Below are positions 1 to 64,000 of a stretch of 64,000 nucleotides of DNA, piece by piece. The stretch's first letter is position 1, and each line of letters starts with the position of its first letter. The notes beneath the pieces are model-generated. The model ran no database searches, had not been told where the DNA came from, and saw only the letters and a program-made list of their open reading frames with translations. The DNA is taken from assembly GCF_018350175.1 (NCBI RefSeq), contig NC_058382.1, forward strand, positions 49,974,001-50,038,000. Direction: 5' to 3'. The stretch is from Felis catus (Eukaryota). Made by a program: the position numbers and the translations under genes.

Positions 1-187
1 TGAGAGAGCGTGAGTGGGCGAGGGGCAGAGAGAGAAGGGGGTGCACAGAGGATTCAGAGTGGGCTCTGTGCTGACAACTTTGGCATTGACAGCAGCTAGC
101 TGGATATGGGGCTTGAACCCACAATCCGTGAGATCATGACCTGATCCGAAGTTGGACACTCAACCATCTGAGCCACTCAGATGCCCC
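1..187 (-). mobile_element. Can-SINE (carnivore tRNA-derived SINE), partial, in TERF2IP intron
   Basis: gagatcatgacctga...ctgagccactcagatgcccc is the reverse complement of the Can-SINE head. GA-rich body. Confidence 0.85.
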
Positions 188-629
188 TGAAGTCAAACTT
201 TAAAAAATGATCTAATGAACATGTGTGTACATGTGGACATGTATGCATATACACATATTTTTCATTATTTACTGTAGCTTCTCATGTTCTGTTGGAATAC
301 CATAGTTGTATGTATACATGTATATGCACATAATGTACACATAAGCACACTTATATCCCCCACTTACATACACAGACACTCCCCTCCCCTTAACCCATCA
401 TGTACGTAAACTTACATACACACATGCTTAACTGACTGAGCCACCCAGGCACCCTATACACATGCAACATGAGTAAGTATAAGAAGGAGCATAGCGTATT
501 GGAAGAACTGAAGGAAGTCCAATGTGATTGGGGTGAAAAGGGCAAGCAAGGTGGTGGGAGAGACTAGATATTGCAAGAGTGTTTGGGACTTGGTAATTAG
601 GAACTGGTCGTATTCATCACTTTCTCTAG

Positions 630-1034
630 GTTGATGAGAGCCCCGATTTTGAAATACACATAACAATGTGTGATGATGATCCACCTACACCCGAGGAAGA
701 CTCTGAGACACAGCCTGATGAGGATGAGGAAGAAGAAGAAGAAGAAAAAGTTTCTCCACCAGAGGTGGGAGCTGCCATTAAGATCATCAGGCAGTTAATG
801 GAAAAGTTTAACTTGGATCTGTCAACAGTTACACAGGCATTCCTAAAAAATAGTGGTGAGTTGGAGGCTACTTCCTCCTTTTTAGAGTCCGGTCAGAGGG
901 CTGATGGGTATCCCATTTGGTCCCGACAGGATGACTTAGATTTGCAGAAAGATGACGAGGATGCCAGAGATGCATTGGTCAAAAAATTTGGTGCTCAGAA
1001 TGTAGCTCGGCGGATTGAATTCCGAAAGAAGTAA
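630..1034 (+). CDS. TERF2IP: Last coding exon of telomeric repeat-binding factor 2-interacting protein 1 (RAP1), C-terminal RCT domain
   Basis: Acceptor tttctctAG at 628-629, then VDESPDFEIHITMCDDDPPTPEEDSETQPDEDEEEE...GAAIKIIRQLMEKFNLDLSTVTQAFLKNSGELEATSSFL...GYPIWSRQDD...KKFGAQNVARRIEFRKK*. This is nearly identical to the mammalian RAP1 C-terminus. The ORF-track ATG at 666 is internal. Confidence 0.97.
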   Translation, partial: VDESPDFEIHITMCDDDPPTPEEDSETQPDEDEEEEEEEKVSPPEVGAAIKIIRQLMEKFNLDLSTVTQAFLKNSGELEATSSFLESGQRADGYPIWSRQDDLDLQKDDEDARDALVKKFGAQNVARRIEFRKK

Positions 1035-1830
1035 TTGGCAAGACAATGAGGAAAGAAAAAAGATGTGGCAAGAGAGGTTAAAAAAATTTTTTTGTCAACA
1101 TTGTCTTTGGAACTGACACTTGTCTTCTGACCAATGCTGCCATTGCTCTATGAGTCTTAGATTTTGTAGCCAAGCAGAGTTGTGTAGGAGGATAAAAGTA
1201 AAAGACATTTGGCATATTTAGAGTTGCCCTGGCAGTATCAGTATGTTCATAAAGGGAAATCCACACCAGACAGAGGTTGGTCTTTGTAGTAGTAATCCTT
1301 TTCTGAACGGAACCCTTGCTATATATTGGTTTCAGGAGCTAGTGACAAAGTCAAAGGAGGAAAATAAAGAGCCTGTATCTTTTGGCAGAAACTCTTCTAG
1401 ATTATGATAGATTCCAAATCAAGGATCTAGATATGTGGAAAGATTTAATTACAAGGTCTTGAACTTGGACGATCCTAAACCCTTGCATCACCTAGTGAGC
1501 TCTGATTTCTAGACTGCTTTGAAAATCCCATATTCCCTTTGCTAACTTAATACTTGGGGACCCTGCTCCTTTGGCTGTTCTTTTCTTTCAGTCTTTGTCA
1601 GTCATACTTGTAGCACGTGTTTCTTTATCTACCACCCAGTTTTGTTTAAAACGCACACAAAACCCTAGAGAGTCTTAAGAACAGTCTTATTCAGTTATCA
1701 GTAATGTGTTTTTATTTATTAAAGACAATTTTGTGCTAAGGACTGTGTTAGATTTATATATTAGTGAATTGATTCCTCTTTGTTGTGTTACTTTTGTTGT
1801 TGAAAATAAAAAGAACTTTGAATCTCCAAG
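1035..1830 (+). other. TERF2IP: TERF2IP 3' UTR with polyadenylation signal
   Basis: Follows the stop codon. AATAAA at 1805-1810 is followed by a GT/T-rich tract (gtgttttctttgattgt). Alternative ATTAAA at 1718-1723. Confidence 0.7.
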
Positions 1831-1942
1831 TGTTTTCTTTGATTGTATTCATGAAACCTTTTCGATATAAAAACCATAAAGGAACTGACATTTCTTGGCT
1901 CTTAATTAGGTCAATAATGAACAAAATGGTTCCATATTAGAA

Positions 1943-2440
1943 CTAGTAGGCCACTAGAAGGATGCTAGATTTTCTGGATGGAGCAGAGAGAAGATCTGCG
2001 TCAAGGACTGTGAGGGACGGGAGAACACCATGAGCTGCTGAAAGCCGAAGGGTGAGAAGCCAATCAGGAACCATCAGGTGTGTAACAGAAGGTGTCTCTG
2101 CCCTACCTGTATCCCTTGGGCACTTACATTCCCGCACATGCCACAAATAGGGGTCCTACTGCAAGCACCTTCTTAAGGTTTCTCCTCTGCTGGAAGTGCT
2201 CTGGAGTTCATGCTGCTGGGAGTGGCTTTCGGCTGATGGCGGATGAGAATTAGAGGATGCATATCCAGCTTCCTTGCTGTCCAGAGAAATGACACAACTG
2301 AATATTTGAGACGCACCCCTTGAGTTAGATAATGGGTTCCATAACCATCTTTTAAAGGTCCCCAGCAGAAACCAGAGTGGTAGTTGTTTATGAACGCAGT
2401 CTGCATAGGCTTCCTTCTGTGGTTTCACATCTGCACTTTC
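1943..2440 (-). pseudogene. Possible highly decayed terminal-exon remnant of a CPHX-like (CPHXL/CPHXL2-type) homeobox gene
   Basis: Fragments in shifting frames (RCETTEGS; MQTAFINNYHSGFCWGPLKD; ESHSQQHELQSTSSRGETLRRCLQ*DPYLWHV) loosely follow the recalled human CPHXL C-terminus ([57 protein letters not shown]). The position matches human CPHXL2. No homeobox exon found. Confidence 0.25.
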
Positions 2441-3449
2441 CTAATAAAATGCATCGTGAAATCCTCAGTTAAACACGAATTCTTAGAGTCTGCTTCTGGA
2501 GGAATCCATTCTAAATCAAAATGCTTCACTTTGCCCTTCTCTTGAGTATGTTGAAAGGATAAAACTATTCCCAGGAGTACCTAGCTCACTCCAGGAGTAA
2601 CTTTTGGGAAGGGTTGGGTGGTAGGCATTTGTTTAAAATGTGTCGTCCAATCAGATTTGACTCTAGAGTGGTTGAAAATCAATACTTCATGTGTGAAACG
2701 CAGGTGTCATTTGGGATGTTTATACCTTAGTAAAGTTCGTACAGCTTTACAAGCCTAGAAATTTGTTTTGTCAAAGCATGTGCAAAAGGGTCTGATTCAT
2801 TATATCTAGACTCTGAAAACATACTTAAACTAAAGTACTCATTATAAACCAGTAACTTCCAAATATCTGTTTTTGTCATTTATCTGGTGTTTTACTTTTT
2901 AGGCTGGGAGATAATATGTGGGAAACATTATCAAGTATTTTTGGGAGCACAAATCTAAGCAAGAAAATGAGTTGGATCTTAATGGTTAATGGCATTGAGC
3001 TATGGCTGCATCTGCTCCATAGACCAGCTGTTCAATTCCTAAAGTTAGGATACCTCTCCTTTAATCTGCCAGATTCTTATTCTTTGGGTTTTCTTTCCTT
3101 GACTTCTTGAGGCTTGTGCTCTGGGAAACATCATTTCTTACTCATTTTAGCTCTTGAGTTAGACGCCTTCCTCACTATTTTCCACTAACCCCACAGTTGA
3201 GCTTTTCAAATTCTCTAGGTCTTAAATAACTTGTACAACTTCATTAGTGGCAGAAACATTTCTTTCTGTCTCCTCTTTGCAAACTGCAGCAGTGGGCTCT
3301 GCTCCTGGTATTCGGTTTTCCTTTGTTCCATATCCCTTTAAGCAGGTATGGTTGCATTTTAAAAGTTTAAGCTGACACTTGGATTGTTGAGCTTTTCTCT
3401 TGTTTTGGTCTAATGCTGTGTGCTGGATTATATGCCCCCTCTGCCTACA

Positions 3450-3760
3450 CCTGTAAGTTGTATTTAATTGCTTGTAACAGAAAACTTCATCTAAAGGACT
3501 TGAAACAAGGGAAATAAAAAGGGGATTTATATCTTATATGTATAGGAAGTCCTGAGGTAGTTACCTTCAGGATTCTCTCTATTTTTCTGTTCTGCTGTCC
3601 CTGGCTTGTCTTCTAGGCTGCTTCCTTCATGGTCAAAAGTTGGGTGCAGTCTTTCTTGGAAGCCCCTTGATTTCTCATTGGCCAGAAATTTGACACATGC
3701 CCCTTCCTAACTCTTCCTAGATGAAGTTGACTGGGTTAACTTAAATCAATCAAAGTCTAT
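3450..3760. mobile_element. Degraded MLT1-type (MaLR) LTR
   Basis: Motifs such as ttgcttgtaacagaaaac, tctcattggccagaa and cacatgcccctt are typical of old MLT1 LTRs. Confidence 0.45.
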
Positions 3761-4618
3761 TTTTCTTGGGTTGCAGTTTGTGTAACCTTCCCTGAGAATG
3801 TGACATGAAAGGGAAGGTGAATACCCAAATACGAGTTTGCTAAAAACTTGTACAAATTCTAGTCACCTTCTCCAGGAATAAGAAGATCCATCCAGGAGTG
3901 GAATGTTAATCACTGTTCTCATCAAACCTGGACCTAACCTTTTGAGTTGGTTCAAACAATGCAAATTGATAAAATTCAAAGATGTTTTTATACCACTAAG
4001 GTAAATCCACATACACCTTCAAACACCAAAATCTACTTTGAGATGTATTATCATTTCAGAAGAAGAGAGAAGACCGAAATTTTTATCCCAGTTTCAGATT
4101 AACGTGTTAGACTAAGTGGTTGTATGGTGTTGCTACTGTATTTTCATTGTGATTTTTTTTTTTGTAATGTTTTAAGTAGTCAAAGGAAAAACAATATAAG
4201 TGAAGAATACTCAGTATTGTGGATTTAACGTAATTCATTTAATTGTTCTCTTATTGGTAGATAGTGGGATAGTTTCTGGTTCCCAGTTGAAACCCTCAGA
4301 GCTTTGGGGAAAAGCTCACTTTTATGAATTCACATTATCAGGAAATATACTGCCCTTTCATTTTCTGTATGACAAACTAATTTCAAGCTGGCTTTCCCAT
4401 CTTGCTAGGAAGGAAAGGAGTGCTAATGTGTCAGCACGTAGATATGTTCTTGCTTGGGTATGGTTATAGTTCATGCAAATTCCAGATTGGTAGACATCGT
4501 GATTAGAGAGGAAGTCATGTTTATCAGTGAAATGCTTTTGTTCAGAAGGATTCAGTAGACCTGTCTACTGGCCTATGGTGCTTCCAGAGTCTGTATGCAG
4601 CTTAGAAACCATCCTTTC

Positions 4619-4624
4619 TTTATT
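4619..4624 (-). other. Candidate polyadenylation signal of the former DUXB transcript
   Basis: AATAAA on the - strand about 445 nt after the ancestral stop codon. Confidence 0.4.
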
Positions 4625-5066
4625 CAATGAAGTGAATATAGAAGATAACCACTGCCCACAAAACAGTTAAAAACTGCCTTTTGTGTTTCCAAGTGTTTTC
4701 TCCTTCCTCTTGCATTAATCTTGTCCCAAACAGGATGACTTCATTATCCACTGTCCTTTAAATTGCGCTGATTTGCATCAAAAGAAGAGAGGTCTGGACC
4801 AGGTTCTGAGAATGACTTCTTTTTCTGGAATCTCAGGCCTTGGTAAGCTTTGTAGCATATGGAACACAGCCTGAAAAGCATCTTCACTGAAGCACAGTTC
4901 GGGGTGGAGGGTCCTCTTTTTGTGGGCCAGGACTCGGAAAAGTTACCTGTTCCTGAAAATCTGTGGATAACAGTTGACATAAAGGCTTGAGGTTTCTGCA
5001 CATTGCTGGTGAGTTGGCCAAGGGAATGAGATGGTTGTCCAGTTGACTGTGCTGCAGATGAGTGTC

Positions 5067-5630
5067 TCAGTGTGTCTCTCCTCGAGGATCCCACTTTGCA
5101 ATCAGAGTCTGGCAGATTTCATCCCACCATCGCAGAATATATGTCTACCTGCCCCAGATCCTGCAGTTGGTGGTTTTGGTGCTCAGGATGAGGCTGAGAG
5201 TAGTCCTTCAACTGTAGTACTCCTATGTGCTTCTATTCTTTGTGATTCTGGCACTTTTCTTGCTTTGGCAGCCAGAAAGGAGCCTGAGTATCTGAGACTC
5301 GCAGAGTTGATGGTATTGGCCGGTAATTCCGAGGAGAGTAGAGAATTCTCTCTGCATAGTCTTTATGGGCTGTACCATCATGACGCTTGGTCCTTGGTTC
5401 ACACAAGAGACAGAGGACTCCTGGGATGGGAGAGGAGCCAGTAGAAATGTTTGGTTCCTACGGAAAAAATGGGAGGAAGCAAAATGATGAGACCTGCCTG
5501 GGAAAGTGGGCAGATCAATTTGGTGGTGCTGAGCTGTCAGACCTGGTCTTGCATTTGGGCTGTCAGCCAAGGAATTCATGGACTCACTTCTCTGCCTTGG
5601 GTATAGAGATCTTTAATTCTGAAACCACAT
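5067..5630 (-). pseudogene. DUXB: DUXB-ps exon 5 (homeodomain 2 helix 3 plus C-terminus)
   Basis: Acceptor ctttttcttcacatAG, then MWFQN*RSLYPRQRSESMNSLADSPNARP...VNQGPSVMMVQP / SDTQAPFWLPKQEKCQNHKE*KHIGVLQLKDYSQPHPEHQNHQLQDLGQVDI / ILRWWDEICQTLIAKWDPRGETH*. TAA at 5613-5615, TAG at 5233-5235, frameshifts near 5335 and 5140. Confidence 0.92.
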
Positions 5631-6169
5631 CTATGTGAAGAAAAAGACAGTGTCATAAGACAAGTGATTCTGGCTCGGTTTCTCATACTATGTAAAGCAA
5701 AGGGGCTATTAATACAGGCCCCATTATCAGGATGGGGTGTGTGTGGGTGTGTTTCATGTGAAATAGAACTATTGCATATATATGTTATTAATTACTCTGA
5801 TTCCTGTGTATAGTGTGTATGTATATATGTGTACATATGAATGTGTGTATACACATACAAACACAAAAACTGAGGTCCTAACGCACTTAGCAATCAACTA
5901 TAGATGGATTGAAACTGGTTGAAAAGGCATATGCTTTAGATTCTTCCCTTTAATTTCAACATTGGATCAGCAAATAAGTTTTCTTGACCAGGTTGACATT
6001 TATCTCTTTGCCAACATGTGTATAAGAATCCCAATCTTATATACTTGGTTATAAATAAATCTGATCAAGGATTAATTAACACACTGTACTGATAAAGCTA
6101 TGAATGTGTTTCCTAGTCATGAGCATTTAACATACACTAAACCACTGTCCTCATAACTTTAGAAGGTAC

Positions 6170-6378
6170 CCAGTGAGAGTGATTTTTTTCTTTCAACTGG
6201 AGGACATTGGACTAAGTCTGTAGATTTTTGAAGCTGTCACAAGTTGGTGGAGGGGTAGGTAGGGTATTTGGTTGAGGCCAGGAATGCTTAAAAATACTGA
6301 TTAGGCGCAGGACAACCTCATAAGAAAGGAATTATGTGGACCAAAATGACCAAGCAGTGTCAAGCTGTAGAAAACCTG
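6170..6378. mobile_element. MER20-like hAT-Charlie DNA transposon relic in DUXB intron 4
   Basis: ggacattgg...gtctgtagattttt...tgtcacaa...gaggccaggaatgct...caggacaacc...aaggaattat...ccaaaatg...agaaaacctg follows the MER20 layout. Confidence 0.6.
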
Positions 6379-6562
6379 ACAGGGTATTCCCAAAATAGAT
6401 AGTATTAACTTTCATATTTCCCCCCATTTTTGCTGCTGGAGATTCTAAATGGTTATCACACTGACAGAATTCTTCATTTTGCAGGAATCTGACTTGCACT
6501 TATAACAAGGATATAACATCACTTACAGGTAGAACATATTTGGTGCCATAGACAGAACTTAC

Positions 6563-6715
6563 TTGAATTCTTGATTCCTGAATGTCTGTTATTTTAGCCA
6601 GTTTTTTCCTGGTTGTAATATCAGGGAATTGGTTCCTCTCAAAAGCTTGAAGTAGGATATGTGATTGAGGTCTTGTGATGGATGTCGTCTTCTCTGGCTG
6701 CTTTTGGTAAGTATT
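6563..6715 (-). pseudogene. DUXB: DUXB-ps exon 4 (homeodomain 2 N-arm, helices 1-2)
   Basis: Acceptor ctcttttAG and donor GTAAGT. Translates (E)YLPKAAR / [43 protein letters not shown] versus human [52 protein letters not shown]. Frameshift near 6692; 153 nt does not fit phase 1 to phase 0. Confidence 0.92.
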
Positions 6716-7076
6716 CTAAAAGAGAACATGGAACAGAAGGTGTCTTTTAGGACAGTTCTCATATTTGAACTGAGAACTTGAACCTAGGAAGATAATGCTG
6801 ACACTCCCCCTGAATCCCTGAGGTTGACAGAACAGGATGCCACCCTGCTTAGAGCATCAAGACAAAAGGCCCAGAGACTTGCGTGCTAAGAACCTACCTG
6901 TCGCACCCAGCTGTGGGGCCATGCTTTTATTTCTGACGCTAGGGTGCCCAGAACAAGCTGTAAATGCCTCCTAAGATAATGATTTTTTTGTCGAGAATAT
7001 GGGCACAACATGCAGAGCCGTTTTCACTTTCTCTGGGATCCACTGGAGAAACGCATTTGGACTAGTGGATTCTTAC

Positions 7077-7174
7077 CTTGAGACCGAGGCAGCTGATTTT
7101 GTTCCTGGGTTTCATCTTAAGGAGCATCCAAATTCCAATTGTCTTTGTTTGGATCTGAGGTTTTTAAGTCAAAT
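7077..7174 (-). pseudogene. DUXB: DUXB-ps exon 3 (homeodomain 1 helix 3 plus linker)
   Basis: Acceptor ttctcccacttAG and donor GTAAGA. I*LKNLRSKQRQLEFGCS / DETQEQNQLPRSQ versus human [35 protein letters not shown]. The invariant Trp codon is TGA (7169-7171). Frameshift near 7117. Confidence 0.85.
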
Positions 7175-8284
7175 CTAAGTGGGAGAAGAAGATGTTGAAG
7201 TCATGTAACTCAATCTGTGTTGTTCCAAGTGGCAAGGCAATTAAATGAAATTGATTTGATCAACTGCCATTGGGATAATATCCATAAAAAAAGTGATGTA
7301 TTATCCTAGGAGTTATTATGAGCATACAATTCAAGACAGCATTTCTTTTATGGTCATCCTCACGGTATCCCAAGTAAAATTCCCTGATTGAAGAGACACT
7401 GTTCTACCAAAGGAGATCGATATTTCTTTTTCTCCCTTTCCCTCCTCCCATCTCTCTCTCATAACATGTCTTCTATGTGTGGATGTCTTTTCTTGGGCCC
7501 TATCATCTCTTCATAAGAAGTACCATTTTATTTTATGTAATAAACACAGAAGAAATACCATTTTATTATATATAATACATACGGAATTGATTGTGAAAAG
7601 AATTTTAGATGGGGAGTAAGTTAGCCATGGTCCAAGAGCTGTACTAACATTCATCCACATTCCCTCTTATCCCATAGTCAGCAATAAGTAAGGAGACTTC
7701 TAGGACCCAGTACGCCTTGCTGTGAAACTCTTGTCACTAATATAACCATTTGAACTCTTTCTTTGTTTCCTCATTATTGGAGTCAGATTTGCAGTGTACT
7801 TTCTAATTGTTTTATTTTGATAATTTGCAATAGGAATTAGGGTATTAATGACAACCAATATTTAACAAATCACTCTCTTATCCAGGCATTGTGCTAAAAG
7901 GTTATCTGTTTTCTAAATGAGAATATTTGCAGGTAAGCCTTAAGCACATCACCAGATAGTCCCATAGTATGTACTTTTATTACTGGGAATTGAATAAGCT
8001 ATCTCTTCACACCCAGAACTAATGCATGAAGAAGAGTAAAACATTTCTCTTCAGCATCCCCTCAGACTGAGGACCTTGTAGCCAATGGCTTATTGGAGTC
8101 TCTGTGCAGACACAAAACTAGGAACTCATAATTTTCTTCTAAAAGCACACTTTTATTGATCTTCATTGTTTTAAATGCTGTTTGGTATAATTGTTTACAG
8201 CTATCGAAGAAATCCAACTTAGTTTAATTTTTACATCAGTACCATTCAAAATAATACAATATGGGATTTTCATATACTTAAAAA

Positions 8285-9021
8285 TTTTTTAATTAAATTA
8301 TTTTTAAGTTTGTTTATTTTGAGAAAGAGCGAGCACAAGCTGGGGAGGGGCAGAGAGAAGGAGGGAGAATCCCAAGCACAGAGCCTGATGTGGGGTTCAA
8401 ACTCACAGACATTGAGATCATGACTTGAGCTGAGATCAAGAGTCAGATGCTTTATCAACTGCGCCACACAGGCACCCTGTTCATTTTTTAGTTTTGAGAA
8501 ACAGTATGAGCCGGGGAGGGGTAGAGCGAGAGGGAGACACAGATTCAAAGCAGGCTCCAGGCTCTGAGCTGTCAGCACAGAGGCCAACGTGGGGCTCGAA
8601 CTCATGAACCTTGAAATCATGACCTGAGCCAAAGTCAGATGCCCAACCGTCTGACCCAGACCCCTACTTCATATGTGTGTGTGAAAATCACATTTCAGGT
8701 GTTTAAAAAAACCTAGCCTGAAAATTGGGAATTTATGTGAGTTCTTGCCCCACAGTTTCCTCATAATTACGTATTAATCATCATTCTGCAGGATATATCA
8801 GAACATTTTTTTAAGATTTTTGTTTTTTAATTTTTTTAAAGATTTATTTTTGAGAGAGAAAGCGCGAGTGAAGGAGGAGCAGAGAGAGGGAGAGAGAGAG
8901 AATCCCAAGCAGGCTCTGTGCTGTCAATGCAGAGCCTGACATGGAGTTCGATCCTACAAGCCGTGAGATCATGACCTTTCTCACGTTGGACACTTAACCA
9001 ACTGAGCCACCCAGCTGCCCC
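8285..9021 (-). mobile_element. Three Can-SINEs (about 8285-8478, 8485-8663, 8815-9021)
   Basis: Repeated gagatcatgacctgag and ccacccag..gcccc motifs, with poly(T) tails on the + strand. Confidence 0.9.
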
Positions 9022-9024
9022 AAA

Positions 9025-10545
9025 GATATTTTATTTTAGTTTAGTTTAGTTTAGTTTAATTTAATTTAATTTAATTTAATTTAATTTAATTTTATTTTAT
9101 TTTATTTTATTTTATTTTATTTTTTTAAAGATTTTTTATTTTTATTTATTTTTTCAATATATGAAATTTATTGTCAAATTGGTTTCCATACAACACCCAG
9201 TGCTCATTCCAAAAGGTGCCCTCCTCAATACCCATCACCCCCCCTCCCCTCCCTCCCACCCCCCCATCAACCCTCAGTTTGTTCTCAGTTTTTAACAGTC
9301 TCTTATGCTTTGGCTCTCTCCCACTCTAACCTTTTTTCTTTTTTTTCTTTCCCCTCCCCCATGGGTTCCTGTTAAGTTTCTCAGGATCCACATAAGAGTG
9401 AAAACATATGGTATCTGTCTTTCTCTGTATGGCTTATTTCACTTAGCATCACACTCTCCAGTTCCATCCACGTTGCTACAAAGGGCCATATTTCATTCTT
9501 TCTCATTGCCACGTAGTATTCCATTGTGTATATAAACCACAATTTCTTTATCCATTCATCAGTTGATGGACATTTAGGCTCTTTCCATAATTTGGCTATT
9601 GTTGAGAGTGCTGCTATAAACATTGAGGTCCAAGTGCCCCTATGCATCAGCACTCCTGTATCCCTTGGGTAAATTCCTAGCAGTGCTATTACTGGGTCAT
9701 AGGGTAGGTCTATTTTTAATTTTCTGAGGAACCTCCACACTGTTTTCCAGAGTGGCTGCACCAATTTGCATTCCCACCAACAGTGCAAGAGGGTTCCCAT
9801 TTCTCCACATCCTCTCCAGCATCTATAGTCTTCTGATTTGTTCATTTTGGCCACTCTGACTGGCGTGAGGTGATATCTGAGTGTGGTTTTGATTTGTATT
9901 TCCCTGATAAGGAGCGACGTTGAGCATCTTTTCATGTGCCTGTTGGCCATCCGGATGTCTTCTTTAGAGAGAAGTGTCTATTCATGTTTTCTGCCCATTT
10001 CTTCACTGGGTTATTTGTTTTTCGGGTGTGGAGTTTGGTGAGCTCTTTATAGATTTTGGATACTAGCCCTTTGTCTGTTATGTCATTTGCAAATATCTTT
10101 TCCCATTCCGTGGGTTGCCTTTTAGTTTTGTTGGTTGTTTCCTTTGCTGTGCAGAAGCTTTTTATCTTCATAAGGTCCCAGTAATCATTTTTGCTTTTAA
10201 TTCCCTTGCCTTTGGGGATGTGTCGAGTAAGAGATTGCTACGGCTGAGGTCAGAGAGGTCTTTTCCTGCTTTCTCCTCTAGGGTTTTGATGGTTTCCTGT
10301 CTCACATTCAGGTCCTTTATCCATTTTGAGTTTATTTTTGTGAATGGTGTGAGAAAGTGGTCTAGTTTCATCCTTCTGCATGTTGCTGTCCAGTTATGCC
10401 AATACCGTTTGTTAAAGAGACTGTCTTTTTTCCATTGGATATTCTTTCCTGCTTTGTCAAAGATGAGTTGGCCATACGTTTGTGGGTCTAGTTTTGGGGT
10501 TTCTATTCTATTCCATTGGTCTATGTGTCTTTTTTTGTGCCATTC
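9025..10545 (-). mobile_element. 5'-truncated felid L1 (ORF2 3' end, 3' UTR, A-tail expanded into pentanucleotide repeats)
   Basis: ORFs 10168-10371, 9932-10171 and 9381-9950 encode the L1 ORF2 C-terminus ([44 protein letters not shown]), broken by frameshifts. The tail at 9030-9150 is a (TTTAG)/(TTTAA)/(TTTTA) array. Confidence 0.95.
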
Positions 10546-10549
10546 ATTA

Positions 10550-10775
10550 AAACTTTTTAAAAAATGTTTTATTATCTATTGTTGACAGAGAGACAGGGTG
10601 CAAGCGGGGGTTGGGAGGGCAGGGGCAGAGAGAGAGGGAGACACAGAATCTGAAACATGCTTCAGGCTCTGAGTTGTCAGTACAGAGCACGATGTGAGGC
10701 TCAAACTCATGAACTGTGAGATCATGACCTGAGCAGAAGTTGGAGGCTTAACCAACTGAGCCACCCAGGCCCCCC
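10550..10775 (-). mobile_element. Can-SINE abutting and truncating DUXB exon 2
   Basis: The head gggggcctgggtggctcagttggttaag starts immediately after the DILQ codons on the - strand. Confidence 0.9.
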
Positions 10776-10843
10776 TTGGAGGATATCCTTTTGACTCTGG
10801 TTGTAAACAGTCCTGCCTTTCCAGGTTTCTTTTTGTAGTCTGC
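10776..10843 (-). pseudogene. DUXB: DUXB-ps exon 2, 5' part only (homeodomain 1 N-arm and start of helix 1)
   Basis: Acceptor ttttctcttgaccAG, then (G)[22 protein letters not shown] versus human [23 protein letters not shown]. Runs directly into a Can-SINE head at 10775. Confidence 0.88.
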
Positions 10844-10974
10844 CTGGTCAAGAGAAAATGGGAAGAGGAGTACGAAGGATATGTTTATGGATTAAAAACT
10901 CTGTGTGAACATATGTCATATGTTTTTCTAGGATGAAAGCCTGTAGGTTCATCAATGATTCTATATATTTTAAA

Positions 10975-11377
10975 ATTTTTTTTAAAAAGTTGATTCATTT
11001 TGAGAGAGAGAGTTGTGGTGGGCGTGGGGGGTTGGAGAGAGAATCCCAAGCAGGTGCCACACTATCAGTGTGGCACCCAACTCAGGGCTCAAACTCACAA
11101 ACCATGAGATCATGACCTGAGCCGAAATCAAGAGTCAGATGCTTAACCAGCTGAGCTGCCCGAGCACTGCAAGTGTCTGACTCTTGATTTCGACTCAGGT
11201 TATGATTTCACAGTTAGATTGAGTCCTAGTTCTTGATAATGAGACTCACACTGGGCTCTGTGCTGTCAGTGAGGAGCTTGCTTGGGATTCTCTATCTCCC
11301 TGGCTGCCCCCTCCCTCATGCTTTCTCTCTCTCTCTCTTAAAAAAAAAAAAAAATCAAAAAGAGACCCAGGTGCCCC
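10975..11377. mobile_element. Nested, inverted Can-SINE pair in DUXB intron 1
   Basis: - strand copy at about 10975-11165 and + strand copy at about 11168-11360. A leftover - strand head fragment (acccaggtgcccc) is at about 11365-11377. Confidence 0.8.
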
Positions 11378-11666
11378 ATACATTTTAAAGGTAGGTGTTC
11401 CATATATATGCTTTTCTCCATTTACAATGTCAATTGAAACTTTTGACAACCTACTTGTGGGACTCCTGGCTGTTACTTTAAATGGAAAATTCCAATCTCC
11501 AATTTTAAAGCACCCATCAATCCTCTAACAACTTATCAATGCAAAACAGCTCCTGTTCCAACCATCTGTCCCTCTAATTATGATTGTGATTTAACTTTTA
11601 TAAACTCTGGGAAATAAAGCACATGGCATTACTGAAGAAGAGAGCAAAATGCAGATGAAAATTTGC

Positions 11667-11691
11667 CACTCGCAGTGCTGTTCAAACCCAT
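11667..11691 (-). pseudogene. DUXB: DUXB-ps coding exon 1 (25 nt)
   Basis: ccaagATG GGT TTG AAC AGC ACT GCG AGT G gives MGLNSTAS(G). Same length as human MNLEGTSG(G), and its phase 1 joins exon 2 in frame. The donor is non-canonical (gcaaat). Confidence 0.65.
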
Positions 11692-11789
11692 CTTGGGAAG
11701 AGGTACCTGGACTCCGTGGAGGTCACTGGGCAACTGAGCAGCTCTGGAAGACGACAGGCTTATCAACACCAAGGGTGGCCCACCCATTT

Positions 11790-11863
11790 CTTATATACCT
11801 TTCTATCTAATCCCTTCATTATTGTTCAACACTTGTAGAAAGAAACTTGAAGTAATCAGATTA
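11790..11863 (-). promoter_or_regulatory. Putative DUXB proximal promoter: TATA box, TAATCC motif and P3 homeodomain palindrome
   Basis: TATATAAG on the - strand at 11790-11797, about 100 nt upstream of the ATG. TAATCC at 11808-11813. TAATCAGATTA (TAAT-N3-ATTA) at 11853-11863. Confidence 0.5.
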
Positions 11864-12119
11864 AGAGGAAGTACAGATTCTACCAGGCAGTTTTAAAACT
11901 TTAAAGATACCCTAATATCTTTCCAAATATGTCTTAGAATCTGTGCTCTCTAGTGTACGTACCCTATGCAATTTATATATATATATGCAATACATATATG
12001 CATTTATATATTTAAAACATGTTCTCCATGTTGTACTCCTGCTTTTTAATTTTGGCTTGATATTATTTATAATTTTGGAAAGATCTACCTACATTATATA
12101 TATATTTTATTTATTGAAA

Positions 12120-12920
12120 ATAATTTTTAATTGTTTATTTTTTAGAGAGAGAGACAGCGCATGAGCTGGGGAGGGGCAGAGAGAGGGGGAGACAGAATCT
12201 GAAGCAGGCTCCAGGCTCTGAGCTGTCAGCACAGAGCCCAGTGCGAGGCCTGAACTCAGTAACCGTAAGATTGTGACCTGAGTTGAATTTGGATGTGTAA
12301 CTGACTGAGTCACCCAGGCACCCTTTTTTCTTTTCCTTTTTCTTTTCTTTTCTTTCTTTTTTTTTTTTTAAGTTTATTTATTTATTGTGAGAGAGAGAGA
12401 GAAAGTACAAGTTCGGGAGAGGCAGAGAGAAAGGGAGAGAGAGAATCCCAAGCAGGCTCCACACTGTGAGTGTGGAGCCTGATGTGGGGCTTGAACTCAT
12501 GAACTGGTTAAGTTAGATGCTTAACTGACTGAACCGCCTAGGCACCCCTATATTTTTCATCTTTTTTTTAATGTTTATTTTTGAGGAAGAGAGACAGTGC
12601 AAGCGAGGGAGGGGCAGAGAGAGAGACACACACACACACACAGCATCCAAACCCGGCTCCAGGCTCTGAGCTGTCAGTACAGAGCCCGACATGGGGCTTG
12701 AACTCAGAAACCGTAAGATCATGACCTGAGCCGAAATTAGATGCTTAACTGATTGAGCCACCCTGGCGCCCCTATACATTTTTTAAGTTTATTTTTCTTG
12801 AGATAGAGAGGGAAAGAATCCCAAGCAGGCCCTGTGCTGTCACCATGAACCATGAGATCATGGTCTGAGCTGAAACCAAGAGTCAGATGCTTAAATGACT
12901 GAGCCACCCAGCCACCCCCC
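12120..12920 (-). mobile_element. Cluster of four tandem Can-SINEs
   Basis: Heads end near 12323, 12548, 12772 and 12920, each preceded on the + strand by a T-rich tail. Confidence 0.9.
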
Positions 12921-13689
12921 GGAATTCTCATTCTTGCCTATCCAAAGGCCACAGTTGTATAAGCCAATTCTTTATAACAAATGTCTTTATTTGTACATAT
13001 GTATATATACATGTGCACACACATGTATGTATAATATCACTAGTTTCCTGTGAGTTCAGAATGCTACTGATCCTCTTTCTCTGGTTGAGACCAAATGATA
13101 CAGAAGTTAGTACTTCAGGTCACCTGACCAGGCAAAGAATCAACACCATGTGAGGTGTGTTGCTGAGGTCAAAGGAAATTTGAATTGGCAATGGAAGAAA
13201 ATAACTACTATCTTGGACCATTTGCAGAAGTGAGGACATACTAGTTATGAGAATTTTGCTATGAATTTGTACATATATTAAAATATTTTTTTGTATTCTT
13301 CTCACAGTTATTCCCTAATGATCCAGTATAAGGTGCTTTAATAATAGTTAACTTTATAATTATTTTAAGTAGGCTCCACGCCCAACATGGGGCCTGAACT
13401 CAGGACCCTGAGATCAAGAGTGGCGAGCTCTACCGGCTGAGCTAGTCAGGCGTCCCAATAATAGTTAACTTTACATCATCATATTTAAGGAGCATCAAAA
13501 AAGAAGGATGCACATCACCCAAGGGTGTTGCATCTTTTTTTGGAGAAAGGATTAGCATGTTTCTTTTGTAATCAGGATAGTTGTGCCGTATTAGGCAGAA
13601 ATCGCACTTTGTTGTAATTTTTTAAATTTGGAAATCATTTATGGTTTTAGGAGAGGTGTATGGTTTATAGCTAGGCAAGGTGTAGCCTG

Positions 13690-14294
13690 AGATGGTGACT
13701 TTTAAGTGTCAGCTAAGCTACAGAACTTAGTTTTTCACTCATCTAGGTGTTTCTGTATTCATATTTTGTAGATGTGTTTGAAGTCCACAATCACTTAACT
13801 TTAAGGGAGATTTTCCTATATAATCTGGCTGAACCTAAGTCATTCAACTGAAGGGCCAAAAGGTCAGAGTGGAGGCTTCCCTTCAAAGACATTCTTCCTG
13901 GGGCACCTGGGTGGCTCAGTCGGTTAAGCATCCTACTTCGGCTCGGGTTATGATGTCGCAGTTTGTGAGTTTGAGCCCCGCATCAGGCTCTGTGCTGACA
14001 GCTCAGATCCTGGAGCCTGCTTTGGATTCTGTGTCTCCCTCTCTCTGCTCCTCCCCTGCTCATGCTCTCTCTCCCTCTCTCTCTCAGAAATAAAGAAACT
14101 TTAAAAGAAAACAAAAACAAAAACATTCTTCCTGTTGATAGATGCTTGGCCCATGCTCAAGAGTTCAGCCCATACTATGAGTTTTGGAATTGCTTAGTGA
14201 GTCTCTACAGTCACATAAACCAATTCCTTGCAATTAATCACTATATGTACTGATTCTGTATCTCTGGTTGAATAGTTGAACTCTGCCTAATACA
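13690..14294 (+). mobile_element. MLT2-type (ERVL) solo LTR interrupted by a Can-SINE (13900-14125)
   Basis: Starts tgagatggtgacttttaagtgtcagct and ends ttctgtatctctggttgaa...cctaataca, matching MLT2 termini. Internal accaattccttgcaattaatc. Confidence 0.65.
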
Positions 14295-14304
14295 ATCACC
14301 AAAT

Positions 14305-14799
14305 TGTTTATTTTTTTAAATGTTTAAGAGAGACAGAGCTCGAGTGGGGGGGTGCAAAGAGAGAGGGAGAGAATCCCAAGCAGGCTTCATACTCATCATG
14401 GAGCCTGACGTGGGCCTCGATCTCACAGTTCATGAGCCAAAATCAAGAGTAGGATGCTTAACCGGCTAAGAGGCACCCCACAAATTGTTTCTTTTTTAAA
14501 TGATGACATTTAACAAGAAAAAAAAGCGTATATGTGGATTTGTCATGGAGACAAGCCACGGGTGATGGAAAACTTGATTGAATCCTAGAAAGATCGCTAC
14601 TCATGTTATGCCTCTGTAAAGTTTTTGGTAAAACTATATTAGCTGTGGGGGCACTTGGGAAGCGTCCGACTTCAGCTCAGGTCATGATCTCACCGCTCGT
14701 GAATTCGAACCCCCCATGGGGCTCTGTGCTGACAGCTTGGAGCCTGGAGCCTGCTACAGATTCTGTGTCTCCCTCTCTCTCTGCTCCTCCTCTGCTTGT

Positions 14800-14834
<35 letters not shown>

Positions 14835-15963
14835 AATAAATAAACATTGAAAAAATATAAAAATCTTTATAAAAAGAAAAAATTTACGTTAGCTGTGAAA
14901 GCTTAGCAAAAAATGGGCGAAACCCTCTTGTGCTTTGAATTATGGGTAACAAAATATCTCTGTCATGTTTCATATGCTTTTGGCCATTATTGCCTGGGAA
15001 CATCTAGAAAGAAATGAGCTCAGAAAGAAATGTGTTAATAAAGGTACGTTCTATTACTGGTGAAAAAAAAAAAGAATGTCTTGTTCAGCGGGAAGAAGGG
15101 TAGGAGATAGAAAAGATGCGTGAACTTCAAGGTAAGGTGTACAGGTAGATTTCTACTCATTTCAATGAATAAATAAGAACTTGGAGATACACTTTGTAAC
15201 AAAAATTTTATGCATAGTTAAGAAACGCAAAAATCAAACCTGGGTCGTGATTTAAAATTTGGTTTATGGCAATGATCACATTAAAAATTCTACCAACAAA
15301 TCATTCCTCAAGTATTCTTGTAAATTGCCACAGAAAAAAAATGAAGCATGCTTTTGTCACAGACAACTGATAAGCTCAAGATATTTTAGCTGAGAGACAG
15401 AAAAATTAGGCATAATGAATTGGGGGATGGACTAATTCCACCTGGAAATAAATGGAATCAGGTTAATTGGTTTGTATTTGTGTGTGTTTTCCTTTGTGTT
15501 TTTCTTTACTGCAGTCTCTAGGGTCCCTACAAATGAGGCCAAGCAAGATAAGGGACATTTAAGGATCTGGTGTGGGGACTTCAGCCAGGAAGCAGAAATT
15601 GATCTAATGCTCAGTTAAAAGTCTACCCCAAAACATCTTCCCAGCGGAATCTTGTTACTGCTCTGTTCCATTGGGTGCAGTCTTCTTTATATATAAGAGG
15701 GTGTTTGCTACATGGGTCTGTTCCCTAGTCCAACTGGCTCATAGCATGGGCTTTTGTTCTTTGATGCCTTTTTTTTTTTTTAAGTTTATTTGTTTATTTT
15801 GAGAGATAGAGAATTCCAAGCAGGCTCTACACCATCAGCATGGAGCCGGCGCGGGGCTTGAACCCATGATCAGTGTTGTCGTGACCTGAGTTGGACCCTT
15901 AACTGACTGAACCACCCAGGTGCCCCTGTTCTTTGATATCTTTTTTTTAAATTTTTAAAAATT

Positions 15964-15994
<31 letters not shown>

Positions 15995-17625
15995 TTTTGA
16001 GACAGAGACAGAGCATGAATGGGGGAGGGTCAGAGAAGGAGACACAGAATCTGAAGCAGGCTCCAGGCTCTGAGCTGTCAGCACAGAGCTCAACATGGGG
16101 CTCGAACTCACGGACTGTGAGATCATGACCTGAGCCGAAGTCAGACGCTTAACCAACTGAGCCACCCAGGCGCCCCTGTTCTTTGATATCTTGATGAAGG
16201 AGTTATATTGGGATCTTCTAATTGCTTTGAGTGTCAGTGGAGGTTTTGGCTTGGAAAATACTTCATATCATGTCTGGTGGAGAAAGGTAAGATAATTTTG
16301 TATACTTTAGGGATGGAAGCTAATCTTGACCAACTAAATGAACCACCATATATTGAAGAAGAAGGGCCACTTATTTCACATCCACCCTCATGGCACCGGC
16401 CCAGTCAGGTCATATCTTCCGAGGGGACTATACTTCACAAATTGATTTTAGTCTTTGCCCTGTGATTTCTTTCAGCCAGTGAGATATGAGCGGCCTAATG
16501 AAGCAGTCTATACCATCTCTGAGCAGAATCCTCCCATCGTTTTGGGCCATTCCTCTTTTCTCACCACTATGAGCCTGCCCTAGATAATGATGATTCCATT
16601 AACCTGAATCCCAGAAGGATGAGAGATAGACTTTTGTTGAGGTAAGCCACTAGTGTTTTGAGGTCACTTATTACCATGACATAATTGAGACTAAAGTGGA
16701 TATACAGATTTCGTTGTTGTATCTTAAGCTCTGTGATCAGGGTTAAGTGTTCCTTTTTATTTACTTATTTTAATCTTTTAATGTTTATTTTTTGAGAAAG
16801 CGAGCGAGAGCGAGCCAGGGAGGGGCAGAGAGAAAGGAGAGAGAAATCCCAAGCAGCCTCTGCACTCTCAGCGCAGAGCCTGACACAGGGCCCAAGCTCA
16901 CCACTGTGAGATCATGACCTGAGCCAAAACCAAGAGCAGGATGCTTAACTGACTGAGCCACCCAGATGCCCAAGTCTTCATTTTTAAATAATTATCTGAA
17001 TATTCCCAGAAACCCATTTGTTATAGTGCCTGCCCCCTTCTTTTAACTGCAGGAAGTTTTCATGAAATTTAGAAGGGCATGAGATCCATTTTCTAAACAA
17101 AAAGTCCCAACAGACTTGTTCTTATCTCAGGTGTGAAACCTAAGAGTGCTAGTAGGACAGGATCCATTCTGTTGAAGATCATGTGAAGTTATGTGCACAG
17201 GTGGTCACGTGACACACAGAAACTAAGGAATGTCCCTGTTAAGTAAGACTCAGAATGTTGCCTACATGAAATGAGTGTTTCCTTCATCCTGGGAAAGAGG
17301 TTTATTTGTACTGTAGGAAGGAAGGACACAAAGGGGTAAAACAAAGACCTCCTGGATTTAGTTACCCAGTTACCCTATCTGTTTATTCAAAAGTGGAGAC
17401 AGGGGGCACGTGGGTGGCTCAGTTGGTTAAGTGTCCAACTTTGGCTCAGGTCATGATCTCGCGGTTCGTGAGTTCGAGCCCTGCGTCAGGCTCTGTGCTG
17501 ACAGCTCAGAGCCTGAAGCCTGTTTTGGATTCTGTGTCTCCCTCTCCCTCTGCCCATCCCCTGCTCACACACACTCTCTCTCTGTGTCAAAAATAAATAA
17601 GTATTAAAACAAAAAAGAAAAAAAA
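14305..17625. mobile_element. Region with six Can-SINEs (14305-14479 -, 14647-14880 +, 15770-15926 -, 15943-16176 -, 16760-16972 -, 17402-17625 +) and an MLT1 relic (about 16400-16700)
   Basis: Canonical Can-SINE motifs. TSD tgttctttgatatctt at 15927 and 16177. Confidence 0.85.
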
Positions 17626-17994
17626 TGGATAGAAAGCCACAGTTTCAGGCCGATATCAGGGGGACTTTGATTCAGAGAGTTGACTGAGATAGCAGAGACT
17701 TGGGCTTTGTCAGAGAGGGGTGAGGTACTCCTACCCTGGTAGCAGATGGGACAAGGGGATGTCAAGACAAGCTTTTCTCCTGACTGCGTGAGTGTGTGAG
17801 AAACAAAGGCTGTCTTTCCTAGGGCTGCACATGTCATCACAGAGGTTGTGTATTGCACTTTTCTAGAACCACAACCTCTTCCACTGGAGGCACTGGTTTA
17901 CATTTAAGTCAAATCACCAAGCCCCACCAGGGTGAACTAATGGCACACTGTCTGACACCTCACATTTCTATTTCTTATGTGCACATAATTATTA

Positions 17995-18305
17995 TTTTTT
18001 AAATATAATTTGTCAATTTACCTAACATACAGGGTATACAGTGTGCTCTTGGCTTCAGGAGTAGATTCCCATGATTCATCACTTGCATACGACACCGGGT
18101 GCTCATCCCAACAGGTGCCTTCCTCAATGCCCATCACCCATTTTTGCCTCTCCCCTCCCCCACCCCCCATGAACCCTCAGTTCTCTGTATTTAAGAGTCT
18201 CTTATGATTTGCCTCCCTCTCTGTTTGAAACTACTTTTCCCCCTTCCCTGCCCCCATGGTCTTCTGTTAAGTTTCTCAGATTCCAACATGAGTGAAAACA
18301 TATAT
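17995..18305 (-). mobile_element. Short L1 3'-end fragment (carnivore)
   Basis: gtgctcatcccaacaggtgccttcctcaatgcccatcaccc...aaccctcagtt...agagtctcttatg matches the 3' UTRs of the other L1s in the window. Confidence 0.85.
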
Positions 18306-20244
18306 GCATGTAATTCTTAGGTCATTGATGTTCACAAGCTCACCATGCAATTGTTACTTGACTACAGATTTGTTGTAGCACCTGTTTCATTTAACTTCTC
18401 TAATGCTCATTTTACTCCCTCATCTGCTCTCATTTCACAGCAGCTGTAGCCTGGAGGGTCTCAGCCCTGAGTGGGGTGCCAGGTAAGAAGGAAGATCCAC
18501 TTGTATGGATACCGTGGTCCAAGAAAACTCAGGTGGATAGGGGGAATGGAATCCAACCCTGCTCCCCTAATGAGGGTGACAAGGAGCCTGCATGGCCCAG
18601 ACTCCACAGGAAAGGGAGGGGAGAGGAAGGGCACCTTCCTAGCATTTTCCTGATAGCCTTACTCCAGTCTGCAGTGGCTGACGGGATTGTTCTGACCCTT
18701 TCCAGGGGCCACCGTCAAACCCTGCTCCTGGTCCTGCTTGTTCCTTGCTGATCCCCCCCATCTCCCAGTCCTCCATGGTTTGGCTGCTGTTGCCTTTGCA
18801 GAAGGACCTTATAGGATTTCCACTTATGCCCAGTGATTTTGGGGTGAGTTCATGGAAAAAGATTTTTTCTCTGGATTTTGTGTTGCCTTGAAACGGGGTC
18901 ATTCTATGATTGGTATTTTAATAAATCATCTGTAAGGAGGGAAGCTTGAACAAGGCTGGTGCCATAATTGTGAAGGAGCAGCAGTCACTCACTGATGTTG
19001 GTCAGGAGAGAGAGCAGTGGCATTTTGTGGCCTAGACAATGTTGCAATTTATCTGTGTTTAGACAGAATCATAAAGTGATCTTGTTTGTGTCTTGATCCA
19101 TCATGGCCACAGAGTGGATGTGTCTGATGTTCATAGTCTGTAAAAACATTTATGTTCTGCAGAAGGACACCAAGATATAACTGAAGGTACCAGGCCCAGT
19201 CCTGGCTATCAGGTGTGGCTTTACTCTTTCTCATACATTGCTTTGAGAGGTGGGGCAGGAGGTGAGCTGGAGAAATGCAGCCCAGCTGCTGGATCCATTG
19301 TGGTGTCTGCTCTCAAATAGGGGTCCGGGCTAGACAGAAGGAAAAGAAAAGCATTGTCAGAAAATAATGGAGCCATGAGGAGTCCGACTGGGGGAGGGGG
19401 AGAGCTTGGGCTGGTGGCAGTCTAGACCTCCTGCCAAGGGAAGGGCCAGTACTCAGGCAGAGGGTGCCCTAGGGCGTTCCCTTGAGGACAAACTCCTTTC
19501 CATTCTCTCCAGATGTCTGACCCCTGTCTACCCTCCCCTCTCTCCAACTTACTTCCATCTATTGCCACCCCCTGCCATCCTCACATCAGCCATATCAGTC
19601 CCAGAAAATGCTTAAAGGACAGTCCCACAGGGCTTAGGGCTTCCCTCACTGCCAGATGCCATCTTGGAGAGGGTGAGGAAGTAGAAGAGGTGGTACAATG
19701 ACCCCCATTTGAGCACCACGGTGCCTGTCCTACAGCATATCTAGAATGTTCCAAAGAGCTAATGGAACTGATACAAAACAGAAATTTCTATTATGGAAAG
19801 CATTTTGCATAAAACCTTCACAGTACTGAAAAAGTACTTCAATTCAGAAAAAAAAAAAAATTTAGCTGTTCCTCCGAAAATGTTTAATCCATTCATGACT
19901 TAAGAGAATAAAATGGCGCTCTGTACGGTGGATCCAGTATGTACATGTGGGCATGTGTATGTGTGCACACATAGTCCTTGGATAAATGTTGGGTGCCAAG
20001 TTGACTACTGAGTCATTCTCACCGGGCACATTGAACCGACTCTCTTGGAGACAAATTTCCTCATGGGTTTAAAGTGCATCTTTATAAAAGGAGTCTTACC
20101 CATTTTGGGGGGGGGGAATCTGAGGACTTTTTTTCTTCCTCCAGGAGGGCACACCTTTCTTTTTCCCAGATTGTATTCTCAAACTCTTTACTTAAGAAGA
20201 ATGACGAGGAAAGATGTTGGCAATTACTGAATGTTAGCGCATGA

Positions 20245-20685
20245 GATGTCCTTTAACTGGTGAATGGATAAGTAAAATGTGGTGTATTTTATAATGCAAT
20301 ATTATTCAGACATGTAAGTTAATGAAATACATGCTATTAACATGGGTGAACCTTGCAAACATTATGCCGAGTCAAAGAAGCCAGACATGGAAGGCCACTA
20401 TTGTTTGATTCCATTCATATCGAAATGTCTAGAATAGACAAATCCATAGACACAGAAAGTAGATTAGTAGTTTCTACTAACTATTAAGGGAGGAGGGAGA
20501 ATGTCACTGAGTGCTGACTGATAGGGGATTTCTCTTTAAAGATGATGAAGATTTTCTAAAATTAGCTAATGTTGATAGTTGCATAACTCTTCCAATATAC
20601 TAACAACCAGCAGATTGCACACCGTAAAAGGATATGAGGTTTTCTGGTGAATGAATTATATCTCAATAAAACTGTTATAAAAAAG
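20245..20685 (+). mobile_element. Old L1M (L1MB/ME-like) 3' end
   Basis: ggtgaatggataag..aaaatgtggt, aaccttgcaaacattatgc, agaaagtagattagtagtt and gaattatatctcaataaa are typical of ancient L1 3' ends. Confidence 0.7.
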
Positions 20686-21788
20686 AGAATTAACTTATAA
20701 AAAGACAGTATAATGGAAAGGGTCATGAAATGTTTACCACCCGAGTAAGTGAATGTGCAGAGGAAACTCCAAAAACAATTCGCATTGAAAAATTGCTTCA
20801 AATGAACATGTAAATGAAAAAGTCACACACTATTGTGAGACTTAAGGTCTGTGCTATTAATGCTTGTCAACATATTGTATTGACAGACCACACGTTTTAG
20901 ATTAAAATTGTCTGATTCACTGTAATTTGAATAATTATGTAACATATCTTTGACCAGAAAAAAGGTATTTTAAAGTATGCATTTAATTGTGTGGATGAAC
21001 TTCAACAAATTTTCAAATGAAGAAATTAACAAATATTGGAAATTTCAAAAGCATGGCATGAATAATAAGATCTGATTGTGTTGAAAATGAAAGAACATTA
21101 AAAAGTAGCGCAAAAGCATCCATTCATCTCCAATGATTCACTTTCTTTCTTCAGTCAAACAGAAAATAACATCAGTATAAGGAATGTTACTTTATTTGCC
21201 AAGAGATATTGCATATGACTCCGTATAAGTATTAATGATAAACTTAGAAAAGTATTGCCCTAAAAAATTGTGAAAACATAATATTTTATCAATCACTAAT
21301 ATTGGTAATAATTATATTCAAAATTAAGTTTCTATTACTATTTGAATACTTAATAACATAATTATTATATTGATAAAATATAGTTATTCTATTAATAATT
21401 ATTTCATAACCCAGTATCAATAATGAGCCCAGATGATATAAAATTGTTAACAAAGTTGGAATTTATAATATGTTTACTATTAGAACACTCAATTATAATT
21501 GATGTTTAATATTTTTGTTAATTATCCTATGACTTAAATTGTAGTTATTAATGTATCATTTAAAGTTACCCTTTTATTTTAGATGCTTTCACATCATTCT
21601 GGCATTCTAAGATATTCATGCCATTTGTCTCTTGGCTCCTAGACTTGATAAAATTCAACATTATCACTGAATCCTGCTGTTGTAAAATCTGAGGCTCCTT
21701 GCTGTCTGGGCGCAACAAGAAGAAATGAAAGTAAGTTTTAGTATCAGTCATATTTTATTTCCAGTATTCAATTTAAGAAGTTCAAAAT

Positions 21789-22745
21789 AGGGGCACCCTG
21801 GGTGGCTCAGTTGGTTAAGTGTCCGACTTTGGCTTAGATCATGATCTCATGGTTCATGGATTTCAGCCCCAACCACAGACCGTGTGGAGCCTACTTGGGA
21901 TTCTCTCTCCCTCTCTCTCTACCCCTCCCCGACTCACTCTTTCTCTCTCTCTCAAAATAATGAACTTAAAGAAAAAGTTCAAAATAAAAAGTGAAATTCC
22001 CAAGAATGTAAATATTATTAAATACGATGGAAATGGGTACATACAAAGTGTATTTCTTCTCATTCAATCCTAGGGTCCTTTTCAGAACTATTTCACATGC
22101 ATATAGTCATAAGGAACCAGTGGTATTTCTCTGTGAATACATTGGTTAAGCTGTCACCATTGGGATCCTAATGACATGGAAGACAGTGTGAGACCCTGGG
22201 AGCCTGACAGAAGTAGCCAGAAATTTCATAATGTATTCAGATCTTAAGATTTCCTTAACACCAATTTTATGTCATAGCACATCTTCTTACCTCTAATCTT
22301 GGACTCATCATAGCACATACTTCATTTTTTATTGCTTATTATCTAGTGTAGCCCTTTCTTCATATTCCTCGTAACACATACTATACATGAATATGAATAA
22401 ATATACATTCACTTCTATTTATAGAATAAATTATTTATAATATACTCGTGTACTTATTATATGTTCTGATAATATTCTTCTGTTATTATTATTTTTATAT
22501 TCTGTTATTTTGTCTAAGAAAAAGACCTGTTGATGGAGCGCCTGGGTGCCTCGGTCGGTTAAGCGTCTCTTAGTTTCGGCTCAAATCATGATCTCATGGT
22601 TGTGAGTTTGAGCCCCATATCAGGTTCTGTGGTGCATTGTGGAGCCTGCTTGGGATTCTCTGTCTCTTCCTCTCTCTCTTCTCCTCCCCATCACTCTCTC
22701 TCTCTCTCTCTCTCCCTCTCAAAATTAATAAACTTAAAAAAAAGA
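21789..22745 (+). mobile_element. Two Can-SINEs (21789-21990, 22535-22745)
   Basis: Can-SINE heads, (CT)n body and A tails. Confidence 0.85.
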
Positions 22746-24299
22746 CTAGTTGCCTTTCTGAAACCTGCAATGTCCCAAATAGTCTATCAATTCTATAAAT
22801 TAGGTATGCTAACTGAAGAAATATAAATGAATAGTCTAACCAAATAATCAGACCTCAATTCTAGAATCTTTCTTCTGTTCTAATTTTGTTTTCCTTAATT
22901 ATCTCTCAGTCCACTGAGGAAATACAAAGTGTTATTAAAGAAAATGCTCCTATCGGCTGAAACTCAGATTCCATTATTTTGTTTTAAGGCCCCTTGGTTA
23001 ATGCAATTATTTAACAGAAAAAAAAGTTTTTTGTTTTTTAGCAAAATTATGTTTTTTAGGAAATTATGCTTTCAATTTATTATGGGATGTATATTCATTT
23101 GCTACATGCCTTTCCTTCCCAGATCCAATTCTAAAACATCCTTAGGTTGGATCCAGCATTATAATCAAAATTCGTAAACAAAATTCATAACATCAAGAGG
23201 AATAAAAACTCAAGTTCTAAAGAGATAGATAATTGGAAACAAGATACCAAAGAGATTGGTGGACTTGGTGCCCAGTATGATGTGCTGACAAACAGATCTT
23301 TGCTGAGAGGCGATTTGCCTGGACCCATGTTGGGCTTGCCTTGGACATCATTAGATCCCTCAGGTACATTTGATATCGAAGAACACTTCGAGTAAATCAA
23401 TACTCAGTGATGTGTCCAGGGGCCGCGTCTCATCTTGGGTCATGCTGGTGGTCAGAGCCTTAGGCCCAGCCTACGTGGACAGTCTGTTTAGGTTCAGGAT
23501 GTATTGGGAAACCTCCAGGCAGAGGCAGTTCTAGAGCATTAACTGCAGAAGCCCCAATATACTTGCTTTAGTTGGGGACAAATCTGCCAATCTCCAAAGT
23601 ATTCATAATTCAATATGATCAAAGAAAACCCAAAGTCATATGATCAAGAAAAATGTCATGTAGCTAAAAGCTTACACTGCTTATTTGGCTGTGGAAGGAG
23701 GGTGCTTTCTCTGGGCTACTATTTCTCTCCAAATGACCACTGGGTAATTTGTCTTCAGAAACTAACTAAGTAAGAGCCACTTTGGAAATTTTTTAATAAT
23801 AGTCTCATTCATCTGTGGCCAAGGGCAGAGAAGTGCATCCTTTATGCCCATCCCATTCCCCAGACTGGGAAGTCCTCTGTATTTTGTTAAGTTGAGCAAC
23901 AGAATACATTTACTCCTGGACCACCCACCTCATTAAGATCAGCCATTCTTGAGGACCTCAGGGTCATCAGGCCAGTGACTTGCTGTAGCCCAGCTCATGT
24001 GTAGATGATTATTTCTGTCTGTGACTTGCTATGACCTCTGCACCAGCAATACTCCAAGGGTCGAAGGGCAGCTACATACCCACAGCCTTGTGTAAGTGTC
24101 CAGCAGCCCTGCGGTAGTGAGAGGAAAATGATCCTGGAAGAAGTAGGGCTTCCCAAGGTCCAGTTGTGGTGGGCTGGTCCTCAACAGGGGCCAGTGCCTC
24201 TCGGGTCACGTGCTCTTGTTCTGTCCTGGTGGAAGACAGAGCTCTAAACTATTTGTCCACGTCACCTCCACCTGTCACCAGGTTGGCCGGGCCGGGGCT

Positions 24300-27200
24300 G
24301 AGGATGGAGGTGACAATCTGGGAGCAGGGGAGGGTCGACAGCTCTGCTGAGGTCCCTTCCATTCCCAAGATAGGCCTTGAGATGGGGAGGGAGAAGGACA
24401 TTAGAACAGAGAAGGGAATTAGGGGTCCTGAAAAGTGTTTTCACCATCATACTTTGGCCTTGGGCTAGCCCTGGTAGAAGAACACTGGGTTGAAGTGTTA
24501 GCCTTAGGAGGGTGAAGCACCCTGTGGCCACTGGTTAAATCCGAGTACAGATTCCCTCTTAGGCACCCCAGGGACTCCACTTGACCAAATTCTCAGTCAC
24601 TGAAGTGTGCACCCTGAGAGACCGGCTCTGAGCGATGATAGTCAAGGCCAGTGGGGTCAGCAGGGAGGGAGTAGGAGGCTATAAGGAGAAAAAATGTGAA
24701 ACTGGATGGCCTCTGAAGGAAAGCTCCCTGTCTGTGTTGGTAAATCTTCGTGTAGAGTTGGATTTTGAGGCTAGAGGCTGAAGGCATCTGAATCCACAGG
24801 CAGGTCTCCTCAGAGCTGTTAATACAGTTAAATCCATGATGGATACCGAAGGAAGTGATGCTGGGCCTACGGAAGTTTCACAGACCACCTTCTTTCAAAA
24901 ATTACTTATCAGTTAGCTGTATCAGTCTTTATAAGTAGCATCAACTCAAGATAAACTCTCGTTATGGGATCTTAAGAAACAGCCACCTCTGAAACACTGT
25001 CCTTACACAGCCTAGGACAAAGAAACAAGGCACTCACCAAATTTACTTCCAAACAAAATCCATTTATGAAGCACTATCTTCAAAATAGTAATTCTTCTGA
25101 GCTTCAATTTTGAGCAAATATACAATTACTTAGCAACAGTAGTGAAAACAATTACAAGAAAGTCCAAACTGACATCAGAAGAGGGAAAAGGTATTCCTGT
25201 TGTCATTCTATAGTAATGACAAAAATGTAACTCATATTTTGTGTAATGAACATTTATTAAAAATTACCCTAAAATTATAATCTTGTTAGTTCTCCATTTG
25301 AGATATTGTACAATCACTTAAATCAAGAAAACAAAGAGAAAGAAATCGAAATTATTTCAGAAGAAAGACAAAATTCTTGCTGTGTTTCTGATTATTTCAG
25401 TGGACTTGTTAACAAGAACAAAGAAACTGTCATTACAACACCTCCAAATAGAATGACCTGGAAACACTGAATTTCGAGAGTCACACTGAAAAAACCCTAC
25501 AGTTCTAGAATATTATCTAAGGTCGCCAGTGGCCTGGAGTGAGCCAGAGACCTTGTCACACTCTGAACTTGAAGACAGACTCAGACTCAAGTGCCGGTGA
25601 TACCAGATGGTGACACGAATTAGTGACTTTGCCCTGCTGTCCTCAGGGCAGCTGGGGAGGGAATCACTCACTGAGATGTATATCATTATTTCAGAGAAGC
25701 CCCGAAATGTTTCTTCTAATACTACCTAAGATACCCCCTTGTGTTTATTTTGATAGTGAGCTCTAAAATCTTTTGTTGGTGTGTAAGCAGTGTCCCTTGG
25801 TGCCTAACTGGGATCCCACATGGTAGTGACTTCTTAAGCATTTCTTTCCCACTCTCACAGAGCTTGAAAAGCCCCCTCTAGCTGTGGTTTCCTTCACTCC
25901 AGGTGCAGTTCTTGTTGTCTGGCACTCAGAGTTTTCTGCTGAACCCCTCTCTGCTACCATATCCCCACCAATGGTTGACTCTGTCCTTGAAAGCTGTCCC
26001 ATGTGCTTCCAGCCTGCATGCACCTGGCTCCAGCCCATGCTTACTCACAGTCGCCGTGTTTCCTTCTTCTGAGTGAACGATGCTTACCATTTTTCTCCAG
26101 GAAACATCCTCATACTGCCAACACTTTGAACCCATCTACAAGGCAAGCACAGTTTAAACACAGGCAGACAGTTTTTCATAGAGTGGAAGTGAATGGAATT
26201 TGGGGTTAAAAGTCCCAGATTCAATACCAGGTGTGTCCTCAGCTTCGTTTGTGATGCTAAAAGGAACAGCTTAGTGGAGGGTTTACATGTGCCACGGGCT
26301 TTATGTAAATTCCTCTCTGGTAACCTGCACAACAACCCTAATCCGTGCTTGAGCTGGGACGGTTGAGGGCATGCAGACTTGAATCACCTGTCCAGAGTAC
26401 CTGGCTAGCAAGGTGCAGAGGTGAGGCTCACCCCAGGAAGCCTGGCTTCAGAGCTTGAGCTGTCAACCAACTGAATGTTGTGTGATTTGGAGCTTGAGTT
26501 TGAGCCTCAGTTTCCTTACCTCTACATGCCGTCCCCTTCCTCAAGGAGAGCCAGAGTGAGCTTCAGTGAGATCAATAAAAACCTGGTGGGGAGACAATAT
26601 GGCACTCTGTGCTTTGGGAGTCGTGTGCCCACAACATTCATTCCTGCATCCAGGGAAGACTTGATCAGTGCATGCACTTTCCCGCCTCCTCACTTGGAAC
26701 TGTCTAGGCCAGTGAAATGATCTGGGTCCCTGAGATCCAGTGGCTTTTCCTTTAACACAACAGCACCCGTGCTCTCTGCTGCTCAACTTTGGTTTAGGAG
26801 TTCCATCCTTACCATGTCTCTTTCCTTGGCATCTTCTTCCAACTTTCCCACAACCCTGGTTCACAACCATTCCCACGCCCACATTAATGTGGAGTATATG
26901 ACTCACCGTCAAGGGTCAACCTCAAAGGGGCTGGCCCATCACCCATGCGAGAGGGTGGAGCAGTCTGTAAGATAAAGCTGAGGTTCGTCAGGGAATGTGT
27001 GGGCAGCGGGGAACAACAGGGTCCTAGGTAAGGCTTGAAAGAGGCACCACAGGTGTGTGGGTTCTGCCCAGAACTGCCAGAACTGTATGAGGTCTCAGGT
27101 CCTGCCTGACTGGATTCATCCATTCATTTCTTGCTCGATTCCCCAGATCCTTAATGAGTGCCTGTTATGTGCTGGACAGGAGAGGGCTCAGTGAGAATAA

Positions 27201-30200
27201 GATTCACCTTTACCGTTCAGAGGGAAATGCAGACACTACATGGGCTACAAACACGAAAATAAAGTTATTTCAGAGAGGATGGGTTCTATGAGGCCGTGAA
27301 TAGGGAGAAGGGATCAAGAGGGACACAGTGAGCGCAGTCAGTAGGGTGTGGTGGTCAGGAAAGTCACTTTAGAAGTCAGGAGCAGAGCTGGTATTAAATG
27401 AAGAAGGCAGCACCCACCTGTCTGGGGAAAGGTGTTCCTGGCAGAGGAAATAGCCAGTGTGAGGCTCTGAAAAACAAATAAATAAACAGACAAACAAACC
27501 TGACCTTGACATATTAACAGAACATTAAGAAGCCCTTCCTGATGGAAGGCAGAGTTCTAAACTGTCCATCGACATCAGTTCCAGTTGTCAGTGGGTGGCA
27601 GGTGGTCACAGGGTTGGTAGTCTGGAAGGGACAAGGGTTGACAGACTGGCCTTTTGAGGTCCTTTCTAACCCCAAGTCCAGACTTGTGATGGAGACAGGA
27701 GGTGAAGGGCACAGAACAGAGCCGGGGATCAAGGCCCTGAAAATGTCTCTGTTAGAGTAATTTTCTTCTGGGGGCTGGCCTGGCTGAAGAGGACTGGGTT
27801 TGTCCTATGAATTCAGAAGGGGCCCACCTGGGGCACCTTTGAGAGTTAAGATTAAGATTGAGTCTTAAGGATCATCCCAGGTACTTTAGCTTGCAGAAGG
27901 TAAAAAGCTTGTGGCCTTAGGGTTAAATATGAGTTCAGTGCTTGTCTTACACATTCTGATGACTCCCATTTCTTCTGTACCAAACTGAACTGAAACGTGT
28001 TCTTTGAAAGGCTGGTTCTGGTAGGTGTCAGTCAGGGTCGTGGTGGTAGAGGGTGAGTGGAGAGCACTGACTCATAAGTGTGGGAAGCTGGGTTGCTCCT
28101 GGAGCAAAGCTCCCTCTCTGGGCTGCTAATCGAGGCCAAAGCTCCATTCTGAGGATGAAGGATGAAGGTGGCAGAATTCATAGGGCAGGTCTCTTTGGAG
28201 CCATCATTACAGTTACACATGATGAATGCCGAAGGGCTGCTTGGCCATATAAAATGTTTCACAGCCTTACCTTTTCTTAAGTCAAACATTGATTTTGTTA
28301 AACATACTAGTGTTATAACTAGAGTAACTCGGCTCTTGTCTCAACTAAAATAAACTTTGTGTTTCACATCTCCCGGTTGTGAGTCCACTCATATAAAATT
28401 GCCACTTAGTGTCTGTGTTATGGGGCCTTGTTAAAAATAGCCAACCAAAATACCGTTCTTACTTATATACTAGCAATGAAAGCAGAAGAGGAAAAAAATA
28501 TCAGTCATTTTAAGAAAAAAGAAAATTCTGTGTTTCTGATTATTTTAGTGGACTTTATTAATAGCTACAAAATACTGTCATTACACCTACTAATAGAACA
28601 ACATGGAGACACTGGATTTCGAGAGTCACATTGAAAAAAACCTATAGTTCTAGAACATTATCTGAGAACTACAGCCCTATCTGGTTTGCACGTGGAGCAG
28701 TGAGTGGTCTGTGTAAACGGCCTGCAGGTCACCAGTGGCCAGGAGTGAGGCAGAGACCTTGCCACACTCTGAACTGGAAGACAGGCTCAGACTCAAATGC
28801 TGGTGATACCAGATGGTGACACAAATTAGATCGGGTGGTCAGAGCAGGGCAGAGGGAATATTCCCTGGGTTTCAGCTGCTCCTGTTGCCAAGAAGCACTC
28901 ACGAGTTTATTTCCGATATTACTTTATGGACCCTCTCACATTTGTTCCCATAGTTATCTCCAAAATGTTTTTGCCACTTCCAGAAAGAATCCCCCAACCC
29001 CTGCCCCTGGTTCTAATTAGGACTACATTTGCCAATTGCATTCCCACTGTTTCTTACCCACTCACAGTGAGCCTGGAATGACCAGACCTGAATTCCCTCG
29101 ATCTTTCCCAGCTCCAGGGACTATTTCTGCGATCTGCGCTCAAGGCCGAGCCCCTTTCCCACCTGCACCCTCTGGTGTTTGGCTCGGTCCCTGGAAGAGT
29201 GTGCTCAGATGTGTCCTCCCTGCAGACACCTGCCCAAGCATATGCATGTTCACAATCTCCGGGGGCACCTCTTCCTGAGTAAGTGACCATTTCCCTCCAC
29301 GAGAGGTTCTCACACTGCATTTTGGTGCAGTGTGACAGCCAGTAAAACTTAGAGGCAAAACGGCTTTCCAGAGAATGGAAAATGAATGCGATTTGGGGAC
29401 GGATGTCCCAGATGCAATGCCAGGTATGTCATTAACTTAGACTTGTGATTGTAAAAATAGCAACTTATTTGACCATGGGCTAAGTGTTTTCCATAAACTC
29501 ATCTCATTTAACCTGTACAACTCTGTCAGAGGTGAGGAGTTTGAGGGAGCAGGTCTAGGTGACGTGCCCAAAGATACCCAAATGGGAGGGTACAAAGGGG
29601 AGCCTGGTCCCTGGGCTTCAGAGCACAAGTTGACAACCACCCCTTAATGTTTTATAACTTGAAGCTTGTTTGAACTTCCATCTCTCCATCTCTACATGTA
29701 ACCCTTGCACTAGAGGGGAGCCCTATGTGGGTTTTGAGCGGCATGAGTGGAGAATAGCACGGAGTTCCTATGAAAGTCTGTGCTTTCTTGAGTTCTGTGC
29801 TTTGCAAATATTTGCCATGACTTCTAGGGAAGAGCTGAGTGTTGAGTGCTTGCAAGTTCCTCCTTGCTAGGGACTATCCAAACCAGTGGAAAATCTGGGC
29901 CTTGAAGTCCAGTGGGTTTTCTTTTACCATAAAAGCACCTGAGCTCCTTCCTGCTCAACACTCAGTACAGGAGGCAGTGACCACCCCACTGTGTCTCTTT
30001 CAGTAACATTGCTTCCTCTTTCCCTACAACCTTGAGTTTCCTCTACCTTCTACATGAACTGCATTACTGTGGAGCCTTTGGCCTGAAACCCACACATGAG
30101 ACAGGAGCCGTTTCTAGGATAAAGCCTGCGTTCTTCAGGGAACATTCAGCCAGTGGGAACATCTGGGTCCAGGTTTGGCTCCAAGGAGGCACCACACGTA

Positions 30201-31550
30201 TGTGAGACCCACCATTACCGTCTGGGCAGGTCTGAGGCTGGATGGCTGTCTTCCCCCTGGAGTCGCTTGTTCATTTCTTGCTCAATTTCTGCAACCCTTG
30301 AGTGCCTTTCATGCTCCAGACAGGAGAGAGGGCTCAGCAGGAATAAGATAATCTCTGTTCTACTTGTCCTTGTAGGGCGGAGGGTGATGCAGAAAATACA
30401 TGCGAATAAACATGGAAATAAGATGATTTCAGAAAGGATGAGCACTATGAGGCCATACGTGGGGTGAAGTGATAGAGAGGAATGGATGAACACAGCCACT
30501 AGTCTGTGGGGGTCAGGAAAGGGCGCCCTTCAAGAAGACAGGACCAGAGTGGGTGTCGAAATGAAGGAGGCAGCACCCACCCATCTGGGGAAAGGTGTTC
30601 CTGGTGGAAGAAACGACACGAGTGGGCTTGAGATGCTGGTTGGACAGAAGGATGGTCAGTGGCTGTGTTGGAGGGGCGTGGGCCTGCACATGTCTGGACC
30701 AGGACACGCATCACCTCACGGGTCACTGGAGCATGGATTTGAATCTCAGTGTGATTTAGAGGCATTGGTGGGCTTTTAGCATCATGGCCTCATGGTCTCA
30801 TTTAGGGTCTTAAGCTGTTTCCATTTGCTGTACAGTTATAAAGTGGAGACGGTTCAGGGAAGGAGGGAGTAGGGGTTGACTGCTGGCCTCTGAGGTCCTT
30901 TCCATCCCTAAATCCATGCTTGTGATGGGGCAGGGTGGTACAGGACACAGGACTGGGAAGAGAGTCGGGGTCCTGGAAAGGCATTGTCGCCTTCATAATT
31001 TTGCCTGGGTCAGGTCCTAGGTGAAGAGTTGCTGGGCTTGACCTTTGAACCCAGTCAGGGCTCCCCTGGGGCGCCTTTCAGAGTCAAGGTTAACGTTGCC
31101 TCTCATTACCCTCAGGAGTGCAGGTTGAGCGGGGTGGAAGCAGGTGGCCTCAGGGTTAAATCTCATTCACATTCACATCAGGAACAAAATAATCCACAAT
31201 TCTCAATGTTGTAATTCTGTCAGGTCTCCTATTGAGATGTTGTGTAATCACTTTATACAATGGCAATAAAACCAGAAGAGAAGCATCAAAATTATTTTAA
31301 GAGAAAAGCAAAATGAAATACTGGTTTCCTGGATTATTTTAGAAGACTTCCTAAAAACAACAAAAACTGTAATTATGCTGTTTGCAAATAGAATAAAATG
31401 AAGCAATTAACTTAGTGTCACATTGAAATAATCTACAACTATAGAACATTATCTACGAAGTATGAACCCCATGTGGTTTTCATTTTAGACATTACATAAT
31501 CACTTAATAGCAATAAAACTTAAATAGTATTAGAAAATGATTTTAGTGGA
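24300..31550. repeat. Old local tandem duplication, period about 3.3 kb, about 2.2 copies
   Basis: Blocks aligned by eye: 24300-24560 = 27600-27940 = 30840-31170; 24715-24890 = 28105-28275; 25290-25520 = 28460-28665 = 31225-31460; 25520-25623 = 28727-28829; 26480-27450 = 29660-30610. The units contain MIR/L2 relics. Confidence 0.85.
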
Positions 31551-31875
31551 GAGAATAAGAACATTTTGCTGTGGTTCTGGTTCTGTAATTGTAGGATCAA
31601 TGGAAAATGGGATCAACTGGGTGGTGATTCACTTCTGTTTTCAGGTGGTGTGGACAGCCTTTGGTGCAGAGACATTTCCTGTGACTGATGGAGGATGGGG
31701 AGAAAGTGTGGGGCCAGTGAAGCCCCTTGTTGGAGAAGATTCCTAGGCTATTTTTTTTCTGAATTTCTGGCATGGGGGAAGACTGGAGAGTCCTCTTCCC
31801 CCTGAGCTATCTGCTTAAGCTTTTCTAAAACATCTCAAGTCTGACAAGGGACGAAGGGGAAACCCAGAGTCTAGG

Positions 31876-33829
31876 TCAATGGAATTCTGATCCTATGATT
31901 TGTTGAATCAAAAGAAAAGTCCCAAGCTGCTGTGTACACCTGGAGTGCCAGGATACCCTGGCTGTCTCGAGATCTTGAGAAAGATCTGCTCTGTTGAGAT
32001 GGAGTTGATCTGCCGGAAGGATCTTTCCCTTGGGCTTCTGATCCTTGGAGGGACCCTGGTTCCTCAACCCACCACAGCTTAGTGCTGCTCCTTCCTTGGG
32101 GATCTGGACATCCCGAGGATGCCCTGGTGGTCTCTGCCCTCTGCCACCTGTTCTGTTTGCAGCATCAGGGACGTAAGGATATTTTTGGAAATCTTACATT
32201 CTTCCTCAGTGTTTTTTTTTCTTCTCCTCCCTCAGGTATGCACTTTCTTTTCTTAACCTATGGAGGTGACTCTCAGCCAACAGAGCCCCCAACTCATTGT
32301 CACGGGCTCTTTTAAAAATAGGATTCAATAATAACACACGATTCTTTCGAATTTGTCTGAAAGAATTTTGACGTGTATATTGTAGGTGTCCAGCTCTTCG
32401 CATTAATGGCTGGTCTCGCCATCGGTTTTTTGAAGGATTCTCCTACATCCCTGAGGGGTACATCCTCTCTAAATCAGGTATTTGGAGAAAATGATTTTTA
32501 TGCTGATACACTTCAGAGAGGACGGGAAGTTTCCGCTGGAGCTGAGGTATCTCTGTTTCCAACTGTTTTTGTTTGTTTGTTTGTTTCTGATTGCAGTGAA
32601 GCCTTCCTGGTTTAGAGACATTTCTGGTGATCTTTCAAGGCACCGATTAGGTCATATTCTTCAGTGTAGTTAGCATGCAACTGGTTTCTTTTTTCTTCAA
32701 GAGTTTTTAAGTGAGTGTGTAAGCTCAAACCACATTGATCATTGTCTTCCCTTTGGTTCATCTTCCACGTGGCCTCTGTTTTCTCGTGAATTTGTTTCAT
32801 CTGATTCCAAGCTCCCCCCAGCCATGAAGACCCTTGTTGGAGAAGATTCCTAGGCTGTTTTTTTTCTGAATTTCTGGCATGGGGGAAGACTGGAGAGTCC
32901 TATTCCCCCTGAGCTATCCGCTTAAGCTTTTCGAAAACATCTGAAGTCTGACAGCAGCAGCCCTGCCCCCATCTTCTGCAATGTTTACCTGGAAGCTTGA
33001 TCTGACTTCCTTGATCAGGCTTCCTTGAAGTTGAGGATTTTTGTCCAGAGCATCTCTAAGAGCTCCCTGATTTTTTTTTTCCTTCATTTTCCTGATGGAT
33101 TTTGCAGAGGTTAACAGCGACAGTGACTTGATTTTGGTTCTCTGATGTTGCTTGTAAAGACTGGGTTTTTCTGGTAATGTCAGCCATTTGTTTGACTTGT
33201 TTCAGATCTTGAGATTTCTCCTCGTTGGGTAGTTTTGGAACGTCTCCTCTACAGGTCTTTATTCATGGTCTCCAACTTTCTTTTTTTTTTTTTTTTTAAT
33301 TTTTTTTTTCAACATTTATTTATTTTTGGGACAGAGAGAGACAGAGCATGAACAGGGGAGGGGTAGAGAGAGAGGGAGACACAGAATCGGAAACAGGCTC
33401 CAGGCTCTGAGCCATCAGCCCAGAGCCCGACGCGGGGCTCGAACCCACGGACCGCGAGATCGTGACCTGGCTGAAGTCGGACGCTCAACAGACTGCGCCA
33501 CCCAGGCGCCCCATGGTCTCCAACTTTCTTATTGCTGGTACTGTGTCTCCCCAAAGGGTTCTAGTGAACCCTTCTGACTCAGGCCCTTGAAACACATTTT
33601 CACTTAGTCATAGCTTCTCAAAATGTATTGTCTTTCCTCCGGAGGGGCAGAGTCTACAGTGTCCACTTTGTCCCTCTAGGAAGTCAAATATATATTTTAA
33701 GTCAGATCTTGATAACGGTGAATCTGACCATGACTATCACAACTGCCACTGCACGTAGCAATGAGTGGGGAGCTGGGTCTGGCCTAAGGCCCCCTAGAAG
33801 TTCTTCAGGACCAGCAGCACACAGATCAT
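31876..33829 (-). pseudogene. Highly diverged intronless cTAGE5/MIA2 (MEA6)-like retrocopy, disabled
   Basis: Colinear matches to recalled cTAGE5. EELLGGLRPDPAPHSLLRAVAVVIVMV (TM region). MADITRKTQSL ~ MADISKRIQSL. ALRDALDKNPQLQGS ~ AIKDALNENSQLQES. HLKTLEEKRNQL ~ SLKTLEGERNQI. L*TRKASLQSE ~ LQTEQASLQSE. QLQRKLPVLSEVYQ ~ KLQQKLKVMTELYQ. KRARDNELGALLAESHLHRLRKESA ~ [35 protein letters not shown] ~ KDPYALDVPN. No introns; many stops and frameshifts; one SINE insertion. Confidence 0.8.
33281..33512 (-). mobile_element. Young felid SINE (SINEC_Fc-type) inserted in the cTAGE retrocopy
   Basis: Near-consensus, CpG-rich copy with a long pure T tail. TSD catggtctccaactttct on both sides (about 33265 and 33512). 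Confidence 0.95.
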
Positions 33830-34689
33830 CGTGAATACTGGCACACACACCGTGGCCCAGAGGCCACTGTGAAGTCACGTCACATCCAGAATATCATTTT
33901 TATCACCATGATGAGAACCCTCATGTGCAGTAACACTTTGTCCTTCATGTCCTCTGCTTCTGACTTTGTCAGACCCTGTCCTTCCTGGGGAAGAAGACTT
34001 TAGGCTGAGTCAGGAATAAGGGAAGTGGGAGCACAGCCAAGGGCCCGGACTGAGGCAGATGACAAAGTCAAGCTCTCTTGGCATCATCTGGTGCCACTGC
34101 CTCCACACTCATCATCTCCACATTGGAGTGAACTTTGTCTTTACCTGGGACATGGTTTTGTGTGTGGCCAGGCTGGTCACAACACTCAAATTAGGTACCT
34201 GATCTGGTTGCTTGCCAGAATGGAGCTGGTTCCAGGCAGGGCATATGGAAATCCATGTGATATTAAATCTCTTGCACCCAGGGGCCTGCCAAGGGTGGGT
34301 GACCCTGTGCCAAGGATGTGATGCTTAGATGGCACCCGATGACACACAGTGAGTGTGAGTGCTGTGGACACTTGCTTGACCCACACCTGCAAAGGAAGCA
34401 AACAGAAGCCCTGGCCGAGCAGGCATGGAGGCAGGTGATGGAAGTGTGGATTCTACCGTCTGCTCCCCTGGAGGATGCTAGTGACAGGGGTGAGGTTGCC
34501 CTAGTGCAGTCTGTGAATGAAGGGGCAGGGGTGGGGATTTCAGGTTCTTGGGCTGGTGGGCACATCCCTGTCAGCCGCTGCCTTCATCCCTCACTAGGCA
34601 TTGGACTTCAGACAATGCATACAGTGTTTTACTGGAGACCTTTTTCTAGGAGTGCAAAATACCTATGAAAGAAGTGAAATTTATTAAGA

Positions 34690-34903
34690 AGCTTAAAAAA
34701 ATTTTTTTAATGTTTATTTTTGAGAGAGACACAGAGTGCAAGTAGGGGAGGGGCAGAAATAAAGGGAGACACAGAATCTGAAGCAGGCTCCAGGCTCCGA
34801 GATGTCAGCACAGAGCCTGCTGCAGGGCTTGAACTCATGAACCATGAGATCATGACCTGAGCCAAAGTCAGACAGTCAACCAACTGAGTCACCCAGGCGC
34901 CCC
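34690..34903 (-). mobile_element. Can-SINE with TSD
   Basis: TSD gaagtgaaatttattaa at 34671 and 34905. Confidence 0.9.
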
Positions 34904-34959
34904 TGAAGTGAAATTTATTAAATTAAAACAATTTTGTTCTCTTCGTGTTGTATTTAATT

Positions 34960-35345
34960 AACTTTTTCATCCCTAGGATCACTAAGATTTTCTCTTAGTT
35001 TTCTCCTAGAATGTTTATAGATTTAGCTCCTGAAATTGGCCTATGATACAGCCTGAGTTAGTTTTTGTATATGGTGTGAGGTAAGGGTAAAGGTTCATAC
35101 ATATGTTTTATTGTTTCAGTACAATTTGTTGAAAGATCCTTTCCCCATCAAATGGCCTTGGTGCTTTGGTGGAAAAATCACTGTATATGTATAAGTCTGT
35201 TTCTGTATTCCTCACTCTGTTCCATTGATTTGTTTGTCTATCTTTACAGCAGTTGCACTGTTTCAGTCACCATGGCTTTATATTAACTCTTGAAATCAGG
35301 TAGTTTAAGTCATCTACTCTTGTTCTTCTTTTTCAGAACTGTTTG
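34960..35345 (-). mobile_element. Old L1M ORF2 fragment
   Basis: gagttagtttttgtatatggtgtgaggtaagg, atttgttgaaaga and ctgttccattgat...tcttgaaatcaggtag are reverse-complemented L1 ORF2 motifs. Confidence 0.7.
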
Positions 35346-35359
35346 GAAAATTTTCATCA

Positions 35360-35515
35360 TCTCTCAGCCTTGGTTCTGTTGACATTTTGTAAAGGATCAT
35401 TCTTCATGGGAGCTGTCCTATACAGTTATGAGATGTTTAGTTGTATCCCTGTTCTCTGTCCCACTCAATGCCAGTAGCATCCTTCCCCAACATGACAATC
35501 AAAAATGTATCCAGG
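35360..35515. mobile_element. MER20-like fragment
   Basis: tctcagccttgg..ctgttgacatttt...gatgtttag...cccactcaatgccagtagca...acaatcaaaaatgtatccag. Confidence 0.55.
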
Positions 35516-36577
35516 GTACCAGCATCACAGGAGTGTACCTTGTTTTTGCACCTGCCCCCCCCCCCCCCCCGCCGGTTTGGCATTCATCCACAGACAAAAG
35601 TGGATGAGCTTTGTGGGAGCTGTTGGATCCAGCACCACATGCCAAGGGTCCCAGGAGGAGTCTCACCCACCTGTCCATTGGTGAATAGGCACATAGATCT
35701 AGGTCTTGGCTGTAGACCCTGCATTGGTCCGTGAACCCACTCCAGTCCCTCTTGGCTGCCAGTCTAGGAGACCCTGGAAAACACTGATGAGAGAACTTTG
35801 TAGAAGTTTGAGTTTCCAGAGGAGAATTTCCATCACACTGTTGGGGCACAAATAAAAGTTTGAACACATTGGAGTGGATAGAAGGAATAGCTTCACCTTC
35901 CTCACACCTTCCCCAAGGCTGCACAGCTTAGGGCCAAGAGAGATCTCATCCTCCCTCTGATTTCTCCTATGGGGAAAGGGAGTGAGTACCCGCTTTCCTG
36001 GTTGTGTGGGACGCTGCCAAAGGGAGTCATTTCTCTCTTGCTCCATCCAGAGGACTAAATCATGAACTTCAGGACTAGGGGATTGGGGCTGGGGGTCGGG
36101 AAGAGGCTGGGAGCGGCAGATAGGACTCTTAGAGAGCATTAAAGGCACGTGATCCTACTAACTGCATCGCAGATTCCATCGAGAAGTCTGCCCCTTGGCT
36201 GCTGGGAATGTCTCACCTGTGGATCCCCGCAGCTGCCCCAGGGGTACCCCCAGAGCTCTGAAAATCTTGCCCACATACACTGTACAGTGCGATTTTAGGT
36301 TTACAGAAAAAATTGAGCATGAAGTACAAAGCGTTCTTATAAACACAATTTCTCTTATAATTAACATCTTGCATTAGTGCGACACAGTTACAGTTGATAA
36401 GCAAATATTGACACATTATCAATAATGACTCTCCTCTCCCCCTGCCGCCGCCCTCCTTGCATTGTGGTCTGGGATCTCTTTCAGGGCGGCAATCAATCTG
36501 GGGACAACTGAGGGGCTGACCTTGTTTGTTATCTGTTTCACAGAACTAGTGTCCTTTATTGCCTGTTATCCAGTATC

Positions 36578-36792
36578 TTTTTTTTTTTTCAACGTTTGTT
36601 TATTTTTGGGACAGAGAGAGACAGAGCATGAACGGGGGAGGGGCAGAGAGAGAGGGAGACACAGCATCGGAAACAGGCTCCAGGCTCTGAGCCATCAGCC
36701 CAGAGCCCGACGCGGGGCTCGAACTCACAGACCGCGAGATCGTGACCTGGCTGAAGTCGGACGCTTAACCGACTGCGCCACCCAGGCGCCCC
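36578..36792 (-). mobile_element. Young SINEC_Fc-type SINE
   Basis: Near consensus. TSD tgttatccagtatctt at about 36564 and 36794. Confidence 0.95.
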
Positions 36793-36965
36793 ATGTTATC
36801 CAGTATCTTGAAAACAATTGTGTGGTATATTTTATCCGTTTTTTTCCCCCCTGGTGGAAGGGCAAATTCATCCTATGTTATTCCACTATGGCCAGAAGCT
36901 AAGGTCTTAATATATTATCTTTGAAACCGTGAAAATCGGATTGACTTACTGTGTTATGAAGTCTA

Positions 36966-36980
36966 ACACTAGGTGGCAGT
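36966..36980 (+). promoter_or_regulatory. Candidate CTCF site
   Basis: aCACTAGGTGGCAG matches the CTCF core consensus CCASYAGRKGGCRS at all but the first base. Confidence 0.45.
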
Positions 36981-39030
36981 GTTATACAACTGAGACGCTT
37001 TTCAGAAAATGCCCAGTGCCAGAATTTCAAGATTCTTTTAAGAGATCTATGAAATTATATATTTGGTATTAGTTTGGGCACACAAGTCCATTTTGTTGAG
37101 CTCTGCTTTATTCCTGTATCTCTTCTCATGGCATTTTTACTTCAGTGTAAAATTTATAAAGATATTTTGCCTACAAGCACTCGTCATAGATTGCAGTGAT
37201 TTATGACATTCTCCTTACCAGAACCAAGTAGTGGAAATATTACAGTTGTTAAGGATACTTTGCCACCTCTAAATGGATTTAGATATTTACGAAGGCGTTG
37301 ATTAACATTCATTCCTGTTTGGTGTAGAAGACCTGCAGAGAATAGGATGTGTTGCCTGCCTCACAGGGCTCCTGTCCTTATGGGGGAGACACAGATGTGG
37401 ATCCCCAATGGCTAAGATGGCATGCTTCACAGAGCAGGTGACCATCAGGGTGCAAAAGATGTGTGGAAATTTGCCACTTGAGAAGGGGGAAATAACAGTC
37501 GTCCCCAGCTGTGGAAATATCATGTAGAAGTAGATACTCAAAGTACTATAACCAGATCAGGGAAGACTGAATGAGTCCATGCGGTTGGCAGGAATAAAAG
37601 AGTGGTAGGAATTAATGATAAGAAAGGGGGTTGGGACTCTACCTTGTAGCCAGTGGAGATTAAATGATAGTTTTCAATTAAGGGATTGATTAAGATAGTA
37701 TTTTAGACTAGAGTCTCTAAACTATTTTGACTGAACAGTCTTTCTAATAAAATGTTGTGTTAGAAACATCCTCTATATGTACATACATGTATATATATAA
37801 ATTATACGTATGTGGTACTATGCAGATATATTATGTAGATTACAGAATATGCACACAACTATGGAGGTCGTGGTAATAATGAAATAGCCTTTGGCAATTT
37901 TGAATTTCTTGCAGGTTATAAGTCAGGTCTCATGAGATCACTGCTTTCTGTCATAATGGAGCTAACTTAAGTAGAACTGAAGACATTTGAGTCTTGATGT
38001 TTTCTTGATCACGTCAAGAAGCTCAAATATGGCAGTGAACTCCGACTCTTCAAGCCTGGCATCCTGCACATGCTGTATGACCATTTCACATGTAAACACT
38101 AAGATTGTTCTCCCAATGATTAATAGAAGTCCAACTTCTTTCTTATTTATGAATATAAGACTAGTGCATACTGGAGACTTACTGTTTTATGTGTCCCCTG
38201 TGGACCGTTCTGTGAGCCTTGGGACACAGGTGCCCTCACACCCCCCCAGGTCAGGTGGCTAAGGCTGCAGCACAGAGAGAATGCAGAGTGCAGGTGGGAG
38301 ACCAACATGGATGCCAAACACGAATGTCTTGTCTGTTGATAATTAGAGCAGAGATCAATTAAAACCGAGGTAAAGAATGACAGTATATGTTTCACTTCAG
38401 CCTCTTATCAATTAACAAAGTGAAATATCACAAATAATAATAAAAAGTTCTGGTATTACAAGTGAACATGGATTAGAATTATCTCAGAAAGTAGACTTTG
38501 TGGCCGATCAGAAAGGCCAAGACTTCTTAACTGGTGAGAACACAACGAGAAATTTGAGGTCTGCAACCGAGAAGGGGCCTTCACCAGAACCTGGCCATGT
38601 CGGCATCTGATCTCGGACCTCCAGCCTCCAAAACTGTCAGACAGAAATTATCCGTTGGTCACAGTGGTATTTTGTTACAGGAGCTCAAATGGACTAGGAC
38701 CGAGAGCAAAGATAAGCTGGAATATTTGAGCGGTGTTATCTGCCGCAGGGGTACAGAGGATGCCGAGGAACCTTGAGCTGGCGTCCCTGTCTCCAGCTCG
38801 CTGCCATCCATTGATCCTTCAAATGAACACGGCTGCTTCATTGAGGATGGCTGAGCTTCCTACATGTAGCAAGAGCGTCACATCCCTCCCTCACTTTTGC
38901 AGATATCTTTGTCGAACACATTTATAAATTACCGTTTACAAATTGCATTGAGTACTTGAAAGTCATTACATAAATTCAGAGAAGGTTTGTTTCTTAGTTA
39001 ATATCACGTGAAGTATTAAAAGAGCTGTCT

Positions 39031-39817
39031 TGGGGCGCCTGGGTGGCTCAGTTGGTTGAGCGTCTGACTTCAGCTCAGGTTATGGTCTCGTAGTTCGTGA
39101 GTTCGAGCCCCGCGTCAAGCTCTGTGCGGACATCTCAGAGCCTGGAGCCTGCTTTGGATTCTGTATCTCTCTCTCTCTCCCCGTCCCCTGCTCATGCTCT
39201 ACCTCTCTCTGTCTCTCAAAAATAAATAAATGTTAAAAAAATTAAAAAAAAGAGCTCTCTTGAAAGAAATGGTTATAAACAATCCATACCTAGACCATTT
39301 GCAGCTACCTTTGCCCTCCCAGGTCGCATTTTGACTTTGTTAATTTGTTGATTGGAAAATCGCACCCCTTTCCTGACTTCCAAGTGTGGTGGTGATATCA
39401 GTTCGGTGAGACCTTTCAGGATTTATAGTTTTTGTGTTCTGTCTTCCAGACAAAGTTGAAAATGTGCTTTTTTCCCCTTCGTTGCTAAATATCAGAATTG
39501 TGGCTAGTCTTTAGGCGCACAGCTTTTGAAAGCTGAAACAGGAGGGAACTACCTGTGTTATCAAGGTATGCCCACTGAATCTAATGGGAGACTTAAAAAA
39601 AATTTTTTTTTTCAACGTTTATTTATTTTTGGGACAGAGAGAGACAGAGCATGAACGGGGGAGGGGCAGAGAGAGAGGGAGACGCAGAATCAGAAACAGG
39701 CTCCAGGCTCTGAGCCATCAGCCCAGAGCCCGACGCGGGGCTCGAACTCACAGACTGTGAGATCGTGACCTGGCTGAAGTCGGATGCTTTAACCGACTGC
39801 GCCACCCAGGCGCCCCT
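39031..39817. mobile_element. Two SINEs: 39031-39252 (+) and young 39597-39817 (-)
   Basis: TSDs aaaagagct(g/c)tctt and ctaatgggagactt respectively. Confidence 0.92.
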
Positions 39818-41849
39818 CTAATGGGAGACTTTTTAAAGCCGACCCCAGTTTAAATCTGATGTGAGTTGAATGTTTTTATTGGTACATTGATTCCTTGCCT
39901 GGCCTTCAAACATCTGATATTGGAATATGTTATGTTTCCACAATATTCTCTGCATAGGAACTCCACTGGTTTTTGTGGGTGCAAGATGGCCCGATGAGCT
40001 GACCGCTCTCTCTGTGTGCTTTAGTGAACCTTTGTAAATTGTCTTGCCTGGTCGCTTCCCATTTTGTTCAACTGTATTTTCTCCATAGCGCTTATCAATA
40101 TTTCAAATGATTTTATTCACATGTGCTGTGTTTACTTTCTCCCTCCCTTCACTGAAATGTAGAACTTCAGGAGGTCAGGGGCCTCGTTTTCCTTGTTCGT
40201 TGTCCTGTCACCAGTGCCTAGACAGGGGCCCGGCACAAATGCGGTGGTCAATACGAAATCATTGATTATGTAAATAAATGAACATATGTAATAGTACCTG
40301 ATGTCATGTTCATTGTCATTGTCGTCAATATCGTGAAGCATTTATTCACGTGTGCCCATAGTTAACAGTACAGCGTTGTGAAGCTTAAGATATGTTAAGA
40401 ATATATATCTCATATTAAGTGCTCTAACCCCCAAACCAGCAACAAATTAAAAAAAGCCCACAAAAGAGCACAAGGAAATTTTTGGAGGTGATGGTTATGT
40501 TTAATACGTTGGTTGTGGTGATCGTATGACAGGTGTGTGCAAATGTCAAACCCATCAAGATGTATACATTAAATGTGTGCAATTTTTTATATGTCAGTTA
40601 TACCCAAATACAGTTTTTTTCTTTTTAAAGAAGGATTTAAGCAGGGCTATGGTGTTGCACAACCCCACTGGGCTGTGTGTGTGTGTGTGAGAGTGAAAGA
40701 CAAGGTCTTGCACAAAACAGACACCAGGAAGACCCGACTAGAAACTTGTCATCAAAGTTGCTTCTGGATAACATGCCCCTGGATTCCTTTATATTTGGAA
40801 TCAACTTATAATGAGGATGTCTGGGTAGTTCAGTCGACAAACTCTTGAGTATAGATCCCCACGGAGCCTCCTGAAACTGAGTATCAACCCTGTTCTGTGA
40901 TAAACAGCATTAGAGGCAAACAAACCACCCTTCATTCCCACATTTTTTTCGTAATCACAGCAAGAAACTTTTAAAAATAGAAACAAGTATACAAAGTATT
41001 TTTTAAATCAAATTGGGATTCAGTGCTATCTAACACTAATTTGGATAGAGAGTTAACTTTAATTGACTGATCTGGGCAGGATAAAATGGCAATAAATATT
41101 GGGCATGGTAGTTCAATTTCATTACTTGAATTTCTTATGGCTTCTTTTCACGTGAGAATTACCTTTGCAAATACGACATCATAGAAAACTTTTCAAAGAG
41201 CTTTTCCTTGGGTTTTCTCTCTGAGGGGCCCTGGTGTCGTATTCAGGGACTGGTGACTCAGAAGAACATAATGAGAAGACGAATGTGCTTCAACCTTAGA
41301 AGTGTTTCCTGCTACTGACTTTGTTCTTTCCCTCAGGCTGAATGAGGTGAATATAGAATATCTTGCAGTTGAATAATTTGGATTGCTTTTAGGCAAGAAT
41401 TTTTGTGATGTTATAAAAATTGAGATCTAAAAGGAACCTTAACCTTCAGTTCATTCTTTTGATGTATTTTGCCCGAAGCTTGGTGCTAGGACCTGTTATC
41501 TTAAATAGGCAATATAAAAATATCTTTCTAATTCACTCCTACAGTTGGAAGTTCCTCATGGGTTGAAATTACTGTGATCTATCAAAATTTACTGTGTTGT
41601 GGAAATAAAATAAAATCACATGTCAGGCAAGGAATGATGACAACAATGGACCAGCTTATTATAAGGCTTAAAAGGAAAATGCTTTTCTGGCAACACTATT
41701 GGACTTTTGAAAGATTGAGAATATGTGTCAAAATCAGAGAAGCCACAGTGTTGGTGTTCTATTTATTCTTATTGATATGGCTGGTTTGCCCCAGGCTTAA
41801 GGTCAGTCTTTTGGAATCCACAGTGGTATTTGGTTTAATTGTGTGCTGT

Positions 41850-44225
41850 TGTTGCTGTGATGTAATTAACATACCATAAGAGTCATCATTTTAAAGTGTA
41901 CATTTCAGTGATTTTGAGTACATTCACAAGGCTGTGCAACTGTCGTAACTAATTGAAGAATATTTCGTTATTTCAAAAAGATGAAACCACTAATATACGC
42001 TTTTTGTTTGAAGTTTTTTATTTAAATTCTAGTTAGTTAGCATATAGTGTAATATTAGTTTCAGGAGTAGAATTTAGTGATTCATCACTTACATACAACA
42101 CCCAGTACTCATCATAACAAGTGCCCTCCTTAATACCCATCACCCATTTCACCCTTCCTCCCCCCCACCTCTCCTCCACCAGCCTTCAGTTTATTCTCTA
42201 TAATTAAGAGACTCTTGTGGTTTTACTTCCCCCTTTTTTTCTTCCTTCCTCTATATTTTATATATATGTTTTATTTATTTTATTTGTTTCTTAAATTCTA
42301 CATGAGTGAAATCATGATATTTGTCTTTCTCTGACTGACTAATTTTGCTTAGCGTAATACTATCTAGCTCTATCCACATCATTGCAAATGGTGAGATTTC
42401 ATTCTTTTTGATGGCTGAGTAATATTCTATTGTGTGTGTATGCATGTGAGTGTATATACATACATATATATGTATATATATGTGTATATATATGTATGTA
42501 TATGTATATACCACATCTTCTTTATCCATTCATCAGTGGACATTTGGGCTCTTTCCACAGTTTGGCTATTGTTGATAATGCTGCTATAAACATTGGGGTG
42601 CATGTGCCCCTTTGAATCAGTATTTTTGTATCCTTTGGGTAAATACCTAGTAGTGCCACTGCTGGGTCACAGGGTAGTTCTATTTTTACCTTTTTGAGGA
42701 AGCTCCATACTGTTTTCTGGAGTGGCTGCACCAGTTTGCACTCCCACCAACAGTGTAAGAGGATTCTCCCTTTCTCCTCATCTTTGTCAACATCTCTTGT
42801 TTCCTGTGTTGTTAATTTTTGCCATTCTGACAGGTGGAGTTGGTATCTCATTGCAGTTTTGACTTCTCTCTCCTTGATGAGTGACGTTGAACATCTTTTC
42901 ATGTGTCTATTAGCCATTTGGATGTCTTGTTTGGAAAAATGTCTATTCATATCTTCTTCCTATTTCTCCACTGGATTATTTGGCTTTTGGGTGTTTGATA
43001 AGTTTGATAAGTTCTTTTTTTTTTTAATTTTTTTTCAACGTTTATTTATTTTTTTGGGGACAGAGAGAGACAGAGCATGAACGGGGGAGGGGCAGAGAGA
43101 GAGGGAGACACAGAATCGGAAACAGGCTCCAGGCTCTGAGCCATCAGCCCAGAGCCTGACGCGGGGCTCGAACTCACGGACCGTGAGATCGTGACCTGGC
43201 TGAAGTTGGACGCTTAACCGACTGCGCCACCCAGGCGCCCCGAGTTTGATAAGTTCTTTATAGATTTTGGATACTAACCCTTTATCAGATATGTCATTTG
43301 CAATTATCTTCTCCCATTCCATAGGTTGCCTTTTAGTATTGTTGATGGTTTCCTTCACAGTGTAGAAGTTTTTATCTTGATGAAGTACAAATAGTTCGGT
43401 TTTGCTTTTGTTTCCCTTGCCCCAGCAGTGTGTCTAGTAAGACAGTGCCACCATGCCAGAGGTCAAAGATAGTGCTGCCTGTGTTCTCGTCTAGGATTCT
43501 GATGGCTCCCTGTCTCACATTTAGGTCCTGCATCTATTTTGAGCTTATTTTTGTGTGTGGAGTAAGAAAGTGGTCCAGGTTCATTCTTCTGCATGTGGCT
43601 GTCCACTTTTCCCAACAGCATTTGTTGAAAAGACTGTCTTTTTTCCATTGGATATTCTTCTATGCTTTGTTGAAGATTAGTTGACCATCAAATACACTTT
43701 CTGTTGCAATGGATTTACCTGTGCTGGACATTTTGCATAAACTGAGTCACATAACGTGCCCGGCTACTCTGGCTTAGCAAAAACATCAAGGTTTATCTGT
43801 GTTGCAGCAAGTGTCAATATTTCATTTCTTTTTATGGCTGGATTATATTCCATACTATCACTAGCTATACCACAGTTTATTTATCCATCTATAAGTTGAT
43901 TAACATTTGCTTTGCTTTGCTTTCATTTTTTGGCTATAATGAATAATACTATGAACATTTGTGTACAAGTTTTTGTGTGAACATATATTTGCATTTCTCT
44001 TGAGTATATATCTAAGAGTGGAATTGCTGAATCATATGGTAAACTCTATGTTTCACTTTTTGAAGAATAGCCAAACTATTTCTCACCAGAGCTGTGCATG
44101 TTTTCATCCCCATCAGCAGTATATGAGGATTCCAATTTCTCCAAATCCTTGTCAATACTTGTTATTTTTCAGTTAAAAAAATTATAGCCAATTCCCATTC
44201 TGTGGGTTGTGTCTGTTGATGGTGT
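41850..44225 (-). mobile_element. Nested L1s: carnivore L1 3' part (about 42005-43690) inside an older L1M, with a young SINE at 43018-43242
   Basis: ORFs 42522-42950 and 43463-43648 region encode the L1 ORF2 C-terminus. SINE TSD agtttgataagttcttt at about 43001 and 43244. Older L1 motifs at 41870-41990 and 43690-44225. Confidence 0.9.
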
Positions 44226-44904
44226 CCTTTGCTCTCTCTGGCACCGGGGATGCAGACTGTTGGTTTCTAAGGCTACTGGTGAGAGGGGCAGTGGAGGATA
44301 GTTCTAGGGTAAGTTAAAACACCACAAAGCTTGCTGTTTGTATGACTGTCTAGCAGGTTTTTTTTTTTGTCTTGAATAAACACTCCTTGGGTTACTACAA
44401 GTCTTTGTTTAATATCCAGAGCTTAAAAAAGTTGATTCTGACCATTTTTGCCATTATTTTTTCATTGCTTTTATGAGGGGGTAAATTTTAAGTTCTTATT
44501 CTGACATTTTCACTGCTATCACTTCAATTGCATGACTTATAGTGCAGTGAGATCACTGCTTTGTCTTTGGTTATTTTCATACATACTTGTCCAAGTCATG
44601 TTGACTCAAGCTTCTGTTAAGTCTGTCATCCCAGATTTTTCTCACTGGATATTATCCTCTTCTACTTTTATTATTTGTAAAGCTTGGGAGCTGTTAACAG
44701 TCTTAGAGGTTGGCTAATGGATTGATCCTTTTGTTTCACACATGAGAAAACTGGCACCATTTGTAAAGTGAAGTGAATTGTCTGGCCTCTTACTCTAGTT
44801 GGTAGTTGAGTTTGGAATTGAAGTCTCACTGCAGGTTAGAGCTTGAGCAGAAATAGTGCAAATCTTTCTTTGCAATTTTTCAGAGTGTCATCACCCAGTC
44901 TTCT

Positions 44905-45117
44905 TAAATTTTTTTTGTGGTTTTATTATTTATTTTTGTGTGTGAGAGAGAGAGAGCAGGGGAGGGACAGAGAGAGAGGGAGACGTAGAATCTGAAGCAG
45001 GCTCCAGTCTCTGAGCTGTAAGCACAGAGTCCAACGCAGGGTTTGAACTCATGAACCATGAGATCATTACCTAAGCCGAACTTGGATACCTAACCAACTG
45101 AGCCACCCATGTGCCCC
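44905..45117 (-). mobile_element. Can-SINE with TSD
   Basis: TSD tcatcacccagtct on both sides. Confidence 0.9.
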
Positions 45118-45516
45118 TCATCACCCAGTCTCCTATACCTGATTTCTCTTTTTGCTTGGGCAAGTGGGCCAGTCCCTGTGAGACTTTGAAAGTGATGAGA
45201 TACCATAAAGCCTATGCATAGCCCCTCAGCTATTCTCATGGACTTGGCTTTGATCGTGGTATTATTTGGGGATTGTGAAAATTTCCAGTCTCTCAGAAGC
45301 AGCCAGCTGTTTGAGGTATGTGAAATCTGTATGATGGCAGACACATTTCTGTCTCACTTTCCCCCCTGCTTCTTATTACTTTCCCTGTTTATTTCTACAT
45401 AGCCAAAGAGAATACAAATGGTTTCAAAATGAGTTTGTTTCTGCAATGTAGTTCTATGGATGTACATTGGAAAAACTTCTTTTTAGGGTCCCCAGGCACA
45501 ACCTCTGATTGGTGTT

Positions 45517-45865
45517 TGTATTAGTTTGCTAGGGCTGCCATGAAAGTACCACAGACAGGGTGGCTTAAGCAACAGAAATTTATTTTCTCACAATTCTGGG
45601 GCAAAAAATCTGAGATCAATGTGTCTGTGTGGTTGGTTTCTTCCAAGCCTTCTCTTTTTGGCTTGTACATGAATGTCCTTTCCCTGTAACTTCACGTTGC
45701 TTTCCCTCTGTAACTACATCCTGATTTCTTCTTGTAAGGAACCAGTTTTATTGCATTAGGACCTCCCACAGTGACCTCATTTTAACTTAATTACCTCTTT
45801 AAAGATCCTGTCTCCAAATAGAGTCACATTCTGAGATACTGGGGGTTAGGACTATGAGTGTGAAA
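45517..45865. mobile_element. MLT1A/B-type MaLR solo LTR
   Basis: tgtattagtttgctagggctgcc...ggcttaagcaacagaaatttattttctcacaattctgg...ttaattacctctttaaag...tctccaaatagagtcacattctgagatactgggggttaggact is the classic MLT1 layout. Confidence 0.85.
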
Positions 45866-45901
45866 TCTATGAATCAAATTTTCTTCATAAAAAATGCTGC
45901 C

Positions 45902-46125
45902 GGGGCGCCTGGGTGGCGCAGTCGGTTGAGCGTCCGACTTCAGCCAGGTCACCATCTCGCGGTCCCTGAGTTCGAGCCCCGCATCGGGCTCTGGGCTGAT
46001 GGCTCAGAGCCTGGAGCCTGTTTCTGATTCTGTGTCTCCCTCTCTCTCTGCCCCTCCCCCGTTCATGCTCTGTCTCTCTCTGTCCCAAAAATAAATAAAC
46101 GTTGAAAAAAAAAATCAAAAAAAAT
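45902..46125 (+). mobile_element. Young SINEC_Fc-type SINE
   Basis: Near consensus. TSD aaaaaatgctg. Confidence 0.95.
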
Positions 46126-47222
46126 GCTGTCAAAGCAAACACCATACTCTCTTCCCAGACTGAAAAAAGAATGAAAAAATGGAGCAGAATATCTAAGGGC
46201 TGTAGGACAATTACACAAGGTGTAACACAGACATAATGGAGATAAGAGCTGGAAAACTGAAAAAGAAGAAGAAGAAATATTTTAAGTAACAATGCTGAAA
46301 TGTTCCAAATAAATGACAGTCACCAAGTAACAGAACCAAGAAGCTTAGATAACCCCAAGCAAGATAAACACCAAAAAACTACACCTATGCATATTTATTC
46401 AAACTACAGAAAACCAAAGACAGAGAAAGAAGTTGGAGGGTGGGGGGTACTTCTCTATAGAGGGACCCCTGTAAGAATTATATTGGACTCCTTGTCAGAA
46501 ACCATGCAAACAAGAGAGTGCAGTGAAATCTTTAAAGTGTTTTTTTTTTTTTAAAGACCCAACATCCCTGAACTATGTATCCAGAGATACCATTTTTCAA
46601 AAATAAAAGAGAAATAAAAACTACTTTCTCAGGGAAAGAAAAATGAAGAAAATTGTTAATAGTGGACATGCCTTACAAGAAATATCAAAAAGTTCTTCAG
46701 AGAAGGAAAATGATGTAGGTCAGAAACTCAGATATATATAAAGAAGGGAAGACGATCAAAGAAGGACTATATGAAGGTGAAAAATATATTTTTATTATTT
46801 TCAAAATAGTTACTTATTTTGAGTGAGAGAGAGAGGGAGAGAGAGCAAGAATCCCAAGCAAGATCTACACTGGTAGCGTAGGGGGGCTCGGTCTCACAAA
46901 CAGTGAGTTCATGACCTGAGCCGAAATCAAGAGTCCAACACTTAACTGACTGAGCCACCCAGGTGCCCCATGATATTTTTATTATTAATTGATGTAATAG
47001 ATATCTATCTGTTCAAGTAATAGAAACAATGAATTGGATGATATTAGAGATTATAAGTGAAATAAATGACATCAATGTTATCGAAGATGGGAGGAAGGAA
47101 TTGGGGCTATTCTTTATAAGATACCTGTAGTACCCATGATGGGGTAGTGTTATTTAAAAGTGAATTTTAATTATTTGTAAATAAGTATTGCAAATTTTAC
47201 AGCAGCCAGGAAAATAATTTTA

Positions 47223-50200
47223 TTTATTTATTTTTTTAATATGAAATTTATTGTCAAATTGGTTTCCATACAACACCCAGTGCTCATCCCAACATGTGCC
47301 CTCCTCAATGCCCATCGCCCACTTTCCCCTCCCTCCCACCCCCCATCAACCCTCAGTTTATTCTCAGTTTTTAAGAGTCTCTTATGGTTTGCCTCCTTCC
47401 CTCTCTGTACCTTTTTTTTTTCCCCTTCCCCTCTCCCACGGTCTTCTGTTAAGTTTCTCAGGATCCACATAAGAGTGAAAATATATGGTATCTGTCTTTC
47501 TCTGTATGACTTATTTCACTTAGCATAACACTCTCCAGTTCTATGCACATTGCTACAAAAGGCCATATTTCATTCTTTCTCAGTGCCAAGTAGTATTCCA
47601 TTGTATATATAAACCACAATTTCTTTATCCATTCATCAGTTGATGGACATTTAGGCTCTTTCCATAATTTGGCTATTGTTGAAAGTGCTACTACAAACAT
47701 TGGGGTCCAAGTGCCCCTATGCATCAGCACTCCTGTATCCCTTGGGTAAATTCCTAGCAGTGCTATTGCTGGGTCATAGGGTAGATCTATTTTTAATGTT
47801 TTGATGAACCTCCACACTGTTTTCCAGAGTGGCTGCACCCATTTGCATTCCTACCAACAGTGCAAGAGGGCTCCTGTTTCTCCATGTCCTCTCCAGCATC
47901 TATAGTAGGGTGTTCTGTAACCTCCATGCTTTTGGAGGTTTTCCAGACTTTTTCCTGTGGTTGATTTCAAGTTTCACAGCATTGTGGTCTGAAAGTGTGC
48001 ATGGTATGATCTCAATTCTTTTATACTTATGAAGGGCTGTTTTGTGACCCAGTGTGTGATCTATCTTGAAGAATGTTCCATGTGCACTCGAGAAGAAAGT
48101 ATATTCTGTTGCTTTGGGATCCAGGGTTCTAAATATATCTGTCAAGTCCATCTGATCCAATGTATCATTCAGGGCCCTTGTTTCTTTATTGATCCTGTGT
48201 CTAGATGATCTATCCATTGTTGTAAGTGGGGTATTAAAGTCCCCTGCAATAACCACATTCTTATTAATAAGGTTGCTTATGTTTGTGATTAATTGTTTTA
48301 TGTATTTGGGGGCTTCCGTGTTTGGTGCATAAACATTTATAATTGTTAGCTCTTCCTGATGGATAGACCCTGTAATTATTATATAATGCCCTTCTTCATC
48401 TCTTGTTACAGCCTTTAATTTAAAGTCTAGTTTGTCTGATATAAGTATGGCTACTCCAGCTTTCTTTTGACTTCCAGTAGCATGATAGATAGTTCTCCAT
48501 CCCCTCACTTTCAATCTGAAGGTGTCCTCAGGTCTAAAAGGAGTCTCTTGTAGACAGCAAATAGTGGGTCTTGCTTTTTTACCCATTCTGATACCCTATG
48601 TCTTTTGGTTGGAACATGTAGTCCATTTACATTCAGTGTCATTATTGAAAGATATGGATTTAGAGTCATTGTGATATCTGTAGGTTTCATGCTTGTAGTG
48701 AGTCTCTGGCACTTTGGGTCTTTGCAACATTTCACTCACAGAATTCCCCTTAGGATCTCTTGTAGGGCTGGTTTAGTGGTGATGAATTCCTTCAGTTTTT
48801 GTTTGTTTGGGAAAACCTTTATCTCTCCTTCTATTCTGAATGACAGACTTGCTGGATAAAGGATTCTCAGCTGCATATTTTTTCTGTTCATCACATTGAA
48901 GATTTCCTGCCATTCCTTTCTGGCCTGCCAAGTTTCAGTAGATAGGTCTGCCACTATTCTTATGTGTCTACCTTTGTAAGTTAGAGCCTGTTTATCCCTA
49001 GCTGCTTTCAGAATTTTCTCTTTATCCTTGTATTTTGCCAGTTTTACTATGATATGTCATGCAGAAGATCGATTCAAGTTATGTCTGGAGGGAGTTCTCT
49101 GTGCCTCTTGGCTTTCAATGCCTTTTTCCTTCCCCAGATCGGGGAAGTTCTCAGCTATGATTTGTTCAAGTACACCTTCAGCCTCTTTCTCTCTCTCTTC
49201 TTCTGGAATTCCAATGATATGGATATTGTTCCATTTGATTGCATCACTTAGTTCTCTAATTCTCCCCTCATACTCCTGGATTTTTTTATCTCTCTTTTTC
49301 TCAGCTTCCTCTTTTTCCATAATTTTATCTTCTAATTCACCTATTCTCTCCTCTGCCTCTTCAATCCATGCTATGGCTGCCTCCATTTTATTTTGCACCT
49401 CATTTATAGCATTTTTTTTAGCTCCTCATGACTATTTCTTAGTCCCTTGATCTCTGTAGCAATAGATTCTCTGCTGTCCTCCATGCTTTTTTCAAGCCCA
49501 GTGATTAATTTTGTGACTATTATTCTATTATTCTAAATTCTTGTTCTGTTACATTGCTTAAATCGTTTTTGATCAATTCGTTAGCTGTTGCTACTTCCTG
49601 GAGTTTCCTTTGAGGAGAATTCTTTTGTTTCGTCATTTTGAGTAGTCCCTGCGGTGGCTCCAAACTGTCTGGAGTAACTTGCGTTGGTGGGCGGGGCCAC
49701 AGTCAGACCCAATGTCTTGTCCCCAGCCCACCGCTGGGGCCACGGTCAGACTGGTGTGTACCTTATCTTCCCCTCTCCCAGGTGCAGGACTCACTGTGGA
49801 GTGGTGTGGCCCCTGTCTGGGCTACTTGCACACTCCCAGGCTTGTGGTGCTGCTTTGATGGGATCTGGTGTATTAGCCAGGGTGGGTCTGCAAGGTGCAC
49901 AGGGGAGGGAGGGGCAGACTTAGCTGGCTTTGCCATTGGTGGTCCCCTGTGGGAGAGGCCCTGCAGCACAGGGAGGGAGGGAGGCAGGCAGACCCGTTGG
50001 AGGGATGGATCCAGAGAAGCACAGCATTGGGCGTTTGCGCAGTGCAAGCAAGTTCAGTGACAGGAACTGGTTCCCTTTGGAATTTCGGCTGGGGGATGGG
50101 AGAGGGTGGTGGCACACAGGTGGCCTTTGTTCCCCTGCCCAAGCTGAGCTCTGTCTTCCCAGGCTCAACAAGTCTCCCTCCTGGTGTCCTCTCATCCTCC

Positions 50201-50565
50201 CCGCTCTCCGAGAGCAGAGGTGTTGACTTTTAACATTCCAGATGATAAGTCCTGCTGGCTGTCAGAACTCAAGGAGTCCGGCCCCTCTGCTTTTGCAAGC
50301 CAGACTTCGGACTCTGCCTTGCCGGTCGGGCTGTCCCTCCACCGCCCTGGCTCCCTCCCACCAGTCCCTGTAGCACGCACCGCCTCTCTGCCCTTCCTAC
50401 CCTATTCTGTGGTCCTTTTGTCTATGCTTGGGTCTGGAGAGTCAATTCTGCTAGTCTTCTGGTGGTTTTCTGGGTTATTTAGGCAGTTGTGGGTGGACTC
50501 TAAGTGATCAGCAGGACAAGGTAAGCCCAGCATCCTCCTACGTCACCATCTTCCCCTATGAGTCT
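47223..50565 (-). mobile_element. Felid L1 with 5' UTR, ORF1, ORF2 endonuclease and 3' end, lacking the central ORF2 (reverse transcriptase)
   Basis: 15-bp TSD aggaaaataatttta at 47208-47222 and 50566-50580. 5' end ggggaagatggtgacgtaggaggatgctgggc. ORF1 ATG at 49636 to about 48736, frameshifted. ORF2 ATG at 48669 with EN motifs (CCLQET, GVAILISDK, GDFNTPL, SDHN). It joins the ORF2 C-terminus at about 47903-47906. Confidence 0.92.
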
Positions 50566-50776
50566 AGGAAAATAATTTTAAAAAGAAGTGTAATTGATAT
50601 GCTGGAGGGCAGAGAAAATGGAATAATATAAAATACTCAGTTAAAACCAGACAGGGAGAAAGAGAGGGGAGATTAAAGCAAAGGAATGAAAGAAGGGTAA
50701 CAAATAGAAAATAGTTACAAATACGGTAGATTTTAATCCAACTCTATCAATAATCACTTTAAATGTGAATGGTCTA

Positions 50777-52370
50777 GGGGTGTCTGGGTGGCTCAGTAGG
50801 TTAAGCGTCAACTTTGGCTCATGTCATAATCTTACAGTTTGTGGGTTTGAGCCCCATGTAGGGCTCTGTGCTAACAGCTTGGAGCCTGGAGCCTGCTTTG
50901 GATTCTATGCCTCCCTCTCTCTCTGTTCCTCTTCCACTTGTGCTCTATTTCTCTCTCTCAAAAATAAATATTACAAAAATTAAAAATAAATGTGAATGGT
51001 CTAAATACACCAATTAAAAGACAACGACTGTCAAAGTGGATAACAAAACAAGGCCCAGCTATATATTGTCTATAAATAAGCCATTTAATTTTTTTATTAA
51101 ATATTTTTTTAATGTTTATTTATTTTTGAGAGAGACTGAGACAGAGCTTGAGCAGGGGAGGGCCAGAGAGAGAGGGAGACACAGAATCCAAAGCAGGCTC
51201 CAGACTCTGAGCTGTCAGCACAAAGCCTGACACGGGGCTCGAACCCACAGACTGTGAGATCATGACCTGAGCCGAAGTCAGATGCCCAACCGACTGAGCC
51301 ACCCAGGTGCCCCTGTTAAAAATTAAAAAAAAAAATGTTTTATTTACTTTTGAGAGAGAGAGTGCAAGTAGGGGAGGGACAGAGAGAGAGGAGAACAGAA
51401 GATCTGAAGCAGGCTATGCACTGAGAGTAGGAAGCCCAATGTGGGGCTCAAACTCAGGAACTATGAGATCATGTCCTGAGCCGAATTCAGATGCTCAACC
51501 AACAGAGCCACCCAGGTGGCCCTAAATAAGCTATTTTATTTTTTTTTATTTTTATTTTTTTTTAACATTTATTTTTGAGACAGAGAGCACAAACAGGGGA
51601 GGGTCAGAGAAAGAGGGAGACACAGAATCTGAAACAGGCTCCAGGCTCTGAGCTGTCATCACAGAGTCCGACGCGGGGCTCAAACCCACAGACCGGGAGA
51701 TCATGACCTGAGCCGAAGTTGGACGCTTAACCAACTGAGCCACCCAGGCGCCCTGTAAATAAGCTATTTTAAATATAAGGTCACAGATAGGGGACGCCTG
51801 GGTGGCTCAGTCGGTTGAACGTCCGACTTCGGCTCAGGTCATGATCTCGTGTTTCGGGAGTTCGAGCCCCACATTGGGCCCTGTGCTGACAACTCAGAGC
51901 CTGGAGCCTGCTTGGAATTCTGTGTCTCTCTCTCTCTGGTCATTCTCTCTCTCTCTCTCTCACAGATAGATAAAGAGGGATGGGGTGTAGAAAGTTCTAC
52001 CATGCTAAAATCAATCAAAACAGAACTGGAGTAACTATGTTTTAGGCAAAGCAGACTTCAGAGCAACAAAACTTGTCAGGGTTATAGACAGGTATTACAT
52101 AGTGAAAACAAGGTCAATTCTCTAAGAAGTCAGAATAATCCTTCATATACATGTTTCTGGGGTGTCTGTGTGGCTCGGTCAGTTAAACATCCATTTGGCT
52201 CAGGTCATGATCTCACGGTTCATGAGTTTGAGCCCCGTGTCTGTCTCTGTGCTGACAGCTCAGAGCCTGGAGCCTGTTTCAGATTCTGTGTCTCCCTTCT
52301 CTCTGCCTCTTCCCTGCTCATTCTCTCTCTCTCTCAAAAATAAATAAATGTTAAAAAAACTTAAAAAAAT
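50777..52370. mobile_element. Cluster of six Can-SINEs (50777-50990 +, 51085-51314 -, 51335-51522 -, 51535-51753 -, 51790-51965 +, 52159-52370 +)
   Basis: Canonical motifs. TSD aaatgtgaatggtcta flanks the first; taaataagctatttt recurs around the middle copies. Confidence 0.88.
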
Positions 52371-52431
52371 ATGCCTGTTTCTAACAACACAGTATCAAAA
52401 TACGTGAAGTGAAATACTGATAGAACTGATC

Positions 52432-53817
52432 ATTACTTGGCACAAAAACAGACACTCAGATCAATGGAACAGAATAGAGAACCCAAAAATGGACCCACAA
52501 ATTTATGGCCAACTAATCTTTGACAAAGCAGGAAAGAATATCCAGTGGAATCAAGACAGTCTCTTCAGCAAGTGGGGCTGGGAAAACTGGACAGCGGCAC
52601 GCAGAAGAATGAACCTGGACCACTTTCTTACACCACACACAAAAATAAACTCAAAATGGATGAAGGACCTGAATGTGAGACAGGAAACCATCAAAATCTT
52701 CAAGAAGAAAGCAGGCGAAAACCTCTTTGACCTTGGCTGCAGCAACTTCTTACTCAGCACGTCTCCAGAGACAAGGGAAACAAAAGCAAAAATGAACTTT
52801 TGGGACCTCATCAAAATAAAGACCTTCTGCACAGTGAAAGAAAAAATCAGCAAAATGAGAAGGCAACCAATGGAATGGGAGAAGATATTTGCAAACAACA
52901 CATCAGGTAAAGGGTTAGTATCCAAAATCTGTAAAGAACTTATCAAACTCAACATCCCCAAAACAAACAATCCAGTGAAGAAATGGGCAAAAGACATGAA
53001 TAGACACTTCTCCAAAGAAGTCATCCAGATGGCCAACCGAACACATGAAAAAATGCTCAACATCACTCATCATCAGGGAAATGCAAATCAAAACCACCAT
53101 GAGATACCCCCCTCACCCCTGTAAGAATGGCTAACTCTAACCACTTGGGCAACAACAGATGTTGGTGAGGATGTGGAGAAAGAGGGTCTCTTTTGCACTG
53201 CTGGTGCAAATGCAAGCTGGTGCAGCTACTTTGGAAAACAGTATGGAGGTTCCTCAAAAAATTAAAAATAGAACTACCCTACGACCCAGCAATCGCACTA
53301 CTAGGTATTTATCCAAGGGATACAGGTGTGCTGTTTAGAAGGGACACATGCATCCCAATGTTTATAGCAGCGCTATCAACAATAGCCAAAGTATGGAAGG
53401 AGCCCAAATGTCCATCGATGGATGAATGGATAAAGAAGATGTGGCATATATATAGAATGGCAATCAAAAAGAATGAAATCTTGCCATTTGCAATGACATG
53501 GATGGAACTAGAGGGTATTATGCTAAGCGAAATTAGACAAATATCTATGATTTCACTCATTTGAGGACTTTAAGATACAAAACAGATGAACATAAGAAAA
53601 GGGAAGCAAAAATAATATAAAAACAGGGAGGGGGACAAAACATAAGAGACTCTTAAATAGGGAGAACAAACAGAGGGTTGCTGGAGGGGTTGTGGGAGGG
53701 GGGATGGGCTAAATGGATAAGGGGCATTAAGGAATCTATTCCTGAAATCGTTGTTACACTATATGCTAACTAACTTGCATGTAAAATTTAAAAAATAAAT
53801 TAAAAACAAATAAAAAA
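52432..53817 (+). mobile_element. 5'-truncated carnivore L1 (ORF2 C-terminal part, 3' UTR, A tail)
   Basis: ORFs 52489-53124 ([15 protein letters not shown]...[18 protein letters not shown]) and 53193-53564. Candidate TSD aactgatc. Confidence 0.93.
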
Positions 53818-56504
53818 ACTGATCTTTATTCATCTCATAGACAATACAGGATAATAAAGGAATTTGTATACATCACTATGCCACAAGTTTGGTAATTTAG
53901 ATAAAATGGAGCAATTGGGCAAAACTACCAACACTCAAACAAGAAGAGCTAGATAATCTGACTATGGTGATATCTATTAACAGTTTTGAATCAGTATTTA
54001 ATAAAATTCCAAAGATAAAAGTGCTAGTACTATATGAATTCAGTGGTGAATTTTACTAAACATTTAAGGAAGATATGACACCAATTGTCTACAACCTCTT
54101 CCAGAAAAGAGAAGCAAAGAGAACACTTTCCAACACATCCTATGAGGCTAGAATTACACTAATCCCCCAAACCAGATAAAGACATCATAAAACAAATGGG
54201 AAACAACAGACCCACGTCTCTTCTGGACATACATGCAAAAAGTCCTCAGTAAAATATTAGTAAATTGGATCTAACAGCAAATAGGATTATGCATTGTGGC
54301 TAAGTAGGATCTATCCCTAATGTGCATGGTTAAAATCCAACAATATCAGAAGCTGGTGAAAATACAGACTCCCAGGAACTCTCATTCATTGATGGTGGGA
54401 ATACAAAATGGCACAGCCTCTTTGGAAGATAGTTGGGTAGTTTCTAAGCATGGTCTTACCAGTAAACTTCTTGGTATTTACCCAACTGAGTTGACAACTT
54501 GTATCCATTAACACACTCAAAAAAACCCCGGAACATAAATGTTTATAGCAGTCTTATTCCTAATTGACCACCCTGGAAGCAGTCAAAATGTTTATCAATA
54601 GGGAATGGATGAACAAACTTTGGTATATCCATACAGTGAAATATTATTCAGGGACAAAAGAAAATGAACTATCAAACCACAAAAAGATATGGAAGACTCT
54701 TCAATGCATATTGCTAAGTGAAATAAACGAGTCTGAAAAGAATACACATTGTATTATTCCACTGTATGTCTTTCTGGAAAACTGTAGAGACATAGAAAAA
54801 CATAGAGATAAAAAAGATCAGTGGTTACAGGGGTTGGAGGGGAGAGAGGAAGGATGAAATTGAGGCATAAGACAATGAAACTGTTCTATGTGATGCTATA
54901 TTGGTGGGTGTATGAAATCTGTTAAAGTCTATAGAAATGTACAACTTTATTATAAGTGATGGGTTTTTATTCAATAATAATATACTCATACTGTTTAATT
55001 GATTTAGCAAATGTACTATACTAACCCAAGTTGTTAATAAAAGAGGAAACTCTGGGAGAGGGGAGTGTGTGGGAGCTTTGTATTATCTGCCTTGTTCTTC
55101 TGCAAATCTAAAACTGCTTTAAAAGTAAAGTCTATTAATTATAAAGGACAAAAATATTCAAAATAATAATATATGTTTAATTTCAGTTTGCCTGTAACAT
55201 ACTCAGAAATCCATGTCATTGAAACAAATTTCAGTTTTGGAATAATCAGATTGTCCAAAAGAGGGTGCCAAAGACTTATAAAGATCTCTTCTTTGGCTAT
55301 GCAAAAGGAAGTTAAATAATAAAATAGACTTAATAGAACAAAAAGCAGAAGGCTGGAGCATAAGTCAACAGGCATGATACTTATCTACATCTTGCCTAAG
55401 ACTTCTATCCTCCTTCCTTAAGATTCCGATCCATTATCTTTGTTCTTTGGTGCTACTGCTTTGCTGTGTATGAAGGTGTAATGTACCCTGATGATACTCA
55501 GCTATGATGTGGACTCCAAAGGGGCCTGCGGTAAGCTGGTTGTGACAATTACATTTGACTCTGTTTTGAACAACTATGGACATAGGCTTGTATAAATTGT
55601 CTTTAAATGGGAGTTTTGCAGATTTATGTTTTTTCCAACTTACAATATTTGCAGTGATATAAATTCTTCTTTTCACTTTTTGACAAAGCCTTTAAGAATT
55701 CAATCTTGAATTTCTCTGTTCCTAGCACCCTAAGTCATAGAGGCTATAATCTGCGACTAAGTATAAAGGCACCAACACAATTCATTCTTCAAGATACCTT
55801 TTGACAAGTAATTTTGTCGAGGACGGAATCTCCTTGTTAGGGTAATAATATCACAGGTAAACTCAGTTTCTTTTTTGTTATATTGCCTTTTTATATTTTC
55901 AAAACATCTTTACTTTCTGTTGTAAAAGTGTAAAACAACCTGATGTAAAATATACACTTGTAATATAATAAAATTAACAAAGTTTAAAGGGAAAACTTAC
56001 TTAATCTTACTTGAAGAGATAAAACTACCCACAATTTGTTATGCAAAGTTCTTTAGAATGTAAAGAGCCTCCACTAACTATGTTCTCTGGTAATATACTT
56101 TCCATGCCTAATGATGAGTACTTTTCCTATATAACATCATTCCTTCTTCGCAATGGATGCCTGTGATTCCATTATATATATAATAATATTATATATATAT
56201 AATATATATATATAGTATACCTTATTTGGTCAAGACTCTGTGCAATTTAGTTCTTTCTTTTGGTTTTGTGCTATGAAGAGTATTAATAAGAAATCTTATA
56301 AATACATATTTATATATTTGTTATCTCTGTTCATTTAATTCCAAGTCCAAATGTAAACATATTTACATTTTGATACATATTACCATCCACTGCCTGACCA
56401 GTTTTACAAATATAAAAATGCTCTCACTCACATGAGTATTCCTGTGGGTTTTCTTAGAGAGAGAACACTCACATCTAAGAATGAATAATTTTATTTATTT
56501 ATTT

Positions 56505-56945
56505 ACCTAAGTTTTTTTTATTGAAGTATAGTTGACATACGATGTTATATTAGTTTCGGGTGTACACCTTAGTGATTCAACAATTCGTTATATTATACAG
56601 TGCTCGCCACAATAAATGTAGTTACCATCTGTCACCAAACAGTGTTATTATAGTATTATTGACTATAGTCCTTATATTTTATCTCTGTGACTTTTTTATT
56701 TTGTAAGTACAAGTCCATACTTCTTAATCCCCCCCATCCTCCCTCCACCCCTGGCAACCATCAGTTTGGTCTCTGTATTTATAAGTCTGTTTTTGGGTTT
56801 TTTTTTTTTTTATTGGTTCATTTGTTTTGTTTCTTAGATTCCACATGTAAGTGAAATCATATGGTATTTGTTTTTCTCTCTCATTTATTTTGCTTAGCAT
56901 AATACCCTCTAGTTCCATCCATTTTGTCACAATGGCAAGATCTTA
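56505..56945 (-). mobile_element. L1 3'-end fragment (L1MA/carnivore-type)
   Basis: ttgaagtatagttgacata...ttagattccacatgtaagtgaaatcatatggtatttg...tccatccatttt. ORF 56724-56930 contains WMELEGIMLS. Confidence 0.85.
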
Positions 56946-57089
56946 GAATGAATCGTTTTAGTTCGTGCTGTCCAGGATGACAACATCCTAGGGCCAGACA
57001 TCATTTGGAATAGCTTTTACTTCTTTTGGTATATGGTATAAAACAGTTCCCCCAGTATCACTGATCATTTGCATTCGATGTATTTCTGT

Positions 57090-57982
57090 TAAAAACATTT
57101 TTTTAACGTTTATTTATTATTGAGAGACAGAGAGGCACAGAGTGTGAGCAGGGGAGGGGACAGAGAGAGGGAGAGACACAGAATCCAAAGCAGGCTCCAG
57201 GCTCTGAGCTGTAAGCACAGAACCCGACGCGGGGCTCCAACTCACAAACTGTGAGATCATGACCTGAGCTGAAGTCGGTCGCCTAACCAACTGAACCACC
57301 CAGGCGCCCCAGATGTATTTCTGTTTTAAATGGAGATGTCCTTTGACTGACAGCTGGGCAGATCTCAGAGCCAGCTACAGGTTGAGGTTCAGCTCCGTTC
57401 TGGTGATGTGGTGATTTGAGTTATCTTAAGCTGTCTTTGGTGCTCTGTTAGTGGTCACATCTTTAATTTCAGGAGGGCTTTCTTCTCTGTAGGAAGGAAA
57501 ACTGGAGTGATGGAATTATCCCTATTGGAATACATTTCCTCTCCATTCTTTTTAAAAAAATGTTTCTTGGGGCGCCTGGGTGGCGCAGTTGGTTGGGCGT
57601 CCGACTTCAGCCAGGTCACGATCTCGCGGTCCGTGAGTTCGAGCCCCGCGTCGGGCTCTGGGCTGATGGCTCAGAGCCTGGAGCCTGTTTCCGATTCTGT
57701 GTCTCCCTCTCTCTCTGCCCCTCCCCCGTTCATGCTCTGTCTCTCTCTGTCCCAAAAATAAATAAACGTTGAAAAAAAAAATTAAAAAAAAAATAAAAAA
57801 TGTTTCTTTCCAGAAGAAAAAAATAGCATCATTATGATGGGGAGGGAAGTTTGGATAAAAGGACTATTCATTTGCTTATATTCCTTCTCAGAAGATGTGG
57901 CTGTAATAGTTTCCTAGTTATTTTCATATTTATTTTATTTTTTAAAGTTTATTTAAATGTTTTTATTTATTTAAACGTTTGT

Positions 57983-58035
<53 letters not shown>

Positions 58036-58208
58036 AGTTTATCTTTTTAAAGGGGCAGAGAGAGAGAGAGTGAGAGAGAGAATCCCAAGCAGACTCCACA
58101 CTGTCATTGCAGAGCCTGATGCAGGGTTTGAACTCATGAACTGTGAGATCATGACCTGAGCCAAAATCAAGCATCAGGTATCTTAACTAACTGAGCCACT
58201 CAGGTGAC
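57090..58208. mobile_element. Three SINEs (57090-57310 -, young 57569-57800 +, 57940-58208 -)
   Basis: Canonical motifs. TSD aaaaaatgtttctt flanks the young copy. The third has a (TTTA)n tail. Confidence 0.9.
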
Positions 58209-58664
58209 TCGTTTTCATATTTATTTTAGTGGGAAGAGGACTAGTACATATTTTGCCAAGTGAGAATATTGTAGCATACACACTCCCCCTCCTCAAAGTC
58301 TCCCCAAAACAACTATCAGTATCAACATCATTTTAACAAAAAAAATAGTAAGAATATTATTATCAACTCCATCATTTACTAGCTGTATGAGCTTGGTCAG
58401 CTTAATATCTCTTTTGTCTGTAAAATAAAGAAACCGAATATCAAAGGAGATACATATATATATATAATAAACATATTTAGTATATAAATTATACATTATT
58501 TATATATCTATAGAAATTATGTATAATATATGTGTTTATTAGATATATATGTGTGTGTGTGCATATATATATATATATATATGCCATGGCCTATGGTAAA
58601 TGCTCAGTATGTGTTAGCATATTTAAATTTTTGTTATTATTAGTTATTCCATAGTAATTCAAAC

Positions 58665-60077
58665 ATTTTTTAATTTTTTTATTTTATTTTATTTTTTTAA
58701 ATATGAAATTTATTGTCAAATTGGTTTCCATACAACACCCAGTGCTCATCCCAACATGTGCCCTTCTCAATGCCCATCACCCACTTTCCCCTCCCTCTCA
58801 CCCCCCATCAACCCTCAGTTTATTCTCAGTTTTTAAGAGTCTCTTATGGTTTGCCTCCTTCCCTCTCTGTACCTTTTTTTTTCCCCTTCCCCTCTCCCAT
58901 GGTCTTCTTTTAAGTTTCTCAGGATCCACATAAGAGTGAAAACATATGGTATCTGTCTTTCTCTGTATGGCTTATTTCACTTAGCATAACACTCTGCAGT
59001 TCCATGCACATTGCTACAAAAGGCCATATTTCATTCTTTCTCAGTGCCAAGTAGTATTCCGTTGTGTATATAAACCACAATTGCTTTATCCATTCATCAG
59101 TTGATGGACATTTAGGCTGTTTCCATAATTTGGCTATTGTTGAGAGTGCTGCTCTAAACATTGGGGTACAAATGCCCCTATGCATCAGCACTCCTGTATC
59201 CCTTGGGTAAATTCCTAGCAGTGCTATTGCTGGGTCATAGTGAGGACCGTTCACACTGTTTTCCAGAGCGGCTGCACCAGTTTGCATTCCCACCAACAGT
59301 GCAAGAGGGTTCCCGTTTCTCCACATCCTCGCCAGCATCTATAGTCTCCTGATTTGTTCATTTTAGCCACTCTGTCCGGTGTGAGGTGGTATCTGAGTGT
59401 GGTTTTGATTTGTATTTCCCTGATAAGGAGCGACGTTGAGCATCTTTTCATGTGCCTGTTGGCCATCCGGGTGTCTTCTTTAGAGAAGTGTCTATTCATG
59501 TTTTCTGCCCATTTCTTCACTGGATTATTTGTTTTTCAGGTGTGGAGTTTGGTGAGCTCTTTATAGATTTTGGATACTAGCCCCTTGTCCGATATGTCAT
59601 TTGCAAATATCTTTTCCCATTCCATGGGTTGCCTTTTAGTTTTGTTGATTGTTTCCTTTGCAGTGCAGAAGCTTTTTATCTTCATGAGGTCCCAATAGTT
59701 CATTTTTGCTTTTAATTCCCTTGCCTTTGGAGATGTGTCAAGTAAGAAATTGCTGCGGCTGAGGTCAGAGAGATTTTTTCCTGCTTTCTCCTCTAGGGTT
59801 TTGATGGTTTCCTGTCTCACATTCAGGTCCTTTATCCATTTTGAGTTTATTTTTGTGAATGGTGTAAGAAAGTGGTCTAGTTTCATTCTTCTGCATGTTG
59901 CTGTCCAGCTCTCCCAGCACCATTTGCTAAAGAGACTGTCTTTTTTTCCATTGGATATTCTTTCCTGCTTTGTCAAAGATTAGTTGGCCATACGTTTGTG
60001 GGTCTAATTCTGGAGTTTCTATTCTATTCCATTGGTCCATGTGTCTGTTGTTGTGCCAATACCATGCTGTCTTGATG
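58665..60077 (-). mobile_element. 5'-truncated felid L1 with a small internal deletion
   Basis: ORFs 59536-59976, 59251-59520 and 58919-59338 encode the ORF2 C-terminus. About 20 nt are missing near 59240 relative to the copies at about 9700 and 47780. Confidence 0.95.
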
Positions 60078-60292
60078 TTTTTTATTTTTGAGAGAGAGCG
60101 AGCGAGAGAGAGAGAGAGAGGGAGGGAGAGAGAGACAGATGGAGCATGAGCGGGGGAGGGGCAGAGAGAGGAGACACAGAATCTGAAGCAGGTTCCAGGC
60201 TCTGAGCTGTCAGCACAGAGCCCGAAGTGGGGCTCGAACTTCGTGAGATCAGGAAGTCGGCCACTTAACCGACTGAACCACCCAGGTGCCCC
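60075..60292 (-). mobile_element. Can-SINE adjoining the L1 5' end
   Basis: Canonical motifs. Confidence 0.9.
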
Positions 60293-60347
60293 TGATATTT
60301 TTAAATAAATTTATTTTTAAGGAAAGTCCACTTCTTGTATTTATTTT

Positions 60348-60800
60348 TCTTAGTTCAGGTTCTCCCCAAAGCAGACCCTGAGATGTGAAGTAGGGCAGCC
60401 AAGGGGACACTGGTAGGACACTGGTAGGAAGGGAAGAATGGAAGGGAACCAACTGAAAGGTGAGCCCTGAGGCCAGATGCCATATGGCCTACTGGAGCAT
60501 TATCCACAAGGGATCTCTGGGAAACCGCAAAGCACATACTTCTGAATTGACTAGGAAATAGGCTATGAAGCTGTGGTATGTGTAGAACTCTTGGTAGTCG
60601 TTTGTTGAGGACTCTTCCTTGGGCCGCTCCTTCCTCAGCACTTCCAGCCTGCCATGCAGATGTGCAGACACGTACCTCAGGTACCACCCTGCAGATACAG
60701 GCAGTGGGAAGCCATGGACTCCTGCAAACCTGGCCTTCGACATTTCTTAGGAGCTGCTGGGGAAAGCTGTGAGCGTCTTCTTCCCTTTTCTCATGGGTGG
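60348..60800. mobile_element. Degraded ERVL/MaLR-class LTR (LTR16-like)
   Basis: The start tcttagttcaggttctccccaaagcagaccctgaga resembles old LTR16-type termini. Confidence 0.4.
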
Positions 60801-61221
60801 GACGGTGGATTAATTAGGTTGTACCAAATTCTGCATTTTATACAAACCACATTCAATTCTAAATAGGATCTAATTAGCCCATTGGAATAAAAAAAATATG
60901 TGGTTCTGGACCACAAGCCAAATCACGTGTTTTATTTTTTATTTCTTTTCAATTTTTTGGTTATGAAAGTTTCAAGCATGTATAAAGATGGAATAGTACA
61001 GTGATCAGCCACATATGCATCACCCTGGTTCAAAAATTGTGTGTCAAAAATAAATTCACCCATATCTCACAGCACTCCCTATGGATTAATTTTAAATAAA
61101 TTATATTTTGTTTATAAGCATTTCAGTGTATATAAAATATAAAAGTAATTTCATTATTATGCTGAAATTATTAACAATAGTTAATACAATCAAGGGCTTA
61201 GTCCTTGTATGAATTTTCCTG

Positions 61222-61350
61222 TCTTTTCTTTTCTTTTCTCTCCCTCCCTTACTTCCTCCACCCTTTCTTTCCTCCCTCCCTCCCTTTCTTCCTCCCCCTT
61301 TCTTTCTTTCTTTCTTTCTTTTCTTTCTTTCTTTCTTTCTTTCTTTCTTT

Positions 61351-61387
<37 letters not shown>

Positions 61388-61439
61388 TCTTCCTCCCTTC
61401 TTCCCTCCTTTTCTTTCTTTCTCCCTTTCTTTTTCCTTT

Positions 61440-61479
<40 letters not shown>

Positions 61480-61604
61480 TTCCTTCCCTTCCTTCCTTTT
61501 CTTTCTTTCTTCTCTTTCTTCTTTCCTTCCTTTCTCCCTCCATCCCTCCCTTCCCCCTCTCCCTCCCTCCTTCCTTTATTCCTCCCTCCTTTTCTTTCTT
61601 TCTC

Positions 61605-61655
<51 letters not shown>

Positions 61656-61678
61656 CTTCTTTCTTTCTTTCTTTCTTT

Positions 61679-61711
<33 letters not shown>

Positions 61712-61791
61712 TCTTTCTTCTTTCCTTCCTTTCTCCCTCCCTCCCTTCCTTCCTCCTCTCCCTCCCTCCCTCCTTTCATCCTCCCTCCTTT

Positions 61792-61871
<80 letters not shown>

Positions 61872-61874
61872 TTT

Positions 61875-61934
<60 letters not shown>

Positions 61935-62293
61935 TTCTTTCCCTTCCTTTTCTTTCTCTTCTCTTCTCTTCTCTTCTCTTCTCTTCTCTTCTCTTCTCTT
62001 CTCTTCTCTTCTCTTCTCCTCTCCTCTCCTCTCCTCTCCTCTCCTCTCCTCTCCTCTCCTCTCCTCTCCTCTCCTCTCCTCTCCTCTCCTCTCCTCTCTT
62101 TTCTCTTCCCTTCCTTCCTTCCTTCCTTCCTTCCTTCCTTCCTTCCTTCCTTCCTTCCTTCCTTCCTTCCTTCCTCCTCCCTCCCTCCCTCCCTCCCTCC
62201 TTCCTTCTGCCCCCCCTTCCCTCTCTCCCTCACTCCCTCCTTTCCTTCCTTCCTTCCTTCCTTCCTTCCTTCCTTCCTTCCTTCCTTCCTTCC
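61222..62293. repeat. About 1.07-kb compound polypyrimidine microsatellite: (TTTC)n, (TTCTC)n, (CTCCT)n, (TTCC)n, (CTCC)n
   Basis: Almost purine-free on the + strand. Sub-arrays: TTTC about 61790-61930, TTCTC about 61955-62015, CTCCT about 62015-62095, TTCC about 62110-62170 and 62245-62290. Confidence 0.98.
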
Positions 62294-62979
62294 ACTGGGG
62301 AAAAATAATAAGGACCTAAACTGCTCCTTATTACACTTGGTTGATACAGTTTTTAAGTCTCTCTGAATCCATAGATTCCACCCTTTTCTTTTTTTTTTTT
62401 TTGTTTTGTTTTAATTAATTTACTCATTGGTGCTATACCTTCTTCTGGATCATCTTCATGCTCTGCCTCAGTTTTCACTGGAGGTCAACTGGAGAACATA
62501 AATATCTTCTCTCATTTCATTAGATTAATGGCATGCCCATTTCAGGTTCTATTTCAATAGAATACTAAACACTGAAATACCTGGACCCCTGTGCTCTGAA
62601 GTGATAAGGTGAGATGCTGTGATGGAATGAGTAATGAGATTGAAAATAGGAAAGAAAAAACTGAATGAAGTTGACTACATGGCCTTGGAGAAAACAGTCG
62701 ACTTTTCTCTATTATCAAAATTATCAAATACCAAATGTTGCTAATATTAACATCAGAATACCATTAACAAACCTCTTGACAGATCTTGGCCTTGTCTCCA
62801 GAGAGCTTTATCTCAGAGATCACAAAAACAGTCTAATTTAACTATTAATAGATATTAAAAATAATGCACTAATTGCATAAAATAAATTCAAATACAAAAT
62901 ATAAATGGTTGTATTATAATTAGTGGGCAGGAATGTTCACTGATCAGCTATTGACACTCTAATTAAAAACCTTAATATA

Positions 62980-63102
62980 TGGGTCCCTGGGTGGCTCAGT
63001 TGGTTGAGCATCCAATTGTTGGTTTTGCAGGTCATGATCTCACGGTTCATGAGTTTGAGCCCTGCTTTGGGCTCCACGCTAACAGTACGCAGCCTGCTTG
63101 GG

Positions 63103-63151
<49 letters not shown>

Positions 63152-63468
63152 CTCTCCCCCTCTCAAAATAAATAACTAAACTTAAAAAAAACCTTGTTTG
63201 GTTGGTTCAAAAATATAACCAGAGCTTACAATCATTGTTATGTGCATCAGTATGTCTACGCACATTTTTAAAAATTGTTTATTTTTGAGAGAGAGACAGA
63301 GCGTGAGCAGAGTAGGGGCAGAGAGAGAGGGAGACACAGAATCCAAAGCAGGCTACAGGCTCTGAGCTGTCAGCACAGAGCTCGACGCAGGGCTCAAACT
63401 CATGAGCCGTGAGATCATGACCTGAGCCGAAGTCGGACGCTCAACCGACTGAGCCACCCAGACACCCC
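62980..63468. mobile_element. Tail-to-tail Can-SINE pair (62980-63190 +, 63265-63468 -)
   Basis: Canonical heads at the outer ends, with a (CT)n expansion in the first. Confidence 0.9.
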
Positions 63469-64000
63469 ATGTTTATGCACATTTTATGAACAAATCACAA
63501 ATACTGTATGTTTTGAGAATTTTTAGTGATCCTTTTAGATTGCTCATGTCTGGTAACAGACACTAGCATGTTGATTGGTTATGCTGTTTGTCTCTCAAAT
63601 ACTTAAAAAAACTGCACACACACAAATCAGTTTTCACTGTACATAACAAGCTGTTGTAACACACTGTTAATACATATTTTTCTCAAGCTCTAAGAGCTGT
63701 CTTATACTCTCACCCAACGTGAGCCAGCCCATATTTTTCTGTTTTATTTCTGTGACCATGAGTAGTGCAACGCTCTTGGCTTATGAGTGCCCTACTACTC
63801 TATACAGATGATGTGGTTTTCAACTGATGTTAAGAGCTGTTTACTACGCAGTGACCTTCTTTCTACAATTTATTTTGTGTTCTCATGAACATTTTTTACC
63901 TATAAAGGCAGGAAGGTAAGTTCCTTGAGGAAACTTGCCTCAAAGGAACAAAGGATGTCTTCGTGCAAATGCAGTAGAATGTGACAACCAAAACAGAAAT

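What the first reader, a model, noticed from the sequence alone, without database searches (positions are those of the whole stretch)
5067..11691. Hidden DUXB double-homeobox gene, dead in this felid
Seen in sequence: five - strand exons, with canonical splice sites except the exon 1 donor (gcaaat) and the missing exon 2 donor. Together they rebuild a two-homeodomain protein ending ILRWWDEICQTLIAKWDPRGETH*. Lesions: Trp to TGA in HD1 helix 3 (7169-7171), WFQN-TAA in HD2 helix 3 (5613-5615), TAG at 5233-5235, frameshifts near 7117, 6692, 5335 and 5140, and loss of the 3' half of exon 2. Established: human DUXB lies just downstream of TERF2IP on the opposite strand and belongs to the eutherian DUX family (DUX4/DUXC/DUXA/DUXBL), linked to embryonic genome activation. 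Inference: this is a unitary loss of DUXB in this lineage, and the number of lesions suggests it is old.
Basis: partly seen in the sequence, partly recalled or inferred. Interest (0 to 1): 0.8.

Follow-up and report, generated by a model that had tools for sequence, protein, structure and literature searches.

The report
Dead DUXB gene beside cat TERF2IP
This stretch holds the decayed remains of DUXB, a double-homeobox gene of the early embryo, in a cat-family genome; several other mammal lineages have lost the same gene, so the finding is real but fairly ordinary.

Summary
On the - strand, tail-to-tail with the last TERF2IP exon (630-1034 +), lie five exons of a double-homeobox gene: 11667-11691, 10776-10843, 7077-7174, 6563-6715 and 5067-5630.

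They align exon by exon with caniform DUXB proteins (71-90% identity). In a tree the remnant is sister to all seven caniform DUXB rows, with pangolin next.

- TGA replacing the helix-3 Trp of homeodomain 1
- TAA inside WFQN|Q of homeodomain 2
- a third stop (TAG)
- four frameshifts
- loss of the 3' half of exon 2, where a SINE/L1 block now sits

A six-frame search of the whole 2.43-Gb assembly finds no second DUXB-like copy. It is therefore an intron-containing unitary pseudogene.

Two rough clocks (stop density, and divergence of the SINE at the exon-2 break) both give about 0.06-0.07 substitutions per site. That suggests tens of millions of years, with wide error. Sharing among felids could not be tested.

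A 2026 survey already lists this locus as "DUXB_cat_chrE2", in a file described as holding genes with two complete homeodomains. The sequence contradicts that description.

DUXB loss is already known in mouse, rat, guinea pig and cow. Interest is modest.

The parts
630..1034 (+). Last coding exon of TERF2IP (RAP1 C-terminal domain). It is the syntenic anchor and lies tail-to-tail with the DUXB remnant.
   Evidence: Stop-to-stop frame of 134 aa. Pfam Rap1_C at 1.3e-15, 57.7 bits.
11667..11691 (-). DUXB exon 1, with ATG at 11689-11691. It encodes MGLNSTAS plus the first base of a Gly codon. The donor at 11665-11666 reads GC instead of GT.
   Evidence: Identical over 9 of 9 residues to the N-terminus of Hipposideros DUXB (P0013). 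It is the only match to the pattern in six frames of the window.
10776..10843 (-). Stump of DUXB exon 2, encoding the start of homeodomain 1 ([22 protein letters not shown]). It breaks off after ...ILQ, and both the 3' half and the donor are gone.
   Evidence: 19 of 21 residues identical to monk seal DUXB. DUX homeodomain profile 8.5e-05. The missing 29 residues are absent from the window.
8875..10775 (-). Block of interspersed repeats that abuts the exon-2 stump and takes the place of its 3' half. In order: a carnivore-type SINE (about 10590-10775), a 3' fragment of a LINE-1-like element (about 9150-10575) with an A-rich tail, and another SINE (8875-9021).
   Evidence: Sequence. SINE copies are listed. 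The SINE at the break differs from the consensus of 26 window copies at 8 of 135 non-CpG sites. The LINE-1 label comes from recall and from likeness to other copies in the window that lie next to an L1-type endonuclease frame.
7077..7174 (-). DUXB exon 3, encoding helix 3 of homeodomain 1 and the linker. TGA replaces the conserved Trp (7169-7171), and there is a frameshift at 7114-7117.
   Evidence: KNLRSKQRQLEFGCSL against KNHRSKQRQLEFGCSL of harbour seal, 15 of 16.
6563..6715 (-). DUXB exon 4, encoding the linker and the first 46 residues of homeodomain 2. Two bases are lost in a Trp codon at about 6686, which shifts the frame.
   Evidence: Pfam Homeodomain 1.3e-06. 78-83% identity to caniform DUXB. 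Lesion mapped.
5067..5630 (-). DUXB exon 5, encoding helix 3 of homeodomain 2 and the DUXB-type tail. Lesions: TAA at 5613-5615, a frameshift at 5332-5339, TAG at 5233-5235, a frameshift at about 5136, and several in-frame codon losses. The native stop is at 5067-5069.
   Evidence: 139 of 197 aligned positions are identical to harbour seal DUXB.

Best explanation
This is the orthologue of DUXB in a felid genome, decayed into a unitary, intron-containing pseudogene. It sits in the ancestral position next to TERF2IP and keeps the five-exon layout, but neither homeodomain can be made.

- Homeodomain 1 has lost its middle (the 3' half of exon 2, now a SINE/L1 block). It also has a stop in place of the helix-3 Trp.
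- Homeodomain 2 is preceded by a frameshift and is cut by a stop inside the recognition helix.
- The tail carries one more stop and two more frameshifts.

No product with a DNA-binding domain can arise, so the locus most likely does nothing.

Shown: the exons, the lesions, the orthology, the synteny, and the lack of a second copy in the assembly.

Inferred: the gene died on the felid stem, roughly tens of millions of years ago, and then drifted neutrally. The loss was probably tolerated because DUXB is a weakly constrained, repeatedly lost member of its family.
For: Anatomy and lesions:
- Searches give the exons, the three stops, the four frameshifts and the missing half of exon 2.

Orthology:
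- 5 of 5 hits come from caniforms, 78-83% identical; four are named double homeobox (protein) B and one carries no gene name.
- in a tree of 44 rows the remnant is sister to 7 caniform DUXB rows (support 99) and pangolin is next (94).

Synteny:
- Searches place the TERF2IP last exon beside it. PMC3004920 (passages) uses the same anchor.

Unitary status:
- of 28 matches to seal DUXB at E <= 0.1 in the 2.43-Gb assembly, the 5 at this locus have 68-81% identity. The other 23 have 44% or less.
- exon 4 finds only itself plus one 48% match.

Reality of the sequence:
- 14 DNA-like runs of two organism labels hold 1.00 of 214 sampled 31-letter words of 5060-7200.
- Among them are 5 runs from 2 studies that are not marked as a possible source of the assembly.

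Felid origin:
- Position in the tree.
- RNA runs labelled 'feline metagenome' hold 0.16-0.44 of the words.
- By-eye identity with DUXB_cat_chrE2 of PMC13558733 Supplementary Data 2.

No annotated intact gene in the group:
- Of 62 relatives of seal DUXB, 9 are from caniforms and none is labelled as from a feliform.

Age:
- 3 stops in 292 retained codons imply about 0.07 substitutions per site, with a Poisson range of 0.014-0.2.
- The SINE at the exon-2 break is 0.059 diverged at non-CpG sites.

Dispensability:
- DUXB pseudogenes lie beside TERF2IP in mouse, rat, guinea pig and cow (PMC3004920, section 8).
- Human DUXB was non-toxic and transcriptionally inactive in myoblast assays (PMC10514451, passages).
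Against: - No reads were laid, so each lesion rests on the assembly plus the word shares. Contigs and sampled words can miss rare variants.
- No other feliform sequence could be obtained, so neither the age nor the breadth of the loss was observed directly.
- At columns that are nearly invariant among 25 other DUXB proteins, the remnant differs at 4 of 33. That is 9th of 26 rows, with no excess over intact genes.
- Its tree branch (0.20) is longer than the paths to 5 of 7 caniforms (0.115-0.159). It is shorter than the paths to the two caniform rows marked LOW QUALITY (0.227 and 0.229). Amino-acid divergence therefore does not by itself show long neutral decay.
- Seven of the eight splice sites that remain are still canonical.
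- Expression was not examined.
Confidence: 0.9

Rival explanations
1. The gene is dead, but only recently. On this reading the lesions arose within the genus or species and not on the felid stem, and other cats still have DUXB.
For: - The lower Poisson bound of the stop clock is 0.014 substitutions per site.
- Divergence at conserved columns shows no excess.
- Most splice sites are intact.
- No other felid sequence was seen.
Against: - There are eight independent disabling events.
- The SINE at the exon-2 break is 5.9% diverged at non-CpG sites, with 11 of 24 CpG positions changed.
- None of 62 database relatives of seal DUXB is labelled as from a feliform, against 9 from caniforms.
Confidence: 0.15
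2. The locus still makes a useful shortened or re-spliced product, a protein or an RNA. The gene model DUXB_cat_chrE2 in PMC13558733 implies this.
For: - That model strings the exon-2 stump, a novel exon near 6900-6960, exon 4 and parts of exon 5 into one frame.
- Exon 1 and 7 of the 8 remaining splice sites are intact.
Against: - The model itself carries X at the TAA and TAG and at the last frameshift.
- It lacks nearly all of homeodomain 1.
- Homeodomain 2 stops after WFQN, before the rest of the recognition helix.
- The + strand frame that overlaps exon 5 matches no Pfam family.
Confidence: 0.04
3. It is one of two copies, and an intact DUXB lies elsewhere, so this would be a duplicated pseudogene and not a unitary one.
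For: - Assemblies can miss repeated or subtelomeric genes.
- Lorises have a second, intronless DUXB (PMC13558733, section 6).
Against: - The six-frame search of all 71 contigs finds nothing above 44% identity outside this locus.
- This copy lies in the ancestral syntenic place and has introns.
Confidence: 0.03
4. The lesions are errors of this assembly, or rare alleles.
For: No reads could be laid.
Against: - 14 runs under two organism labels, from at least 5 studies, hold every one of the 214 sampled words of 5060-7200.
- The independent model in PMC13558733 has the same stops.
- Eight separate lesions would all have to be errors.
Confidence: 0.02

Closest known systems
DUXB pseudogenes beside TERF2IP in mouse, rat, guinea pig and cow (Leidenroth and Hewitt 2010, PMC3004920; section 8 and figure legends read)
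   Same: - The same gene in the same syntenic place.
- Decayed exons with lineage-specific stop codons and missing exons.
- Interpreted there as secondary loss.
   Different: - A different lineage with a different set of lesions.
- Here all five exons are still traceable. Mouse and rat keep only exons 4-5, and guinea pig and cow lack exon 4.
- Cat was surveyed in that paper but is not in its overview of DUXB gene structures (Additional file 7). Its Figure 2 could not be seen.
Model 'DUXB_cat_chrE2' in Supplementary Data 2 of PMC13558733 (2026)
   Same: By eye it is letter-for-letter the window's exon-2 stump, exon 4 and exon-5 frames, with X where the window has TAA and TAG.
   Different: - The file is described as holding genes with two complete, presumably functional homeodomains.
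- The passages of the main text that I searched do not call the cat gene a pseudogene.
- The model skips exon 1 and exon 3 and invents splices around the frameshifts.
Intact DUXB of Caniformia (harbour seal, foxes, dog, raccoon dog)
   Same: Five-exon layout, the exon-1 peptide, both homeodomains split at the same place, and the tail ending ...ILQRWDE.CQAL.AKWDP.EGTH. Identity is 71-90% per exon.
   Different: - Those genes have open frames.
- Some caniform entries are themselves flagged LOW QUALITY or truncated (stoat, fur seal, monk seal, ferret).
Primate DUXBL pseudogenes (PMC3004920)
   Same: A paralogue of the same family that decays in place, with species-specific stops and a deletion of exons.
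   Different: A different locus (next to CJ057/TMEM254, not TERF2IP) and a different clade in the tree.

Membership tests
DUXB orthologue group | Two paired-like homeodomains in one gene, each homeobox split by an intron after homeodomain residue 46 | tested here: met
   - Homeodomain 2: exon 4 ends ...ESRIQ and exon 5 starts MWFQN. Pfam Homeodomain 1.3e-06.
- Homeodomain 1: the first 17 or so residues are in the exon-2 stump and helix 3 is in exon 3 (I*LKNLRSKQR). The middle is deleted.
- The feature is met as remnants only.
DUXB orthologue group | Position next to TERF2IP, on the opposite strand | tested here: met
   TERF2IP last exon at 630-1034 +. The DUXB stop codon is at 5067-5069 -. PMC3004920 uses the same anchor.
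DUXB orthologue group | Groups with DUXB and not with DUXA, DUXC/DUX4 or DUXBL in a tree | tested here: met
   - the remnant lies inside the 30-row DUXB clade (support 99), as sister to 7 caniform rows (99).
- 43 of the 62 hits were used. The 19 left out were fragments, unnamed rows or near-duplicates.
- Rodent Duxbl itself was not among the rows. Only proteins that NCBI names 'B-like' stood in for it.
DUXB orthologue group | DUXB-type C-terminal tail, without the DUX4/DUXC activation domain | tested here: met
   Exon 5 aligns over 197 positions with seal DUXB (139 identical), through to ...WDEICQTLIAKWDPRGETH.
DUXB orthologue group (as a working gene) | Open reading frame through both homeodomains | tested here: not met
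   3 stops, 4 frameshifts and half of exon 2 missing.
Unitary pseudogene | Lies at the ancestral locus, keeps its introns, and has no working copy elsewhere in the genome | tested here: met
   Synteny and introns. Whole-assembly search. Unassembled sequence cannot be excluded.
Unitary pseudogene | Lesions are real and fixed in the species | tested here: inconclusive
   14 runs hold all 214 sampled words of 5060-7200, but no reads or contigs were laid. The exon-2 break lies outside the stretch that was searched.
Unitary pseudogene | Loss shared by related species, which dates it | not testable with these tools
   - No other feliform genome is held.
- The protein search with the exon-5 frame gave only a giant panda protein.
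- The metagenome scan gave nothing.
DUXA | Best match to DUXA, at the DUXA locus | tested here: not met
   - A separate DUXA-like, intron-containing copy without stops lies at C39:1704353-1705672, 67-71% identical to an orangutan DUXA-like protein.
- The two DUXA rows are the outgroup.

The most novel reading that the evidence does not exclude
With DUXB dead, DUXA may be the only intact double-homeobox gene in this genome.

- Three DUXC/DUX4-type queries (camel, grey whale and one unnamed) find no double-homeobox locus in the assembly.
- Their best hit is a single-homeobox gene at C31:2300563-2300709 (56-61% identity; 60-65% by tblastn), with its helix-3 exon at 2304921.
- Supplementary Data 2 of the 2026 survey lists only DUXA and DUXB for cat.

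If DUXC is truly absent and not merely unassembled, cats would start embryonic genome activation without any DUXC/DUX4-type activator and without DUXB.
Probability: 0.25. Interest if true: 0.6.

Novelty: new member of a known kind. Interest (0 to 1): 0.3.

Why it matters
It adds a carnivore lineage to the list of mammals that have lost DUXB (mouse, rat, guinea pig and cow; marmoset by absence). That strengthens the view that DUXB is dispensable and weakly constrained.

It corrects a 2026 catalogue, which files the cat locus among genes with two complete homeodomains.

It also sharpens a question that can be tested directly in cat embryos: which DUX-family genes, if any besides DUXA, act at genome activation in felids.

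Tried and rejected
There is therefore no read-level check of the lesions, no view of splicing or expression, and no comparison of organism A with organism B.
2. Six RNA-labelled metatranscriptome runs hold 0.15-0.95 of the sampled words, introns included.
3. A protein search with the 121-aa open piece of exon 5 was meant to catch the same broken frame in other felids. It gave 1 hit, a giant panda protein.
4. A scan of metagenome contigs with the same piece matched a pattern in 129 stretches, and none was confirmed.
5. Unnamed database hits (P0035, P0040, P0058, P0060, P0062 and others) were compared with the window. None is close enough to be a felid copy.
6. A test for excess change at conserved DUXB columns gave 4 of 33, which is mid-range and shows no signal.
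7. A search for a neighbouring CPHXL-like homeobox used a DUX homeodomain profile. Nothing beyond the DUXB exons appeared in 64 kb, but a divergent homeobox could be missed.
8. A protein-atlas look-up of the C31 single-homeobox exon returned only 'homeodomain', with scores of 0.86 or less.
9. Two literature searches, DUXB with Felis and DUXB with carnivor, gave mostly 'Duxbury' hits. No paper in them describes a felid DUXB pseudogene.
10. Figures 2 and 4 of the two surveys, which chart presence or absence per species, are not held. What they show for cat is unknown.


Full report
WHAT IS THERE. The window is mammalian DNA, 38-47% G+C over most of its length, full of carnivore-type SINEs and LINE-1 pieces. 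It is G000:C39:49974001-50038000 of a 2.43-Gb assembly in 71 contigs.

At 630-1034 on the + strand lies a 134-aa frame that matches Pfam Rap1_C at 1.3e-15. This is the last coding exon of TERF2IP. Four kilobases further on, on the - strand and pointing towards it, lie five exons of a double-homeobox gene:
- exon 1, 11667-11691 (MGLNSTAS+G)
- the 5' part of exon 2, 10776-10843 ([22 protein letters not shown])
- exon 3, 7077-7174
- exon 4, 6563-6715
- exon 5, 5067-5630, ending ILRWWDEICQTLIAKWDPRGETH and a stop

Acceptors and donors are canonical, with two exceptions. The exon-1 donor reads GC, and the exon-2 donor is missing.

IS IT MORE THAN CHANCE?
- Exon 4 matches Pfam Homeodomain at 1.3e-06.
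- I built a profile from 81 DUX homeodomains and ran it over all 2138 six-frame pieces of the window. It hits exon 4 at 1.3e-19 and the exon-2 stump at 8.5e-05. Nothing else scores better than E = 0.13.
- The exon-1 peptide equals the first nine residues of a leaf-nosed bat DUXB protein. Its pattern occurs once in the six frames of the window.

WHICH GENE IS IT?
- A search with exon 4 among 5.8 billion proteins returned five proteins, all from Caniformia (foxes, seals, raccoon dog) and 78-83% identical. Four are named double homeobox (protein) B and one is unnamed.
- Local tblastn and a frameshift-aware alignment with harbour seal, monk seal and dog DUXB align every exon. Exon 2 gives 19 of 21, exon 3 gives 15 of 16 over helix 3, exon 4 gives 42-43 of 53, and exon 5 gives 139 of 197, including the DUXB-specific tail.
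- A tree of 44 rows used the read-through with X at each break plus 43 of the 62 relatives of seal DUXB. The 19 rows left out were fragments, unnamed rows or near-duplicates. The method was the quick IQ-TREE search with LG+G4.
- In that tree the remnant is sister to the seven caniform DUXB rows (SH-aLRT 99), with pangolin DUXB next (94). This mirrors the species tree for a feliform.
- DUXA, DUX4-like and the 'B-like' proteins of anteater, elephant and manatee fall outside the 30-row DUXB clade. Rodent Duxbl itself was not among the rows.
- TERF2IP is the anchor by which Leidenroth and Hewitt found DUXB remnants in other species (PMC3004920; passages and section 8 read).

THE LESIONS. Against the caniform proteins the remnant shows:
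- TGA for the conserved Trp of helix 3 of homeodomain 1 (7169-7171), with neighbouring Phe to Leu and His to Leu changes
- a frameshift at 7114-7117
- loss of two bases of a Trp codon at about 6686
- TAA at 5613-5615, cutting homeodomain 2 after WFQN
- a frameshift at 5332-5339
- TAG at 5233-5235
- a frameshift at about 5136
- several in-frame codon losses

After ...DILQ the exon-2 sequence runs straight into a SINE. A LINE-1-like 3' fragment and further SINEs follow. The 29 residues that should complete helices 1-2 of homeodomain 1 were sought with the peptides of six orthologues. They are not in 7000-12500 nor anywhere else in the window. Neither homeodomain can be made.

UNITARY OR DUPLICATED?
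- A six-frame search of the whole assembly with seal DUXB gives 28 matches at E <= 0.1. The five at this locus have 68-81% identity, and the other 23 have 44% or less.
- Exon 4 alone finds itself and one 48% match.
- A separate DUXA-like gene with introns and no stops lies 48 Mb away on the same contig. Processed DUXA-like copies with stops lie on C16 and C21.
- Within the limits of the assembly, no intact DUXB exists, so the pseudogene is unitary.

ARE THE LESIONS REAL?
- I could not lay reads.
- The run search does help. 14 DNA-like runs under two organism labels hold all 214 sampled 31-letter words of 5060-7200. Five of these runs, from two studies, are not marked as a possible source of the assembly.
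- The cat model in a 2026 paper carries the same stops (see below).
- The exon-2 junction lies outside the stretch searched.

WHOSE GENOME? Three things point to a felid:
- the position in the tree
- the 'feline metagenome' labels of RNA runs that hold 0.16-0.44 of the words
- a by-eye, letter-for-letter match of the exon-2 stump, exon 4 and the exon-5 frames to the entry DUXB_cat_chrE2 in Supplementary Data 2 of PMC13558733

HOW OLD? This is the weakest part.
- Counting which single-base changes of the 292 retained codons would give a stop, three stops imply about 0.07 substitutions per site, with a Poisson range of 0.014-0.2.
- The SINE that abuts the exon-2 stump differs from the consensus of 26 copies in the window at 8 of 135 non-CpG sites (0.059). 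It has changed 11 of 24 CpG positions. A mixed-subfamily consensus inflates this figure somewhat.
- At a mammalian neutral rate of roughly 2e-9 per site per year, both clocks point to tens of millions of years. That is after the split from Caniformia and probably before the living cats diverged. The rate and these dates are recalled, not computed here.
- Of 62 relatives of seal DUXB in the protein collection, 9 come from caniforms and none is labelled as from a feliform, while 8 are unnamed. This fits, because many felid genomes have been annotated (recalled).
- Against a very long decay, at columns nearly invariant in 25 other DUXB proteins the remnant differs at 4 of 33, which is mid-range.
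- Its branch (0.20) exceeds the paths to five caniforms (0.115-0.159) but not the paths to the two 'LOW QUALITY' caniform entries (0.227, 0.229).
- DUXB evolves fast even where it is intact, so protein divergence cannot date the loss.
- No other feliform sequence could be had.

WHAT IS KNOWN?
- PMC3004920 describes DUXB pseudogenes beside TERF2IP in mouse, rat, guinea pig and cow. It surveyed F. catus, but cat is absent from its overview of DUXB structures while present in the one for DUXA. Its Figure 2 is not held.
- PMC13558733 (2026) surveyed Felis catus. Its Supplementary Data 2 holds DUXB_cat_chrE2, a model that skips exons 1 and 3, adds an odd exon near 6900-6960, splices around the frameshifts and carries X at the stops.
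- The main-text passages I searched for cat, pseudogene, stop codon, loss and absent do not call cat DUXB a pseudogene. Figure 4 is not held.
- Two full-text searches found no paper on a felid DUXB loss.
- Human DUXB was non-toxic and transcriptionally inactive in myoblast assays (PMC10514451, passages). That fits a gene that lineages can lose.

VERDICT. This is a real, well-preserved unitary pseudogene of DUXB in a felid, correctly read by the first stage. It is a further case of a known pattern, and the locus has already been catalogued, though apparently as intact. Its main value is as a correction.

It is also one half of a wider question. Three DUXC/DUX4-type queries find no double-homeobox locus in this assembly, so DUXA may be the only intact family member in cats. 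That wider reading is unproven, because DUXC arrays are often unassembled.

Noticed in passing
G000:C31:2300563-2300709 and 2304921-2305088 (loci L021, L028): A single-homeobox, paired-like gene with the homeobox split after ...PEPRIQ | VWFQNRRAR. It is the best own-genome hit of three DUXC/DUX4-type queries (56-61% identity; 60-65% by tblastn). No second homeobox was found within 10 kb upstream. No DUXC-like double-homeobox locus was found anywhere in the assembly.
   Followed up: partly
G000:C39:1704353-1705672 (+); C16:51143983-51144812 (-); C21:16879850-16880310 (-): A DUXA-like copy with introns and no stops lies on the same contig as the DUXB remnant. Two intronless DUXA-like copies with stop codons, likely processed pseudogenes, lie on other contigs.
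   Followed up: no
window 19524-19731 (-): Residues 50-113 of the long N-terminal extension of the arctic fox DUXB model (P0003) match here at about 55-62% identity, with stops. This suggests a stretch about 8 kb upstream of exon 1 that is conserved between fox and this genome. Another part of that extension looks SINE-derived, because it matches SINE copies in the window. The extension may therefore be an artefact of the gene model.
   Followed up: no
proteins P0004, P0009, P0010, P0036, P0058: Several caniform DUXB entries look damaged too. Stoat, northern fur seal and monk seal are flagged LOW QUALITY, and the fur seal model lacks homeodomain 1. The ferret entry is only the 194-aa tail. An unnamed, mustelid-like frame runs on out of frame. 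DUXB may be decaying independently in some Caniformia.
   Followed up: no
window 61100-62410: A purine-rich, low-complexity tract of about 1.3 kb. It reads as long KKERKKE or SFLPSFLP frames in several frames on both strands.
   Followed up: no
window 9381-9977 (-), inside the repeat block in DUXB intron 2: A 198-aa open piece of a LINE-1-like ORF2 tail, very like copies at 47458-47850 and 58919-59338. The long open stretch suggests a fairly young insertion into the already broken gene. It has no Pfam match.
   Followed up: no
window 5062-5108 (-) and protein P0008: The dog UniProt DUXB model ends in another reading frame (...CQADCKMGSWRRDTLRH) than seal and fox DUXB do. That alternative frame is also conserved in the window. 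Either the dog model or the dog gene differs at the C-terminus.
   Followed up: no
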